Of a DNA stretch of 64,000 nt, positions 1-64,000 are shown piece by piece. The translations under genes were made by a program, and so were the position numbers. Source of the DNA: Porphyridium purpureum (Eukaryota); the NCBI GenBank assembly GCA_008690995.1, contig VRMN01000001.1, positions 2,046,001 through 2,110,000 of the forward strand. The letters are read 5' to 3'. Numbering within the stretch: the stretch's first letter is position 1; every line of letters starts with the position of its first letter. Below the pieces are notes generated by a model. That model saw only the letters and a program-made list of their open reading frames with translations. It ran no database searches and was not told the DNA's origin.

Positions 1-1633
1 AAGCCCTGTATTGTTCCACGGGGTTGCGGCTAAAGAACACACTTGCAATCCAGTACGCGAGCAGGAATGGTTCTCGGCTCGGATCCGGGTATCTGCCTAG
101 CGAATCTTCGACTAGAGACATGGTTTGCGGGTTCACAAAGTGCTGGAACGTTTCATTCAACCGAAAGGCGACTTGGCGGTCTTCATCTGTCGGAGAGGGA
201 TCATCCATGTACTCAATCCTGGCCTGGTGATACCCGTCCAGCATTCCTCGCTCAAGCACTCGGAAGCGCTTGTAACCCACTGTCTCGATGAAGGAGCGAC
301 CATCCGGGAGGACGGACTGCGAGGTGATGTGCATCATGGTTCCGATCGATGCAAACGGCATATCCGCATCAGCCCGGTTCCCAGCGAGCATCGACACATC
401 GCCGTGCGTGCAAATACCAAACTTACGATCTCCAGCGATGGCGCGCCGCATCATCAAACGGTAGCGCGGTTCAAATATGTGGAGATTGCACGGCAGGCCC
501 GGGAACGAGACCGACAACACAAAGATGGGGAAGAACCGATTTGCCGTTGATTGGCTCATCTCTGCCGCCTCTCGCGCGACATCCTCTTGACGCTTGGCAA
601 ATTCCTCGGGCAGACACTGCTCGCAGAGCCACGCCAGCATCCTGTTCGCAAGCTGCGGCTCACCAGACAGCCAGTCGTTTGAATGAAACCATGCAACGTA
701 TGCCTGCAACGGCATGCGCGTCATCGGACAAATGGGCGGCGCAGCCATTCCTGTGCTGGGGTCGGTTACCTCCAGGCAACGAATGACGCACTGCTGACAC
801 AAGGAGTGACCGCTTGGCAAAGTGGTCGGCTTGTAGACCAGGCACGAACAGAGCAGACACTCAAACTCTTCTCGCACGTCCTGCGTCACCTTTTCAGTCG
901 CAATATTCGATGGTAGGGCGTCAAGATGCGCCTCACCTTCCGGAAAGATTGACGCGGCTACATCGCCGTACGTTTCGTGTACCCCGACCGCTGCAAGAAA
1001 CACGGCCTTTTCCTCGCTGACACGAAGCGCTTCGCTCAGCGTATCAAGGGCGCAAATTGTCATATAGCGCGAGGTCCTACGCGGGATCTGCAACATTAAG
1101 ACTATTTTTTGTATACTTTCCGCAACACGTCCCTGTTTGAGTAAGCGCGCCGCAAGTTGCACGCACTCTTTCGCCGCTGCGTCTGGTGACAAGCCTCTCA
1201 ATTTCTCAGAGCTGAGCTCGACAGTTTCGCTGATCCCGACGCTACTGCATCGCGTCCTGTCCAAAAGTCTTGGCACAAGCCATTTCAGCTTGATGTCAGG
1301 CACTGGGTCGGTGGCATCCACGCCCGGCACAAAGAAATCGGCGTAGTAAGGCTCACCGCGTACTGCTTTGTAGCATTGCTCGCAAAGCGTCCGACCCTTG
1401 ACGGTCGTCGTAGGATGCAAAGGAACAACACTGCATACTGGACACAGCCAAGTAGCGTCATCCAAGCACCCTTCATCCTCGCACCCCCGTATGGCTAATG
1501 GTGCTGCGGCGCCGCGCCCAAACCGTTCGGCACACAGCTCAAGAAACACTTGCAGAGCCGCGACGCGCTTTTCCACCGAAAGCCTTGTGCGCAAGACATC
1601 GTTCCATGCCTGCAGACGCTTCGACTGCTGCAT
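1..1633 (-). CDS. LON peptidase N-terminal domain and RING finger protein (LONRF-like), running off the window edge
   Basis: Not in the ORF track because it is truncated. Manual minus-strand translation from ATG 1633 (in-frame TAA upstream) stays open to base 1. It has two RING-like motifs (CPVC..CEQC; CLLC..PSGHSLCQQC..CPMT) and a LON substrate-binding domain (FPIFVLSVSFPGLPCNLHIFEPRYRLMMRRAI..KFGIC..LPDGRSFIETVGYKRFRVLE..DGYHQARIEY). Confidence 0.88.
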   Translation of the reverse strand, partial: MQQSKRLQAWNDVLRTRLSVEKRVAALQVFLELCAERFGRGAAAPLAIRGCEDEGCLDDATWLCPVCSVVPLHPTTTVKGRTLCEQCYKAVRGEPYYADFFVPGVDATDPVPDIKLKWLVPRLLDRTRCSSVGISETVELSSEKLRGLSPDAAAKECVQLAARLLKQGRVAESIQKIVLMLQIPRRTSRYMTICALDTLSEALRVSEEKAVFLAAVGVHETYGDVAASIFPEGEAHLDALPSNIATEKVTQDVREEFECLLCSCLVYKPTTLPSGHSLCQQCVIRCLEVTDPSTGMAAPPICPMTRMPLQAYVAWFHSNDWLSGEPQLANRMLAWLCEQCLPEEFAKRQEDVAREAAEMSQSTANRFFPIFVLSVSFPGLPCNLHIFEPRYRLMMRRAIAGDRKFGICTHGDVSMLAGNRADADMPFASIGTMMHITSQSVLPDGRSFIETVGYKRFRVLERGMLDGYHQARIEYMDDPSPTDEDRQVAFRLNETFQHFVNPQTMSLVEDSLGRYPDPSREPFLLAYWIASVFFSRNPVEQYRA

Positions 1634-1959
1634 CGCAGTGGCTCCACCGCGTCCCGACTTCCGCCGGGATCCCGCACGTCTGTGTGCCACGGCTTACTTG
1701 CCTGCTGCCTCTTTGCCTTCGTGCGCTTTCTCACGCGTGGAATAATCTCCTAACGGTTCAAGGCACTTGCATTGAACCGAATGTGTGGCGCACAGCCGGA
1801 ACATAGACAGACTGACAAACAGACAGCCGGACATGGACAGCCTTTGACGGAGCCTGGTCCAAGCGGATGTCTCGGACTGCGAAGCTCTAGTTCTTGCCAT
1901 GGCCTGAGCGACGTGCGTCGTAGGTGTATCGGAGGTATGTAGCCATTGAGTCCTTCGGT

Positions 1960-2469
1960 TTATGATAAGATTATGTTGTTAGCTTTCAGGACGGCTCGAA
2001 CTCGGTGCCGTCTCAGCGTCTCTACCGAGACGAGCCGCAGCCAGATTTCGGCATAGTGGCTAGGAGGCCGACCGCGCGGTGGAGTCATGGCCTGAAACCT
2101 GGCCGGCTGGGCGGCGTACGTATCGCATATGTTGACTGCGACGCGTCCAAACACGCCCAATGCTTCCGCGTTGCCGTTGCCGCAGGCGTGGTAGTATACT
2201 TGCAGCTCTTCGAGGTGTGATACTGGCGTCTGCCGCGACGTGATGTAGAGCTTTTTGGTGTCTGCGAATGTGAGCACAAGTAAATCTTTCTCTCGCTCGC
2301 TGTAGCACTGTTCAATCGGGACAAGCGCCACGCAGGCAAAGCGCGCATCTCCGTTCAGGATCATGTCTCGAAAAAACGAACTCACGCGAGTCAACTCCGC
2401 GACCTCCTTCAGAGCCAAATGGCGCGCAATCGTCAGCCAGATCTCGTGCGGAACATTGTGGACCTGCAT
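1960..2469 (-). CDS. Small F-box domain protein
   Basis: N-terminus VHNVPHEIWLTIARHLALKEVAELTRVSSFFRDMI fits the F-box consensus (LPxEIxxxIxxxL..L..VSKxW/FR). Confidence 0.65.
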   Translation of the reverse strand: MQVHNVPHEIWLTIARHLALKEVAELTRVSSFFRDMILNGDARFACVALVPIEQCYSEREKDLLVLTFADTKKLYITSRQTPVSHLEELQVYYHACGNGNAEALGVFGRVAVNICDTYAAQPARFQAMTPPRGRPPSHYAEIWLRLVSVETLRRHRVRAVLKANNIILS

Positions 2470-2575
2470 CGCGGCGTCACATCGCTGTCAGCTCTCCTCC
2501 AAATGTTGCCCGAGTGTGCGTCGTACCTTCTCTCGCAATGAATTTGAGCCGGCCAGGAGGGAGGTTTGTGATCCG

Positions 2576-3550
2576 ATGCTTTTCATCCCAACGCGATCCT
2601 CCGGGCCGCTGCGTGGGCCTCGGTCGCGTCGATCCATCTGCACATGCGCAAGTTTTACGACCAGATTGAAAGCCCCGGCCCACGCCCAGGCTGGGACCAG
2701 GAGAGGGCGTCTTTGGTGTGGAAGCATGGTCATGAGACGCGGCGGGAGCCGCAACAGTGCAGCTCCCGGCGATCATCCGACTGAAGTTGACGCATCCCCG
2801 CCCGCAGAGCAAGCCATAGCGCAGAGCAAAGTGGGCAAGGTGGACGCTCGCCTGAACAAGAACGCGTCGGAGGCCACTGTGTTGGAAGTGTTCGCTAAAC
2901 ATGAGTACCCGTACGCGCCGATCGAGGAGCAAGAGCAATTAGCCGAGAAGGAGCTGTATACTCTTTCAGAGCGGCGCACGCACCGTATGCGAATGTCATT
3001 ACCGACGACCAGAGAACGAGAGCAGCTGGCGTATGCCCTTATTCAGCCGAGTGAAACGCTCAACCCTCGCAAGAACCGACAGGAAGGCTTCTTACTGGTT
3101 GTGGTTCCACTGGAGTGTGTTGGGCCAAAAGGTGATGCCAAAGCAGCTGCACTTTTGGAATGCTCGTATACGTGTCATCTAATTACGTCAAAGGCGTTTC
3201 TGGGCAAGCGCGCGGTGCGCCGCTCAAAGGCCCGAAGGTTGATGCGTGAAGCGCTCCGGCTCATCATGCCGCTGCACGCCGCGCGAGGATTTGAGTACCG
3301 CTTCGTGTTGAACAATGAAGTGCTCCTGATGGACCATCGACTGGCGCATCAACAGGCGGTGCAAGCCTTCAAGGCCGTAGGGTGTTGGCGAGACACGCTG
3401 CCAGAGCGGCAAATGCAAAGGCCCTTCTACGGAAAGCGCACGAATTTCAGTATTTGGCACGGCAAGCCGCCCAGTAGGGCAGGCCTTCATCTGAACGCGC
3501 GTAGGAAGGCCATTTTGCGCGATTTAGACGAACTAGGAACCGGTGCATGA
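2576..3550 (+). CDS. rnpA: Bacterial-type RNase P protein (RnpA-like) with N-terminal organellar targeting extension
   Basis: LITSKAFLGKRAVRRSKARRLMREALR matches the RnpA RNR motif (SKKxGxAVxRNRxKRxxRE), followed by a beta-strand and C-terminal helix. ATG 2576 gives MLFIPTRSS..., a Ser/Arg-rich transit-peptide-like leader. Confidence 0.7.
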   Translation: MLFIPTRSSGPLRGPRSRRSICTCASFTTRLKAPAHAQAGTRRGRLWCGSMVMRRGGSRNSAAPGDHPTEVDASPPAEQAIAQSKVGKVDARLNKNASEATVLEVFAKHEYPYAPIEEQEQLAEKELYTLSERRTHRMRMSLPTTREREQLAYALIQPSETLNPRKNRQEGFLLVVVPLECVGPKGDAKAAALLECSYTCHLITSKAFLGKRAVRRSKARRLMREALRLIMPLHAARGFEYRFVLNNEVLLMDHRLAHQQAVQAFKAVGCWRDTLPERQMQRPFYGKRTNFSIWHGKPPSRAGLHLNARRKAILRDLDELGTGA

Positions 3551-3647
3551 GCGTAAGTGCAACGCACCAAATCGTTATATTTTTGAAACTACTATGGGCG
3601 CGTCCCGCCACGAGGGCTGGCACTGGCTAGTTATCTCTACGTTTCTG

Positions 3648-3651
<4 letters not shown>

Positions 3652-3698
<47 letters not shown>
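3652..3698. repeat. (TC)n microsatellite
   Basis: Uninterrupted TC run between two convergent ORFs. Confidence 0.97.
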
Positions 3699-3700
<2 letters not shown>

Positions 3701-3752
3701 GGGTGCACTGTAAATAACGTAAATAAGTTATCGCCGTCTCGTTCGTGACGAT

Positions 3753-4163
3753 CTACGCGACAGAACTCGACAGCGGCGCACGGGACGGACCTGCCATGGC
3801 GGCCAAGCTGAGTCTTGCCATGTGCTTGTCGTACTCCATCTGAAGATGCTCGACGATCTCCATGAGCGCGTGGCAGTCGTCTTGCGCCGCTTGTGCGTAG
3901 AACAGATCGAGTCGCTGCATGTCGTCTGCGCTGATCCGGAGCGAGACAGGCGGCCCGTCGACTGCCTCGCGCAGCGTCAAGTCCACGCGCGCCAGAAACT
4001 GAAGCACCTCGCTGTCGTCCAACATCTGCATGCTCTGCGAGCGCGCGGCGGCCGACGACGCGCCTGACGACGCCAACGACGAGGCGCTTCCGCGAGACGG
4101 CAAGATCTCACCGCAACTGCCGTTCCTCCTTATCATGATCGCTTGCGCCTTACCCTTCTCCAT
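3753..4163 (-). CDS. Small hypothetical protein
   Basis: ATG-initiated ORF (MEKGKAQ...) with coding-like codon usage and a helical acidic core; no recognisable family. Confidence 0.5.
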   Translation of the reverse strand: MEKGKAQAIMIRRNGSCGEILPSRGSASSLASSGASSAAARSQSMQMLDDSEVLQFLARVDLTLREAVDGPPVSLRISADDMQRLDLFYAQAAQDDCHALMEIVEHLQMEYDKHMARLSLAAMAGPSRAPLSSSVA

Positions 4164-5295
4164 CACGAGGCCCACTTTTCAACCCGCACCACCACCACAA
4201 CCTCTCTTTGTCTCTCTGTTCTCTCTCTCACTCAGTAACCCCCTCTATCTAACCCGCTACCTCGTATGCGCTGCTATGTCTCAGCCACGAAAAAACCGGC
4301 CGAATTACAAATTCGTGCGTTTCATATGAGAAAACGCGCGTTCTCAACCGCAACGAGGCTGCGCGCGCGGCGTGAATTGTGAGCGGCTGCGCTGCTGATT
4401 GTGCGCGGCAGGCTGATAGCTGAAAGCAAGCATTGGCGTGTACCGACGCAGCGAAACGGCGGGCGACCGTCCGCGGCAAACCGGCCGAAATCACACCATG
4501 ACGAACAGGGGAAAGGAAACGAGGCTGCACTTTGTCGTGCGAGCGCTTGTGTGAGATTCGAATGGCCGGCAGACTGAGCTTTTACGGTCATTGGACGAAC
4601 ACACAGAGGCGTACTGGCCAACATGTGTACGACGGTTTCGCCAGCCATTGTCGGACACAGTGGTGCGTACAGCCTGGAGAGAAGTGCCATGCGCGAGTAG
4701 ATCAACCGCGCACCGAGCTGGACGCACAGCGCGGCCAGTGCGGTTATGGGCGACACGAAGTGGCAAATAAACAAGCGGAATGTTCCGGATGACTGCGGCA
4801 ACTTGTGATTTGTTGCTGTGTTTGTTTGTTTTTTCTTGGATTGGCGGCGGTTCACGAGGGCGCGACGTGGTTTCCGATCACACACTCGGCGTTGCGAAGC
4901 GGCAGACAGAACGGCGAGGTGCGCATCCCACGCGGTTGCGGGTCGTCGGTCGATTGAAATCCGTGCTGAAGTACTGTGTGGAAGTACAGTTGGGTGGAGG
5001 ACAGCTGTGGATTTGAGAGCGCGCGGGTCAGATGCCGCGCTGAGTGGTGGCGGGGAGAGAAGCGATTCAGGCACGGCGCGTCGGCGCAGAGGAGCGTGGC
5101 GGCGCAGGGGAAAAACAGCGCCGTAGCAGTATCAGTGTTTGCGGTCATATCGAGCGCGCTTGGAACGCGGGAGGCCCGTGTTTGTTTGCGGTGCGTACAC
5201 GGTAAGGCAAGCCCGTCGATGTGCAGTGCGTGTCGTGCTCGGCTCCGGGTTTGTGGCGTGAACGTGTAGGAACAAGCGGAGACAGCGAAGCGAGG

Positions 5296-6411
5296 ATGAA
5301 CGACCGCGAGCGGATGCCAGCTGGGTACGCTCCTCAGCAAGGGGTCTATATGCCGCAGGGACATGCAGGATTCCCACCGCGCCCGCAGCAGGTGCCGGTG
5401 AATCAGCTCAACGTTCCAGGCGGTGGGTATGTTGCGCCGCAGTCTGCCGCGCCTGGAGGATATGCGCCTCAGCAGCAACACCACCAGCAGCCATACCAAC
5501 AGCCACAAGCAGCGAATCACCCCGTCGCGACGCCATACGGACCACCGCCCTATGGTGGTGCGCCGCCGCAGATGTACACGCCGGGCTACCAGGCACCGGG
5601 CGCGGGTCCGACCGCGGGCCCCTCCATGCCGGCCCCATTTGAGATCCCCGGTCTCAATTCGTTCGTGTCAAAGCAGATATTTGACTCGGCTGCGTCCACC
5701 TGGATAAAGGGGCAGCGCGACTTCATGGAAAACAACGCAGAATTTCTCAAGCTTCCGAAATACTATTTTGCTGTGAACACATCATATGTCCTGCGGAAAC
5801 TGATGCTGATTCTCTTCCCGCTCAAGAATAAGTCTTGGGTGCGCCGGAAAATTGACGACTCGGCGCAGATGGGAGGAAACGTTCTTGTATCAGAAGGAGG
5901 CTACCTGCCGCCAAGTGAGGACCTCAACGCGCCAGATCTATATATTCCTGTCATGTCCTTTGTGACATACGTCCTTCTCGTGGGCTTCATTTCCGGCACG
6001 CGCGGAACCTTCACGCCGGAACTTATGGCGTCGACAGCGTCGCTCGGGCTTGCGGTTCTGGCAGTGGAGGTGCTTTTGATTCGACTGGGCTTGTATCTGG
6101 TGAATGCGCGCACAGTTCCGTGGCTCGACCTGATCGCCTTTCGGGGCTATAAGTTTGTCGGTCTCACGGTCGTGCTTGTCGGAAGCATGCTGAGTAGATA
6201 TCTATTCTGGCCGTTGCTTGTCTATGCGGCCAGTATGATGGGTCTGTTTCTGATGCGCACGTACAAGAAGATCGTGCAACTTAAGGCACACGAGTCGAAC
6301 TTTGGTGTCGGCTCAGCACACGAGATTGAGCAGACGCGCAAAAACCACTTTCTTTTGGGCATTGCAGCCATACAATTTCCCATCTACTGGATCCTGGCAC
6401 ATCGAGCGTGA
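5296..6411 (+). CDS. YIF1: YIF1/Hrf1 family ER-Golgi transport membrane protein
   Basis: KYYFAVNTSYVLRKLMLILFP, PPSEDLNAPDLYIPVMSFVTYVLL and DLIAFRGYKFVG motifs; Pro/Gln-rich N-terminus; multiple C-terminal TM helices. Confidence 0.93.
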   Translation: MNDRERMPAGYAPQQGVYMPQGHAGFPPRPQQVPVNQLNVPGGGYVAPQSAAPGGYAPQQQHHQQPYQQPQAANHPVATPYGPPPYGGAPPQMYTPGYQAPGAGPTAGPSMPAPFEIPGLNSFVSKQIFDSAASTWIKGQRDFMENNAEFLKLPKYYFAVNTSYVLRKLMLILFPLKNKSWVRRKIDDSAQMGGNVLVSEGGYLPPSEDLNAPDLYIPVMSFVTYVLLVGFISGTRGTFTPELMASTASLGLAVLAVEVLLIRLGLYLVNARTVPWLDLIAFRGYKFVGLTVVLVGSMLSRYLFWPLLVYAASMMGLFLMRTYKKIVQLKAHESNFGVGSAHEIEQTRKNHFLLGIAAIQFPIYWILAHRA

Positions 6412-6605
6412 CATAGCATGGACCCTGGATTGGATGCCTCGGGCGCTCTGGCAGGCTTGTAACTTTAGACTCCCTAGGCCGCGTAGCACTCCAATGAGGA
6501 GAACTGTAAAAAACCATGGCGCTCCCCACCTCTTGTGTGCCGCATGCGCACGACTTCCGGATTTAGGGTACGTGTTTGTTTAGGCTCAACAGCAGAGCGG
6601 GTCAC

Positions 6606-8759
6606 ATGAAGAAGACGAAGGAGAAGGACTCAAGCATGTCGGCGCCGCCTGCGCGACGGCGCACGCAGGGTCGTATTCCTTTGCCAAGCAGCACTCCGAC
6701 GGGTCGGCGCTCGTCGGCAGGGGGTGCATTTTTCAAGGATCGAACGGACGCGCGCATGCAGGATGTGGGTACCCCGAGTAAGAACAAGGACGGGTCCGGC
6801 ACGCCTAGCAAGACCAAGCCGTCTGCAATTCTCGCCAGGCGGAGACGCATTCTCTTACGCTCTTTTACCGCTGCGCTTGTGGTGCTTGCCGTTGTTGCGA
6901 TAGCACTGCTGATGAGGGGCAAGGAGGGGCTTTTGAGGTGGATTCCGCGGCCACGTGGGGTACGGAATACGGGAGATGCGACGTCACCAAAGATCGCGGA
7001 TGCGTCTGACCCGTCGACGGTCAGTACGTTTGGTGTGACTTTGGCTCCGTCGCTCCCAGCAGATCCGCCAGACACGGTAGACATTTTGGCAGCTGAGCAC
7101 ACACCGACAGATGCGCCAAAGTCAGAAGACGTCGTGTACAGGGAAGAAGCGCGCCCGCAGGAAGCTACGGCCACAAACGAGTCCCTCAGCAGCAGTTCTC
7201 AGCAGAAGCAAACGCGTGATGAAATAGATCAAACGATGGCCGCAACGACGCCGCCTCATGTCCAGGGAAGAGCGGATGAAAAGGGATTTGTGCCACCGGT
7301 ACATTTGAGTCCCACGGCGGTAGATGATGGTAAGGTTGGTGGTCTTACTTCAAAGTTTGAGGCCGTGCCTGGACTCTTTGAGAGTGACGACCAGGTTTAC
7401 TTGATCAACACATTCGAGAACTATCTGTCGCATCACGTGATCACAAAGGATGTCTTGCTTCGTGCCAATGCAGATCTAGATGCTCCGGATGGTCTCTTTC
7501 TCTTCTCGGACTCGATGAAGGACCCCTTGTGTGGTGGCGGACGCGCTCCTATCTACTTGAAGAACAATTGTGCGAAGGAAAAGGAGACAGCATGGAAAGA
7601 AGGTCATCTAGACTCACGACGTACCTTGTCGGCGTCTGAGATTTCTGCTGTGCGATCTGGCAGCCAGGGTGTCTTCAATGTGATTCAGGGTACCACGCTT
7701 CTTATTGTTCTCGACCAGTCGTGCACAAACGTGGCACACTTTGCCGGAAAGATTTTGTACGTGCATCACATGTTGACAAACAAGGCTGTGTACCGTCTAA
7801 AGGACATTAAGACCGTTCTCGTGGTTGCTGACAAGAAGTCGTACCCAAAATTGACAAACAAGGCCGCATGGCAAAGCCTCGTCCTCGAATCGATTTTATG
7901 GCCGCACAGGCCCGTGTTCAACACGTCAGCCGACCTGTTCGGGCCGCCGAAGGGCGGTGTTCGTGCATTCGTGTTTGAGGATATGCAAGCGCTCACAAGC
8001 CTTGGCTGGATTTACTTTGAGCAGCTGGTTGGCGTCGGAATTCTCAAGGGAGAGTTTTTCTTTGAGGATCACGAACTCCCACCGCGTCCCAAATTGTATC
8101 GTGCACCATTCCCGAGCAGCACGGTAAACGTTTCCTATGATTCGATCGTGTTCAGGGAAAAGGTACGGTCGGCATTGGGCAGGCGGGCCGGAGGAAAACG
8201 CAAAGAGTTGTTGGGAGTACAACGTATGGAGCGTCGAGTCTTGCTGGTTGACCGTCTCGGTACACGTCGTGTCTTTTCACAGGACACAAAGACTGTGTTT
8301 ACTAGTCACATGCGCTCCTGGGCCGAGAGGCGCGGTTATGCGTTCGAGATAATATCCTTCGAAGGACTAGATGCGGACGCGCAAGCCGAGCTCGTGGAGT
8401 CCGCCGCCATGCTGGTCGGACTGCATGGTGCGAATCTGGTCAACTCCATCTTTATGCCGCCTCTGGCTGTGCTGTTGGAGATCTTCCCGTATGTATTCTA
8501 TCACACTATGTACCGTGAAGGCGGGAAAGCCTCACTCAAGTATTTTTCGTATCAACCGGACCATGGGATAGACTGGCCGGGGGTTGAGAACTATCAGTCG
8601 GGCATACAGTGCGCGCGCGCGAACAATGACTGCAAACTGTTCTACCGCGACGGCATCGTCGAACTGAACCAGGTGGATTTTAAGAACCTGGAAAGGATCT
8701 TCACCGAGGCATTCGATTATTTAGATAGCCTCGAGGCAGCGAGTCGCCATGCCAACTAA
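6606..8759 (+). CDS. Type II membrane glycosyltransferase, GT61-like
   Basis: Basic tail, one TM helix and a stem region, then NVAHFAG..., VLLVDR..RRV and LVGLHGANLVNSIFMPPLAVLLEIFP (GT61 HGAxLxN motif). Confidence 0.82.
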   Translation: MKKTKEKDSSMSAPPARRRTQGRIPLPSSTPTGRRSSAGGAFFKDRTDARMQDVGTPSKNKDGSGTPSKTKPSAILARRRRILLRSFTAALVVLAVVAIALLMRGKEGLLRWIPRPRGVRNTGDATSPKIADASDPSTVSTFGVTLAPSLPADPPDTVDILAAEHTPTDAPKSEDVVYREEARPQEATATNESLSSSSQQKQTRDEIDQTMAATTPPHVQGRADEKGFVPPVHLSPTAVDDGKVGGLTSKFEAVPGLFESDDQVYLINTFENYLSHHVITKDVLLRANADLDAPDGLFLFSDSMKDPLCGGGRAPIYLKNNCAKEKETAWKEGHLDSRRTLSASEISAVRSGSQGVFNVIQGTTLLIVLDQSCTNVAHFAGKILYVHHMLTNKAVYRLKDIKTVLVVADKKSYPKLTNKAAWQSLVLESILWPHRPVFNTSADLFGPPKGGVRAFVFEDMQALTSLGWIYFEQLVGVGILKGEFFFEDHELPPRPKLYRAPFPSSTVNVSYDSIVFREKVRSALGRRAGGKRKELLGVQRMERRVLLVDRLGTRRVFSQDTKTVFTSHMRSWAERRGYAFEIISFEGLDADAQAELVESAAMLVGLHGANLVNSIFMPPLAVLLEIFPYVFYHTMYREGGKASLKYFSYQPDHGIDWPGVENYQSGIQCARANNDCKLFYRDGIVELNQVDFKNLERIFTEAFDYLDSLEAASRHAN

Positions 8760-9067
8760 CTGTAGTACTGGACCTTGCTGGATTGCGGCAATCGCAAAAC
8801 GTGCGAGTTGGGCTCTCACACAATAGAAAAAGAAGAGTTCGTGTGGATACGAGTTGGACTTCAGCAGGCGAAGGCGTCTGCTCTTTGTCCCTGTCAAGTC
8901 GATTCAAAGTTTTCGTGCGAGCTCAAGTCGACTGCGGAACAACGAAGCCTGAGCTTCGTCTCAGATGAGGTTCGCTTCATGCATGCGTGACCAAAGAACG
9001 AAGAAAATCAAACATCTCTTTGTACAGATATCGCATACTACATCTTGTCTCCCTTAATCATAAAAGC

Positions 9068-10126
9068 TCAACGAGTGCCACGCTTGGGATCGAGTAAACC
9101 GAGCTTTCGGCTTCGATCCAACTCATTAGCTTCAGCCGTTTTCAAATACGTGTGAGCGTACTCTGCCTCCAGAACAAGAACGGCAAGTTCCTGTTCGTCC
9201 AGCCTTTCTAAACCTTCAATGTACTGCGGTTCAATGTCGTCCACAGCAGGCGCCTTCGGCGTTGCTTTGGAATCACAATCAATGGCAGGATGATTTTCAG
9301 GGTTTGTCCTCGCCCGGCTCGAGCGACAATGAGCCTCCGATGACGACACAGTACGCTTTTTCTGGGCGCTCGCCACCCGCGCAGCCCATATCTGGCCTGC
9401 CTCCATGGGCGACCATTGCGCTAAGTTCATGTTTGGGTCTGTGTATGCTCGCATGTCACTTGGTGAGCCAGGCGAGAACGGAAACGTTTCCTTCCCGGCC
9501 GTCCAAGGTAAGTCATCCCATTCCTTTCCCATAGGACTTCCAAACGCCGATTCACCAGGTGACGCCAAACAACCCGGTGAGCCGTAAAAGAGCGTATCCG
9601 TATCTGCATGGCAAGGTGTCTGATCCAGCGTCAAATTTACATTCAACTTGTACGCGTCGCCAGCAGCGCCAGCACCATCAACACCTGTTTGCGGCGCCAA
9701 GGCCTCCTCACTTGCTTGTGCATCATAGTCAGGCTCATACATCACACCAGTCGCTATCTTTGCACTAGTCCGTCCAGTGGCAGATTCTGCCAACGCGGTC
9801 GAATCCCTCTGCAGACTGCCCGGCACAATCCCTCTCTCCGCTGTGCTTTTCCGTCGACCTGTTCTACCACCGTGGCTAGCATCATCATCATCATCATCAT
9901 CATCATCATGATGATGTTCATGATTATCATCCACACCAGGCAAAACCTTGCTCGCCTTGCGCCTCGCCCCTTCAGCACTGGCTTTCTCTGCCTTGGTGCC
10001 CTTCTTGCTCTCTGTTGACGCAGACCCGTTGACGCCAAGATCACTATCTTTTCTCTGCAGCGCATTGCGCGAAGTCGATGCAACAGCTCTATGTCGCCCG
10101 CTCACGCGCGACGCGCGGGAGTCCAT
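9068..10126 (-). CDS. Hypothetical low-complexity protein with His/Asp tract
   Basis: Long open frame; first ATG at 10126 (the track start is TTG); no recognisable domain. Confidence 0.55.
   Translation of the reverse strand: MDSRASRVSGRHRAVASTSRNALQRKDSDLGVNGSASTESKKGTKAEKASAEGARRKASKVLPGVDDNHEHHHDDDDDDDDDASHGGRTGRRKSTAERGIVPGSLQRDSTALAESATGRTSAKIATGVMYEPDYDAQASEEALAPQTGVDGAGAAGDAYKLNVNLTLDQTPCHADTDTLFYGSPGCLASPGESAFGSPMGKEWDDLPWTAGKETFPFSPGSPSDMRAYTDPNMNLAQWSPMEAGQIWAARVASAQKKRTVSSSEAHCRSSRARTNPENHPAIDCDSKATPKAPAVDDIEPQYIEGLERLDEQELAVLVLEAEYAHTYLKTAEANELDRSRKLGLLDPKRGTR
9880..9916. repeat. (CAT)n then (ATG)n trinucleotide tract encoding HHH-DDDD on the minus strand
   Basis: Directly visible. 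Confidence 0.9.
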
Positions 10127-10530
10127 CCTGACCAGCGCAGCCTCTGCCCTTTCAGTGAGACAGCGACGCTGGAGGGTTTCCAAACCATGCAGTTCCCAAA
10201 TCTTTGTGCCTCTTCGACTTGTCGCGCGCTTTTTGGGTGCTTGACCGGGCAGCAGCGCAAACTAGGCAAAGCCAACAGATACAAGACCCCGACCACATTT
10301 GAAAGACGATGGGGTACTCAGTCAAAGGCGTGGATGTCAAACGCGGAACGCGACAGCCCGCAGCGTATAAAATGGGGCGTTGCGTCGCGTTGACCCCATA
10401 CCCACGCGCTAGAGGAACGCGAGCATTGTGAGATTTGGTGACGGTATCATCGGCGCCAGGTGACCTGCGGGAGCTTTGTTACAGACAGCAGTCAACTTCG
10501 TGAATGTTTCAAAACAGCACAAGGATAGAG

Positions 10531-11946
10531 ATGTGGTGCCGTTGGCTCGTGGTGCTCGGCTTGGTATGGATGCTCGCGAGGCAAACGGCAGTGACAGCGT
10601 TGCCGATTGACGCGAGCATTGCGCAATTCGACAGTGATGACTGGATGCAGGCGCATCCTCGAGCGCATTCGCCATCTTCGCAGTCCTCATTCAGTTGTGT
10701 CCCACTATTCTCAGAGTGCGGGATTGAGATGATTTCATCCGAGTGTGTGGACCTCAAGCGAGCTGCGCACGCGGACGGAGAATGCGAGCCTCTCCACATG
10801 TCATTCTACGGACACCGTCTGCAGGAAGCCAAGCTAGCATCCGAGAACGCCGCAGTTTTTGTTTCAAATTACCTCTTCACGCCGCTCACGGAGGTGGACA
10901 CCGTGGTGCCGCGGTTTTCGAGTACATTTTTCAGACTGTCGAACGAACAAGACGAGCAGGGCGTCAGGTGGACATGTCTGAGCACGGAACCCACGTTTGG
11001 AAATCAGCATCAAACACTCACGGGTCAATGCCTAGCATTGTTTTTCTCAGAATTAGCCGTGGCTGATGAAAAGGGTGAGCTACGCACAATAGAATTCTCA
11101 CCAACGGGACCCAGGTCCAACTGCGTCGTGCTCCGCGCGTGTGATGACGAAACTACAGACCCAACCGAAACACCTATGGTAGACCTGTCCGAAACGCCCA
11201 TGGCGGATACGCCTGGTCCAGTTGTCACGGATGCTGCGGCTTCAACTGCAACCGAGCCGTCGCCGGAGCCTTATAAATCTGACGAGCCGACGTCCTCCCC
11301 CACTCTTACGTCTGAAGGCATGAATTCCGGGGAAGCAACGATTTCAGGCGCGTCTGGAGACAGCTGTTTTCCGGCTAACGCATTGGTCCAGGTACGCGAC
11401 GCAGATGGAACAATCAGGTCCACAAGGATGAGTGAGCTGCAAATCGGCGACCACGTCATTTCTGGGCAGTCAGGACCAAACCTGAGGACAAGCCAGGTAT
11501 ACATGTTCGGCCACGCGGACGATAGCATCATCTCGTCCTTCCTTCGATTTTCCCTCATTGCTACGGGCGGAGATTTTCCGGCGTCGCAGCTGGTCATGAG
11601 CCCGGGTCACTACGTGTATCTGGATTCGGACAAGTTCATCCCGGCCCGGTCTGTTCGGTTGGGAGATTGGCTTGCACCGCACTGGATTGTGAGCAACATT
11701 TCAGTAGTCGTCGAACGGGGCCTCTACAATCCTCATACGACGGATGAACGACTCATGGTGCACGGTGTGGAGGTATCTAGCTTTACCGAGAGTGCCCGAC
11801 CAGAGATTGCGGCGTGGCTTTTGCTTCCTCTGCGTTTCCTATTTCACGTTTCTCATGGATCCGTGGCCGTTCGGACGCTCGACTTTGCACGTCCTGTATT
11901 GCTGCATCTGCGAGATCTGTTTCGAGTCGGGAGCAGCGCAGCCTAA
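10531..11946 (+). CDS. Secreted Hedgehog/intein (Hint, Hog-type) domain protein
   Basis: Signal peptide (MWCRWLVVLGLVWMLARQTAVTA), Cys-containing N-domain, Pro/Thr/Ser linker, then S|CFPANALV..MSELQIGDHV..LVMSPGHYVY..ARSVRLGDWL..RGLYNPHT..LMVHGVEVSSFT and a hydrophobic tail. Confidence 0.9.
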   Translation: MWCRWLVVLGLVWMLARQTAVTALPIDASIAQFDSDDWMQAHPRAHSPSSQSSFSCVPLFSECGIEMISSECVDLKRAAHADGECEPLHMSFYGHRLQEAKLASENAAVFVSNYLFTPLTEVDTVVPRFSSTFFRLSNEQDEQGVRWTCLSTEPTFGNQHQTLTGQCLALFFSELAVADEKGELRTIEFSPTGPRSNCVVLRACDDETTDPTETPMVDLSETPMADTPGPVVTDAAASTATEPSPEPYKSDEPTSSPTLTSEGMNSGEATISGASGDSCFPANALVQVRDADGTIRSTRMSELQIGDHVISGQSGPNLRTSQVYMFGHADDSIISSFLRFSLIATGGDFPASQLVMSPGHYVYLDSDKFIPARSVRLGDWLAPHWIVSNISVVVERGLYNPHTTDERLMVHGVEVSSFTESARPEIAAWLLLPLRFLFHVSHGSVAVRTLDFARPVLLHLRDLFRVGSSAA

Positions 11947-12127
11947 AGGAAAGTGCTCAGAATAACATATGATCTCTGCCGTGGCCGTTTTATCGACATT
12001 TGGATTTGCTTTGATCAACTGAAAAGTGCATACGTCTTTAGTACACATTAAGTATCCCGCACGTAGGGCCACATGCTACGGACTCCACCTTTTTTGGCAC
12101 GCTGGTTACGACGCGTATCCGTCAGAA

Positions 12128-13291
12128 TCACAAGTTCTCTGCTGGGAAACCCTTCATTGCGGTTATCTTGCGACTCATCTTGTCGAGCTCGTCAATCTCG
12201 CCATCATTCAGTCGCCAGCCGACAGCACCCGCGAGCGAATCCGCCTGTTGTGCGGTTTTGACACCAACAATTGGTGTGACGCCCTGGCAGAGCAGCCAAT
12301 TAATAGCGACCTGTGCCGGAGATTTGTCGCGCTCTTCGCCGATGCGCCGGAGGGCATCCACTGTGGGCTGCACCTGCTGCAGCAGCTCCTGATTGAAGAT
12401 CAAGTTGCGTGCGCCCCCCGGTTTCGACGCGTTTTTCTCGGTATATTTGCCGGTTAGCAAGCCCTGCGCGAGAGGAGAGTAGGCAAAGAGCTGCACGCCG
12501 AGCTCTCGGCAGGTCTCCAGCACGCCGTTTCTCTCACATGCGCGGTAAGCAAGGCTGTAGTGGACCTGGTTACTCACCAACGGCACACCGTCTGCTTTGA
12601 GCCGTGCATGTGCTGCACGCAGGCGAGAGACTTGAAAGTTTGACACGCCAATGGCGTCTGCCAAGTTTTGGTGATAGCACTGCGCCAGCCCGTCCAAGTA
12701 CATATCATTCGAGAGGGCATTGAAAAGGAATCCAGGCCAATGCTGCATGTACAGCTCGACTTTAGGCCTGCCTAGTCTGCTGAGCGAAGCGCGCAGAGCG
12801 CCTGGCACACTACGACCGGTCAGTCGCCACGGAAGAGGTGCGAACTTGGTCGCCACCATCGGCTTTTCCAAGGTGCGTGGTCGTGCGTCATCGAATTTGC
12901 GAAGCAGTTTTTCAGAAAGACCGAGACCATATACCTCGGCAGAATCCATCCATCCCAGTCCGTGGGCCAGGAGAGCATTGTACGCTTCCTGTGCCTGCTG
13001 CTCGCCAAAATCGGCACCTCCATACCCCCAGTAGCGGTCTCCCCAAGACCACACACCCACCTGCACAGGAAGCACCTCAAGCCCTCTCTCCGGATTCAGC
13101 AGGAGCTTTTTCTCCTGATCAATTGGCCTGGAGCCCGGCGCGAGCACGCTCGCAGTGCCTTTCGCGGACGGCGTGCCAGCATCGGCACGCTCACTCATAC
13201 GAACATCACATGCCGCGACCCGGTGTGTCCGCTTCTGCGCGGCCAGCTGCGAGCCCGCACCGGACGTGCCAGTGTGTCCGACGAATGCCAT
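12128..13291 (-). CDS. Plastid-targeted aldo/keto reductase (pyridoxal-reductase-like subgroup)
   Basis: GVWSWGD, DSAEVYG, VATKF, LYMQHWP, IGVSNF and AYSPLAQGLLTGKY motifs; MAFV transit peptide. Confidence 0.92.
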   Translation of the reverse strand: MAFVGHTGTSGAGSQLAAQKRTHRVAACDVRMSERADAGTPSAKGTASVLAPGSRPIDQEKKLLLNPERGLEVLPVQVGVWSWGDRYWGYGGADFGEQQAQEAYNALLAHGLGWMDSAEVYGLGLSEKLLRKFDDARPRTLEKPMVATKFAPLPWRLTGRSVPGALRASLSRLGRPKVELYMQHWPGFLFNALSNDMYLDGLAQCYHQNLADAIGVSNFQVSRLRAAHARLKADGVPLVSNQVHYSLAYRACERNGVLETCRELGVQLFAYSPLAQGLLTGKYTEKNASKPGGARNLIFNQELLQQVQPTVDALRRIGEERDKSPAQVAINWLLCQGVTPIVGVKTAQQADSLAGAVGWRLNDGEIDELDKMSRKITAMKGFPAENL

Positions 13292-14313
13292 GTTTACCAG
13301 CTGCTACGCCTCGATTCCTTCCCTGGACTTTCCCGGCCATGCCTCTGTCACCCATTCACTGCCAGACAAACGTCAACCGCTAAAATGCCTTCCACGTTGC
13401 GGTGGAAGCAGCTGCGAACTGTACCATATAGTTCTTCCTATACTGTACCCAGACCTCATTTTTTGAGGGCGCGCCGATATGTGGACAAAAATGGGGTGTA
13501 CAGTGAATGGTACACGATTCTTTTCGATGCGGGCAACATGGAGACTGCGAGCAGGGAAGGCTTGCAAGGACCTGATGCAGCCGAAGCAGACAAACAGGTC
13601 AGTAATGCGCGTCAAGCACATTGCCCTGTGGCTGGACATGTTGTCCCTGCTGCTAGAAAAGTCGTGGACCTGACGGATTCTTTTCCAAGACTGTCCAGAT
13701 CACAGGCGCTGATCAAGCATTCCTGGCCCTGCACTTTCCGGCTGCGAATTCGGGAGAGCAGCCACACTGCCTCAGGCCGAAAAGACCCAGGTCTGAATCC
13801 CAGTAGCTTGATTAGTTCACAGACAGTGAAAAGTAGTGCTTCGATGTAGAATCTGACGGGCTCTGGCCGTCGGGAGCAAGGCGCCGCGCAACTGTCATTC
13901 GCTTGTTCTGATCGAGCGCAGCCGGCTCTTGACCATCGTGCAGAAGAGCATTTACCTTTTCGACGCGGCTTCGATGTCGCTTCGCGTGCATTGAAACATC
14001 TAACCAAGACGGACAGTCCGACACGAAGGCCACGGTCAATGATACAACCACACAGCCGCTGGAGCGCTTCCATTCGCAAAAAGAGAGAGCTTAGCACCCG
14101 CAAATGGGCATCATCGAACGGCCGCCTGGCCAGCACTTGCCAGCAACCCGATCAAGTGAGCGCTGAGAACAAAAATCAGGGCCTCCCGCTCGATTCTCGC
14201 ACAACCGGATCGGGCCAATGCCATACCCGCTGTGCTTCATCCATGGGAAGGCTTTGTTGTTTTGATGGTGTGAACGCGATGTCAGAAAGGAGGAAGGGTA
14301 GACGAAGAGGAAA

Positions 14314-16110
14314 ATGGGCGAGGATGAGGACGATGGATGGATGGAAAGGATGGAGGAGGAAGTCGAAGATGCGGAACGGAATGCGCGCGAGAATCTGAAC
14401 CGGCAGCGAGTGCTGGAGCGAAAGCAGCTGGCGCTGCGTAAGGAAGTGGACGCGCTTCGGCGGCGCTCGCGCTCCGAGACCGGTGGTTCGGACGCGGTCA
14501 AGGAGAAGAACGTGCGTTTGGCTGAGATTGCGGCAGAGGAGGAGCGCCTCATGATGAGAATTAAAGAGAAGGAGGCGCAGCTGCAGAGCGTGCTGGATGA
14601 AGAGGCCGCGCAGCGCGCGATAGTGCATCAAAAGGACGAGACCCTGTCGAACATCCAGTCCCGTCTCGAGGCGGCCAAGGCACAGAAGGCATTGCTGACA
14701 GATGCAACTGCCGCACTGAACGCCGAGCTCACTGTCCAAAAGGATAAGCTGCGCGAGCTCGCGTCCGACAAAGTCTCGGTGCCTCGGCTTGAGGCCGCGC
14801 TCGAGGCAGTGCGTGTCGAGCACCAGGAGCTGCTGAATGTGCAGCAGCGCACGTTGCAGGAAGACAAGCACGTGATGCAGAGCGCCGCAAATGAGCAATT
14901 GCGCCAGGCGCGCGACGCGTTTGCCGAACGGCAGCGAGACCTCGCCGCACAAATTGACGAGGCACGAAAGCGGTTGTCGCTGCTTATGGACGGCACCGCT
15001 ACACAGGAAGAGTCCCTTCGCAAGCAGATCCATCTGTTGCGGCACAAAGTTGAGCAACTGGACCTGCAACACGAGCAAATTTCGATCGCGATTCCCGCCG
15101 CGTCGCGCCCCCTTATCAGGCAGCTCCAGGAGCTGGAACAAGTGTCGCACCGCCGAGAATGGGAGTTCAGGGAAGCGGAGCGCGCGCGCAAGGAGCAAGA
15201 CCGCCACCTTGAGCTGCAGATCCAGCAGAGTAAGGAGAACGAACGCAGCCTTCTCGAGCAGCTTCGCGAACTGTCGAGTATCACAGAGCAGCTAGAATCA
15301 GCTATCGTGAAGCTGGACCGCACAAATGCGGCCTTGCATGATGAGTTGGGAAGGCATCAGGCCGAAGCACTGCTTTCTAAGAGAGACCATGAACGGCAGC
15401 TGGAGAGCGCGCGAAGCGCCCTGGCGCGCAAGCGGGAGGCTCTGCTCAGCAAGCGACAGGCGCTGGCCGAGTTGCTCGAAGCAAACGAGCAGGAAGTAGG
15501 CGAGCTGAGCGCGCGTGTCCAGGCTCTTGCCCATGAGGTCGATCAGAGCAAGCAGCGCGTGAGTGAATCGCAGAATAAGAGATCCAGTCGTTCAAATGTG
15601 CACGGTTCCACGGGCGGAACTGTGCTGCTGATCACGTCGGACGGCCGGTATAAATCGTTGTCGGTGAAGGGAATGGAGCACGCATTATCTGTCCAGTCAC
15701 CGGAGCTGGCGGTACTTGGGGACTTAATCAAGCGACTGGAGGCAGACCAGTACGAGCCGACAAGCGAAATCGAAGAGCGCGTCATTGATCGCCTGCACGC
15801 ACTGAACAAAGTGCTCGTGGCGAGTGAGCAAACGTGGGAAACACTTGCGATGAAGAAGGCGAGTCTTGAAAAGCTTTCAGAGGACATTGCGACGACAAGT
15901 GCGCGCCGAGAGCAGCTGCGGCGTCGCGAGGAAATCGAAGCAGAAACGCTGGAAAAGATACGGGCGTTGCAGCTTGAACACGAAGAGCTTCTTCTGCGGC
16001 TGGGGGAAAAGGAGGAGGCCATCGCTGAACTGCATGCAGATATGGATGATGTTCAACATATTTACAAGGAGCAGATCACGCACTTATTGAGCCAGATCGA
16101 GAATGCCTGA
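14314..16110 (+). CDS. TMF1/Sgm1/GC5-like golgin coiled-coil protein
   Basis: Long heptad coiled coil; C-terminal LLLRLGEKEEAIAELHADMDDVQHIYKEQI matches the TMF C-terminal motif (LGEKxEEVEELxADxxDLKxMYRxQ). Confidence 0.8.
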   Translation: MGEDEDDGWMERMEEEVEDAERNARENLNRQRVLERKQLALRKEVDALRRRSRSETGGSDAVKEKNVRLAEIAAEEERLMMRIKEKEAQLQSVLDEEAAQRAIVHQKDETLSNIQSRLEAAKAQKALLTDATAALNAELTVQKDKLRELASDKVSVPRLEAALEAVRVEHQELLNVQQRTLQEDKHVMQSAANEQLRQARDAFAERQRDLAAQIDEARKRLSLLMDGTATQEESLRKQIHLLRHKVEQLDLQHEQISIAIPAASRPLIRQLQELEQVSHRREWEFREAERARKEQDRHLELQIQQSKENERSLLEQLRELSSITEQLESAIVKLDRTNAALHDELGRHQAEALLSKRDHERQLESARSALARKREALLSKRQALAELLEANEQEVGELSARVQALAHEVDQSKQRVSESQNKRSSRSNVHGSTGGTVLLITSDGRYKSLSVKGMEHALSVQSPELAVLGDLIKRLEADQYEPTSEIEERVIDRLHALNKVLVASEQTWETLAMKKASLEKLSEDIATTSARREQLRRREEIEAETLEKIRALQLEHEELLLRLGEKEEAIAELHADMDDVQHIYKEQITHLLSQIENA

Positions 16111-16162
16111 ACTTGTACGGCAAGAAAGTACATAGCAGCTGTACTCTCTGCCCAGAGCAGGA

Positions 16163-17257
16163 TCACCTGAAACCAACGCAGTGGTCGCTGTCCTCACGCT
16201 GTGCATCTGATCGCGAGACCTTTGTCTGAGTTTCCCGAGCCAAATGGATAAGGTCCGGGACAAAGGCATGGGCACGAAGCGGCATGACATGGAGTCCGCA
16301 GACCCGCTCAGTCTGATGAACTTCCAGCGTGTCAGTCAAAAACTGAAGCGAGCGAATCCACTGCAGCCGAGCCACTTGAGCAGTGGTGTTACCGTCTTGT
16401 TCGAGGCACTGCTGAATGTGCTGAGTATGTGCGCGTGTCTCTGCATCTGCCTGGATGCCGCTTAGATATAGCCAAAACGTGTATGCCGCGGGTGTGGGGA
16501 ATATTCCCATCCCAATATGCCAGTCGCATCTTTCTAAAAGCCCCCGCTTCCTCGCAGCCTTCCAAAACTGTGTGGCGTGCGAAAGGTGCAGGAAAGGCTG
16601 GGTTACTACATGCGTTGCACCGGCCTCAATTTTCTCCTCAATTTTCACGAGCTCTAGCTCCAGATTTCTTTTCGTGGATGGCACATTGGGATTTGCCACT
16701 GCCCAGAACTCGACATGCGCCGGAATCTCGCCGGCCGCTCGCATGCGAGCCGCCAGGCCTATCATCGCGACCGAATCCATGCTCAAGTACTCCATGAACG
16801 GCGACTTGCGCAGTACACTGCTTCCTGAAACGAAGAGCAGTGCGCGAGCTCCCCCATTCTCGTTCACGGCATGATGGATCTTCCTCCGAATGGAAGCTTC
16901 TGAGCGCGTTTGCGCTGCTACGGAGAACACCTTTTGCGAGGCCTTCAGGTTGCGCAGCGTGCCTAGTGGTGACGCTTGCGTTTGAGGAACCACCCCAGCT
17001 TTGAAAGCCTGTTGCAGGAGCCGTCTCCATGAGGAGACCAACGGAAGGTCAGGCTCAATGCATGCCTGCACCGATCCGTCTGTCATAAGCTTCTCCGCTA
17101 GGTGTGCATTGCGAGGATAAACGCCTGCGTACTCGAGCGAAACAAACCCGGGGCGCCATTTTTGCCCTTTCTCCGCGGTGCACATTCGATACTGGCCTCG
17201 GTACCCATGGAGCCGAGCCGTATTCGCCGGCCGGACAACGTGCACTCGCACAAGCAT
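16163..17257 (-). CDS. MTHFR-like FAD-linked oxidoreductase (catalytic barrel only, divergent)
   Basis: LLFVSGS, VANPN and KIEEKIEAGATHVVTQPF resemble MTHFR (KKVDAGADFIITQ); C-terminal GLHVMP. Start moved to ATG 17257 to avoid overlap with the neighbour. Confidence 0.65.
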   Translation of the reverse strand: MLVRVHVVRPANTARLHGYRGQYRMCTAEKGQKWRPGFVSLEYAGVYPRNAHLAEKLMTDGSVQACIEPDLPLVSSWRRLLQQAFKAGVVPQTQASPLGTLRNLKASQKVFSVAAQTRSEASIRRKIHHAVNENGGARALLFVSGSSVLRKSPFMEYLSMDSVAMIGLAARMRAAGEIPAHVEFWAVANPNVPSTKRNLELELVKIEEKIEAGATHVVTQPFLHLSHATQFWKAARKRGLLERCDWHIGMGIFPTPAAYTFWLYLSGIQADAETRAHTQHIQQCLEQDGNTTAQVARLQWIRSLQFLTDTLEVHQTERVCGLHVMPLRAHAFVPDLIHLARETQTKVSRSDAQREDSDHCVGFR

Positions 17258-17321
17258 TCTTTTTGTCTTCGCTTCTTGGTCGACACGGCAGAGTATCGAC
17301 GGGACGACATAAAAATTACCT

Positions 17322-19331
17322 TTATTGGGAAAGCGACTTGGAGGTCGAGTAGAGCTCCTGGGCACGTTCTGTTGCAATCCACCCGGCCACGGGGTCTACA
17401 AACTTGCGGACAAACACACGTGCGATAAAGATGAGGTGTTCAAGGCCGACCATGAGGAAGAATTCGAGCGCAGAATCCTTTTCACCGAGAATTTCGCGGA
17501 AGTAGCCTGCCGTCATCGAAATAATCAGGATGTTGGTTATGACAGATAGCATGGAGAGCAAGTCGAAGGCGTGGACCCAGCTGCCGATGGTAACTGCACG
17601 ATGCGGAAGAGCACGCTTGAGCAGTCGGCAGCGCTTGAAAGCGTCCGAGAAGATTTCGATGTGGTTGTTGGCGCACGCGAGTGCGGATCCTAGCGGAAAC
17701 GCTGTGGCAAATATGTTGATCTGCGCAAACTGCCGCGTCAGCTCAAAATAGTCGTCAAACACATTCTCGGCGTCGCCCAGCGCAGCCTGCTCCAGTTCGA
17801 TGCTCAGACCCGGCAGGTCTTTGGTGCGTGTCTCATCCTTCTTCTGCTCTGCGATTTCTTTCGCCTTGGCTTTAGCTTTGCGCTGCTGCATGACATATGG
17901 AATCAACGCTTCCTTGACATTCCCCGTGATGAGTTCTATCATAAGCACGTTTCGAAGACCGGCGAACAAGCGGTCAATACTGCACATGACAAACGCCATG
18001 TACAAGTAGGACATGTTCATTGCGATGAATTGGAAGAGCACAAGCTTGAGCACGAGCGCGTTGTCGTACTCGAACTCATATTTGTGGTTCTCCCAGTCGT
18101 TGAGGAAGTGCGCAATGTACTTGTACGCCATGTCAAAAATGTTCAGCGCCACAAGATAGAGTACTAGCGGCACGTTTGCCAAAAGCACCCCATGCACGAT
18201 AAACGGTTTGCTCCACCAATTCAGAAGCGCGTTCTCGGCGATCCAAAAGTTGTTGATATCCGTGAAATCGAGTGCCATGATCATCACGCGCGACGCAATG
18301 TACAGGCACATCAGTGTAATCAGACACGATACCGTGTACTTGAACGCCTTGTACTTGCTTGGGTAAACAAAAATATCCTCGTTCGTGATTGGGTCCTTCG
18401 CCGGTTCGCCCACAAATTGGGGACGCAACTCCTCTTTCAGCGCACGACTCATCAGATCCTCGTCCGCTGAATCACCTAAAATCAAGCCGCGCCATTTGTA
18501 CGTGAGACTTGTGTTGCGACGCTTCCACCCAGCGATGAAGAGCACATTCCAGACCGAGGCAAAAAGCGCGAACGCGCACATGATATATGCTCGCTCCCTT
18601 GGCATCAGCACGCTTAGCACGAACGCGAGCACGCCTAAGAATGCAAACAAATGCAATCGATGCGTATAGTAGCTGAGAAAAGCAAAGTACAGCGCGACAC
18701 GGTCACCGAAGTACTCTCGGAATTTGACCAGGTCCTCGTCGTTGAGCATGTGCTTCTTCTTGGAGAAACACGCCATGAGCTCATTCACACGGCTCTCTTC
18801 GTGCAGTGCAAACAAGTCCGTTACATATTCGTTGCGTTCGCACCACATGAGGAGCGTCTCGCGACCCTGAACACCCTCGAAGAGCTCTGGGTCTGGCAGT
18901 ACATGATCGGTTGCATAATGCAGCAACAGCAGTTGATCAGCTTGCGTCAAGAAGACGTTTGGCGAGTCAGCATTGACGAACTTGTCTACCTCGCTCAACG
19001 TGAACGGCTGCATGCCCTTTCCGTGCCCCTTTTTGACGCGCTTCATCAAGCGCAAGTCCGCGGCGAGATCCATCAGCCTCTGCCATGTCGCCGACACTTT
19101 ACACACAAACACCGGTTCTCCGTCCTGCTGGATGTCTTCACCAGATACAGACGCGGCCTCCGCATCCTTCCCCTTCTTCTTACTGTCCGCCGGCTCTGCA
19201 TGGCGCACCTGCTTCTCCACCTCCACTTCCAACCCGCCCTGCTCGCGCATCGCGGTGCAAAAGTGGGCGATCAACTCGTCCGGCGTGTCGCCATCGAAGA
19301 TCGCTATAATCGGAGCCACGCGCGCCGCCAT
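17322..19331 (-). CDS. Anoctamin/TMEM16 family channel/scramblase (ANO10-like)
   Basis: FALHE, REYFGDRVALYFAFLSYYT, WKRR, LNDWENHK..YDNALVLKLVLFQF, FDDYFELTRQFA, FPL..NNHIEIFSDAFK and IGSW motifs. Confidence 0.93.
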   Translation of the reverse strand: MAARVAPIIAIFDGDTPDELIAHFCTAMREQGGLEVEVEKQVRHAEPADSKKKGKDAEAASVSGEDIQQDGEPVFVCKVSATWQRLMDLAADLRLMKRVKKGHGKGMQPFTLSEVDKFVNADSPNVFLTQADQLLLLHYATDHVLPDPELFEGVQGRETLLMWCERNEYVTDLFALHEESRVNELMACFSKKKHMLNDEDLVKFREYFGDRVALYFAFLSYYTHRLHLFAFLGVLAFVLSVLMPRERAYIMCAFALFASVWNVLFIAGWKRRNTSLTYKWRGLILGDSADEDLMSRALKEELRPQFVGEPAKDPITNEDIFVYPSKYKAFKYTVSCLITLMCLYIASRVMIMALDFTDINNFWIAENALLNWWSKPFIVHGVLLANVPLVLYLVALNIFDMAYKYIAHFLNDWENHKYEFEYDNALVLKLVLFQFIAMNMSYLYMAFVMCSIDRLFAGLRNVLMIELITGNVKEALIPYVMQQRKAKAKAKEIAEQKKDETRTKDLPGLSIELEQAALGDAENVFDDYFELTRQFAQINIFATAFPLGSALACANNHIEIFSDAFKRCRLLKRALPHRAVTIGSWVHAFDLLSMLSVITNILIISMTAGYFREILGEKDSALEFFLMVGLEHLIFIARVFVRKFVDPVAGWIATERAQELYSTSKSLSQ

Positions 19332-19559
19332 AGTGACCGCTCCCACCGTCGCGAGCACTCTCTCCCGACGCGGCTTCCCGTCGCCACTCGGCCGACACAC
19401 TCCCACAGCCCTTCGCGATTCTCCTCCCGCATCCAACCCGCCCACAACCCCAACGATCCAAAGGCAGAACCGCTCGGTCCTGCCAATGTACCTTTCCCAC
19501 TCTCCCACACATACTCACATACATATTCATATTCTTTATTTTTTGCCATTTCACAAAGC

Positions 19560-19644
19560 GCCGCATTAGTTTAAGGGTTCGTGAGATCTTCAAGAATTCC
19601 AGTTTCCCAAACTGGTGGCCCGAGTTCGAGTCTCGGATGCGGTA
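19560..19644 (+). tRNA. trnG-CCC: tRNA-Gly(CCC) with a 14-nt D-loop intron (19579-19592, position 20/21)
   Basis: Acceptor GCCGCAT/ATGCGGT + A73; D-stem GTTT/GAAT; anticodon arm CCAGT-TTCCCAA-ACTGG; T arm CCGAG-TTCGAGT-CTCGG; TTTT Pol III terminator at 19646-19649. The D-loop is 21 nt unless the 14-nt insert is removed. Confidence 0.88.
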
Positions 19645-19955
19645 ATTTTGGAAATCGTTTTGCCGAAATGCATGCTCGCGACTGAGGTTTTATTTTTTGG
19701 GTGTCTCGTTAGGGAGTTACATCGGCACTGAACGGCTGGCGCGCGATACCTCTTGGCATCCCACATGACGCTCCGCGGCACGGCTTGAAAGTGAGAAAGC
19801 GTCCACGTGGGTGTTTTCCCCGTAAAGCAATGCATGCGTTCTCAAGCTATGGTATGCAAAAGTGCATCGTCGCTAGCCAGGTTCCCAACTTCCGGTGGAC
19901 GTTTCCGGTGGAGTCGAGTCGTCCAAGTCCTGCGCTTCTTGCGTTTCTTCCTTTG

Positions 19956-21047
19956 TCACCGTTGCGCATGTTCCGTGCAGAGGTCGATGACGAGTTTGTT
20001 GAAGGCGGCTGGATTGGCGGAATGCACGTTGTGGCCGGCATCCGGGATGCGGAACACACGAGGCGGCTCCGAAACGTTCTTCAAAACATCGCGGCAGAGC
20101 CGCTCGCCGTGCGTGAAATCCATCCAGTCGGTTTCGCCATAAATAAAGTCAACAGGCACTTGCAAAGGCTCCAGACGGTCACATAATGGGGCTCGCGCAT
20201 ACCCGCCCGGCTCAAGCACCGTATTGATTGCATATTCACCGCTTCCAGGTGCTCGCGCCACGGCTTCAAAGTATTCAACGCACGCCCGTTGCACATACGA
20301 TGGCTCGTCCGGGAAACGCGGGAGAATAATATTGCGCGCGATGGCGCGCGGAAAGACGTTTGCAAGAAATGCGCTCCATCGCAGCACGCGCATGGGCGTC
20401 AAATTCAAGCCCCACAGGGTGAACACAAAATGGAACACAAACCACTTGGACCACGGGAAGTGGGATGGCACTTTCTGCGGCGGTACTCTTGGAATGCCAA
20501 CAGGCGAGACCAAAACGAGATTCAAGATATCCTGTGGCCTTTCCAGAGCGTAAAGTGACATCAAAAACCCACCGAGCGAATGTGCGACGATGCTGAACTT
20601 GGCCGCGGGACCTAGCGCGTCGATTCTCCGCAGCTCAGTCAGCAGCGTGCGCAATGGTGCAATGAACCATTGCTCAGCGTCTCGTGCACACATGCCGAGA
20701 TCGTACGGTGGACGACTGGACCCTCCCATGCCTCTCCAATCCACCAGGTGCACTCGGAACGACTCACACAACCCGGGGACATTCTTCCAGTAGTACCCCA
20801 GAGAGGCTCCCCATCCGTGGAATAACACCAGCGGGATCGGGCTGTCCGACCGGATCTTACCAAAACTCACCACATTCAGAAACTCACCAGTGTCCTCATC
20901 GACCACAATCCGCCGCTTCTCCAATGCTGTCGCGAGCCCGACCAGTCCAAACATCTCGCGCTCCGTATCGTCTATCGCGCGCAGCCAGTGGGCCGAAGCG
21001 TCCACATCACGATGCTTCCTGCTTGGCTCGCTCTCCACAATTCCCAT
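19956..21047 (-). CDS. ABHD4/ABHD5 (CGI-58)/Cld1-like alpha/beta hydrolase
   Basis: LVLFHGWGAS, VDWRGMGGSSRP, AHSLGG, LVLVSPVG, SGEYA, FIYGETDWMD and AGHNVH motifs. Confidence 0.9.
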   Translation of the reverse strand: MGIVESEPSRKHRDVDASAHWLRAIDDTEREMFGLVGLATALEKRRIVVDEDTGEFLNVVSFGKIRSDSPIPLVLFHGWGASLGYYWKNVPGLCESFRVHLVDWRGMGGSSRPPYDLGMCARDAEQWFIAPLRTLLTELRRIDALGPAAKFSIVAHSLGGFLMSLYALERPQDILNLVLVSPVGIPRVPPQKVPSHFPWSKWFVFHFVFTLWGLNLTPMRVLRWSAFLANVFPRAIARNIILPRFPDEPSYVQRACVEYFEAVARAPGSGEYAINTVLEPGGYARAPLCDRLEPLQVPVDFIYGETDWMDFTHGERLCRDVLKNVSEPPRVFRIPDAGHNVHSANPAAFNKLVIDLCTEHAQR

Positions 21048-22119
21048 TGCCCCTGCATACAGTCCACTTAGTCTTCCGGCCCGTCCTATCGCTCGGTCAG
21101 AACCTTTCCTCCCGGGAATCTCCCAGACCCCAATAGATGACGAGCGGCGTGACCCAGCGATGGGTCCCCGAAGCAAGCGCTAGAGATTTGGTGATGACTA
21201 GTCCTCCCTACATGTGAGACAAACGTTCTTCGTCAAGTATTTGACTCCAGGAACTATCCTTTTCCTCTTGGTCTCTCTTCCATTAACTTCAATTTCTCCA
21301 AGTGCTAGAGTCGACAGGGACATCGAAGGGGTTTCGACGATCGCCGTCGATGAAACACCACACCAGAGCCGCTTGGGAATACTGGACGCGTGGGTTTCAA
21401 AAGATGGCGCAGTGAAAGCTGGCGGCGCATAGCGCTCACTCTGGTGAGTGCTTCTGTGAAGTTTCATTGCGATTCCAACCAACGTCGAGTGCGCGTTTGC
21501 CGGTGAACACCGTCGATGCCAGCCGTGTTGCCAGCCGTGTTGCTCTTGCGCTGCATGCCTGCGTCACTGCTCTGGCGCATGGCTGTTTCGAAGAATCTAC
21601 GCACACACTGCTTTTAATTCGTACTTGCCGTGCGTCTATTTCTCTTCTTCCTGTCGCGCTTCCCGGTCAAACTCCCGAAGAGCAACGCAAAAGTCCTTCC
21701 TTCACCCGCTGATTATTTGCGCCGACACGCTATTCAGCGTCAGTCAACCGACCATCGACATGCGACAGCGCAAGACTCCATGGATCTTCAAAAAGAAACG
21801 GCACGTGGCACGTTTTCTCGCTCTTGCGCCTTCGTATTCTCCTACATACGCGTCGCGAGAAAAGAAGACTTCGACAAACACGTGCGCCACGTGGACGAGC
21901 ATAACACCACACTTGCTTCTCCCGGAAAGCGAAACCACGTCCCTTGCGTGGTTTCCGATTGACGATATTACCGACCATTGCTACTGACGCTGGCGTCACC
22001 ATCATCAAGGGTGCGAAGCTTGTTCGCCGAGATTGTTTCAGTTGTGACTCTGGCGTCTGTGACCGCGGCGCTTTCCGGCTTTCCGCGCTTCTCGAGGAAC
22101 AGAAGCAGTGCGCGCCGCC

Positions 22120-23502
22120 ATGGAATCAGAAAGGGACACCGTGCGCAAGTCGCTGTACGAGATGGTGGACATGGAGCGCGCCATTGAGCAGGTGGTCTCG
22201 ACTTGCCAGGATATTTTCCTGGCGTCGTCCAAGTCTGGAGCTGGGTACTCAGAGCGCGTTCCGCTCAGTGAATGCTACGGGCGAGTGCTAGCCGATGATT
22301 TGTTCTCGGTCGTGGACGTGCCGGGAGCGCCGGTATCCATGAAGGACGGTTATGCTGTTCGAATGAGTGACTTTGAAGCGCCAGTATCACCGCAGCACGA
22401 GGCGGCTGGCACGCGAGTTTTCGCAGTGAAGATGGAAATGCATGCGACGCAAACCGGTGAAGAGCAAATTCCTGTTTTACCAGACGGCTGTGTGGCATAC
22501 GTAGCAACCGGCGCCGTGCTCCCACTGGGCGCTGATGCAGTTGTGATGGTGGAGAATACACGCGCCGCGTCAGATGAGTCCGTTGAGATTCTCAAGGCAC
22601 CTTACTGCCGCGGGCAAGATATTCGGCCGCGGGGTGTAGACCTCGCTAAGGGCCAGCTTGTGCTGAGCAAGTCAGAGCTAATACTTGAAGCCGAAATCGG
22701 GTTGCTGGCGGCGTGCGGCGTGTCTCACGTATCGGTTATCCGTCCGCCCGTAGTGGGTGTACTTTCCACGGGAGACGAGGTGGTAGATGTATCAGAGTCC
22801 CGATCCGCGGCCCTCTCCGCCGGCAGCACGTACGACTCGAACCGGCCCATGCTTCTCGCGGCATGCGCGGCTGCGCACGCACAGGTGGTCGACCTGGGCA
22901 TTGTCCACGACCACGCGGCTGAGCTTGAGCGCACGTTCATGGACGCATGCGCAAAGTGTGACCTTATCGTGACGTCTGGTGGCGTGTCGATGGGGCGTCG
23001 TGACCTCCTACAGCGCATCCTCGCAAGCAAGGGCACGGTGCATTTCGGCCGTGTGCGCATGAAGCCGGGTAAACCTCTCACATTTGCGACACTCTTACCG
23101 AACGCATTCGAACCAGACGCGCCACCACTTCCACGCACGCGCGTCGTGCTGTCGCTACCGGGAAACCCTGTGAGCAGTTTTGTGTGCCTCCACTTGGTCG
23201 TCATTCCAGCCATTCGTAGCTTGCAAGGTCATGCATCGCCCTTGCCCCCGATAGTGGATGCCGTACTCGCGCAGGATGTCAAGCTGGACCCGGAGCGCCC
23301 AGAGTACCATCGCGCGACTCTTGTGTGGAACGCAGAGCTGGGCGCATTTCAAGCGCGCTCCACGGGCGTGCAGCAGAGCTCGCGGCTATTGTCCGCCAGA
23401 TCTGCAAACGCATTTCTGGTCCTTCCCGCCTTGGACGAGACTCTGAAGAGTGGGAGCAAGGTACGCGCAATGCTTATCATGCAGGAACGACTGAACGGCT
23501 GA
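22120..23502 (+). CDS. CNX1E: Molybdopterin molybdotransferase MoeA / CNX1 E-domain (stand-alone)
   Basis: GRVLA, SMKDGYAV, VATGAVLPLGADAVVMVE, LSTGDEV, YDSNRPML, TSGGVSMG, MKPGKP, LPGNPVS, RPEYHRA and STGVQQSSRLLS motifs. Confidence 0.95.
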   Translation: MESERDTVRKSLYEMVDMERAIEQVVSTCQDIFLASSKSGAGYSERVPLSECYGRVLADDLFSVVDVPGAPVSMKDGYAVRMSDFEAPVSPQHEAAGTRVFAVKMEMHATQTGEEQIPVLPDGCVAYVATGAVLPLGADAVVMVENTRAASDESVEILKAPYCRGQDIRPRGVDLAKGQLVLSKSELILEAEIGLLAACGVSHVSVIRPPVVGVLSTGDEVVDVSESRSAALSAGSTYDSNRPMLLAACAAAHAQVVDLGIVHDHAAELERTFMDACAKCDLIVTSGGVSMGRRDLLQRILASKGTVHFGRVRMKPGKPLTFATLLPNAFEPDAPPLPRTRVVLSLPGNPVSSFVCLHLVVIPAIRSLQGHASPLPPIVDAVLAQDVKLDPERPEYHRATLVWNAELGAFQARSTGVQQSSRLLSARSANAFLVLPALDETLKSGSKVRAMLIMQERLNG

Positions 23503-23573
23503 CCATAGCTTGCAAAGCATGCCGACACAGCGCCAGGAAAAGGGAGGCCATCATTTTCGAATGATGACTTGCG

Positions 23574-24602
23574 TTACGCGCCCGCTATCCGAAAGTAGGC
23601 GCCCACGACAGACTCGTACACGACAAATGTTACTGCGGCTGACGGCGTGACACGCATGATGTTCGCAGTCATTCCCTTGTAAAAACCAAGCACGCCCTCG
23701 TTCCTCAAAATGCTTGTCACAGCTAGATGGAGTGAGCCATACCTCGCGGGATCCACGCCGCGCTTCTGCATGCGCGTGCGCACAACCTGCAATGGGTACG
23801 TGGTGAGCGATGCTACGAGCTTACTCGTGGTTGCGGCAACGAGGCTTTCCGGCACGCTGAGACTTACTGCCAGGGACTGGGCATAGTCGACCGCACGTCT
23901 AGCCAACAGCCAGCGCTTGCACTCTTCATACACCACAAACTGCAACGCCCCTTGTGACACGAGCCACAACGACGGTATCAGTCCACGGTAAAGCCCTTGG
24001 ACGCCTTCGGTATGCAGGATGCAGCGCATTCCATCGAAAAAGCTAAAGTACGGCCGTTGAGCGGGGGCGGCAGCTGACGATGCCAATGCAGAAGCCGGGC
24101 ATTCCCGCATGGACTCGAGTTGCATGCGCGTCTTGACGACCCAAATGGGGTTCGTCAGCACGGCAGTGATGGCGCCGGCCGACGTGGCAATCATAAAATG
24201 AGACGCGGGAGTCGGTGCAAAGCCCAGATCGCGCGCGTACTGCTTGCCCATATTGTACCAGTAGAAGTAAAAGGACCACGATAACGTGCCGCCCAGCATT
24301 GCAGGGAACAAACCATTGTAGAGCGCACGCACCCCTTCTGTCCGCCGAATGTGCATCAAGGTATCCAACGTGCGCGAGCGCGAGCGCAACCACCCGCGCG
24401 AAACATCCTTTCCGAAGCCCACCGCTATCGCCCGCTCTGCGGCCTGAAGCCGTGTCTTGACTGTGTCCAAAGGGTGGAACACAAGAATGTTCGCCAAGCC
24501 ACCCAGCGCGCCGGCCAGGCCGTGGATAGCAGCCGTTTGCGCCGGCCGCGCAGCTTCTACACTAGACTGTGCTTCATAGCGCGTACACGGCGGCTCGCCC
24601 AT
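23574..24602 (-). CDS. Mitochondrial carrier family protein (folate/FAD/NAD carrier-like, SLC25A32 group)
   Basis: Three PxD/xxxK/R-type repeats (HPLDTVKTRLQ, NPIWVVKTRMQ, YPLQVVRTRMQ); SWSFYFYWY and GALQFVVYE. Confidence 0.92.
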   Translation of the reverse strand: MGEPPCTRYEAQSSVEAARPAQTAAIHGLAGALGGLANILVFHPLDTVKTRLQAAERAIAVGFGKDVSRGWLRSRSRTLDTLMHIRRTEGVRALYNGLFPAMLGGTLSWSFYFYWYNMGKQYARDLGFAPTPASHFMIATSAGAITAVLTNPIWVVKTRMQLESMRECPASALASSAAAPAQRPYFSFFDGMRCILHTEGVQGLYRGLIPSLWLVSQGALQFVVYEECKRWLLARRAVDYAQSLAVSLSVPESLVAATTSKLVASLTTYPLQVVRTRMQKRGVDPARYGSLHLAVTSILRNEGVLGFYKGMTANIMRVTPSAAVTFVVYESVVGAYFRIAGA

Positions 24603-26094
24603 CTCTTCCAAGGTCAAGTGCGCTGATGCAGCCTTTACCGAAGCCAGGACTTTCAGAATGTGAACCGCTCAGGTCGGCAGGCATTGTGGTCTGGCGTTGG
24701 TGGTCGACGACTGCGGTTTACGGCATTGAGGTGATAGGAGCTAAAGGGCCCGTCGAGGTATGCTGGGGCGTCTGCACCCACTATCAATTGAGAGGATGGT
24801 GGAGGACGTCGACTCTGGGTGTAAAACAGTGCTTCCTCGTTCGACCCTGCGTAATCGGGATTCCTCGCTTGTACTGGCCGCGCGTTTCTTCTCCGTGAGA
24901 ACCAATGCGCTTCGCGTTGCACGTGCCTGTGCCGTGCATCCGGTGTGTCAAGAGAAGGAGCCCCTTCTCAGGTGTCGATATCACGTCAAGCCACAAAGTG
25001 TGTCGATAGTGGGGGTCGCTACTCTTTTGTTCTACAACTTCAGCTACGCCGGGGCTAAACTCACGTCGCGCGCAGCCTTGTAACTCTCTGTGCACGAGCC
25101 TGTGTGCATGGACTTCAGGTTTCCTTAGCCTTGGAAGCCAAGCGAATGGGACATTGACCAAGCCGAGCGAACCATGCTCTGCTCTCAACTGTCGCGTCAG
25201 ATTCGGCACGTTGGCGTCGTGGCGACAACCTGTGTGACGCCAAAATGTCCAGCCGTATCGTTTGGCGCATGAGTACCTGCGTAGATGAGTCACATTCTGC
25301 AACGGGCATCCGCTAATCTGTCCAACAGACGAGGCGTCGTCATACGATTACACAAACGCCGCGGACGCGGCGTGCGCACCTTGCGACGCCGCACCACGTG
25401 GAGCGCGGGCACTGTGCAGACCAAGACTGTCAAGGTCCCGCAGACTTCAGCATCTTTGAGAGCGGCGCCAGCTGGCGTAAGCCCGTCTACGCTCGGATGG
25501 ACCTGCTACCATCAGCACCAGCACCAGCAGCGCGCTGACTTGTCGCCAAAAATTAAGATCACGGAGCTCGCGCGTTACCGCGTAGAATATCATAAACCGA
25601 TGCCATTTTGTGATTTTGCGAGGCTAAAGATAAAGTGTCGCCGCGCAAAGCGTGTGTGTTTGGGATTCGTGTCGCGTCGAAAATAGTGACGAGGACGCTG
25701 ACGGTTTGGCGCTGGCAAGGTGGTGGATGGACGCGAGAGCTCGCATGGACGCGCGCTGTGCGCGTGGTGGCTGCTCAGCGGCGAGAATTCCGTGAATTCA
25801 CCACGTTTCGCGCCTGGATTTTGGACAAACGCTCAGAGAAAATGGCAAAGGTTGATGGAGACACTGCCCACGTCGGCGCCGTGACAACGCAGGGCGCGGC
25901 GCCTGGCCTGTTGGCGCTCGACGTGTGCCGGAGTGCCGGGTCTATACAAGGCCGGCAACCGTCGCGTCCGGTGGGGAAGTGGACGGGGCTCGCGAAGGCA
26001 GGCAGGTAGACGGACATTTGGCTCGGAGCAGACCGGATCCCAGGGCGGAACTGGTGAGAGACTGTGTGCAGTGCAGCTGGAAACGGAACGAATC

Positions 26095-26547
26095 ATGGCG
26101 CAAGAAGGGTGCGAGGAGATCATGTACAGGGCGAATTCCAAGTTCAGCTCGTCGATCAATTTGCGCGCGTCGCTGTCGTCACCCTACAGTGATGAAGAGG
26201 ATGCGTTCAGCTTTGGTTCGGGGCGAGTATTCACACGAAAGACATCACCCGGTGGAGGTCTTCGGACGGTCTTGTCTCGTCGGGCGTCGCCGTCGTCGCC
26301 AGCGAAAGGCTTGAAGCGCCGAAACAAGGACAGCGGCCTGTCCGAGCCAGACCGAGAACAGGAATGTGAACCGGCGATGCCCATGACGCCGTCACGCCGC
26401 AACTGCATCCGCTCGGAGTCCGTGGTGTCGCTGCTGGTGGACGAGTACACCGATTTCTCGACGGTGAAGCGCAAGGCGCTGCTGGAGCAGCTGAAGGATC
26501 GCTGCAGCGGCCTGATGCGCAAGCGCCGTCCCGTCCACAGCGCGTGA
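26095..26547 (+). CDS. Small Ser/Arg-rich hypothetical protein
   Basis: ATG in good context (ATCATGG), GC3-rich codons, followed by an AT-rich 3' region. Confidence 0.5.
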   Translation: MAQEGCEEIMYRANSKFSSSINLRASLSSPYSDEEDAFSFGSGRVFTRKTSPGGGLRTVLSRRASPSSPAKGLKRRNKDSGLSEPDREQECEPAMPMTPSRRNCIRSESVVSLLVDEYTDFSTVKRKALLEQLKDRCSGLMRKRRPVHSA

Positions 26548-26763
26548 CCGGTCCTGATTAACTTTAATGAGCCAAAAAGCAAAAAGCCGCAGCTCGCAGA
26601 TTCTCATTTTTTGGGGGGTTTCTGTCATAATTTTGGGTTTGGGTTCAAAAACCTAGTCAAAAAAAAAAAGAAAGAACGTTGTGCAATAAGTTTTGTGGCG
26701 GGTGTGTTTTGTGGAGAAAGGAGAAAGCAGAGAGAGGGAGACAGAGAGACATGAGTCTGTGGC

Positions 26764-29700
26764 ATGGGAGGAGATGAAGGCATGACGATCATGGACGCGA
26801 CACCACACTCATCACTCGCGTCTTGCTCTTTTCCCTCTTCTTCTTCTTCTTCTTCTTCTTCTTCTTCTTCTTCTTCTTCGCTACCCCGTCGGTCTCCTCC
26901 TGTGCGGCGTGGTGCGTTGTACGTGGTGCCATTTGTGCCGGTGCGGCCAGAGCCCAGCTGGAGATGCGGCGCGTGCGTGTGCGAGCGTGTGTGCGTGCGC
27001 GAGGACAGGCCGCGCTTTGTGTACACGCGCGCGCGGAGACGGACGAGGAGGAGCGCGGCTGAGGAGGTGCGCTGTGCGTTTGAGTTCGAGGACGTGACGC
27101 GTAAGCGCGCCCAGGAGCGTGAAGTGCGTGCGGAAGTGGATACGGCCAGTGGCACAGAAGAGAATGCAAACGGACACGCTGAGCGTTCAGAGTCGGAACT
27201 GCGAGTTCCAGAGCGAGATTACAATGGCGCGCACGCGGACGAGCGTGCCAAGCATCTGCGTAATGGGGCATCCGTTCACCTCGGGAAATTCGACGAAGCC
27301 CATATATCTACCGCAAAGCGGCCGCTGACTTCAGAAGAAGAAGCAGAGCTGGCGCAGCTAGCGCAGAAGCTGTTGCCTCGCGTGCAGTATCTGCATAGCG
27401 TAAACTGCACCAAAGTGAACCAAGCACTGCGCGTGGCGTTTATTGCTCACCGAGATCAGCGCCGGAAGTCCGGTGAGCTGTTCGTCACACACCCAGTTGA
27501 AGTAGCGATCCTGCTGGCTGAACTGGGCATGGACGTGGACACAATATGCGCGGGACTGCTGCACGATACGGTTGAAGATACGCCGTTGACCTTTGAAGAG
27601 ATAGAAAATATGTTTGGCCGCGACGTGCGGAAAATTGTCGAGGGGGAGACAAAAGTTTCGAAACTGCCTCAAATGGCAGAGCAACAGATTGCCGATGACC
27701 AGGCAGAAAATCTGCGTCAGATGTTCATTTGTTTTGCCGAGGACTGGAGAATCATTGTGGTCAAGTTGTGTGATCGGCTTCATAACATGCGCACGCTGCA
27801 GTACATGAAGCCACACAAGCAGACAAAGATATCACGCGAGACGCTCGAGATTTTCGGCCCACTTGCCCACCGGCTAGGCATGTGGAGCATTAAGTCTGAG
27901 TTGGAGCAGCTAGCCTTCTTCTATTTATATCCGGAGGAGTACAAGAAAATTGAGGAGCTGGTGAATGAGAAAAAACCGAAGTATGTGCGCATTCTGGAGG
28001 AAAGCAAGGCTCGGCTTGAGGAAGCACTTGCAAAGAACATAGTCCTTTCCAGGGTGGTCAAGCGAATCGAAGTGCGCGCTCGCATCAAGGACTTGTACAG
28101 CGTGTGGCGCAAAATGCAGATGGATGGAAAGAATCTCGAGCAGGTGCATGACCTGGTCGCTTTAAGGGTGGTCATCGAACCTTTGCCTACCAAGCATGCG
28201 CCCCAATCGGCCGGAAGTGATGGCGCAGCGGCGCCATACACTTCTCCCCGTGAGGTTGCGAGACAATCTCAACAGCGTGCGAACCCGCCGTCCACGGCGC
28301 CTCCTGTTGCTTCTGAAGCAGATGCAAATGTCAGACCAAGGATCGAGGCGGATTCGACCAGTGGACAGCAAGCACAGCGACACCACAACAGCACCTCTGG
28401 CGGCGAGTCGCTGTGCTATTATGTTCTTGGTGTGGTGCACGGCATCTGGCAGCCGTTCCCCGGCCGTGTGAAAGATTATATTGCTTTCCCAAAGCGCAAT
28501 GCCTACCGTGCACTTCACACAACAGTGATGGCCGGAGGCGCCCAAGCACCTCTGGAAGTGCAGATTCGTACGTTGGACATGCACCGCGTCGCCGAGTACG
28601 GCATGGCTGCACACTGGCTGTATAAAAAGGAGGCAGCAGAAATGTATATGAAGAAATTACAGGAGGGCAAGCAACGCAGAAAAGGAGCTGACGTCGATTT
28701 TGCTGAGGGTGACGACGGCGACGACGTGGAGGATGAAGACGAATTTGAGGAAATGGACACGAGAAATGCCTCAGGCACAGCTAGGACTCCCGCAGCCACG
28801 GCGCGCAGTCAGACGCAACCGGCTTATTCAGACGTGACGAGCTATCCTACGTACCAGAACCCTCAATATGCGGATTTTGGTACGACGTTTTTAGACTCGA
28901 TTCGGGAGTGGCAAAAGGAAATCTACTCGAGCCGAGAATTTGTGGAGGTTGTACGTCGCGAAATTTTGGGCAACCGCGTGTTCATATTTGCAGGCGACGA
29001 TGCGGAGATTGGCACGAAGAAGATCTTGAGCCTACCGCGTGGTGCAACAGTGGTTGATGCCGCTGTGTCCATGGGTATGAATGTGGCAAAGTCCATGATT
29101 GCGGCGCGCGTGAATGGGCGCATGGTGCCCATGGTTGAAGTGCTCCACAATGCAGACATGTTTTCAGTGATCACCTCTCCGTGCTCGCCAGGCCCGGACA
29201 AGCGCTGGATTGAGTATGCATCGACGCGGCTTGCCAAGACGAGGCTAAAGCTGTACTTCCGGGACCAACGCAAAGCGCGTCGTATAGAGCAAGGGCGCCA
29301 AATTCTGATGGAATACCTTCAGCTGGAGTGCAGTGTTGGAGAAGACCTGGATGTGGATATGGCCACTTTGAACGACTACGTCTCCTCAAACTCCGGCCTC
29401 CAATTTGACACGGTTGATGATCTTTTCCTGAGGTTAGCCACCGCGGACAGCGATGAAAAGGACTCAATTTTTGCATCTATAGGCAAGTCATTTGGTAAGA
29501 GTGCTTCGCCGGTGAACTTTTGGGGTTCGCTACAAGCGGCGTCGCAGAGTTGTCAGGATGGGCGCTTTGAATTTCTTTCTGATCGTGAAAGCAAGGGGTT
29601 TGGCTCCACGAGAGTGGTGCAGGGCCAGCTTGCATCGTGCTGCCTTCCTGTGTTCGGTGATTCTGTCTGTACGCTCTCCGGTGCAGCGCTTGTTGCGGCG

Positions 29701-30096
29701 GCTGAGCAGCAGCGTGCGACGAAGCCAGTCGTGCATAGAATGAGCTGTCACTACGCACAAACGGTGCAGGACAAAAGCGCCGATATTATTCTCAAGCTGG
29801 ACTGGGTTCAAGAAAGCGGTGATTCGAAAACACATGGCGCGCCGTCAGGGCATCAGCGCGGGCGACGTCTGTATCGCAGCTGTCTGCGCGTGACTTGCTA
29901 CGACAGGAAGGGTCTGTTGGCGGACGTGTCGGCGTCCATTAATCGACTCAAAATCATGATTGAGAGCACTGAAAGCAGGACAGTGGGCACGCGTGCGTAC
30001 CTGCAGTTCCGTGTGTTGGTGGCGACTTGCTCAGAAGTAGAGGCTGTCATGCGCTCGATCTCGGAGGTGCCTTCTGTTTTGAGTGTCGAGAGGTGA
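26764..30096 (+). CDS. RSH: Long RelA/SpoT homolog (HD hydrolase, synthetase, TGS, ZFD, ACT), probably plastid-targeted
   Basis: AHRDQRRKSGELFVTHPVEVA, LLHDTVEDT, VKLCDRLHNMRTL, LAHRLG, RVKDYIAFPKRNAYRALHT, EVQIRT..MHRVAEYGMAAHWLYK, LPRGATVVD..ARVNG, ASCCLPVFGD and DRKGLLADVS motifs. Confidence 0.96.
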   Translation: MGGDEGMTIMDATPHSSLASCSFPSSSSSSSSSSSSSSSLPRRSPPVRRGALYVVPFVPVRPEPSWRCGACVCERVCVREDRPRFVYTRARRRTRRSAAEEVRCAFEFEDVTRKRAQEREVRAEVDTASGTEENANGHAERSESELRVPERDYNGAHADERAKHLRNGASVHLGKFDEAHISTAKRPLTSEEEAELAQLAQKLLPRVQYLHSVNCTKVNQALRVAFIAHRDQRRKSGELFVTHPVEVAILLAELGMDVDTICAGLLHDTVEDTPLTFEEIENMFGRDVRKIVEGETKVSKLPQMAEQQIADDQAENLRQMFICFAEDWRIIVVKLCDRLHNMRTLQYMKPHKQTKISRETLEIFGPLAHRLGMWSIKSELEQLAFFYLYPEEYKKIEELVNEKKPKYVRILEESKARLEEALAKNIVLSRVVKRIEVRARIKDLYSVWRKMQMDGKNLEQVHDLVALRVVIEPLPTKHAPQSAGSDGAAAPYTSPREVARQSQQRANPPSTAPPVASEADANVRPRIEADSTSGQQAQRHHNSTSGGESLCYYVLGVVHGIWQPFPGRVKDYIAFPKRNAYRALHTTVMAGGAQAPLEVQIRTLDMHRVAEYGMAAHWLYKKEAAEMYMKKLQEGKQRRKGADVDFAEGDDGDDVEDEDEFEEMDTRNASGTARTPAATARSQTQPAYSDVTSYPTYQNPQYADFGTTFLDSIREWQKEIYSSREFVEVVRREILGNRVFIFAGDDAEIGTKKILSLPRGATVVDAAVSMGMNVAKSMIAARVNGRMVPMVEVLHNADMFSVITSPCSPGPDKRWIEYASTRLAKTRLKLYFRDQRKARRIEQGRQILMEYLQLECSVGEDLDVDMATLNDYVSSNSGLQFDTVDDLFLRLATADSDEKDSIFASIGKSFGKSASPVNFWGSLQAASQSCQDGRFEFLSDRESKGFGSTRVVQGQLASCCLPVFGDSVCTLSGAALVAAAEQQRATKPVVHRMSCHYAQTVQDKSADIILKLDWVQESGDSKTHGAPSGHQRGRRLYRSCLRVTCYDRKGLLADVSASINRLKIMIESTESRTVGTRAYLQFRVLVATCSEVEAVMRSISEVPSVLSVER
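26836..26879. repeat. (TCT)n microsatellite encoding poly-Ser in the RSH leader
   Basis: Directly visible. Confidence 0.95.
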
Positions 30097-30175
30097 GGGG
30101 AAGGCTGCCGAACTTTGATGAGCAGAGACACAGAGAAAAGAGGGAAAGAGGAAAAGAAGAAAAAGGCCAGTCTGT

Positions 30176-31447
30176 TTACGAAAATACACTGCTATTGACA
30201 ATTGCATGTTGCCGATATGTTTTTGCCACATCCTGGGTGCGCTCAAAATTCTTGAGAGCCTCCTGGACATCTTTTGTGCACAGCGCTCTCAGCTCGCCCG
30301 CAGAATGCGGTGACCGGCCGCGTACGCTCGCCACATCTATTTCGTCCCTATCATCACTCTCACATAGTCCGCTCGCCGCATCAGCGCTTTTGAGCCCAAA
30401 GGCCTCTTTGAGCGGAATGAGCATGGCCATGCGACACAGCTCTTTGAGGTCGCTGCCGGAAAAGGCTTCTGTCGCAGCCGCAACACACTGAAAGTCAAAA
30501 TCAGGCTCCAGTCGGGAGCCCTTCAGAACTGCGCGGAGAATGCCGGTACGCTGCTGCACGTTCGGTAGGTCGACTTTGAAGGCGCGCGGCATGCGGCGTT
30601 GGATGGCTGCGTCCAACTCCCACGGCCGGTTCGTGGCGCCGAGTACCATGACGTGAGCAGTGGAACTAGTGCTGATACCATCCCACAGCTGCATGAATTC
30701 AGCCTTCATGTCACGGTACACTTCGTGGTCTCCAGAAGTGCGCTCTCGAAACAGCGCATCCACCTCATCGATGAAGATGATGCACGGGTTGAGACGCGTG
30801 GCAAGTGCGAACAATGCGCGCACCATCTGGCTCGTTTCTCCGACCCACTTGCTCAGCAACGCGCTGGGACTGATATTAATGAAGCGCACGCCACACTCTT
30901 TGGCAATAGCCTTGGCAAGCATCGTTTTCCCAGTCCCGGGAGGCCCATACAGCAGCACACCTTTGGGTGGCTGAATCATGGCTCTGGCCTTGGAAGGGGC
31001 ATTTGCCCGTACTTCAGCATCATCAGGCCCCTCCACAGAATCGTCATCATGCAAGAAAAGCCGCTGCGCAATCAAGGGTCCGATCACCGATTCCATGAGG
31101 CCCTTTTTCACCACATCGAGTCCGCCAACATCCTCAAAGCCGGACGCGATGGCCTCCGGAAACACAATATGCGACAGCAGAGCCTTCTCTGCGTCAGAGA
31201 GTCTCCTCAAGTTAGCCGGGTGAATGCCGCTCTTTAGCAGTCGAGCCAAAATCCCGTCTGTGACGGCCTTGTCATTGCCCTTGCCGCCGTCCAGCATCTC
31301 TTTCATATTCCGGGGCATCATGGCATCGCGCAACATTTTCATTGAAAGAACTGTCACTGCCACCCCTAGCGCGCCGCCGACAAAGTCTACGAGGAATGCG
31401 CGCAGTACCTTGCGTAGCCGCAGCGCATCCTCCGCATCCATCTCCAT
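30176..31447 (-). CDS. MSP1: Msp1/ATAD1 membrane AAA+ ATPase
   Basis: N-terminal TM helix; FEDVGGL, PPKGVLLYGPPGTGKTMLAKAIAKE, SKWVGET, IIFIDEVD, MKAEFMQLWDG and GATNRP..LDAAIQRRMP motifs. Confidence 0.93.
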   Translation of the reverse strand: MEMDAEDALRLRKVLRAFLVDFVGGALGVAVTVLSMKMLRDAMMPRNMKEMLDGGKGNDKAVTDGILARLLKSGIHPANLRRLSDAEKALLSHIVFPEAIASGFEDVGGLDVVKKGLMESVIGPLIAQRLFLHDDDSVEGPDDAEVRANAPSKARAMIQPPKGVLLYGPPGTGKTMLAKAIAKECGVRFINISPSALLSKWVGETSQMVRALFALATRLNPCIIFIDEVDALFRERTSGDHEVYRDMKAEFMQLWDGISTSSTAHVMVLGATNRPWELDAAIQRRMPRAFKVDLPNVQQRTGILRAVLKGSRLEPDFDFQCVAAATEAFSGSDLKELCRMAMLIPLKEAFGLKSADAASGLCESDDRDEIDVASVRGRSPHSAGELRALCTKDVQEALKNFERTQDVAKTYRQHAIVNSSVFS

Positions 31448-31558
31448 CTCGGTGTATAATCCCTCACACGACTTGGCACTTTGACGTTTCTGCGCGTCAA
31501 CAGCTTGGAGGCACAAGAGAGGATGACGACGTTTCGGTCCTGTCTCGAGAATCACGAC

Positions 31559-32266
31559 ATGATGGCGTGTTGGGTTGTGAGTGGGGTGGAAGTATCGTCG
31601 GCCGTGCCGCGGTGCCCGGAATTTGCGTGCAAGTCCGCGGCCCCGTCTGGCGGCGCCCTTCGTGCCTTGGGCCCATCTGGAACCAAGGCAAGGGTTTGTA
31701 TGCGACTTGGAGCAAACAAGCATGAACGTACCGGCATTAAGGAGTGGCGTGTGTTCGCGGCTGCCGCTGCGCTGGCGCTCGTATTGAGCGCTGGGAATGG
31801 AGAGGACGGTCGGCCTGTGCTTATGAAGACGCTTAAGCCTGCGCACGCAGCGGAGGTGCAGAATTATGATCACAATCAGAGCCTTCAGAACGAAGACTTC
31901 TCAGGCCGCGACCTGCAGTCGGCTGTCTTTACGAAGGCGAACGCGCAGGGCGCGTCTTTCAAAAACGCCGATCTGCGCAAGGCGAATCTGGAGTACGCGA
32001 ATCTTATGGAATGTGATCTGGAAGGGGCCGACCTCACTTATGCGCTCGCCACCAAGACAAAGCTGCAGCGCGCGAGCCTTAAAAACGCAAACTTTACAAA
32101 CGCGAACCTCATGGGTGCATCTTTTGATCGCGAAACGTCCATCGAAGGCGCCGATTTCACGGACGCGCTGATAGAGCCGTTCATGGCGAAAAAACTGTGC
32201 TCCATCGCCCGCGGTACTAACCCAACCACGGGCGTGGACACGCGCGAGTCGCTTATGTGCCAGTGA
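31559..32266 (+). CDS. Thylakoid-lumen pentapeptide-repeat protein
   Basis: Bipartite leader ending PAHA|A; A(N/D)Lxx repeats; C-terminal LCSIARGTNPTTGVDTRESLMC. Confidence 0.92.
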   Translation: MMACWVVSGVEVSSAVPRCPEFACKSAAPSGGALRALGPSGTKARVCMRLGANKHERTGIKEWRVFAAAAALALVLSAGNGEDGRPVLMKTLKPAHAAEVQNYDHNQSLQNEDFSGRDLQSAVFTKANAQGASFKNADLRKANLEYANLMECDLEGADLTYALATKTKLQRASLKNANFTNANLMGASFDRETSIEGADFTDALIEPFMAKKLCSIARGTNPTTGVDTRESLMCQ

Positions 32267-32375
32267 TTGGAAATTGAAAGCAAGACCATGCCGCAGAGGA
32301 AAATATTAGTAGTCAAAGAAGAAGAAAAAAAAAAAAAAAAAAGAACAACAACTCCCGAGCGCAGCTTCGGGTACT

Positions 32376-34298
32376 TCATTGTTCGTGTTGATAGTCGGGA
32401 TCCTTCTGTACAGCCGCTGTCGTTCTAGCGGTAGGAGACAAGCCAGAAAGCGCGGGAGGCGTGCCCGGGCTGCTCGGTATCCGGAAAAGCTCGTTCTCGA
32501 GACGCACAGTGGCCGCAATGGGTTTCGTGTATACCAGAATAAACACGAGCAGCGCGGCAGAGCACGAAAAGAATGGGGTAAGTAGTCCGTACTTCACCCA
32601 GCTGGGTACTATAAAAGCGTTCTCGTCGTCGCCGCCAAACATCGTGTCGTAAGTTAGACTCACGTTGAGCCCGATGATGAGCAACGACGAAGCCCATGAG
32701 AACAGCTGGACTATCGGTCCGTTTTTGAAATGCTCACCCATCACTTCCATTGCACCCGTGAGCCGAACGAGCGGAATCATGGCAAAAGGAAGTTGCAAGC
32801 TAATTAGGACCTGTGTGTAGATAAGCAGCAAGTACGAGCCCTCAGTTCCATATATGTGCATTGCAACTAGCGTGGGAGCCAGTGTGAGCAAGCGCGTAAT
32901 CACCCGCCGGGGCACCGCCTTATTTTCGCGGCCAAGAAAGCCTTGCATGACGTACTGCCCCGCAAGCGTGCAGGAAAGAGCCGTTCCGAGCCCGGACGCC
33001 ACAAGCGCAAGACCAAAAAGTGCCGCTGCCACCTCAATCGGTCCAAGCTTCACATTGAAGGTCTCGAGCAGGTCGTAGGCCTGCTGCAACGTAGTGACCA
33101 CAACGCCATGCCGCCAAAAGTTTGCAGCGGCCACTGTCAGAATCGCCATGTTTATGAGACAAGCCGCGCTCAGCGCAACGGCTGAGTCCACGAGCTGGTA
33201 CCTGCAATAAAGTCGGAGGGAGTCTTCCGTGCGCGTGGGCACGCGATGAATAACAATAGCCGAATGTAAGTAGAAGTTGTTCGGAGTCACGGTAGCGCCA
33301 ACAATCACACATGCGGCGAACAGCGCCTTGCGCGAAACATACGGGATGAATGTACCCTTCACCATTCCAAGCACGTCGGGGCGCGACAGTACGAGCTCGA
33401 CAACAAACGACAGCGAAATAAACACCATGAAGACGAGCATCGTGTTCTCGATGCGCTTCATGCGCGACCTGCGCAGACCGATTAGCATTAGCGTGTCTGC
33501 AGATGCAATCAAAACGCCCAGCCACGGCGGCGCACCAAATAACATTTCAAGTCCGACCGAAATACCAACGACTTGTGCGAGATCGAGCGCTGCAATGGCC
33601 AACTCCGCCATCAGCCACAAGGCGATCGACACCCGACGCGGGTACATTTTGGCGCAGAGCTCCGCCAAGTGCTGCTCTGTCACTGCGCCTAATTTGGCAG
33701 ACAAATACTGGAAAAGAACCCCGATAGATGTGGACAATACCAAAACCCAGAGCAGCATGTATCCAAAGCGCGAGCCGCTTTCGAGGTTGGCCGCCCAGTT
33801 GCCGGGGTCCAGATACCCGATCGACACAATGAACGCTGGGCCCAAGTGTTTGATAACGCCGATGCAGCTCATCTGCTCATACACCTGCAGTTCTTCCGAG
33901 CCCAATTCTGAGCTCAGCCCCGATGCATCCGAACCTTCATCATTTTCCTCATGCCCATGCTCGTCTATTCGCTGCAAGCTCTCGCCGTCGATCCCGCCAA
34001 GCCCCCTCTGACTATACGCAGACGGTGGCAGCTGCATGTCCGCATCGGCGTCCACTTTCCACGCATCTTCGCTGGGCGCCGGCCGCCACGGCTCTCGTTC
34101 CGTCATGCTTTGCCACTCGCTCTCTGTCTCCGTCGCATTCTCATTCACCTTCTGCCCGTCATCTTCAAGGCCAACCTCTGCAGTTTCTCCCACAGAGCTG
34201 TACATCCACTGAACACGGTTTCGCTTGTCGTGCGGGCAGCTGCGCGTCGCAGCGGTCGCGGACGGGCGCCGCGAGGCGCACAGCGTTGCCTCGTGCAT
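32376..34298 (-). CDS. NRAMP: NRAMP/SLC11 metal transporter with atypical TM6 motif
   Basis: GPAFIVSIGYLDPGNWAANLESGSRFGY, CTLAGQYVMQGF and QVLISLQLPFAMIPL motifs; about 11-12 TM helices. Confidence 0.94.
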   Translation of the reverse strand: MHEATLCASRRPSATAATRSCPHDKRNRVQWMYSSVGETAEVGLEDDGQKVNENATETESEWQSMTEREPWRPAPSEDAWKVDADADMQLPPSAYSQRGLGGIDGESLQRIDEHGHEENDEGSDASGLSSELGSEELQVYEQMSCIGVIKHLGPAFIVSIGYLDPGNWAANLESGSRFGYMLLWVLVLSTSIGVLFQYLSAKLGAVTEQHLAELCAKMYPRRVSIALWLMAELAIAALDLAQVVGISVGLEMLFGAPPWLGVLIASADTLMLIGLRRSRMKRIENTMLVFMVFISLSFVVELVLSRPDVLGMVKGTFIPYVSRKALFAACVIVGATVTPNNFYLHSAIVIHRVPTRTEDSLRLYCRYQLVDSAVALSAACLINMAILTVAAANFWRHGVVVTTLQQAYDLLETFNVKLGPIEVAAALFGLALVASGLGTALSCTLAGQYVMQGFLGRENKAVPRRVITRLLTLAPTLVAMHIYGTEGSYLLLIYTQVLISLQLPFAMIPLVRLTGAMEVMGEHFKNGPIVQLFSWASSLLIIGLNVSLTYDTMFGGDDENAFIVPSWVKYGLLTPFFSCSAALLVFILVYTKPIAATVRLENELFRIPSSPGTPPALSGLSPTARTTAAVQKDPDYQHEQ

Positions 34299-35947
34299 GA
34301 GTGGCGTCCCCTACTGTCAGGGGTTGGACGTGCTGTGTGGGAGTTGGGGTAGAGATGAGCGTGGACAATACGCAAGTTGAAAAGTTTGTTGTGCGAACAA
34401 AGTGGCAAGGAGCTAAGAAGCCACCTCCTGCGGAACCGACCGCACATACGCTGTGAGAATCCCACTGGCGGGCGCGCGGCTGCCTTCTACGCGCTGTGTA
34501 GGTCTCTCAAAGGTTACCGAAACCTCGTGAAACTGGTTAGAAGATTGGTATCTTGCTTCTGAAACCAGCTTCGCCAGGGGCGTGAGCCGGCCACGAAGAG
34601 CTTCGCGTGAAAAGGAGCTCGGCTTCTTGACTGCGCTTTTTTACAGTATGTTTGGAGACCCGCTTTGTCCAAGCCTTCTATGTTACCTTTTTTCGTTCTC
34701 ATGGTTACCCTATCTCTGAGCGTCTGGCATTCGCACGCGGACATAAACCTATTTGTGTAGGTTGTGGACTGTGGCAGTGGAAACGTGAGAATGCCGACAG
34801 GGGCGCGACAATGCTGTGCAAGTAGAAAAAAACTACAAGAGAGGCTAATGAAACTAAAATATCACCCACAGAGGCTTCCACAAATCCGACGCACATCTCA
34901 CCGCTCTTAGACTTCTTCTAGCCATGCAAACGTCCTGGCTGCATCAAAAGGGCACATTGGTTACGCATTATCAAAAAAACGAGTGTCGTAGAATCCGGCC
35001 TTGTCGTTAGCGGTTACGATCTGCTCCCCTGACCGCTGCCGCGGGGAAGGTTTCCGACTTTTGCGTGAGCTGACTTCTTCAGGGCACTTCCGTTTGCCCT
35101 TGTCACCGTTACCTCTTCTTTTTCATTTTGATGTGGACCTGAACCTGCCCCGGAATCTGGCAGGCTCGCGTATTCATATGTCTATACTACGATCCCTCTG
35201 TTTGAACGCGACCCTTGCTTGAGGTGAGTCGCCTTGTCGGCTTGGTTTGAAACCTTGGGGTTGTTTCGGAAAAGGGGGTTGCGAGTGCGAAGGGGCGCAG
35301 TGCGACGCGCTTGACCCGGTTTCGAGTGGGCTGGAAGCAAAGTATAAAAGCAGAATGGCGAGTCGTTTGGCAGGCTTCGACTCAAACGTTTTAGGTAGAG
35401 ATATGAAGTTCAACAAACGGAATTTGTTGAAGAAGTTGAGTTTTCGTCTTGACAGGATTGAGTTCCTAAAGGCACGTACACAACCCGCACTTGCATCTCT
35501 CAGAAAGAAAGGCTACAACACCCTCAGCGCGCTTTTGGGCGGGTTCCTAGCGTCCTGCTTTTACACCTTGTCAGGGCGCGACACCTTGTTTTTTGTAGAG
35601 GAATCTCACCTTCCCGAAGCGACAGCGGGTGAAGGCGGACCGCGGGAATACACACGTAAAGAGGGCCCGCACACACAGCGACGGAGTAGAGAGCCGTCGC
35701 AGCAGAAAAGCAAACACGCACTTTAGTCAAGTGGGACGGACACGGCCCACGAAAATGTTGCTTCGTGGAAGACTAAGTGTAGGACCGGGTGCGCTGCGGA
35801 ACATGCGCCTGATCACTGCGCTTGGGACTACTGTAGTGTCCACCGCTAGCGATAGCACTGAACCATATGCAAACCGCCATTCTCCGACCTAGTTTTGCGC
35901 CCCTTCAACACATCGCGGATACGGACATGCGAACTTACATTAAATAG

Positions 35948-36270
35948 TGTCAGAAATCTTCCTACGGCTCTTGAGAACCCTGAAAATAACTCAGCACCAA
36001 ACGTCTAGTGATGGGTATTTAATCGTGCGCGCTTCACGCCTCGCGGCGTCAAGTCCAGGTCTTAGAGCAAGATAAAAGGAAAAGGGTTATAGCTTAAACG
36101 CGTGCGAGCGAAACTAGATTAGGTTCGGTCAAAAGGGTGACAGAGGGCTATAGCCACTCCTCATCAGACCACCGCGGCGGCGCCCATGACCAGACGGTCG
36201 TCGGCTCGTTGGTTCCCTCGTGCGCTTCAAGGAGATATCTTCCGGGTCGCAACCCGACATCATTGCGACA
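35948..36270 (+). repeat. 5' LTR (323 bp)
   Basis: By eye identical to 40950-41269 except one extra GGC in a GGC run near 36175-36183. Confidence 0.96.
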
Positions 36271-36358
36271 TTTGCAAATGTCGCATGTCAATCCAGAAAT
36301 CACCGTTTGGTACAGCCTGACCCCCCGACACCGGGAAGACGTCGGTGCGTGAGCGAGC

Positions 36359-39300
36359 ATGAGCGACGACGCCGCTGGTGCTGGCTCCAGTGGGCCAGGT
36401 AGCCCGGGGCACTCCCCGCCCGACTCGGGCGACAGGAACGGATCACTGGTGCGAAGCCTCCGCGACACCGGGGTTTTGGCGCCAGCGTGGTGGCCCCAAA
36501 CCTTGAGAATCCATGATGAGGTCGGCGACCTCTTGGAGATGGCAGCAGCCTCGCCTAATGATTATATCGAGATGCTCATGGTGGAACGGATTGTTACCAT
36601 CGAGTGGTTGACAGCGCGTGGGGGCCCCGTCTCCATCGCGGCGTGGGTCAACTTTTGCCGTGAGCGAGGCATCCCAAACTTTGAGCCGGGCGTTAGCGTC
36701 CGCGCCTCATTTCAGCGTTTCACAGTGCATTCCGTTGACGACGTAGTGCATGACAGTAACGCCTCGCCAGTGACACCATCTGTAGAGCGCTTTGTAGATC
36801 GCGGGGTGCCTATGCACTTAATCGCTCCTGTGAATCGATCCGAGGCAGCATCTCATTCTCCTCCGGCGTCGCGCGCTGAACAAACAAGCCCCGAGGCGCC
36901 TGCAGTACAAGCCCCCGCAAGCGTGCCTGGTGCGCGCGATTTTATTCGCTACATGTCAGAAGTACGCTTCTCGGGTAGCCCGAACACAATTCCATTCCGA
37001 AGGTGGCGCAACCGCCTCGAGTCGGCACGGGAAATGTTCGGCGTGAACGATGCGCAGGTCGCGCGCGCCTTGCCACTCATCACGAGTGGTCAAGCTGAAT
37101 CTCTCTTGTACGCCAAAGCGAGAGAGCTACCGAGACTCAGCCAGAAGCTTTCGTTGTTAGAGAAGTCGTTCGCAAGTGCCGCTGCCATGACCGCACAAAA
37201 GCAGGCCTTAAAAAGCGCGAATTTCGCCGTCTTCGTGAGTAAGGAGTCGACGCGTGTTCTCGCGTTTGACGCGCTTGTTAGGCACGTGGAAGACGTTTGC
37301 TCATTCCTTGGATACCCGTACGATGAGCCTGGCCAGGTGGCCGACCACGTAATTCAAGCGATGTACGCGTCGGATTATGCACCAACGCTCTCTCTTGCAC
37401 TCATTGGGACGCGCGATGGAGCGGATGTCATTGCGGAACTCCGTGTATTCCTGCACGAGCTGGACGCGCGTAATGGACGCTTGCTACCGGCAGCAACAGG
37501 CATCTACTACTCACGCCCTTCCGCTTCGTTTCAACACGCTCCACAGCCAAGCGCTCGTCCTCCTCAAGGCCTCCCTTATCGTCCACCCACATCGTCATAT
37601 CGACCTCCTGTACGGAACCGTTCAGGAAACGAACGAGGAGCGCAAGTTTGTCAGCATTGTGGAAGGATGGGACATTCCCGAGAAATATGTTGGTCGCGAA
37701 ACCCCCCTGCCGTTGGTCTTGTGCTCGATGAAGTACAGGAGGTACACGACACGACAACAAGTGGACACCGAGTCGCCTTTGAAGTTGAACCCGAAGGGGA
37801 CGTGCAGCAGATTGGCGTTGAAGGGCCAGATCCGCGGGAGCCTGAGCAAGATTTTGGCGGGAATCTCGTCGCTTTCGCGTATGACGTCTACAGAACGCAG
37901 CATGTTTTGCCCACGGTGCCGCGCTGGCGCGTCTTCGTAGATTCCGGAGCTGGGCGTTCGGTGGCTGGCTGGCGCGCATACACGGAATACTGTCGGGCTC
38001 AAGGGAAAAGTTCGAAGTTGGCTCCGGCGGGCGGAGAACAACCCGTAAACTGGGGTGGCCCATTGTCGCCCGTGGGCGTCGGTCGAGTCCGCATTCCGGT
38101 CGGGAAGGATCACTTCGTCGAGTTTAATCCCGTTGTCGTCGACAATGATGACCTGCCAATTCTATTTGGTGGACAAGATCAAGACCAGCATCATTTTGAT
38201 CTCATCCGCACTACTGATCCACCGCGCTTGAGCTCTCCGTCCTTTTCTGTGCCGCTGCGTCGGCTCCATTCTGGCCACCTAGAAGTCGTTTTTCCGTCTC
38301 AAGGCGGCGCACCAAGTCTGTTGGATACTGCGCTTTACACTTCTGATGAGTTGATGACTTTACACAAACGATTTGGTCATGCATCAGCACACAAGGTTCG
38401 AAAGATTATCAACCTCGCAGGCGAGCGCATCGAACCCAGCGAGTTCAGGAAGTTTGAAGACGACGCCAGAAACTGCACTGTGTGTCAGTGGTATCAAGGT
38501 CGTCGGACAACGTACAAGGTTGCAGCGGAAATTAACGTCGAATTCAATCATGTGGTTCAGATGGATTTTGTCTTTATCGTGCACAATGGCCGGAATATTA
38601 AGGTCCTGCACGCTGTTTGTGCGGGCACTAAATGGAACGCCGCCATCGAGTCCACCGATGGGACAGCGCCGGGTGTATTCAGCGATTTTTTTCGTATGTG
38701 GGTCTCGATATTTGGTGCGCCGCATCGCCTGGTAGTCGACCGGGAGAAAGTTCTTGACTCGAATGACTTGGAAGTCATGTTCCTGAACGAGGGGTGTATC
38801 CTTGATCCAGTGGCCATCGAGTCCCATTGGAGCGTCGGGTACGTGGAACGACATCACGAGCCCCTGCGCAAGGTCTGCTCCCGGATTATGTTGGAAGATC
38901 CTAGCGCACAGTTCGCGGATGTGCTGTCTTTTGCCTTGCGTGCAATCAATACAACCACAGGTCCAGAAAACATCATCCCCTCCTTGTTGGTATTCGGTAC
39001 TATCCCGAGGATTCATGTACGCTCGGAGGCGGCGATTCACGATTCGCGAGAAAGCCAGGAGAGGCGCATTACGGCGATGCTGGTAGCACGCAACGAGTAC
39101 GAAGTTTTAGTCTCGAAAATGAAACTCGCAGCGGCGCGCAGAACACGAACGCCGCAGTATCCGGGCGACAACGACGCGTTGGTACCGGGTGCAGCCGTTC
39201 TCGTGCGTCGTGAAAACGACCGTGCTTGGACCGGTCCATATGTCTGCCACGGGGTTGATGGCACGCGCGCGCAGGTGTCGGTCTTAATGCCCTCACAAGT

Positions 39301-40879
39301 CAGCAGCGACCGGGCACGTGTGGCTGCGTTTAGTGTGAACAATGTCAAGTTATACCGGGCACCCACGTCGCCAGCATTGATTTGCCTCTGGGCACAAACG
39401 TGCACGAGCGCGGAGGACGTGTTGTGGGAAAACGCGGATCGGAAAGAAATGCAAGGAATTCTCGCGAGAGATGTCATCCGGCCGGTAGACCGGGTGCCGA
39501 AGGGTGCAACCATACTAGGCAGTCGTTTTGAACGTGTCGTTAAGGTTGACGGCACCCGCAAGTCTCGGTTCGTGGTCCAAGGTTTTCGCGACGTTGGAGC
39601 GGCCAACGTCAATGTGCATTCTCCCGTTCTCTCAAAATACTCACTGCGCCTGCTCATTTCGGTGGCCCGTATCCGCAACAACACTGTCGAATATCGAGAC
39701 TACGCGCAAGCGTATCTACAGAGTGACTTCCCCCTCGCGCGTGCAGTCTACTTGCGCTTGAAACCTGAAGTTCGCCAACTTTTATCTACCCTCACTGATC
39801 TTCCGGACTATCCAGAATACGTGCACGTTGTGCGACCGCTTTATGGCTTAACAGAATCGGGAACGTATTGGTATGCAACGCTGCGCAAGGCGTTTGAGCG
39901 GGAAGGCTTCAAGGTTGCGGCGTTGGACGCATGCGTAATGTATCTGCACGGCCACGGTGCCGTGGGTATCTTGGTCGACGACACAATTCTCGTCGGGGAT
40001 GACTTTGCCAGGCGGGCAGAGTCTCGAGTTTCGGCTCGTTATGACAACAAGGGCTTGTCCGCACCTCCGTTTTCGTTCAATGGTTTCCGGGTCCTGCGAC
40101 ATGGGGACAATTACACGCTTGATCATCACAAATATGTTCGCGACAATTTATCAACCAGAGTCGTACGAGACTACAAAGAATTCCAGCAAGTTCGCGGCCA
40201 GTTGGCCTATGTGGCTACAGGTACGCGGCCTGACATTCTGTGCGCCGTGGCCCAGCTATCCCAAGTGACGACGACAACGTTTACGCATGAGCATGCGCGT
40301 CTGCTTCGAGCAGCTTGTCGCCAAGTGACAGATTTCCCGCGCTGCTTGTTCTTCAATGATTTGCGCAGCCCATTTCGGCTCAGAGTCTACGCAGACGCAA
40401 GTTACGCGTCCAACCCAGACCACACTTCACAAATTGGCTTCGCAATCTTTCTCGGCGACGATTCTGAAAATGCGCACTTGATACACGCGCAGTCAAACAA
40501 AAGCAGGCAAGTGGCGCATTCAGTTTTGAGTGCCGAACTCTTGGCGCTTTGCATCGCTTTTGACTTTGCCGAAGCCGTGCAGCTCGAGCTGCTGGCGCAC
40601 GGACTCAGTGTGCCCATTGTCCTTGCTACAGATAGCAAGCAGATATTCGACTCAATAACGAAAAGCTCGGTGCTTGCCGAAAAGAGACTGATGGTCCGCA
40701 TGCTTGTTTTGCGCCAGGGCCTCGAAGACTTGCGCATCTCTCAAGTGCTCCATGTGCCTGGCGCTTCAAATATCGCAGACGCGCTTACGAAGAACCGTGC
40801 CTGTGCACTGTGGGATCGCTTCTTGCGAGAAGGCAAACTTGCGCACGTCCATTCTGCGTCAGTATATCTTGTCGAATGA
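36359..40879 (+). CDS. Gag-Pol polyprotein (1506 aa): capsid, CCHC knuckle, protease, integrase, RT, RNase H
   Basis: CQHCGRMGHSREIC; FVDSGAGRS; HKRFGH..CTVC with QMDF/VVDRE/VERHH; KSRFVVQGF, AYLQS, PLYGLTESG, LVDD; YADAS, SAELLA, TDSK, NIADALTK. Confidence 0.96.
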   Translation: MSDDAAGAGSSGPGSPGHSPPDSGDRNGSLVRSLRDTGVLAPAWWPQTLRIHDEVGDLLEMAAASPNDYIEMLMVERIVTIEWLTARGGPVSIAAWVNFCRERGIPNFEPGVSVRASFQRFTVHSVDDVVHDSNASPVTPSVERFVDRGVPMHLIAPVNRSEAASHSPPASRAEQTSPEAPAVQAPASVPGARDFIRYMSEVRFSGSPNTIPFRRWRNRLESAREMFGVNDAQVARALPLITSGQAESLLYAKARELPRLSQKLSLLEKSFASAAAMTAQKQALKSANFAVFVSKESTRVLAFDALVRHVEDVCSFLGYPYDEPGQVADHVIQAMYASDYAPTLSLALIGTRDGADVIAELRVFLHELDARNGRLLPAATGIYYSRPSASFQHAPQPSARPPQGLPYRPPTSSYRPPVRNRSGNERGAQVCQHCGRMGHSREICWSRNPPAVGLVLDEVQEVHDTTTSGHRVAFEVEPEGDVQQIGVEGPDPREPEQDFGGNLVAFAYDVYRTQHVLPTVPRWRVFVDSGAGRSVAGWRAYTEYCRAQGKSSKLAPAGGEQPVNWGGPLSPVGVGRVRIPVGKDHFVEFNPVVVDNDDLPILFGGQDQDQHHFDLIRTTDPPRLSSPSFSVPLRRLHSGHLEVVFPSQGGAPSLLDTALYTSDELMTLHKRFGHASAHKVRKIINLAGERIEPSEFRKFEDDARNCTVCQWYQGRRTTYKVAAEINVEFNHVVQMDFVFIVHNGRNIKVLHAVCAGTKWNAAIESTDGTAPGVFSDFFRMWVSIFGAPHRLVVDREKVLDSNDLEVMFLNEGCILDPVAIESHWSVGYVERHHEPLRKVCSRIMLEDPSAQFADVLSFALRAINTTTGPENIIPSLLVFGTIPRIHVRSEAAIHDSRESQERRITAMLVARNEYEVLVSKMKLAAARRTRTPQYPGDNDALVPGAAVLVRRENDRAWTGPYVCHGVDGTRAQVSVLMPSQVSSDRARVAAFSVNNVKLYRAPTSPALICLWAQTCTSAEDVLWENADRKEMQGILARDVIRPVDRVPKGATILGSRFERVVKVDGTRKSRFVVQGFRDVGAANVNVHSPVLSKYSLRLLISVARIRNNTVEYRDYAQAYLQSDFPLARAVYLRLKPEVRQLLSTLTDLPDYPEYVHVVRPLYGLTESGTYWYATLRKAFEREGFKVAALDACVMYLHGHGAVGILVDDTILVGDDFARRAESRVSARYDNKGLSAPPFSFNGFRVLRHGDNYTLDHHKYVRDNLSTRVVRDYKEFQQVRGQLAYVATGTRPDILCAVAQLSQVTTTTFTHEHARLLRAACRQVTDFPRCLFFNDLRSPFRLRVYADASYASNPDHTSQIGFAIFLGDDSENAHLIHAQSNKSRQVAHSVLSAELLALCIAFDFAEAVQLELLAHGLSVPIVLATDSKQIFDSITKSSVLAEKRLMVRMLVLRQGLEDLRISQVLHVPGASNIADALTKNRACALWDRFLREGKLAHVHSASVYLVE

Positions 40880-40925
40880 GAATAAGGATGAATGGAACAT
40901 CCGTTTGGTGCAGCAAGGAGAGAAC

Positions 40926-40949
40926 AGAAAAAGAAAAGAAAAGGGCGAG
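40926..40949 (+). other. Polypurine tract (plus-strand primer)
   Basis: AGAAAAAGAAAAGAAAAGGGCGAG directly abuts the 3' LTR. Confidence 0.9.
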
Positions 40950-41269
40950 TGTCAGAAATCTTCCTACGGCTCTTGAGAACCCTGAAAATAACTCAGCACC
41001 AAACGTCTAGTGATGGGTATTTAATCGTGCGCGCTTCACGCCTCGCGGCGTCAAGTCCAGGTCTTAGAGCAAGATAAAAGGAAAAGGGTTATAGCTTAAA
41101 CGCGTGCGAGCGAAACTAGATTAGGTTCGGTCAAAAGGGTGACAGAGGGCTATAGCCACTCCTCATCAGACCACCGCGGCGCCCATGACCAGACGGTCGT
41201 CGGCTCGTTGGTTCCCTCGTGCGCTTCAAGGAGATATCTTCCGGGTCGCAACCCGACATCATTGCGACA
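40950..41269 (+). repeat. 3' LTR (320 bp)
   Basis: Direct repeat of 35948-36270. Confidence 0.96.
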
Positions 41270-41330
41270 AATAGAGACACTTTTCGATAATCAGTTTGGT
41301 GAAGGAGTCGACGAGGGCGAGATCGAGGAC

Positions 41331-42068
41331 ATGCCGCCAATGCGTACGGCGACAATCGAGTACGATGCGTACGCTGTAGCACAAGCGCACTCGGCAAAGC
41401 ACTGCTTTGTGAACGTCTTGGGTGTGCTTCTTGCGTCGCGAGAATCGCCGACTGGGTTGCATAGCGCGGCAGCACAGACGCAGGTATCTCCAGACACTGT
41501 TCGGATTGTGGAGAGCGTGCCGCTGTGTCATGACGTGCAAGAAACATGGCCGCGCGTGCAGGCAGCTATGATGATTGCCTCAAAGTACGCGCTCCGGAAA
41601 GGACTTGTCATCGTCGGGGTGTACGTTGCAAACGAAGTTTCGGAGGATACGCGGCCGCCACGAACGGCCATGCTGCTTCTCAACAGAATTGTGAGCGGAA
41701 CGCAACGCTCTACCGGCGTGCTGGCTGTCTTCGAGCCCAAGGCACTGCCGGATCTCAGTGTAGTAAGGCTGTGGGCTCCGAAACCTGGCTCGGATTGGAA
41801 CGCGATGGATGTGATGAGGTGGGCGCCCGGGTCCATTCTGAGAGTCGAGTCGCTTCCAAGTGCAGGGTCCGAGGGCCTCGGCGCCGATGAAGCGGATGCC
41901 TTCGATGAATTTTGTGAAGACCAGAACGTGAAGCTGCATGGTATTGTGCGTGCCCTGCGGCGCATCGAAGTTATTGTGGAAGTTGTGGATTTTGATGACC
42001 ACTGTGCAAGGCCGTCCCTCGATTGGCTCGGTCAGACGCAGTTTTTGAAGCTGTTGAGAGGGACGTAA
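41331..42068 (+). CDS. EMC8: ER membrane protein complex subunit 8/9 (UPF0172, MPN-like)
   Basis: AYAVAQAHSAKHCFVNVLGVLL, ESVPLCH, IVGVYVANE and VVDFDDH..SLDW match the EMC8/9 pattern. Confidence 0.85.
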   Translation: MPPMRTATIEYDAYAVAQAHSAKHCFVNVLGVLLASRESPTGLHSAAAQTQVSPDTVRIVESVPLCHDVQETWPRVQAAMMIASKYALRKGLVIVGVYVANEVSEDTRPPRTAMLLLNRIVSGTQRSTGVLAVFEPKALPDLSVVRLWAPKPGSDWNAMDVMRWAPGSILRVESLPSAGSEGLGADEADAFDEFCEDQNVKLHGIVRALRRIEVIVEVVDFDDHCARPSLDWLGQTQFLKLLRGT

Positions 42069-42280
42069 TTTATGAGCCGTGGTGCAGGTGGTAGTCACGC
42101 TCACGCCAGTGGCTTTTGTGAAAGGCGGATATCGACAGTCTTTCGGGCTCACCAGGCTCTTCATGCAGCTGTGCGGTACCTTGAATCTGGGCGCAGTCAT
42201 GATGGCTACACTTTTGATGCTGATGACTAGAAGATCACAAATGTCCTCCCATTGTAATAATAATTTTAGTAGCCTCGGTA

Positions 42281-43714
42281 TCATCGATCAATCCGCAGGA
42301 CGTATTCTAACCGTATGTCACCTGTGAGTGAGTTCGCGATAAAACTAGCCGTTGATGCTGCGTAGAGCGTCTCGAGTGCTTTCTTGAGGCGCCGCTTCTC
42401 TGCATCGAGGAGATATTCTGTGCCTTCGTTGATGGAAACGTCGCACTTCATGTCGTAAAAGCGCGCTAGCAGATCATTGGGCCCTCCGTTGTGAGGTCCG
42501 CAAGCATCCCACCAGCTAGTGGAATTGATCCGTAGATGATTCACTGACACGCCGCCGCGGCGCGATGCATCTGGTCTGTGACATATCGACACAGACAGGC
42601 GCTCGTGGAGAGCGTCTAATAGAGACGTCATGGCGATAGGCCATTTTGCACTGTCGGCCACCTTTCTTGCTATGCCGAATTGCATTGCGGCGCCGTCGGG
42701 AAAGCCAGGAGACGGTGACTGTGATGCAATGAAGCTGATCGGCTTTTCGCGAAGAAACGAGCGGTCTGTACCAACACGGAAACCAGGGAATGTCAAGCGC
42801 ATGTCAACTTCCTTTTCTCGCATTTGCAGATCACCATCGGTAGCCAAGAAGAGCGAGAACACCGCACTCGAGGTCTCCAAGTCAGCCTGGCCAAGCACAA
42901 GACGTCGAGCTCGTTCCACGCGTGAAGCGGCCTCGGTCTCAATTTTTTGCTTGTCAATTTCGAAGTCTTCGCTGACCGATAGAGAGAAGTCCAGAGAGGC
43001 GTCCCCCGCGCATGATTCTCCTTGTAAATTGCTTGTCGCCACGCAGACTACGTGGGCACGCAGTTGAGATGGCACACCATAGCTCATGGTATTGCAAGCA
43101 GGCACTCGCATCTTTGCTGACTCAAAAACTCGGTGAATACTATGCACATAGTCAGTGCCTTTTCCATCATTCAACGCATGTGCCGCCACATCCATCCGCC
43201 CGTGCAGGTGAGAAGCCTGATTGGCTCGGCTCGACCTCGCGGATGGATGCGACTGCGCGTCTCGTGCGTGAGGATTGTTTCCTCCTGTGTCCATTGCATA
43301 ATCAGCGGAACGGCTAGTTCTGGCCGTGACAACGAGCTCACAGTCATGAAAACATGGAGGCACGGCTGTTTGCGGGTCCAGCACCTTTCGCAAGTCGCAT
43401 GCGCCAGTGACGGCGACCTCGATAGCGCTCAGGGGCACGCCCTGGAGTTGGCTTTCTTCCTGCATATTCACGGCAAAGCAATGCGCAATGGCGGCCAGGC
43501 ACATCTCCGGCGCGCACAGCGACCGCTCGGTGCCCAGCACTGCCATGAACGGCGAGACGCACGAGGACACGTCGCGCGGCGCGGCCTTGAATCTCTTCGC
43601 ATCAAAGCTACCGTCTCGAGCCGGCTGCTTCCTGGCCGCCGCCAAGGTATCCGGCTCCATCTCGGCCCATTCGTCTTCCATCATGAGCAGTAAAACCACA
43701 CCTTTCGCAGCCAT
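42281..43714 (-). CDS. OsmC/Ohr-like protein, probably two tandem OsmC-like modules
   Basis: LG..PEMCLAAIAHCF..GVPLSAIEVAVTGACDLRKVL..PPCFHDCELVV..VPACNTM fits OsmC; a similar, more degenerate pattern recurs in the C-terminal half. Confidence 0.65.
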   Translation of the reverse strand: MAAKGVVLLLMMEDEWAEMEPDTLAAARKQPARDGSFDAKRFKAAPRDVSSCVSPFMAVLGTERSLCAPEMCLAAIAHCFAVNMQEESQLQGVPLSAIEVAVTGACDLRKVLDPQTAVPPCFHDCELVVTARTSRSADYAMDTGGNNPHARDAQSHPSARSSRANQASHLHGRMDVAAHALNDGKGTDYVHSIHRVFESAKMRVPACNTMSYGVPSQLRAHVVCVATSNLQGESCAGDASLDFSLSVSEDFEIDKQKIETEAASRVERARRLVLGQADLETSSAVFSLFLATDGDLQMREKEVDMRLTFPGFRVGTDRSFLREKPISFIASQSPSPGFPDGAAMQFGIARKVADSAKWPIAMTSLLDALHERLSVSICHRPDASRRGGVSVNHLRINSTSWWDACGPHNGGPNDLLARFYDMKCDVSINEGTEYLLDAEKRRLKKALETLYAASTASFIANSLTGDIRLEYVLRIDR

Positions 43715-43936
43715 ACTTTTGCGTGTGCATTCGTTGTGCTCAGTAACAAGCACCGTCTAAATACTTCCAATCCGTTCGGCTCTTGCACACTTCGGCAGGG
43801 AGTTGCGCGGGAGCCGCAGCGGTGGTGTGGAGGAGTGGACGTGCATGCGTGCAAGTGGTACAAGCTGAGTCGATGGGTACTGGCGATAGTTGAGTGAGGA
43901 AGGACAAAACAAGGCAGCGCAGTTGCGTGATAGTGT

Positions 43937-45001
43937 TTAAAAGTTGTATAAGCACAGGACGTCTCGCAGCTGCAGCTCTTGTCTGCACAAGGGACATGCA
44001 GCGTTCCTCACTGTCCACGGCGCAACACAGTGCCAGCAAAATACGTGACCGCACGGTGTGCAAGCTGGGTCGCGCATGGCTTCAAGGCACAACGTACAAG
44101 ACTTCCGACTACGACTTTGCGAGATACTCATCCCTACTTCCAGCGACCGATCGTTCTGTAAATGATCGCTGCCACCTAACACAGCCGACTCTGTGCGCTG
44201 CTCGCCGTCGTCTTGCTCGAGAGGACGCTCGAACACCATGCGAGCGAGCTGCTCAAAAAGGAGGATCCGCGCGGAAGGTGCTCCCGAGCTCAGCCTTTGC
44301 GACTTGCTTTCTCGGTGCGAGCTGCTTTGCTCTCTCCTCGCAGCACGCGCCGCGCGGCGCAGTGTCCGGAAGAGGAAGAGAGCGGCCTGCACGACGAGCT
44401 GAATGGACAGAAGCAGACCAAGCAGCTTGTATTGGTTGTTGGAGATGCCTGTGCGGGCATTGCGGCCCACGTTTGCATACTGCACGCCTGTGCAGCGCCG
44501 CGCAAACTCATAGTATTGCGACGTGAAATAGAAGATGGCCAAGTGGATCTTCGCGGCGTATTCGAGCATCGCACTGAGCGCTTCATCCTTGATAATGAGC
44601 CCAAGTTGGGTGCGAAAGAGCCTCTTAATGACCAGCTGGACCGTACGTGAGCTGAACGCATACATCAAGCCCGTCACCAGATGGCGCGCGGCGTGCACGC
44701 GCGACGTGCGCGACGGCCGAATCTGCATTATATCGCAATACTCCTCGCCCAAAGTCTGGCGCCTTTGCGCTCCGAGCACGCACAGCCAGTAGTACACGAC
44801 GTCCCCCGCCGTGTCCAGGATGCCGGGCAAGCTGGTGCGGAGTCGCGCGTTCCAACGGCCCGCCGTGTTGGGCACCCATACCATCACTGCCGCGCGCAAC
44901 AAGCGCTGCAGCTCCTCCCGGTACTCCACATCCTTCTGCACGGCGCGGATCACCAACGCCGTTTCAGCCCCCGGCAATGCCAGTGCATCAACCACCGCCA
45001 T
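43937..45001 (-). CDS. PEX10: Peroxin 10 (Pex2/12 N-domain + C3HC4 RING)
   Basis: IRAVQKD, QTLGEEYCDI, IHLAIFYFTSQYYEFARRCTGVQY and CTLCLE..TPCGHVFCWHC..CPLCR motifs. Confidence 0.95.
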   Translation of the reverse strand: MAVVDALALPGAETALVIRAVQKDVEYREELQRLLRAAVMVWVPNTAGRWNARLRTSLPGILDTAGDVVYYWLCVLGAQRRQTLGEEYCDIMQIRPSRTSRVHAARHLVTGLMYAFSSRTVQLVIKRLFRTQLGLIIKDEALSAMLEYAAKIHLAIFYFTSQYYEFARRCTGVQYANVGRNARTGISNNQYKLLGLLLSIQLVVQAALFLFRTLRRAARAARREQSSSHRESKSQRLSSGAPSARILLFEQLARMVFERPLEQDDGEQRTESAVLGGSDHLQNDRSLEVGMSISQSRSRKSCTLCLEAMRDPACTPCGHVFCWHCVAPWTVRNAACPLCRQELQLRDVLCLYNF

Positions 45002-45166
45002 ACTCCACTCACCGCTTCATCGCTCGGCTGTCGTGTCCACGCTTGAGCCATTTGCGAGCAGTAGCGCAAAGAGGACCAACCAACGACTTGATCGCGAAGC
45101 ACGCCGAGGCGCGCAGAAAAAGAGGGCGAGAGGTTCGGGTTTTGTTCTGTTGGAAGCGTCAGCGCG

Positions 45167-46507
45167 ATGCTTGCGGCAGGGCGTGGCGTCAGCAGTGGTG
45201 GTGGAGGCAGTGGCCTGTCGTCGCGGCTCACGGGATGGGACACGTTTTCCAAGACAGTGGAGGAGTTTCGCGAGTACACCTTCACGGGCGGGATGATTTC
45301 GCTGCTGAGTGTGGGTGTGATTCTTGTGCTCACGCTCTTTGAGTTTGTGAATTATCTGAGTCCGGACCGCCATACAGAGTTTTTAGTGGACTCTGAGCGG
45401 CTAGGAACCATGAAGATCTTCCTGGACATCGACTTTCCTGCTTTGCGCTGTGACTGGCTTGGAATCGATGCCATCGAGATGTCCGGAAAGAGCCAGCTTT
45501 CAATAGAAAACCACCTATCCAAGACCCAGCTTGGCGGTGGGCTCGCTGCCGTCGAGAATAGTGGTGACACGGCGTCGACTGTGGCCAAGCAGGGTTTGAC
45601 GAAGAGGTTGATGGCATCTGGACGCGCTTCCAGGCTAAGAAACAGGGTAAGCCCTTCCGGTTCTGCTCAGAAAGACGCAGCAAATGGAGCACCAAATCAA
45701 GCGTTTCATTTGTCTCAGCATGTGCAACCCGTGAGCAAGGATTACTGCGGTAGTTGCTACGGTGCCTTGAAGGAGGGCGAATGCTGCAACACGTGCAACG
45801 ATGTACGTCGAGCCTTTCAGAAGCGTGGCTGGGTGCTGGACTCGACCAATTCAATCGAGCAGTGCGTCCGCGAAGGCGTGGTGAGCGTGGACGGTGCCGA
45901 CGACGACTCGGCTGCTGGAGTGGCCGGTTGCAACATCCGCGGCTACGTGGAAATCGACAAGATTGCGGGGAACTTGCACATTTTGCCCGGCCGGACTTAC
46001 GAGGCCGAGGGGCAGCTCCTGTACGATGCGAACAACATTGAGTTTTCCAAGATGAACCTGTCGCACACGATCCATCATTTTACAATTGGCGATTCTTTTC
46101 CTGGCCGGACGAACCCGCTGGACGGTGCGTCCAAAACGATGCAGGAGGATGGCTATCCGGGCCAGCACGAGTACTTTTTGAAAGTGGTTCCGACGGCGTA
46201 CAAGAGCATAGGCTGGTGGAACCGGATGCGCTCGGACATCGCGGACACATACCAGTACAGTGTGACCGAGTACTTCCACCGCGTTTCAGAGAAGGACTAC
46301 ATATCCTCGCAGCCGGGTGTCTACTTTGTGTACGACTTGTCTCCCATTGCCGTTGTGTACGAAGACCGGCGGAACTCGTTTGCTTCGTTCCTTGTCCAGT
46401 TGTGCGCCATTGTTGGCGGGGTGTTCACAGTCAGCGGCATGCTGGATAGCTCAATCCACACTTCCGCCAAGGTGGTGCAGAAGATGCGCATGGGCAAGAA
46501 GGACTGA
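45167..46507 (+). CDS. ERGIC3: ERGIC3/Erv46 COPII vesicle protein
   Basis: DTFSK..TFTGG, IDFPALRC, YCGSCYGA..CCNTCNDVRRAF, KIAGNLH, YFLKVVPT, PGVYFVYDLSPI, LCAIVGGVFTV; C-terminal MGKKD. Confidence 0.95.
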   Translation: MLAAGRGVSSGGGGSGLSSRLTGWDTFSKTVEEFREYTFTGGMISLLSVGVILVLTLFEFVNYLSPDRHTEFLVDSERLGTMKIFLDIDFPALRCDWLGIDAIEMSGKSQLSIENHLSKTQLGGGLAAVENSGDTASTVAKQGLTKRLMASGRASRLRNRVSPSGSAQKDAANGAPNQAFHLSQHVQPVSKDYCGSCYGALKEGECCNTCNDVRRAFQKRGWVLDSTNSIEQCVREGVVSVDGADDDSAAGVAGCNIRGYVEIDKIAGNLHILPGRTYEAEGQLLYDANNIEFSKMNLSHTIHHFTIGDSFPGRTNPLDGASKTMQEDGYPGQHEYFLKVVPTAYKSIGWWNRMRSDIADTYQYSVTEYFHRVSEKDYISSQPGVYFVYDLSPIAVVYEDRRNSFASFLVQLCAIVGGVFTVSGMLDSSIHTSAKVVQKMRMGKKD

Positions 46508-46615
46508 GCGTGGCAAGTAAGCAGAACACCCCTGTCACTTTCTCGCCACAGACCGCAACCACGTGGTCTGTCTCCCTCTGTTTATTTCATCCCGTTCAAA
46601 CCAGGTGTCGAAGAC

Positions 46616-46636
46616 CAGCAGCAGCAGCAGCAGCAG
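46616..46636. repeat. (CAG)7 microsatellite
   Basis: Directly visible, intergenic. Confidence 0.9.
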
Positions 46637-47334
46637 CCAACGCAAAACGAAAAGTGATATGAAAACTAGGCGGTTTTAATATCAACATTCGGACATGGTC
46701 GTGGTGGGACCGCGCGGAGTTCATAACAACGCAGGCTCCCGGCATATGAACGGCGATTCCGCATGCGTTACACCGCGCTGACTGGATTAGACCTGCCGAT
46801 GGTGGCAAGTAAGTTGGTTGCGCATGCGCGGAGACGGCTTGAACGTGAACAACCGTGCGAGCCGGCCTGATGCTCATGCGCTGGAGTCGGCGCGCGGTAC
46901 AAGCGCAACGACGAAAGCTCGATCAGCATCAACCCTTCCAGCGTGTCTTTCGACCCCGCGCGCGACCATGGGGGCATCATTAACTCTCCTTTCAGCATGA
47001 CCGCCAAAATGGATAGTGGCGTCGTTGTAAACTGCGCAGCGAGGGTCGGATCCGCCTGACTGGACAGCCCTGACGAGGACGATGCAGATGGAACTCGTGG
47101 TGTAGCTTGATGAGCAATGGGTTTCGTTGGGAGTTTATGGGTACAAGAGGAGCGACCAGCGTCGTGCGAGCGTGCGGGAGAAGGAGAGCGACAGGTGTGC
47201 GACGAAACGAGAAGGGAAAAGAAGAAACGCTCGTTGAATGAGACCAAGAAAGCACATTTGGAACAAAGTCATTCTCGGAAACGGCACGGCCATTATCGAT
47301 CGGTCATTTCACTCCAAGAATCCCCACAAAGAAT

Positions 47335-47787
47335 ATGGCGGAAAAGTACGACGAAGACCAATGGAAGTCGTTCGAAACTCCGAAAAGAATGGATTATGGT
47401 GCATTCAGTCATGACGACGACTTGAGTGGTCCAGTCGGACTGCAGACACCAGTGATGTCGCCGCCGGTTGAATCGACATGCACAGTGGCGATGCGTGGAT
47501 CCCTCCCAGGCATCAAGCGATCATGCGTCATGTCCTTTGCCTCCCGTGGGCGCGAAAAAGATCGGGACGTGCACCCTGAGACATCGCGAGTCCGCAGGCG
47601 CCGCTGTAGATACCGCGCGCATGCGCACGTGCGCGGCGAAAGCGGCCGTTCTCCTTCGATCGAGTTGAGTCGGGGAAGTGGCAGTTGGGATGTGCGGCAT
47701 GAAGCCGCCCGGAACTGCGTGAGCTCAGAGGACATAACAGTGGCAAAGGATCTTCACGGCGAATCGGGATCTAGGGAACCGAATTGA
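47335..47787 (+). CDS. Possible small hypothetical protein
   Basis: ATG-initiated 150-codon ORF in an otherwise empty gap; no motif. Confidence 0.3.
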   Translation: MAEKYDEDQWKSFETPKRMDYGAFSHDDDLSGPVGLQTPVMSPPVESTCTVAMRGSLPGIKRSCVMSFASRGREKDRDVHPETSRVRRRRCRYRAHAHVRGESGRSPSIELSRGSGSWDVRHEAARNCVSSEDITVAKDLHGESGSREPN

Positions 47788-47895
47788 CGGTTGCCAAACG
47801 AGTAATTCAGATTCTCCGTCTCCTTCACTTTCAGTTTCAGGAAACAGAAGCGGGGAGATGAAACGCACGATGTTCGAAAATAGAAAAATATCTAT

Positions 47896-50877
47896 TCACA
47901 CATTCTGTGACGGCTGGCTAGCAATTTTGCCATCCCTACTTTCCTTGCCCTCCTTTCCTTTCCCTCCCGATGAGGCCCGGAACCAGCGACCAGAGCTTCC
48001 TTTCTTTGAGCCACCATTCGCGGCCGCGGCGCTGTCGTCCTGCTCTCCTGTCTGCTTTTTCAGCAATGCGTTCTCCACGCGGAGTTCCTCAAGCTCCATT
48101 GTCATTTCTGCAACTCGCAGCTTGGCCGTCACAAAAGAGTCTCGACGCTCTTCGTACACGGTCACCAAACCAGAGCTCTCAGCCTTGCTCAACGCGTTCC
48201 GAAGCTCTTTGTTCTCCTTCTCCAAGCGCGTCTGCGCCAGGCGAAGAGCAACGAGCTCTTCCGTCGCGCTCTCGCTTTCCTGCAACGCTTCGTCTCGTAC
48301 AGCTCGCGTGGTGCTGACGTCATGACCAACTACCTTCAGCTCGCGCTCGAGTTCGCGGATACGAATCTGGTCGGCTGCATGGATACGCTCAGACGCTTCC
48401 TGCACGCGGCGCAGCTCCGAGCGCAGCGCAATGTCGTTCGCCATGTGTGAGGCCTGTGCAGACTCCAGACGACGCATGGCCAAGCGAGCATCTTCTAGTT
48501 CTCGCGTAAGAGCTTCCTCGCGTGTGCGCAGTTCACGTGTCTCCTGCGCCACCTTCGTATCTGCACCTTCTCCTGATGGCATTCTCGAAGTATCTCGGTT
48601 CAGAGCAGCGATAGTGGCAGCTTGAGACGCAACCAAAACGTCCAATTTTTCTTTCTCCGATCGCAGAGCTGTGAGCTCTTGGTTCAGTACGTTGAGCTCG
48701 GCCCTTGACGTTCGTGATAGCATCTCTTCCTCTTTGCCTATTGCACGCGGGGCAAGTCGCTGATGCTGTCGTTCAGAAGATGAGCCATGGGTTTGCGACT
48801 GTTTTCTTAATTGGTCATTATCTCTTTCCAGCGAAATGATGCGGTCATTCAGACTTGCAATTTCTAAAACATAATTCTGGCCCGGAGTATTTGTTGCCGT
48901 TGAGTCTGCAGAACCATCAACACCTGCACTGCGCTTTTCCAGATTCGCCCTGCGCTCCTTCTCGATCTCCAACAGACGAGTCTGCTCTGCTAGCTGGCGC
49001 TCGGCTTGCTCTTTCCGAGAACTTACAGTCAGTAGCTCACGCTCAAGCTCTGCTTGCTTCTCGCGCAAGGAATCCATCTCTTTGCGAGCGTCACGCGCCG
49101 ATACGCCTGCGCCAGCAGCCGCACTCGCGTTCGCCGCCGCAAGAACCGCCTCTGCTGTCTCACGCTTCCGCCTCTGTTCATCGCGTTCGGCTGCCGTGCG
49201 TTCGAGCTCTGCTGCTCCACTTTTCCGGTCAACGTCCCACAGCCGGCGCTGTTCGGCCAGGTCCCGCTCGGCCTGGTCCCTGGACGCGTTTAAACATCGA
49301 AGTTCACGTTCTAGCTCAGCTTGCTTCGCGCGCAGAGCATCCATCTGCCTGTCAGCGTTACGCGCCGCTGCGCCAGCACCAACAGCCGCACTCGCGTTCG
49401 CAGTCATGAGGGCAGCCTCAGCCGCTTCCCGCTTTTGCCGCTGTTCATCTCGCTCAGCCACTGCACGCTTGAGATCCAAGGCCGAGCTCTGCAACTCGTG
49501 CTGCAGTTCTACCTTTTCCCGACGAAGCGCACGCAGATCAGCATCCTGCTCGTCACGAATAGCTAACTGCTCATTCAGCTCTTTCCTCGCCCGTTGAGCT
49601 CGCTGCTCTGCAACGGCGAGTTCAGCGCTGCTCGCACCGCCACCCCCCGCCAATATCGCGCTCGTTCTACGAGCGTCGGCCTCAAGCTCATCAATGCGGA
49701 GATTCTTCTCCTTGAGTTGCCGCACGCGGGTCTCTTCAGCCGACTCGAAAGCTTGGCGGTTGAGTACCACGTGATGCTCGCTACGCGTCAAGCGCTTCTG
49801 CGATTCTAAAAGCTCGGCCTGCAGAGCGTCTGTCTGGACTGCAAGGTCACGAGCTTGCTGTCGCAGTAAATCGTTAGTGGCCATCAACTGGATGTAGTCC
49901 TGCCGCATTTTCTCATACATGGCCTGCAGCTCGATGTACGATTTCTGAAGCTTTTGCGCGTATTGATCCTTTGCATCCAGACGCGAGCCAAGTTCCTTGT
50001 TCTGAGCGACCAACTCCGTGTTTTGCGCGTTGAGATCCTTTGCCTGCGCCTTGCTTCGACTGAGCTCCGTCATTAGCGAAGCGTCCGCGTTCACAGCGTT
50101 CGATGGAGGTGGCAGGGACAATGATGGTGGAGCCTCTTCGCACCTCAGCGCGGCGTACACCACAAAACCACCGTCAAACTCGAGGGACAGCGCCTGGCGC
50201 ACGTTGGATTTCAGGGTCGCGTACCGCGCCAGGTCAAAGTGGATCTTACCGACCAGTTTTTCGTTGTCACTGCTAGCCGCGGTCACCGACTTTGCCGAGT
50301 CTGTGTGGTACAGCTGCAGCACGGCAAAGCGCTGGTGGCGATCTTCAAAGTTTCGGTCCGATGCGCGTCTCGACAGGCGCGCAGGAACGCTGAAGGTCTC
50401 GTTCCACACGGCCACGTTGGGCTGATGGTCGAAACTGACGAATGCGCTTGGTTTTCGTCCGGGCCGTCCGAGCACCTGCTGGTCTCCATACGCGAGTCGA
50501 AAGCGATACGTGCCATCCACTTTCATGCGGGTCACTTTCTCCACTTCGAGCGTAAATATGAACGTATGCGAGCAGAGGTGCCCACCGCCACTCACGTTCG
50601 TGCCGGTGTCGACGCCATTCGTCGCCCATGACGAGGAAGAGAGCAAGACGACGTTTCCAGCCCTGCTCGCCGACTTGCTCTGCGCCGACGACGCGGACGC
50701 CTGCGTCACACTGGAGGAGTTTGAGGCGTTGGACGCGCGCACGCTGGACTCTCGCTTCACTAGCAAGCCACTCCCGCTGCGATCGAGCGACGGCGAGCGC
50801 GAGCCCTTCCTACTCTCACTGCGCGACGAGGCGGTCGAGTCCGAGCGACTCACCTGGCTTAAGCGTCTCTCGCTCAT
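47896..50877 (-). CDS. NT-type C2 domain (EEIG1/EHBP1-like) plus long coiled-coil protein
   Basis: FIFTLEVEKV..AVWNETFSVPARL..LQLY..LVGKIHFDLARYA fits NT-C2; several hundred residues of heptad repeats follow, including a 267-bp internal duplication. Confidence 0.75.
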   Translation of the reverse strand: MSERRLSQVSRSDSTASSRSESRKGSRSPSLDRSGSGLLVKRESSVRASNASNSSSVTQASASSAQSKSASRAGNVVLLSSSSWATNGVDTGTNVSGGGHLCSHTFIFTLEVEKVTRMKVDGTYRFRLAYGDQQVLGRPGRKPSAFVSFDHQPNVAVWNETFSVPARLSRRASDRNFEDRHQRFAVLQLYHTDSAKSVTAASSDNEKLVGKIHFDLARYATLKSNVRQALSLEFDGGFVVYAALRCEEAPPSLSLPPPSNAVNADASLMTELSRSKAQAKDLNAQNTELVAQNKELGSRLDAKDQYAQKLQKSYIELQAMYEKMRQDYIQLMATNDLLRQQARDLAVQTDALQAELLESQKRLTRSEHHVVLNRQAFESAEETRVRQLKEKNLRIDELEADARRTSAILAGGGGASSAELAVAEQRAQRARKELNEQLAIRDEQDADLRALRREKVELQHELQSSALDLKRAVAERDEQRQKREAAEAALMTANASAAVGAGAAARNADRQMDALRAKQAELERELRCLNASRDQAERDLAEQRRLWDVDRKSGAAELERTAAERDEQRRKRETAEAVLAAANASAAAGAGVSARDARKEMDSLREKQAELERELLTVSSRKEQAERQLAEQTRLLEIEKERRANLEKRSAGVDGSADSTATNTPGQNYVLEIASLNDRIISLERDNDQLRKQSQTHGSSSERQHQRLAPRAIGKEEEMLSRTSRAELNVLNQELTALRSEKEKLDVLVASQAATIAALNRDTSRMPSGEGADTKVAQETRELRTREEALTRELEDARLAMRRLESAQASHMANDIALRSELRRVQEASERIHAADQIRIRELERELKVVGHDVSTTRAVRDEALQESESATEELVALRLAQTRLEKENKELRNALSKAESSGLVTVYEERRDSFVTAKLRVAEMTMELEELRVENALLKKQTGEQDDSAAAANGGSKKGSSGRWFRASSGGKGKEGKESRDGKIASQPSQNV

Positions 50878-51670
50878 GACGCGCTTGACGAGCACCTTGC
50901 GAGTAGCCAGCCGCACCTCTACCCGCGCATGCCAACCTCACTCCAGTGTCTCGCAAGCAACCACGATGCCTCCTTCCCAGTCGAATGCGACACGCGACCA
51001 CGTTCGCCGCGCAACTTTTTTTTCCACCGCAGAAATTGGCGCGGACGAAGTACAGCTGACCCGCACCAACGGTACAGTCATGAGCTTGTAACTGCCACTT
51101 CGCACGTTTGTAACGTATAAAATAACGATACAAAGGTGGATTAATTATTTCATTTTTTCATGTTCCAGATGTTTCAAGCTCTCATGCTTTGTGAGTGTTC
51201 TTGGATGTGTAGCCGGCAACCCTACTTGTTCGGGCAACGAAACAGATTGTTCGTGCGGTTGGCGCGGTTGACGCGGTTGATGACAACTGGATGACGAAAA
51301 CCAGTGCGCAAGAAGGGGGGGGGGGTTAAGTATAGTGTGTTTAGTCAACGAACGGCGTGTGAATTTAAATGCGTTGGGGTGTAGCCAAACGGGTGTGGTT
51401 TACAAGGCGCTGCCAAGCAGCGGGAGTACAGCGCTGTACGCCGCCGATTTCAAAAGGAGACACGCGCGAGCAACAAAATCACGAATCGGGTGGATTTTGC
51501 GTGGTGCGTTCGTTGGGGTGTGTGTGTGGCGCTGGCGGTTGGACACGCGTAGCAAATGCGGGCTGTTTTACTATAAAGTCGGGCGAGAAGCGGATGGCTG
51601 GTGCGGTGTGATGGGCGCGCACGACGCCACGCAGTGCCTCTATGCAATCGGGAGGGAGATGCGAAAAAAA

Positions 51671-51689
51671 GGGGGCGGTCTGGTATAAA
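51671..51689 (+). promoter_or_regulatory. Putative GC box + TATA box upstream of the cell-wall glycoprotein gene
   Basis: GGGGGCGG (51671-51678) then TATAAA (51684-51689), about 140 bp before ATG 51828; a second TATAAAGT at 51572. Confidence 0.45.
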
Positions 51690-51827
51690 GTGCGCGGGCA
51701 CGTCGTAGGTACTTAAATGCTGTGGGGACGGTGAAAAGAGTGCGTGAGTGAGGTGTGTGGACGAAAGGGAGAGGGAAGAGGGAGTGGGTGGCCGCTGTAG
51801 AGAACACGGATCGGGTGCAGTAACGAA

Positions 51828-53486
51828 ATGGCGAGGATGGTCGTCGCGGCGGTGGCCGTTATGGCTGTGCTGAGCGTCGCGCTCGCACAGTTCATCCCAG
51901 ACGTGGACATCACGTGGAAGGTCCCCATGACGCTTGCGGTGCAGGACTTGAGCATTTTCACGGGCCCCAACCAGTTTGGGCGCGGGATTCCGAGCCCCTC
52001 GGCGATCGGCGGTGGAAACGGGCTTGACATTGTCGGCGGCGGTGGGTCCTTCTACATCTCCCCGACAGGCGGGCAGGTTCAATATTCTCGCGGGTCGAAC
52101 AACTTTGGTAATCAGGTTGCGTTCACCCGTGTCCGCAAGAACGGAAACAACGAGTCAGACTTTGCAACCGTGTTTGTTGGCGGCACCACCCCACCGTTCG
52201 TCATTGTTGGTGACAGCACCGAGAACGAGGTGTCCTTCTGGACAAACAACAAGGTCGTTGTGAACAGCCAGGGCTTCATTCCTCCGAATGGTAACTCGGC
52301 CGGTGGAAATGGCCAGTATACGTTTGTGAACGGAATCACGGGAACAGCAGGAGCTCCGGTTGGTGGCACCGTCATCCGTCAAGTTTCCGCGTGGCGTGAG
52401 ATTTTCAACACGGCAGGAAACTGCGTGAAGTCCTTTGGGCTTGTGGTTCGCGGCACTGGAAACCAAGGTCTCGTCCAAGGCGTTGAGTATGATGGGTACG
52501 TTGCTATTGACTCCAACGGTTCATTCGCCATTTCTGGATACTCTCCCGCTGTGAACAACGCACCGGGCTTTGGCAAGAACTTTGCGGCCGCTCGTACCGG
52601 AAACTTTTTCGCCGTATCGTCCGAGAGTGGGGTGATCGTTATGTCGATTCCAGTCGACAACGCCGGGTGCACTCTGTCCTTCTCAGTGGCCTACACGATT
52701 ACTCCCGGCGCGGGCCGCGTATCGGGTGTCTCTTTGGCGCAGGACAATGAATTCTACGCCGCTGTTGGTATTCCCGGAGCGGGCCCAGGTCAGGTGCGTA
52801 TCTACCGTCTTGACGGTGGCGGAGCCACGACGCTCGTGCAGACACTCTCCCCGCCAGATGACATCCCGGAGCTCCCGATTGTCGCAAATCAGCGATTCGG
52901 AGAGACGGTTCGCTTTGGCGCCAACTCGGAAACCAACTACGTGGCAGTGGGTTCGCCAGGGTACGCTGCGGAAGGTCTGGCTCTGTTTTACACGGCCGAG
53001 CCAGGACTTACCCCGAACGACCCAGATGAGGGCCTGTTGACGTTGCTCGCGTACAGTAACAGCTCGGAAATCCTAGCGAATGGTGGCCTTGGCGAGTTCA
53101 TGACCGCCAGCAACTGTCGTCAGTTCGTGTTTGGTGAACCGAGTGTCAACAGCGTCGTGATCTTCTTGGCAAGCATCGGAGCGTACTATGAGGACTACTG
53201 CACGTGCGAGCAGGAGAACATTTTCGATCAGGGCATCATGTTCCCGGTTCCAAACTTCCCTGGTGAGTCCCCGACGACATGCCGCTCAAGCATTTATGAG
53301 TTCCGCTTCAACTGCTTGATGGAAGGTGCCCCAAGTATCTGCACTTACTCTGAGCGCCCGACTTATGAGTGGACCGAAGAGGTTGTTGACCCAGACAACA
53401 CGCCATGCGAGCTGGTGTCGCGCATCCAGAGGCGGCTTTCGCAGAATAACTGTTTCCAGGACTACGTGACCCTGCAGGTCGTTTAA
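51828..53486 (+). CDS. Secreted cell-wall glycoprotein, Porphyridium 66-kDa glycoprotein family
   Basis: Signal peptide MARMVVAAVAVMAVLSVALA|QFIPDVDITWKVP recognised from memory as this protein; Gly/Asn-rich beta region; sequons NES, NGS, NSS; Cys-rich C-terminus. Confidence 0.85.
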   Translation: MARMVVAAVAVMAVLSVALAQFIPDVDITWKVPMTLAVQDLSIFTGPNQFGRGIPSPSAIGGGNGLDIVGGGGSFYISPTGGQVQYSRGSNNFGNQVAFTRVRKNGNNESDFATVFVGGTTPPFVIVGDSTENEVSFWTNNKVVVNSQGFIPPNGNSAGGNGQYTFVNGITGTAGAPVGGTVIRQVSAWREIFNTAGNCVKSFGLVVRGTGNQGLVQGVEYDGYVAIDSNGSFAISGYSPAVNNAPGFGKNFAAARTGNFFAVSSESGVIVMSIPVDNAGCTLSFSVAYTITPGAGRVSGVSLAQDNEFYAAVGIPGAGPGQVRIYRLDGGGATTLVQTLSPPDDIPELPIVANQRFGETVRFGANSETNYVAVGSPGYAAEGLALFYTAEPGLTPNDPDEGLLTLLAYSNSSEILANGGLGEFMTASNCRQFVFGEPSVNSVVIFLASIGAYYEDYCTCEQENIFDQGIMFPVPNFPGESPTTCRSSIYEFRFNCLMEGAPSICTYSERPTYEWTEEVVDPDNTPCELVSRIQRRLSQNNCFQDYVTLQVV

Positions 53487-53900
53487 ACTCTTCGAAGAAA
53501 TGGGCGTCTGGTGTCTTCGAATTCACTCTACATGCTTTCTTTTGGGACCGGGTCGGTGCCGGACGGCTCAATTCTCCTACCATAATCTTTACCCTTTCGT
53601 ATGTTTGTGCACTTCTTTTTTCTTCAGGCAAACTTTTGTTTTTGGTTTCTGTTACCACACTGTAGGTGGAACGGTGTGAGATACGACGTAGGCACGAGAC
53701 CAGTTGGTGCTCCTGCGTTTCTTTTATAAATGGCCTCATCAGTTCTATTAGGGAGACAACGTGCGGCATCCACGCGACTACAGATTAGCCAGACGGACCT
53801 TCTTCCCCGCCAGTTCCGAACACCACAAGCTAGCCTGCTCTCCAAACTTGTGCTGCGAGCCGGTGGTGTCTTCGTAGCTCTACGTATTCACTCAAACTCA

Positions 53901-56177
53901 TTACGTCTCAATCGTCAGACAGCATTCCCTCACTCCCCGACAAGGGTCCTTTCCTAGAAAGTCTTGTCTCGATTTAAAGTAGAAGTCATCCCAGAAACGC
54001 TGATCAAAGTCAAAAGAGGTTCGATCCGCTCGCTGCCAATTCTCCTGAACGCGCCGCTGGAGGTCCGGCACCACACGGGTTGCCGGGCTCGAGCCCAGTG
54101 GGATATTGCACGAAGGATCCACCTTGTGGCCCAACCACGTTTCAAAGCCCAGAGCCTCGGCAAGTTCGACGGCCTGCACGTGCATGAGCTCGGCCTCCTC
54201 GAATGGTACCTTCACGCTTTTCCGCTTCAAAAAATGCGCCGTGTGCAACCAGCCCCACCCAACTTCGTCGGGCCGCACAATATTCTTCCTGTTGTCCTGC
54301 GCCTCGCTGCGGAAAGCCAAATGCCCAAGATATCCTCCTGCTTTGATGGACGCGGGCAGTTTCTTTTGCGTATCAAAACAGTGTTTTCTGGTCTTGAGTT
54401 CCAGCACGCTAACTTGTTCGAATTCCGGGCGCTGCACAAAGTCTACCAGCTTTTCCGACGAATTTTTTGAGATGAACACTTCGTCCACGTCAAATAAAGC
54501 TACCCAGTCGTACTTGTACCTGAGCGTCCAAAAGCAGTCATTCACGGCAGTGTACTGCGAGCGGTCGTACGGAATACCGCACAAAGCGTGCGCCCAATTC
54601 ACGATTGTGACCTTGCCTTGCTTCACCAAGTCACCAACGAAAGCTTCCGTGAAGTCATCGTTCTCATTCTTGTAAATGTACACGTGATCTACCCCGTGGG
54701 CAATGTAGTATGACAACCACTCCATCAAGCGCCAGCGCTGGTTGCGTAGGTAAAGACACACTGCAAGCGTGTCGGGTTCCTTCACTCGAAGAGCGCGCTG
54801 GAGCAAGTGGGCGACTGGTTCACCACTGGAGTGTATCGGCTCATTGAGGCATAGGCCAATCGGTCGGATCCGCTGGCTGACGCCATGAACAAAGAGCTCG
54901 GCAGTGACTCTGAAGTTCTCTTCCAAATACTTCTCTGTGGCCGACTGGTTTCGGATCGGGCATGTGATCACAATGTTTCTTGTCGTTCCCGGTACATACC
55001 CGTTCTCGCATCGAAACTGCTCGTTGGTTTCATAAACCTTGATGGCAAGCGTCAAATTCTGCACAATGTCCTTTCCCAAATGTAGATTTTGCTCCAAGTC
55101 TGCAAACAACGCTGCTTCGTATTTGACGCTCGTATCTCGATAGGCACGCAGCACATGGGCAGAGAAAATTGCCCCAATAGGTACTTGACCAATATTGCGC
55201 TTTCCGATCGCGCCGAATTGCCACGAGCCGCAATACTTTCTGTGAATAAAGTCCGGCGCGCCTAACGGAGCAGGTTTGGGATGCGGACTGCTGGTTGTCT
55301 GATCCACGGTAGACCGAACTGGTTGTGCTCGTGCCGAGGTAGCCTCCCTTGCTTTTGATTCACCTCCTGACGGACGCCTTGAATCAGAATTCACCGCGGC
55401 AACGGCAGGGGCACCCGAACCAGTCAGTGTCTTATGGGGTGCCGGTACTGGTTCTCGTACAGATGTTTCTATTTTTTCAGCAGCTGGTCGTCCTGGAGCA
55501 GGGCCTGAGTGCCGGCGAGGGTCAGGAACTGCTTCCTGTTCCTTACTCTCATTCTTTGGCGGTGTTCTTGATTCATACGTTTCATGTCCTTCACTGGCCG
55601 GCCTCGATGGAGGGCGATCAAAAGCTGGATCTGGAGCCTGAGCTGCAGCCAAAGCCGAGTTCGGTGCCGTGACCGGAACCGGAGCCTTCGTCTGCGCAGG
55701 ATGCCCAGCCCAGAGTCCTTCTGATTCCCTAGAGGCATGCCTCGGTTGGGCCGGTGGGCTGGCTGAGGTGGGAGCAGTAGCCGTAGCTGGAGCCTTACTT
55801 GCAGTTATTGCATGTTCTCTTGCCTCAGATGATGAAGGCTTCGTTTGAGAAGGCGCGGCAAGCTCGGGAGAACCAGACGTCGACCGCTCCACATGCTGTG
55901 CGTCGGACACCGACGGCCGATCAAGTCGCGCTGAATTTTCCGATACCGCACCTTTCTCTGCTGTGGTGCCATCACCAGTCGACGCATCAATACTACCAAT
56001 GCGGGATTGGTTCTCCAACAGGGCGTCCACCGCGAGGCGTTCCCGCGCAGCCGCGTTCAGCGCTTTTGCCTGCTGCGGCGCATTCCGAATGCTAGCGATG
56101 GACATCAGCCACAGCAGGACGCACAGTATGCCCACCGCCACCAATAGCTGCGTCCTAGCATGCTTTCTGGCAAGCAT
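53901..56177 (-). CDS. Type II membrane glycosyltransferase, GT92/DUF23-like (GT-A fold)
   Basis: TM anchor, long Pro/Ser/Ala stem, then LAVCLYLRN..LMEWLSYYIAHGVDHVYIY..Q..AVNDC..WVALFDVDEVF..KNIVRP..LH. Confidence 0.85.
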   Translation of the reverse strand: MLARKHARTQLLVAVGILCVLLWLMSIASIRNAPQQAKALNAAARERLAVDALLENQSRIGSIDASTGDGTTAEKGAVSENSARLDRPSVSDAQHVERSTSGSPELAAPSQTKPSSSEAREHAITASKAPATATAPTSASPPAQPRHASRESEGLWAGHPAQTKAPVPVTAPNSALAAAQAPDPAFDRPPSRPASEGHETYESRTPPKNESKEQEAVPDPRRHSGPAPGRPAAEKIETSVREPVPAPHKTLTGSGAPAVAAVNSDSRRPSGGESKAREATSARAQPVRSTVDQTTSSPHPKPAPLGAPDFIHRKYCGSWQFGAIGKRNIGQVPIGAIFSAHVLRAYRDTSVKYEAALFADLEQNLHLGKDIVQNLTLAIKVYETNEQFRCENGYVPGTTRNIVITCPIRNQSATEKYLEENFRVTAELFVHGVSQRIRPIGLCLNEPIHSSGEPVAHLLQRALRVKEPDTLAVCLYLRNQRWRLMEWLSYYIAHGVDHVYIYKNENDDFTEAFVGDLVKQGKVTIVNWAHALCGIPYDRSQYTAVNDCFWTLRYKYDWVALFDVDEVFISKNSSEKLVDFVQRPEFEQVSVLELKTRKHCFDTQKKLPASIKAGGYLGHLAFRSEAQDNRKNIVRPDEVGWGWLHTAHFLKRKSVKVPFEEAELMHVQAVELAEALGFETWLGHKVDPSCNIPLGSSPATRVVPDLQRRVQENWQRADRTSFDFDQRFWDDFYFKSRQDFLGKDPCRGVRECCLTIET

Positions 56178-56370
56178 GGCTGCTGTCGAGATGCGTGTCT
56201 CCTTCTGCTCAGTGGTCACAGCTTCGTCGCGTGTTCGTGTCCTCAAAGTTCTTTGTGAAAAAGTCGCCCATTTTACTACATGAATTCGATGGCCTTTGTC
56301 GAGCATTCAGCAGCCATTCCCAACCACGGGACTGCCCATCTTGCTCGGGCAGCCGCGCGTGCCAGAGACG

Positions 56371-59202
56371 ATGACGATGCGGCGCGGCGCGAGGAATCAG
56401 TGTGATCTCGGCATCAGCTTGGTCCGCGCGGTTGCCGTGCTGTTTTGCGTGGTATGGTGCTTGCATACGTCTGCTGAGCGAACAGTGGGTCAGACGGTGG
56501 AACGGCCTGACCCGAGCGAACGAGAGATGATTCAGCCATGGAATCGAGGCAAGCACAACGACGCCCGGTCCAGCAGTCTTTTGCAGCCTCGTCAAATGGG
56601 TCTGCGGGAAAAACGGGAGATCCGGTTTCTACAACATGCAGTCACGAGAATAGAAGCAGCAAGCGAGGCAACCAAGACCGTCAGTTGGCGCCGACAAAAC
56701 AATCCTTACGCCCTTCGCCCTGCCAACCAGGTGAATTTGGCCATGGCCGTGTGCAGTTCGAAAGTGTGGAATCTGGCCGAGGTAGCGCTCAAAAGTATGT
56801 TTCTGTTTGCCAACACGGACCGCCACTATATTATGTACATGTTCGCAAATGATGGCGATGTGGAGAAGACCACCAACGAGTTCGAACCTTTCATTGGAAA
56901 TCTTTTGGATCAGTTGCCTAATCTTTCCTTCGAGCTGCACGTGGTGCCGGCGTCGAGCGACAAGGAGACAAACTTTTTCAAGCCATGCTCCGGACAACGC
57001 TTGTACATACCCCACGCCTTGCCGCACGTGAACAAGCTCTTGTACCTGGACGCCGACCTCTATTTTCTCGACGATGTATCCAAGCTGTACGATATGTTTC
57101 GCAGCTGGACTCCTGACATGTTGCTCGGAATGAGCCCGGAGAAATCGGACAAGACGCAGGCATACCTAAAGTATTGCAACGCCGGTATAGCCATGATGAA
57201 CTTGGAAGGGCTTCGGAAGTTTGATTTGCTAGCCTTCTCAAAGCATCTCTATACGAGCGGCGCGAACTTACCGTTCTTTGATCAAGACATTTTCAACCAT
57301 GTGTGCGCCGATTCGAAGCCTCCAATGTCGAGATGTTTTCATATGCCCTGTAGCTGGAACTACAGAACAGACCACTCCTGGACACCCGGGTGCTCACACA
57401 CCGTTAGTCGTGGTGGTAAGGTTTCTCTCATCCATGGAAACAGGGCCCAGTTTCTCAAGGAAGACGTTTCAGGACCTCTACCGCATCGGGTCCGCCCTTA
57501 TTCTCGGCTTGCCAAAAAGCTGTGGGAGGTTCTTCTCACGTGTCACCCGCTTCTCGAGTGCCCGTCAGGCCTCATGATTGCAGCTCGGGATGCCGTGATG
57601 AACGAGGCAGACCCTTGCGAGTTCGATGATCCATACGTTTTGGAGCAACCAGGTGCAGAATGGAAGCCGACGACGACGTGGAACGTGAGCGATCCGGCCG
57701 ACACACATTTGCTCTGGAAGTTGGCGAATGGCACGTGTGTAAACAAGCGCCTCTTCAATCAGTTAAAAGCGCAGGTCGACCAATATCCGCGCAGGCTCGC
57801 AGCGATCAGAGAGGCAGACGATGGCATGAATCTTCGCGTTTCGAGCATGATACGACGTGATCAGTGCGGTTCATGGCAGTACGGACCGATCGGAAAGCGC
57901 AACATTGGGCAGGTACCTATTGGAGCCATCTTTTCTTCACACGTGCTTCGTGCGTACAGAGACACCAGCGTCAAGTATGAGGCAGCCCTTTTCAGTGACC
58001 TTGAACAGAATTTGCACCTTGGCAAGGACGTGATTCAGGACTTGAGCCTTGCAATTTGGATTCACGAGACGAATGAGCAATTTGTGTGTGACAATGGGTA
58101 TACTGCGGGAGTGACGCGTAATGTTGTGATTACTTGTCCCATCCGTCGCGACTCACCCACGGAGCGACACTTGGAGGCTCACTTCCGAGTGACGGCCGAT
58201 CTCCTTGTCGTCGGTACCAACCGGCGCATCAAGAACATTGGGCTATGCTTGAATGAGCCTATCCGAGCAGCTGTCGAGCCTACGGCGCAGGTGCTAGAGC
58301 GCGCATTGCGCGAAAAAAAACCTGAAAAGCTCGCAATGTGTGTGTACGTGCGCAATCAGCGCTGGCGACTGATGGAATGGTTATCCTTTTACCTTGCGCA
58401 AGGTGTGAATCACATCTACATCTACAAGAACGAAAATGATGATTTCACGGAATCGTTTGTGAGCCATTTAGTGAAACAAGGCAAAGTCACGATCGTGCAT
58501 TGGGCGCACACATGGTGCGGCGTGCCGTACGATCGCTCGCAATACACTGCCGTGAATGACTGCTTCTGGACGCTTCGCTACAAATACGACTGGGTGGGAT
58601 TATTTGACGTAGACGAACTTTTTGTCTCGAAAAAGGAGTCGGAAAAGCTCGTAGACTTTGTGGAGCGACCCGAATTCGAGCAAGTTTCTGTGCTGGATCT
58701 GAAGACCAGAAAGCACTGCTTCGACACGAGCAAAAGTTTACCGTCAACCATCAAAGAAGAAGGATATTTGAGGCACCTGGCGTTCCGCAGCGAGAAGCAG
58801 GACAACAGGAAGAACATTGTGCGACCGGACCGAGTCGATTGGGGCTGGTTACATTCCGTCCGTTCCTCGACTGGGAGGAGCAGGAAGGTTTCATTTGATG
58901 AAGCCGAGCTCTTGCACGTGCAGGCGGTCGAACTTGCCGAAGCGCTCGGCTTTGAAACTTGGCTGGGCCACAAGGTAGATCCTTCGTGCAATGTCTCCCT
59001 GGGTTCGAGCCCGGCAACACGCGTTGTGCCTGACCTCCAGCAACGCGTACGACAGAACTGGCAGCTGGCCAACCGCTCTTGCTTCCAGCATGACCAGAAG
59101 CATTGGGACATCTACTACTTCCAGCAGAACCGCGACTTTGAGGGCACGCAAGGTTGTTTGCACCGCTCATCTCGTGAATGTTGCTTGTCCATCGAAACCT
59201 GA
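56371..59202 (+). CDS. Two-domain glycosyltransferase: GT8 (GXYLT-like) fused to GT92-like
   Basis: TM anchor; FFKPCSGQRLYIP..LLYLDADLYF..NAGIAMMNL..FDQDIFN..CSWNYRTDH..LIHGNR (GT8); then CGSWQ..LMEWLSFY..FDVDELF (GT92). Confidence 0.9.
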   Translation: MTMRRGARNQCDLGISLVRAVAVLFCVVWCLHTSAERTVGQTVERPDPSEREMIQPWNRGKHNDARSSSLLQPRQMGLREKREIRFLQHAVTRIEAASEATKTVSWRRQNNPYALRPANQVNLAMAVCSSKVWNLAEVALKSMFLFANTDRHYIMYMFANDGDVEKTTNEFEPFIGNLLDQLPNLSFELHVVPASSDKETNFFKPCSGQRLYIPHALPHVNKLLYLDADLYFLDDVSKLYDMFRSWTPDMLLGMSPEKSDKTQAYLKYCNAGIAMMNLEGLRKFDLLAFSKHLYTSGANLPFFDQDIFNHVCADSKPPMSRCFHMPCSWNYRTDHSWTPGCSHTVSRGGKVSLIHGNRAQFLKEDVSGPLPHRVRPYSRLAKKLWEVLLTCHPLLECPSGLMIAARDAVMNEADPCEFDDPYVLEQPGAEWKPTTTWNVSDPADTHLLWKLANGTCVNKRLFNQLKAQVDQYPRRLAAIREADDGMNLRVSSMIRRDQCGSWQYGPIGKRNIGQVPIGAIFSSHVLRAYRDTSVKYEAALFSDLEQNLHLGKDVIQDLSLAIWIHETNEQFVCDNGYTAGVTRNVVITCPIRRDSPTERHLEAHFRVTADLLVVGTNRRIKNIGLCLNEPIRAAVEPTAQVLERALREKKPEKLAMCVYVRNQRWRLMEWLSFYLAQGVNHIYIYKNENDDFTESFVSHLVKQGKVTIVHWAHTWCGVPYDRSQYTAVNDCFWTLRYKYDWVGLFDVDELFVSKKESEKLVDFVERPEFEQVSVLDLKTRKHCFDTSKSLPSTIKEEGYLRHLAFRSEKQDNRKNIVRPDRVDWGWLHSVRSSTGRSRKVSFDEAELLHVQAVELAEALGFETWLGHKVDPSCNVSLGSSPATRVVPDLQQRVRQNWQLANRSCFQHDQKHWDIYYFQQNRDFEGTQGCLHRSSRECCLSIET

Positions 59203-59648
59203 CCGATGAGCGGGCGCTCTCAGCAGCCGAGACGTTTACTGTACGTCACGGAAATGGCATCTTCCATAGAGAAACTCGTCGTGTCGCCCTCGTTCGGGCA
59301 TGAGCCTCCGTGGCCTTGAGCACGATACACACAGCGCCGCCATGTGCCAGCGCGTCCGGCGCGGGCCGTTCGGATTGAGGTAAAGAGTTCCCTTTGATGT
59401 TCATGGAAACTTGTGTGCCGCACGTGCGCTTGTGTGTGAGTCGTGCAAGGTTGTACTGGGGAACCCCATGTGCCTTTGCGCACACCCCTCGTGGCGTCGC
59501 GGCCTTTCCGCGCTCAGCCTCTTTCTCGACCGCCATCAACAAATGCCTGCATCACTGTACCCCGCATGGACTGTACTTGCGCGTGTGGCGCGTGGCGCGT
59601 GTCCGAAGTTGGCCAGTGGTCGCGCCTGTGGCTGCTGAGGAAAGTGCC

Positions 59649-61061
59649 ATGAACGCGACACGAAGGGAGGCGGACAAGGCTCAAGCCGCGCTGGGCCGCA
59701 TGCTCCGGCAGCCGCGCGTCCTGCTTGCGGTCGTCGCGGCCGGCGTCATGTTCACGCTCAGCATGATCATGTTGGCCGCGTCCATGGGCGGAGCCGGACC
59801 GCGCGGCGCGCAATCGCAGGGCGATGTCGCGCGTGAGAAGACGGGAGCTCCGCTCTTGGGTAACATATTCTCGTTTGGAGCGGATGTGCGCGTGATGAAG
59901 CAGCATGTAGCGGTCCAGCCAATTGCTGGCGCCCAGGACGCGTCCAGGGGCGTCGCGTGGCGGCGAAAACAGATTCCTGCCGCAAAGCAGGTCGATCTTG
60001 CTCTTGCAGTGTGTAGCTCAGGCGTATGGAATCTCGCTGAGGCCGTGTTGAAAAGCATGTTCTTGTTTGCGGCCACCGACCGTCACTATGTGCTCTACAT
60101 GTTTGTGATTGACGGCGATGTGGCCAAAACGGCTGATCACTTTGAGGCGGTCATCGAGGAGTTTTTGGATGAAAAGCCGCTTCTGTCCTTCGAGCTTCAG
60201 GTGCTCCCGGCCTCAAGCGACAAGGAGACAAATTTCTTCAAGGTCTGCTCTGGCCAGCGGTTGTACATCCCGGACGCCCTGCCACATGTCGACCGTTTAC
60301 TATACCTCGATGCCGACATCTTGTTCCTCGACGACGTATCTAAAATGTGGGATATGTTTGATCAGTGGACGCCAAACATGCTCTTTGGGCTGAGCCCGGA
60401 GAAGTCCGACGAAGTGCCTACTAATTTGCAGTACTGCAATGCCGGCATTGCAATGATGAACTTGAAAGGATTGCGATCTTTCGGACTTCTAGCGTACGCC
60501 AAGGACCTGTACACACGCAAGGTGCCCCTGCCATTCTTTGACCAGGACATTTTTAATCGGATTTGCGCTGAATCGGATCCAGCTTGGTCAAGATGTTTCC
60601 ACCTGCCATGCAGCTGGAATTTCCGCACGGACTACATTTTCACGCCCGGATGCTCCCACTCCAGCCGACCAGGTGGCAAGATCTCCCTGATCCACGGAAA
60701 TCGCGTTCTTTTTCTGAGAGAAGAGGCCACGGGTCCTCTGCAGCACCGCACTCGCGCGTTCTCATCCCTGGCGAAGAAATTGTGGGAGGCACTAGCTGCT
60801 TGCCGTCCGCTCAGTTCGTGTGCGGGGAAGATGCTCAGTACCGCAGAAGAGCACGTGCGGAATGAACGAGAGCCGTGCGAGTTCAAGAGCCCGTACTTCC
60901 CGGATCTGGACGCCAAGCCGACAACCGGATGGACCATTCCGAAACCAGCCGATGGCAATGTGTTGTGGAAATACGCGAACGGGACGTGTGTGAATTCTCG
61001 CTTGGCGCTTCAACTCAAGGAGGCTGTTGACGCCTCGAGGGCGAAGCTAGAGAAGAGCTAA
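59649..61061 (+). CDS. Type II membrane glycosyltransferase, GT8 (GXYLT-like xylosyltransferase)
   Basis: TM anchor; FFKVCSGQRLYIP, LLYLDADILF, NAGIAMMNL, FDQDIFN, CSWNFRTD and LIHGNR motifs. Confidence 0.9.
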   Translation: MNATRREADKAQAALGRMLRQPRVLLAVVAAGVMFTLSMIMLAASMGGAGPRGAQSQGDVAREKTGAPLLGNIFSFGADVRVMKQHVAVQPIAGAQDASRGVAWRRKQIPAAKQVDLALAVCSSGVWNLAEAVLKSMFLFAATDRHYVLYMFVIDGDVAKTADHFEAVIEEFLDEKPLLSFELQVLPASSDKETNFFKVCSGQRLYIPDALPHVDRLLYLDADILFLDDVSKMWDMFDQWTPNMLFGLSPEKSDEVPTNLQYCNAGIAMMNLKGLRSFGLLAYAKDLYTRKVPLPFFDQDIFNRICAESDPAWSRCFHLPCSWNFRTDYIFTPGCSHSSRPGGKISLIHGNRVLFLREEATGPLQHRTRAFSSLAKKLWEALAACRPLSSCAGKMLSTAEEHVRNEREPCEFKSPYFPDLDAKPTTGWTIPKPADGNVLWKYANGTCVNSRLALQLKEAVDASRAKLEKS

Positions 61062-61223
61062 CTGATAGCCTTAGAATTTGCAATCTTGGCCTTGAAATTA
61101 GTACACAGAACTGTCTAGTTGTTTTTCTGTAATCGCGACTCGAATTTAACCCCCAGCACCTTTTTATCGTCTGGATCTTGTTCAGGGAGTTTTTGGGCAG
61201 AAGCACATCAAAGCACGTGGACG

Positions 61224-62237
61224 ATGGACCGGGACAAGGAGGCGCAAGCCGTGCTGGCACAGTTCGAAGACGTGGAGTATGAACCACTAGAGCTTGACTG
61301 GATCGAGTACCCGAGCTTATACGCGCGCGTGTTTGGGTTGCTGCGAAAGGTCAGCAATGCGCAAGACATGACCTGCGTGGAGCTCTCCGAGCGCATGTTG
61401 GATTTAACGACCGTCGCTCTCAACTTGAACGCGGCTGACTTCTCAGTGTGGACGTTACGGAGGTTCATGCTGTCGCGCGTCCCGTTGTGCAGCCGCGCGC
61501 GCTGGCAAAGGGAGGCGGAGCAGTTGTCTGGGCTGATGATCAAACAGCAGAAAAATTACCAGGTTTGGAACCATCGCCGCGCTGTGGTGCTCGCGCTCAT
61601 CGATGACGTGATTTCTAAAAAGCAATGCGTCGAGGACGAAAAGGCCTTCGTGGAAATGGTCTTGCGCGCATCGCCCAAAAATTACCACGCGTGGTCGCAC
61701 TTGCAGTGGCTAGTAGGCGTGAGCGGTGACGCAGAGGGCGAGATGGCATTTACAGAGCGCATGCTGGATGACGACTACAGGAACAACTCTGCGTGGAATC
61801 ACCGCTTCTTTGTATTGGGTAGATTTAAGAACCAGCAAGCGGTACGAAATGATATTCCTTTCGCACTTTGCGTCCTGCAAAAGGCGCGCGACAATGAGAG
61901 CTGTTGGAATTACCTTCTTGCACTTGCCGGCCTCGCTGGCGATCTCGAAGCATGGAAAAGCGTCAAGGCGCAGGCCAGTAGCATCGTCGACCAGCTGCCT
62001 GGCCAATCTCTTGATTCAAAATGTCGGAGGGTTGAAATTCTGGCGCGCTCAGCGCTGGTACGATGTGGCGAAGCAATCGTGCAACTTTCGTTCAGCGACG
62101 ACGAACTTGGTCACGTGAGGGTACAATGTGCTGAACTCGTGCGCCTGGACTCCATTCGCACCCAATATTGGGCTTGGAGGGGTTCCGAAATGGACAAAAT
62201 GAGTGGGCGAAGGACCACAACCACAGCACATTCGTAA
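61224..62237 (+). CDS. FNTA: Protein farnesyltransferase/geranylgeranyltransferase-I alpha subunit
   Basis: PPTA repeats: NAADFSVWTLRR, KNYQVWNHRR, PKNYHAWSHLQW, RNNSAWNHRFF, NESCWNYL; terminal DSIRTQYW. Confidence 0.92.
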   Translation: MDRDKEAQAVLAQFEDVEYEPLELDWIEYPSLYARVFGLLRKVSNAQDMTCVELSERMLDLTTVALNLNAADFSVWTLRRFMLSRVPLCSRARWQREAEQLSGLMIKQQKNYQVWNHRRAVVLALIDDVISKKQCVEDEKAFVEMVLRASPKNYHAWSHLQWLVGVSGDAEGEMAFTERMLDDDYRNNSAWNHRFFVLGRFKNQQAVRNDIPFALCVLQKARDNESCWNYLLALAGLAGDLEAWKSVKAQASSIVDQLPGQSLDSKCRRVEILARSALVRCGEAIVQLSFSDDELGHVRVQCAELVRLDSIRTQYWAWRGSEMDKMSGRRTTTTAHS

Positions 62238-62307
62238 GGCGAAGCATCGCGATGCATCTATAGCTTAAGCTTAGATATTTGAAGCCATTCGTCGGGTCAA
62301 GCGAACA

Positions 62308-63756
62308 CTATGTGTTGGTACTTTTGAAAAGCTGGAAGACTTTGCGCATTTGTGTTGACATCGCTAGATCTGCAAGCTTGCTTTCATGAACCCAGCGCCG
62401 TGGAGTCTCCCCGCTGACCCCCAGGCTGCTGCCAAGAGCTTTCTCTGGGACTTCCACCGCCCAGACCATGACAGTTTGACGAATGTGGGAAAAGACATGC
62501 ACAAAATTACCGAGAGCGCGGATCGTTGGGACTCCGGGTGTGTCCTGTAAGTCAAAGGCCTTTGGGTCGAGACCACAGCCGATCCGATTCAAGAGATCCA
62601 ACAGCCGGCTATTGATATCTTCTGTCGTTGTGTTATGGTCAACAACGGCTGGGAACTCCCAAAGACCTGCAAGGAGGCCCTTGTCTGGCCGCTGTGTCAC
62701 CAGGAAATGACCATCCTTGCCCACAACGATGCAGCACAGCAGTGTTTCCTCTCGCGCTTTTGCTTTTCGCGTCTTGTTCGGATACTTTAGAATAAGTGAA
62801 ACATCTACTTCCGGTGCCGACTGCGCCTCTTTGTATGCACGGCACTGCGCCTGGAGAGGACATGCGGAGCATTTCGGCGCACGTGGCGTGCAGATTGTTG
62901 CGCCCAAGTCCATCAAGGCCTGGTTGTAGTCGCCAGGCCGGCTTTCAAGACCCTTCATCATCTCTGTGGCGAGTTGTTGAAATAGCTTTGCCCCTTGCGT
63001 CGAGTTGGCAGCCACGTGTCCCACACACAGGAGGCGACTGATCACGCGAATCACATTCCCATCCACTGCCGCATTACATTGGTTGAAAGCAATGGAAGCA
63101 ATTGCGGCAGCCGTGTAGGGGCCGATGCCTGGAATTTTCAGAAGCTGCTCGTACGTTGTTGGTATTTGACCTTGGTGCACGTCCGTTACGTACTGCGCAC
63201 CTTCGTGGAGCATTTTTGACCTGCGGTAGTACCCCAACCCAGCCCAGACGCCATTCACCTCATCCAAACTCGCGCCAGCCAGCGCGATTACTGTTGGAAA
63301 GCGCTGCATCCATCTGGCAAAGTAATCCACCACTGTGCCAACTTGTGTTTGCTGTAACATGATCTCCGAGACCCATATTGCGTACGCGTTTGACGCGTTG
63401 CTTGCAGCTTTCTCGCCCGGCGGCGTTCGCCACGGCAAAGCTCGAAAATTCCTGTCGTACCACCCCAGCAGATTTCTCTGCACGTGATCTGCCAACCCCT
63501 GCTCCACAGAAACATCAACTGCCGACGGTACTTCAAGAGTCTTCACCTGACGGCGTTTCGCGTCTGACAAAATCTTCGACTTCTTGGCACGAGTCTGCGT
63601 CTTAGCGGGCGGCGCCTTCTTTTCTGCTGCCGTACGTACTTGGCTAGCAACTGAGCGACTTCTGGTTTGCGGTGCCATACTGTATGTTGATCTGACGAAC
63701 GCCAAGTAGAGCAAACCACTCCTGTGTCGGTACCTACTCGTGCATTGGCACAGCAT
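62308..63756 (-). CDS. MUTYH: Adenine DNA glycosylase MutY
   Basis: LPWR, WVSEIMLQQTQV, WAGLGYYRR, HhH IPGIGPYTAAAIASIAF, VDGNVIRV, 4Fe-4S CTPRAPKCSACPLQAQC, NUDIX-like GLLAGLWEFP and HVFSH motifs. Alternative ATG at 63678. Confidence 0.96.
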   Translation of the reverse strand: MLCQCTSRYRHRSGLLYLAFVRSTYSMAPQTRSRSVASQVRTAAEKKAPPAKTQTRAKKSKILSDAKRRQVKTLEVPSAVDVSVEQGLADHVQRNLLGWYDRNFRALPWRTPPGEKAASNASNAYAIWVSEIMLQQTQVGTVVDYFARWMQRFPTVIALAGASLDEVNGVWAGLGYYRRSKMLHEGAQYVTDVHQGQIPTTYEQLLKIPGIGPYTAAAIASIAFNQCNAAVDGNVIRVISRLLCVGHVAANSTQGAKLFQQLATEMMKGLESRPGDYNQALMDLGATICTPRAPKCSACPLQAQCRAYKEAQSAPEVDVSLILKYPNKTRKAKAREETLLCCIVVGKDGHFLVTQRPDKGLLAGLWEFPAVVDHNTTTEDINSRLLDLLNRIGCGLDPKAFDLQDTPGVPTIRALGNFVHVFSHIRQTVMVWAVEVPEKALGSSLGVSGETPRRWVHESKLADLAMSTQMRKVFQLFKSTNT

Positions 63757-64000
63757 CTGGCAGCACTGCGCACCAGATACGAGCCCGCACGGGAAGAAGC
63801 GCAGCGATTCGCCTTGCGCACGAGCCTTCTTTTTACCTCAGACGTGCGCACGCACAAACAAGCAACTGTGGACATGTAATGATCTTCGCAATTAGAACCG
63901 ATAAACCACTAAACCGATGGCACGAGATGGGCAATGGCGGCGGCGGGGGAGGACGCTCGAATGTGTTTGGCGTGTGCGGAAGGATGGCAAGCGTGCAGAC

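Follow-up and report, generated by a model that had tools for sequence, protein, structure and literature searches.

The DNA of Porphyridium purpureum analysed here is a stretch of 64,000 nucleotides (the window), which contains a tRNA-Gly(CCC) gene at 19560-19644. The gene is matched by the Rfam model RF00005 with 51.6 bits, against a gathering score of 29 (E 1.3e-9), and this is the single Rfam match of the window at E<=5. The match extends over the full length of the model (positions 1-71), with a sole insertion in the D-loop; since it is colinear, the gene is not permuted, that is, its 3' half does not lie upstream of its 5' half. All pairs of the four stems can form: acceptor 7/7 (with G1.U72 as a wobble), D 4/4, anticodon 5/5 and T 5/5. 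The D-loop (19573-19593) measures 21 nt and the anticodon loop 7 nt; the insertion therefore lies outside 37/38, at 20/21, in an otherwise complete tRNA. A sequence-only reading of this DNA had proposed these coordinates, the cloverleaf, the 21-nt D-loop and, within the loop, an AAGG/UCUU helix with a CAA bulge, all of which match the sequence, Rfam and our pairing analysis. The locus comprises the following features:

17322..19331, minus strand: left neighbour, an anoctamin-family gene, outside the element (Pfam PF04547, E 3e-93)
19515..19559, plus strand: A+T-rich leader (A+T content 73%) containing CAA at 19554-19556, a putative Pol III promoter element 5' of the gene
19560..19578, plus strand: predicted 5' exon, covering tRNA positions 1-20 (5' strands of the acceptor stem and the D-stem, and the D-loop through U20)
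19573..19593, plus strand: hBH/BHL motif (helix H, 3-nt bulge at 19591-93, D-stem as outer helix)
19579..19592, plus strand: predicted intron at 20/21, 14 nt, from the hBH geometry and in-silico removal (alternative: 13 nt, 19580-19592)
19593..19644, plus strand: predicted 3' exon, tRNA positions 21-73 (anticodon CCC at 19606-19608, discriminator A73, no encoded CCA)
19646..19649, plus strand: T4 run two bases past A73, putative Pol III terminator
19956..21047, minus strand: right neighbour, an alpha/beta hydrolase gene, outside the element (Pfam PF00561, E 1.8e-25)

The 45-nt leader is unusual for this DNA, only 0.11% of the 45-mers of the window being equally A+T-rich. Because the A box (19567-19577) lies wholly inside the predicted 5' exon and the insert just 3' of it, the internal promoter is uninterrupted. 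The predicted 3' exon carries a 4-nt variable loop and a T arm with the B box (19623-19633), and more T runs are found 3' of the gene, at 19658-61, 19688-91 and 19693-98. The 3' UTR of the hydrolase gene is directed antisense towards the tRNA gene (contigs of 7 sequencing runs start at ~19593-19832). GGG accounts for 158 of the 914 glycine codons in 25 ORFs of the window. Among the named clusters in the matches listed, those closest to a MoeA protein encoded nearby include Erythrolobus australicus (48%) and Rhodosorus marinus (47%). A tree of 22 rows picked from 120 listed hits and cluster members joins this protein to Erythrolobus (100/100), within a red-algal clade (100/99). The window also encodes a 480-aa ORF (10504-11946, plus strand) whose N-terminus is hydrophobic and whose C-terminal part is a Hint module (Pfam PF01079, E 2e-13), and a 1110-aa RelA/SpoT homologue (26764-30096, plus strand) with HD, RelA_SpoT, TGS and ACT domains. 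No second T-arm hairpin of the sort that might mark another disrupted tRNA was found within the 64-kb window.

A list of P. purpureum tRNA genes obtained with default tRNAscan-SE 2.0.9 has been published (PMC10496412, Table S4d). In the part of it covered here, one of 30 rows is a Gly(CCC), of 85 nt, on the plus strand and non-pseudo. The end digits of its coordinates are those of the gene in the window, and it is very probably the same gene. It is listed without a stated intron, and six intron-related terms have 0 occurrences in the main text of that paper, as far as this was available.

The D-loop insert as a predicted intron

Within the enlarged D-loop, 19573-76 can pair with 19587-90 (A-U, A-U, G-C and G.U) as helix H, leaving CAA (19591-93) bulged on the D-stem. 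This combination, a central helix of 4 bp separated from an outer helix by a 3-nt bulge, is the hBH arrangement. After the 5' bulge, the motif has 0 inner pairs, a 10-nt loop replacing the second bulge and the inner helix h'. The D-loop thus departs from the strict hBHBh' form and, lacking the inner helix, is classed as hBH or bulge-helix-loop (BHL). A script that searched the D region for a 4-bp helix adjoining a 3-nt bulge returned four placements, and of these this one alone both stacks on the D-stem and leaves AAGGGUA as the D-loop. Four of four pairs in this register arise with a chance of 0.025 when the insert is shuffled, and in 1137 of the 63986 14-mers of the window; the chance is 4.3% if a slip of one base is allowed, and P for the register is overall about 0.02-0.04. 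A local duplication as the source of the insert was tried and rejected: the insert is unlike the tRNA body and has no close copy in the window (one match with 2 mismatches, at 52394).

Deleting 19579-19592 in silico gives a 71-nt cloverleaf with the D-loop AAGGGUA, which ARAGORN identifies as tRNA-Gly(ccc). Cuts placed two bases into each bulge would restore the conserved positions G18, G19, U20 and A21. Since 101 of 105 arbitrary D-loop deletions likewise give 'Gly', it is the BHL rule, not the ARAGORN call, that fixes the junction. The 71-nt product aligns without gaps with four intronless Gly(CCC) tRNAs from metagenome loci (41-44 of 71 positions identical), with which it has in common a 7-nt D-loop ending in GGUA, the anticodon loop and a 4-nt variable loop; its A15.C48 recurs in loci L001 and L006, which carry one identical tRNA sequence.

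According to ViennaRNA, helix H adds -1.6 kcal/mol to the open loop, compared to -4.5 kcal/mol for a 6-bp hairpin slipped by one base. This slipped hairpin is the fold that ViennaRNA prefers, 2.9 kcal/mol better than helix H, and it would bury the 5' cut site; the probability of helix H is about 2% with the cloverleaf enforced and about 0.4% unconstrained. In Cyanidioschyzon merolae 10D, 27 genes hold 42 introns of 11-69 nt, of which 14 are D-loop introns (Soma et al. 2013, PMC3728597), and the sections of that paper covered here describe the splicing of motifs of positive free energy and of motifs without helix H. Consequently, a weak helix H is not disqualifying, and a length of 14 nt, being within the C. 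merolae range, counts in favour of an intron.

We conclude that the insert at 20/21 of this nuclear tRNA-Gly(CCC) is likely excised as a BHL intron by the algal tRNA-splicing endonuclease, which would yield a 71-nt tRNA. The 5' junction has a margin of one base and may lie 1 nt later. Judging from the anatomy of the gene, Pol III, whose A box is present, would start in the A+T-rich leader and stop at the T4 run. The D-stem would then serve as outer helix, with 19573-76 able to pair with the 3' end of the intron and CAA bulging out, and the endonuclease would capture this hBH fold, by ViennaRNA a minor one. By the BHB rule, cuts after 19578 and 19592 followed by ligation would produce the D-loop AAGGGUA, and end trimming and CCA addition would presumably complete a tRNA reading GGG codons. 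The sequence-only reading had also proposed a D-loop BHL intron: the geometry, the 20/21 position, the restored D-loop and the lineage all agree with this, whereas splicing itself was unobserved and the 5' junction holds only to within one base.

Sequencing runs and alternative accounts of the insert

The RNA and DNA evidence consists of the contigs of 8 runs, of which X3 and X4 are labelled as DNA and X8 as RNA by guess. The spliced junction occurs in none of these contigs, and the 5' exon is covered in X3 only. The X3 contig, from a separate study, spans the gene with 0 differences in 19560-19644; hence neither the insert nor G1.U72 is an assembly error. It has 0 variants in the 85-nt gene compared to 13 in the remainder of the 901 nt covered, a contrast for which Fisher's test is not significant over the intergenic region (p 0.15) or over the whole 901-nt stretch (p 0.27), and gives p 0.013 only in a +-100 window that was chosen afterwards; the gene is thus only weakly conserved relative to its flanks. 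X3 holds two alleles at 19657-19731, just downstream of the tRNA, one with 9 substitutions relative to the window and one with none, and some of these changes are also present in X10 and X13.

Contigs of X8 and X4 (two studies) start at exactly 19593, the predicted start of the 3' exon, without a loose end, while X3 continues through this point; X4, although guessed to be DNA, has a hole over 19438-19592, as do the RNA runs. The odds of one recurring end landing on 19593 are about 1/518 over the gap and 1/85 within the gene. We take these starts as a weak hint of splicing. They would fit a spliced and an unspliced path that merge in the assembly graph, a 3' half released by cleavage, or a reverse transcriptase that halts at position 20; they could instead mark where the hydrolase gene's antisense 3' UTR ends. 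The contigs of 5 of the 8 runs (X10, X13, X14, X19 and X20) do not reach the tRNA gene and begin at ~19662-19832. Starts at ~19662, 19673, 19688 and 19832 in these other runs are probably ends of the hydrolase antisense 3' UTR.

With respect to glycine identity, C35, C36, the eukaryal discriminator A73 and C2-G71 are all present, by comparison with the elements given in PMC9976931. Two pairs are off-consensus, G1.U72 (19560/19643 in the window) and C3-G70, and both are unchanged in X3. The reported consensus pair is G1-C72, and G3-C70 is a determinant in yeast and A. pernix (PMC9976931). The determinants vary among species, and the passages of that paper covered here report none for red algae.

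A variant within the intron explanation, which it does not exclude, has a 13-nt intron (19580-19592), leaving an 8-nt D-loop (AAGGGUUA) and a 72-nt tRNA. The slipped register on which it relies (19574-77/19587-90) also makes four of four pairs and can be lengthened to 6 bp, which gives the most stable of the folds compared; the 3' site is unchanged, hence the contig starts at 19593 suit it equally. However, A14 is then left unpaired, so that a 1x3 internal loop takes the place of the 3-nt bulge on the D-stem, there is no 5' bulge, and as a 4-bp helix the slipped register is 0.6 kcal/mol weaker than 19573-76/19587-90. The Gly(CCC) rows of other red algae in PMC10496412 (30 of its 50 Gly rows shown) point both ways, measuring 72 nt in C. 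crispus, Gracilaria domingensis and Gracilariopsis chorda, as the variant would have it, but 71 nt in Galdieria sulphuraria. We regard the shorter intron as rather unlikely. A different proposal is that the gene is a decaying pseudogene with a neutral insert that is never removed. GGG codons would then be read by tRNA-Gly(UCC), and GGG is indeed readable by a UCC anticodon through wobble. In eukaryotes, a tRNA gene with a short insertion in its D or T arm is usually regarded as a pseudogene (PMC4090602, in the part covered), but this rule concerns one of many synonymous copies and here the Gly(CCC) row is the only one in the published list. Although G1.U72, C3-G70 and the missing spliced junction would agree with decay, the four stems, the A box, the B box, the leader and the T run are all intact, the insert sits at a validated 20/21 site with BHL geometry, and X3 has no variant in the gene. 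Decay of the gene thus appears improbable to us.

Could the tRNA instead be functional while retaining an enlarged, hairpin-containing D-loop? The insert is able to form a 6-bp hairpin on top of the D-stem, but G18 and G19, whose normal contact is with the T-loop, are paired in this hairpin. Furthermore, comparable inserts are removed in C. merolae (PMC3728597) and in C. crispus (bioRxiv 10.1101/2021.12.21.473619), as described in the portions of these sources covered, and we judge retention highly improbable. Finally, ARAGORN returns the unspliced gene as an 85-nt tRNA-SeC(tca). In its fold, the insert becomes an anticodon stem with 4/5 pairs and a mismatch, the D-stem has a single standard pair, and the perfect CCC arm ends up as variable region, whereas RF00005 takes the CCC arm as the anticodon arm; in addition, the P. 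purpureum list holds a separate 86-nt SeC row (PMC10496412). A selenocysteine identity has next to no probability. It is refuted by structure, as the gene has no well-formed UCA anticodon arm with a paired long variable arm. This ARAGORN miscall is in line with an earlier suspicion that default scans may miss the gene, which otherwise went too far, as the published run of default tRNAscan-SE 2.0.9 lists a non-pseudo Gly(CCC).

Probable disrupted tRNA genes in P. purpureum, and known systems

An excised D-loop intron in tRNA-Gly(CCC) would not be new in kind, as the type is known and validated in red algae. Taken alone, the gene mainly corrects annotation, being called a selenocysteine tRNA by ARAGORN and listed by tRNAscan-SE with no intron stated. 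A search of the literature found no report of ectopic tRNA introns in Porphyridium or Porphyridiophyceae. The intron of tRNA-Gly(CCC) would add this third red-algal class to the distribution of ectopic tRNA introns, and the third class bears on whether such introns are ancestral or convergent, an origin called unresolved in the part of PMC13578239 that was covered. With its 14 nt and weak helix, it would also represent a near-minimal natural substrate for endonuclease action without the 37/38 ruler.

The remainder of the P. purpureum list suggests that this gene does not stand alone. In the table as covered (PMC10496412 Table S4d), 20 of the 30 rows exceed the length of an intronless tRNA, reaching up to 219 nt, and no rows are given for Asn, Asp, Cys, His, Thr and Trp; Gly(GCC) is missing as well. 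Some of the over-long rows may be due to ordinary 37/38 introns. The gap in the list resembles the situation in C. merolae before its disrupted genes were found, when 30 tRNA genes were predicted compared to a final 43 (PMC3728597). Given the 20 over-long rows and the six amino acids without a gene, P. purpureum is likely to have a large number of disrupted tRNA genes that are not annotated. We consider it somewhat probable that P. purpureum hides an undescribed set of tRNA genes on the scale of Cyanidioschyzon, broken by ectopic and multiple introns and perhaps permuted, of which Gly(CCC) is the simplest case, and that position-independent splicing is ancestral to red algae. Cyanidiophyceae, Florideophyceae and Porphyridiophyceae make three classes, and it is on this distribution that such splicing would be ancestral. 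If so, introns would have been gained or lost lineage by lineage across red algae. The 20/21 intron of Gly(CCC) itself looks lineage-specific, since from the row lengths above this tRNA appears intronless in Galdieria and the three florideophytes; in C. merolae it is permuted. P. purpureum would then also be a mesophile in which the cutting of D-arm introns by a eukaryotic endonuclease could be studied.

Pattern scans for intron-bearing Gly(CCC) genes were exact-match and say little about absence. In metagenome contigs they yielded no orthologous intron-bearing Gly(CCC), the 7 pattern matches being 5 intronless Gly(CCC) and 2 sequences without an Rfam tRNA match. There were 0 matches in viral contigs and, with one slightly different pattern, 0 in archaeal and bacterial genomes; with the prokaryote scan empty, nothing points to transfer. 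The intronless tRNA-Gly(CCC) genes of loci L001, L004, L005, L006 and L007 are of bacterial type, and upstream of each lies a duplicate of part of its 5' end. For L001/L006 and L005/L007 this duplicate may have been left behind by integration or duplication, whereas that of L004 may be a short tandem duplication.

Among known systems, crenarchaeal tRNAs have 20/21 as a listed intron site and use relaxed hBH motifs, and in the Guillardia theta nucleomorph D- and T-arm introns are excised (PMC4090602, in the sections covered). Unlike either of these, the P. purpureum gene is eukaryotic nuclear, with A73 and Pol III-type flanks. The likeness to C. merolae extends to D-loop introns and hBH motifs, to which that alga adds HBh' and no-H forms, and to the flanks: C. 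merolae tRNA genes have an upstream TATA-like element and a T-run terminator (PMC3728597), comparable to the A+T-rich leader and the T4 run of the present gene. Plant tRNA genes have TATA and CAA upstream (bioRxiv 10.1101/2021.12.21.473619, as far as covered). The Gly(CCC) gene of C. merolae, however, is permuted with a T-loop intron (PMC3728597), whereas that of P. purpureum is colinear with a single D-loop intron; a D-loop intron is thus not common to this isoacceptor.

The mesophilic red alga C. crispus has nuclear D-loop introns at 20/21 that are RT-PCR-validated (PlantRNA 2.0, bioRxiv 10.1101/2021.12.21.473619). In the portion of that source covered, RT-PCR or cRT-PCR showed splicing of tRNA-Cys and tRNA-Tyr (both D-loop) and of tRNA-Trp (T-loop). 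Thus, the sequence-only proposal that archaeal-like splice-site recognition also operates in a mesophilic red alga is a supported reading of the P. purpureum gene but not a novel one. The two algae agree in being mesophilic and in having a nuclear gene with an insert at 20/21 and a predicted BHB-like motif (reviewed in PMC13578239). They differ in class, C. crispus belonging to the Florideophyceae, and in the gene concerned, as the 72-nt Gly(CCC) row of C. crispus is apparently intronless. They differ also in how they were annotated: tRNAscan-SE flagged C. crispus genes as pseudogenes, whereas the Gly(CCC) gene of P. purpureum carries no such flag in the published list.

Follow-up and report, generated by a model that had tools for sequence, protein, structure and literature searches.

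Does Porphyridium purpureum build its exopolysaccharide with the help of a single protein that carries two glycosyltransferases? In animals, LARGE1 and LARGE2 each unite a GT8 xylosyltransferase with a GT49 glucuronyltransferase and make matriglycan. In the window, by which we mean the whole 64,000-nucleotide stretch of contig VRMN01000001.1 analysed here, an intron-free gene on the forward strand (56371..59202; POR5159..scf295_1, KAA8498422.1 or contig_3446.8; hereafter POR5159) encodes a 943-aa protein that comprises, from N to C terminus, a predicted membrane anchor, a GT8 domain resembling GXYLT and LARGE1, and a GT92 half. Initiation and polymerisation of the commercially used, sulfated exopolysaccharide of Porphyridium have been stated to be open questions (PMC12843361), and the supplements of that study list POR5159 / contig_3446.8 as a CAZyme assayed by qPCR. 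The gene is labelled GT2 in one of its tables and GT8 in another, the term "GT92" has 0 occurrences in its text and supplement, and the accessible sections of the paper hold no discussion that we could find of a two-domain enzyme.

As the preliminary description had claimed, 56371 to 59202 (+) is one ORF. It runs through 943 codons without an internal stop; of its two motifs, YLDAD starts at aa 225 (57043), whereas the first residue of FDVDE is aa 745 (58603). An alternative database model of 968 aa starts at a TTG 25 codons upstream (56296); because RNA-like contigs over the gene have their 5' ends at 56334-56347, we favor the ATG at 56371. The contig_3446.8 protein of the 2013 assembly also has 943 aa and is 99.6% identical, a single 14.7-kb DNA contig of run X10 covers the entire gene, and contigs from four further runs (X16, X3, X13 and X18) cross the linker between the halves. 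Stranded raw reads from run X23 span the linker in the sense direction at a depth of 6.5-8.5, those from X24 being thin there (0.6), and no splice joint within the gene was seen in any of the RNA runs. The fusion is real and is one transcript: contigs of both DNA and RNA, as well as stranded reads, pass the junction. We set aside a 177-aa antisense ORF (58578-59111), which has no Pfam match, as a shadow frame.

The first half contains a GXYLT-like GT8 GT-A core (aa ~120-360, 56728..57450, +) with D227/D229, N270-x-G272, D304-Q305-D306, N330-x-R332 and H355, followed by a helical, Cys-bearing extension (aa 361-470, 57451..57780, +) that is also present in the neighboring GT8 gene. The Pfam match to PF01501 spans aa 210-332 and, at 47.3 bits, clears the curated cut-off of 24.3, and a model of this half (pLDDT 84.5) has LARGE1, XXYLT1, WbbM and LgtC as its top structural matches, the xylosyltransferase domain of LARGE1 being the closest solved relative. 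In alignment, D227/D229, Q305 and H355 line up with the LARGE1 residues D242/D244, Q335 and H380 named in PMC9746966. Family score, motifs and fold together bear out the proposed GT8 assignment. The half also keeps the GXYLT signature motifs KPC-x-x-QRL, C-x-WN-x-R-x-D and HGNR, which it shares with the glucoside alpha-1,3-xylosyltransferases GXYLT1/2, and databases name its paralogues 'glucoside xylosyltransferase'. It differs from GXYLT1/2 in its extra C-terminal helical part and fused GT92, and it is about 23-30% identical to relatives outside Porphyridium. Animal GXYLT acts on O-glucose on EGF repeats, a substrate that is not obvious in P. purpureum. GXYLT has been called EGF-specific (PMC10709319); the donor used by GT8-related enzymes does not correlate with their donor-facing residues (PMC10709319), so these residues give no guide to the donor of a GT8.

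The second half belongs to GT92, as had been proposed. Its GT-A core (aa 653-856, 58327..58938, +) contains D746-V-D748-E749, K814, H828 and H849, all as in spinach GALS3 and poplar GALS1, and PF01697 (GT92) matches the same residues with 100.6 bits against a cut-off of 23. The GT2-like PF13704 also matches (aa 661-760), more weakly at 53.9 bits. The nearest ESM Atlas clusters are GT92 (0.97), and GALS1 (PDB 8d3t/8d3z) is the top structure both in Foldseek (E 4e-16, next family 1e-6) and in VIA-align (Z 21.2 over 335 residues, rmsd 4.3), where the next GT-A structure reaches Z 12.2 and LARGE1 about 10. Model residues 29-409 (aa 518-898) superpose on GALS1 39-418, a match that takes in the entire two-module fold and aligns the DxDE, the Lys and two His at 12-15% identity in structural alignments. 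As far as the available text of PMC11062476 describes it, GALS1 consists of an N-terminal CBM95 followed by GT92 and uses a His as its catalytic base. The corresponding predicted beta-sandwich of POR5159 (aa ~518-640, 57922..58290, +) superposes on the CBM95 part of poplar GALS1 and may bind sugar. The model of this half is of moderate quality (pLDDT 69.5, first 60 residues <50), with low confidence at the N-terminal edge of the sandwich, and ESM Atlas on aa 495-648 alone gave a best score of 0.78, a lead only. In the model, then, the second half is GALS1-like, a CBM95-like beta-sandwich plus GT92 rather than a bare GT-A domain. The published GT2 label did not stand, as a Pfam search at E 0.1 found no PF00535 (GT2) match in the protein and GT-A structures other than GALS1 score Z 12.2 or less against 21.2. 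By Pfam and fold, the domain is also not the GT49 of the LARGE family. Nor did the two halves prove to be an internal duplication: comparing their profiles gave a probability of 0.4%.

How are these parts held together? A single N-terminal membrane anchor is predicted at aa 13-31 (56407..56463, +; hydropathy window 2.39), suggesting a type II Golgi-anchored protein. The linker (aa 471-495, 57781..57855, +) is absent from both neighboring genes. The preliminary description had placed it at 57781-57864 (aa 471-498), in good agreement with the gap between homology to the GT8 neighbor, which ends at aa 470, and homology to the GT92 neighbor, which begins at aa 488. Its picture of two complete GT-A domains joined by a linker was right about both motifs, but the cores are not directly joined: the helical extension and the beta-sandwich intervene. 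All four strain differences seen in the linker replace a residue, with 0 stops and 0 frameshifts. The protein ends in a Cys-rich tail (aa 857-943, 58939..59199, +) common only to Porphyridium-type GT92 proteins; this tail and the preceding GT8 domain distinguish it from GALS1.

POR5159 lies between single-domain paralogues of each of its halves, which, like the CBM95-like module, the preliminary description had missed. On one side, transcribed head-to-head with it, is a stand-alone GT92 (POR5523 / KAA8498421.1 / contig_3446.7; 53901..56306, -) that is 73% identical to aa 488-943, has a ~280-aa Ala/Pro/Ser-rich stem and likely starts at 56177 (M44). On the other is a stand-alone GT8 of 470 aa (POR4276 / KAA8498423.1 / contig_3446.9; 59649..61061, +), 63% identical to aa 88-470. 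In FastTree trees, each half is sister to its neighbor (SH 96 for GT8, SH 98 for GT92), and other single-domain paralogues, counted from protein matches only, fall outside these pairs. Because the fusion sits between stand-alone sisters of each half, it likely arose, judging from these sequence relationships, by local duplication and fusion of copies of both neighbors. We considered whether the long stem of POR5523 is a decayed GT8; tblastx and blastn against the GT8 coding region of the fusion or of POR4276 gave no match, and the idea was dropped.

Both halves diverged from their paralogues mainly at synonymous sites. Against POR5523, dN is 0.19 and dS 1.63 (ratio 0.11); against POR4276, dN is 0.28 and synonymous sites are saturated (pS 0.79). 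The fusion is not on a long branch (0.32 vs 0.41 for its GT8 neighbor, 0.28 vs 0.20 for its GT92 neighbor), and it agrees with the neighbor at 54 of 61 family-conserved columns in GT8 and 38 of 39 in GT92. Strain differences within the two catalytic halves comprise 16 silent and 5 replacing changes, a count that excludes indels of run X10 and 7 substitutions from paralogue pieces of the two neighbors.

No other GT8+GT92 protein was found in the best 150 of 2,554 matches, and the databases searched yielded no characterised protein of this layout, in keeping with the preliminary description, which knew of none. A word-indexed protein search found only POR5159 itself and POR5523; it is weak evidence of absence, because it missed a 48%-identical paralogue (P0006). 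A second such search, with the GT8 part among shorter proteins, gave only POR4276 and P0005, and a third returned 8 proteins, none a new fusion. Metagenome contigs, scanned twice, yielded no relative; two metagenome fragments, P0007 and P0154, are 51% and 46% identical to the C-terminal GT92 part. Apparently, the layout is confined to the lineage of P. purpureum.

The three genes differ in expression. POR4276 is up-regulated under nitrogen limitation, where it rises together with POR5523 (r 0.83 over 12 samples and 4 conditions, without a genome-wide background). POR5159 is almost flat at 9.6-10.0 VST (r about 0.55 with either neighbor, p 0.06) and is absent from the differentially expressed genes. 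Antisense RNA covers its 3' end and the gap to POR4276 (58640..59490, -) in both raw-read runs.

Which product might such a protein make? GT8 enzymes retain the anomeric configuration, and xylose would be added as alpha-xylose. Xylose and galactose make up about 80% of the exopolysaccharide (Xyl 41.6%, Gal 40.3%), which is described as a two-fold helix that has two chemical repeats and is of incompletely known structure (PMC12967132); a second composition gives 46% Xyl, 30% Gal and 20% Glc (quoted in PMC12843361). According to a figure legend in PMC12073197, a published repeat contains beta-xylose, four different sugars, two alpha-(1->3) links and one Xyl-(1->3)-Glc link. Because a retaining GT8 cannot make beta-xylose, that residue would not come from the GT8 half. 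This acidic repeat accounts for little of the polymer, in which glucuronic acid is 3-4% (PMC12967132), and so constrains the product only weakly.

We favor, at a probability of roughly 0.5, a model in which POR5159 performs two consecutive, coupled steps on one growing exopolysaccharide chain with a longer repeat. From family knowledge, the GT8 half would transfer its sugar with retention of the anomer, most likely in an alpha-(1->3) link, and the GT92 half would add the adjoining sugar with inversion while the beta-sandwich grips the chain. Both steps may belong to a repeat or side chain longer than two sugars, the weakest part of the model; since such a unit exceeds two sugars, the polymer would need further enzymes. 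By family default, the GT8 half would put xylose onto glucose and the GT92 half would follow with beta-galactose. If the published repeat is the guide, the GT8 half could instead supply its alpha-(1->3)-glucose or its alpha-(1->3)-glucuronic acid, and the GT92 half its beta-xylose or its L-galactose. This repeat speaks for the model by its four sugars, its pair of alpha-(1->3) links and its Xyl-(1->3)-Glc link. The neighbors would probably catalyse these reactions too, as separate, inducible enzymes. Against the model stand the flat expression, which leaves the gene without a direct tie to the exopolysaccharide, and the xylose on Porphyridium N-glycans, which is added by unidentified transferases (PMC12507850).

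A bolder reading is that the halves accept each other's product and alone extend an alternating chain of alpha-Xyl and beta-Gal, or of two other sugars, that forms the neutral bulk of the exopolysaccharide. Like LARGE1/LARGE2, the protein has an N-terminal anchor, a retaining GT8 first and an inverting GT-A domain second (PMC9746966); among solved structures LARGE1 matches its GT8 half best, with the DxD, Gln and His aligned, and the Xyl and Gal content, two-fold helix and two chemical repeats suit a two-sugar chain. Of the LARGE analogy first drawn, this layout and kinship hold up. Unlike in LARGE, the second domain is GT92 with a beta-sandwich in place of GT49, and the likely local duplication would make the origin independent. 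In the LARGE dimer, a coiled-coil stem pairs the active sites of opposite chains. The WbbM enzyme makes alternating galactan, its partner domain being a GT111 placed first. As in POR5159, each chain of this protein, which is bacterial (Klebsiella; PDB 6u4b), has two GT-A domains, one of them GT8. The beta-xylose and four sugars of the repeat, as the legend of PMC12073197 presents it, speak against the alternating Xyl-Gal product suggested earlier, and the glucose-containing composition also weighs against it. The GXYLT signatures point to an enzyme that, going by its database name, xylosylates glucose and not galactose, and the CBM95-like module resembles that of GALS1, which the available text of PMC11062476 presents as an extender of side chains on a backbone. 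We therefore consider such self-sufficiency unlikely, and equally doubtful the wider proposal of an independently evolved LARGE-like polymerase whose GT8 and GT92 alternate to build the Xyl/Gal-rich backbone of the exopolysaccharide, with the three-gene cluster as pathway core. The cluster has two GT8 domains, which would retain, and two GT92 domains, which would invert; the four-sugar repeat calls for as many steps, two of them retaining and two probably inverting.

Equally improbable, in our estimate, is that both enzymes are active but work uncoupled on a shared anchor, the fusion setting only their location and ratio while the halves serve different sites or substrates, for instance a GALS1-type galactan side chain and glycoprotein xylosylation. 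The flanking stand-alone paralogues show that either half also occurs as an enzyme of its own; the linker is short, and residue replacements in it are tolerated (4/4), GALS1 itself extends a homopolymer (PMC6646851), and the N-glycan xylose would provide a separate task. But the fusion has stayed in frame long enough for synonymous saturation despite the presence of both single enzymes, and the neighbors co-vary, as one pathway predicts. A complex prediction with the halves as separate chains, in which alignments were not used, scored 0.00 twice and bears on neither reading.

Much less probable is that one half performs no catalysis and acts instead as a scaffold or chain-binding module. Directly ahead of the DQD motif, F303 replaces a glycine present in 53/72 relatives, and the 'W-Y' loop of GXYLT is shortened, but the same changes occur in stand-alone POR4276 and P0005, metal-binding and catalytic positions are all kept in both halves, and neither shows accelerated change. 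Least probable is an artefact of two merged genes or a chimeric contig between paralogues, which the flanking near paralogues could invite but which is already largely refuted by DNA identities of just 68-75% between halves and neighbors and by an earlier assembly, contigs and stranded reads that cross the junction without stop or splice.

Collectively, the family label of POR5159 is corrected from GT2 to GT92 with a CBM95-like module, and the fused retaining and inverting enzyme names a specific candidate enzyme pair for exopolysaccharide synthesis, with built-in controls in the two single-domain sisters that flank it. If the coupled two-step model is right and the protein does two steps only, its dual-transferase layout would be new all the same, and apparently restricted to its lineage. 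If it polymerises unaided, it would be a second, independent eukaryotic answer to the problem that LARGE solves; and if it is the polymerase of the matrix backbone, no earlier one would be known for any matrix polysaccharide of a red microalga.

Pfam placed GT8 at aa 210–332 and GT92 at aa 653–856 of the fusion gene (56371–59202, + strand), both above the cut-off, and all 943 codons lie in one frame, so that the families and the single ORF given in the preliminary description both stand. A hydrophobic stretch (aa 13–31) and a stem precede the GT8 core, which is followed by a helical extension and then a linker of about 25 aa. The GT8 motifs are of the GXYLT-group type, and the residues near-invariant among 72 GT8 relatives (C206, R210, D227, D229, E257, N270, G272, D304, Q305, D306, N330, R332 and H355) are all retained; 53 of the 72 have glycine at the position of F303, a phenylalanine common to the paralogue P0005 (GT8, KAA8497707) and the downstream neighbour B, a stand-alone GT8 gene (59649–61061, +). 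The best structural matches to the GT8-half model (pLDDT 84.5) were LARGE1, XXYLT1 and WbbM. D227/D229, Q305 and H355 line up with LARGE1 D242/D244, Q335 and H380 (PMC9746966). The protein is not a member of the LARGE family, to which it had been likened.

The second-half model (pLDDT 69.5) superposed 335 residues on poplar GALS1 at Z 21.2, with the next structure at Z 12.2; a published GT2 label for the gene is not borne out by this comparison. GALS1 combines a CBM95 module with GT92 and uses a histidine base (PMC11062476), and D746, D748, E749, K814, H828 and H849 of the fusion are the same in GALS3 and GALS1. Because the superposition takes in the N-terminal module, the fusion is modelled as three folded modules, GT8, CBM95-like and GT92, in place of the two domains first described.

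Formation of a beta-galactoside from UDP-galactose is an inversion. GT8 enzymes retain the anomer (PMC9746966; PMC10709319), and characterised GT92 enzymes make beta-1,4-galactosides (PMC6646851). For the fusion, as a predicted Golgi enzyme with both types of domain, the most natural substrate would be the secreted matrix polymer; in P. purpureum this polymer is mostly xylose and galactose (PMC12967132; PMC12843361). The published acidic repeat, [beta-Xyl-(1->3)]m-alpha-Glc-(1->3)-alpha-GlcA-(1->3)-L-Gal, includes Xyl-(1->3)-Glc, the sugar pair of GXYLT, but in the beta form, which is impossible for GT8; it also includes two alpha-(1->3) links that are feasible for GT8, one of them onto glucuronic acid and resembling the LARGE1 step (PMC12073197). 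On either linkage assignment, the fusion would carry out two successive steps in building a longer unit and would not form a polymer by itself, a reading to which we give a probability of roughly 0.5. Since the acidic repeat is a small part of the polymer, with GlcA at 3–4% (PMC12967132), the alternating Xyl-Gal chain proposed in the preliminary description could be made in the uncharacterised bulk, although we think this unlikely. We hold it just as doubtful that the two activities are uncoupled, including in glycoprotein xylosylation (PMC12507850).

That one half is idle is more improbable still. Among the 31 strain differences classed (at least 31 exist, 15 and 12 further rows lying outside those compared), there are 16 silent and 5 replacing changes in the catalytic halves, 0 and 4 in the linker, and 2 and 4 in the stem, with no stop codon among the 31; both halves appear to be functional, with the linker resembling a free tether. 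The upstream neighbour A, a lone GT92 gene (53901–56306, −), is 73% identical to aa 488–943 of the fusion, and B, in tandem, is 63% identical to aa 88–470. In FastTree analyses (104 and 86 rows, excluding domains under 170 or 150 aa), the GT8 half groups with B (SH 96) and the GT92 half with A (SH 98), while P0005 and the single-domain paralogue P0006 (GT92, KAA8499718) fall outside these pairs. The simplest history would be one fusion of duplicated A- and B-type copies, over fission of an older fusion. The event is evidently old, because dS to A is 1.63 (dN 0.19) and, relative to B, synonymous sites have reached saturation (dN 0.28). The fusion shares the neighbour's residue at 54/61 (GT8) and 38/39 (GT92) family-conserved columns, which suggests that its reactions are the same as those of A and B and counts against a bolder proposal, in which each of the cluster's four domains performs a different step.

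The window is eukaryotic DNA rich in genes and poor in introns, with a GC content of about 55%. We compared seven sequencing runs with the locus. One DNA contig of X10 covers the whole gene, and contigs of four further runs cross the linker (X16, 56830–57981; X3, 56337–58238; X13, 56940–58577; X18, 57509–59311). Run X3 is labelled 'DNA?', and its contigs are RNA-like, starting and stopping at gene ends at depths of 9 to 1,057. Stranded reads of X23 reach a depth of 6.5–8.5 over the linker, where X24 is thin (0.6). No splice joint was found in any RNA run, and sense reads drop off at about 59260–59370, ahead of B. The version in the 2013 assembly is also 943 aa and 99.6% identical, and we regard an artefact as next to negligible. 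Because a qPCR primer for POR5159 has its single match in the window at 58692–58712, and the start of B is printed as KAA8498423.1 (both in the supplement of PMC12843361), we identify the gene as POR5159..scf295_1, KAA8498422.1 and contig_3446.8 of the 2013 assembly.

A and the fusion lie head-to-head, their starts about 190 bases apart (56177–56371). RNA-like contigs stop at 56173 and resume at 56334–56347, which favours the ATG at 56371, as originally chosen, over the TTG at 56296 of a 968-aa database model. The gap is likely a two-way promoter, and the database models of A (801 aa) and of the fusion appear to start too far upstream. In published RNA-seq under nitrogen limitation, A and B rise together (r 0.83; 12 samples, 4 conditions, no background), P0006 falls as they rise (r −0.65 and −0.79), and the fusion is nearly flat; expression therefore does not tie it to exopolysaccharide release. 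It may be the constitutive form, with A and B inducible. Antisense reads (58640–59490, −) cover its 3' end and the gap to B, in places at or above sense depth (20.7 versus 6.6 in X24 at 58934–59187); this RNA may start at the B promoter and could set the fusion against B.

A complete HMMER search of 1.84 billion representative proteins (E 0.001), in which relatives more than 50% identical may sit unseen inside a cluster, gave 2,554 matches. Among the best 150 and the query, 100 match the GT8 part and 53 match the GT92 half; only the fusion itself matches both, and a two-domain protein should rank high by summed score. Pfam scans of 45 of the 150 (long, multi-domain or close ones) found no other GT8+GT92 protein. 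Four of these 45 gene models (P0038, P0054, P0077 and P0118) join a GXYLT-like GT8 to GT90; GT8 domains of this type thus appear to have been fused to a different transferase in other proteins. A literature search, thin on subscription journals, found no paper on Porphyridium with GT92 and GT8 and, for a fused bifunctional enzyme, only a plant review whose GT92 passages concern GALS (PMC11062476); the accessible text of the paper listing the gene (PMC12843361) does not recognise it as such a fusion. In these searches, the GT8, CBM95-like and GT92 combination thus turned up in no other protein. Its GT92 subfamily is apparently also present in a relative, judging from metagenome fragments (P0007, P0152–P0154, P0024) 46–51% identical to the C-terminal part, Cys-rich tail included. 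Other P. purpureum paralogues are P0010 (125-aa GT92 fragment, KAA8497251) and P0020 (634-aa GT8, matching KAA8497965).

Elsewhere in the window, a 717-aa GT61 glycosyltransferase (6606–8759, +) is a further candidate for matrix synthesis. A 480-aa protein (10504–11946, +) begins with a hydrophobic segment and ends in a Hint module, a hedgehog-like layout, and a 1506-aa ORF that carries an RVT_2 reverse transcriptase domain (36359–40879, +) is presumably a copia-type retrotransposon. Tail-to-tail with A lies a 552-aa protein with a signal-like N-terminus (51828–53486, +) and no Pfam match at E 0.1; X23 depth is about 1,000 just beyond its stop.

Collectively, these data describe a real, expressed GT8, CBM95-like and GT92 fusion, conserved in sequence, that is a variant among the dual glycosyltransferases already known and offers a direct way into an unsolved pathway.
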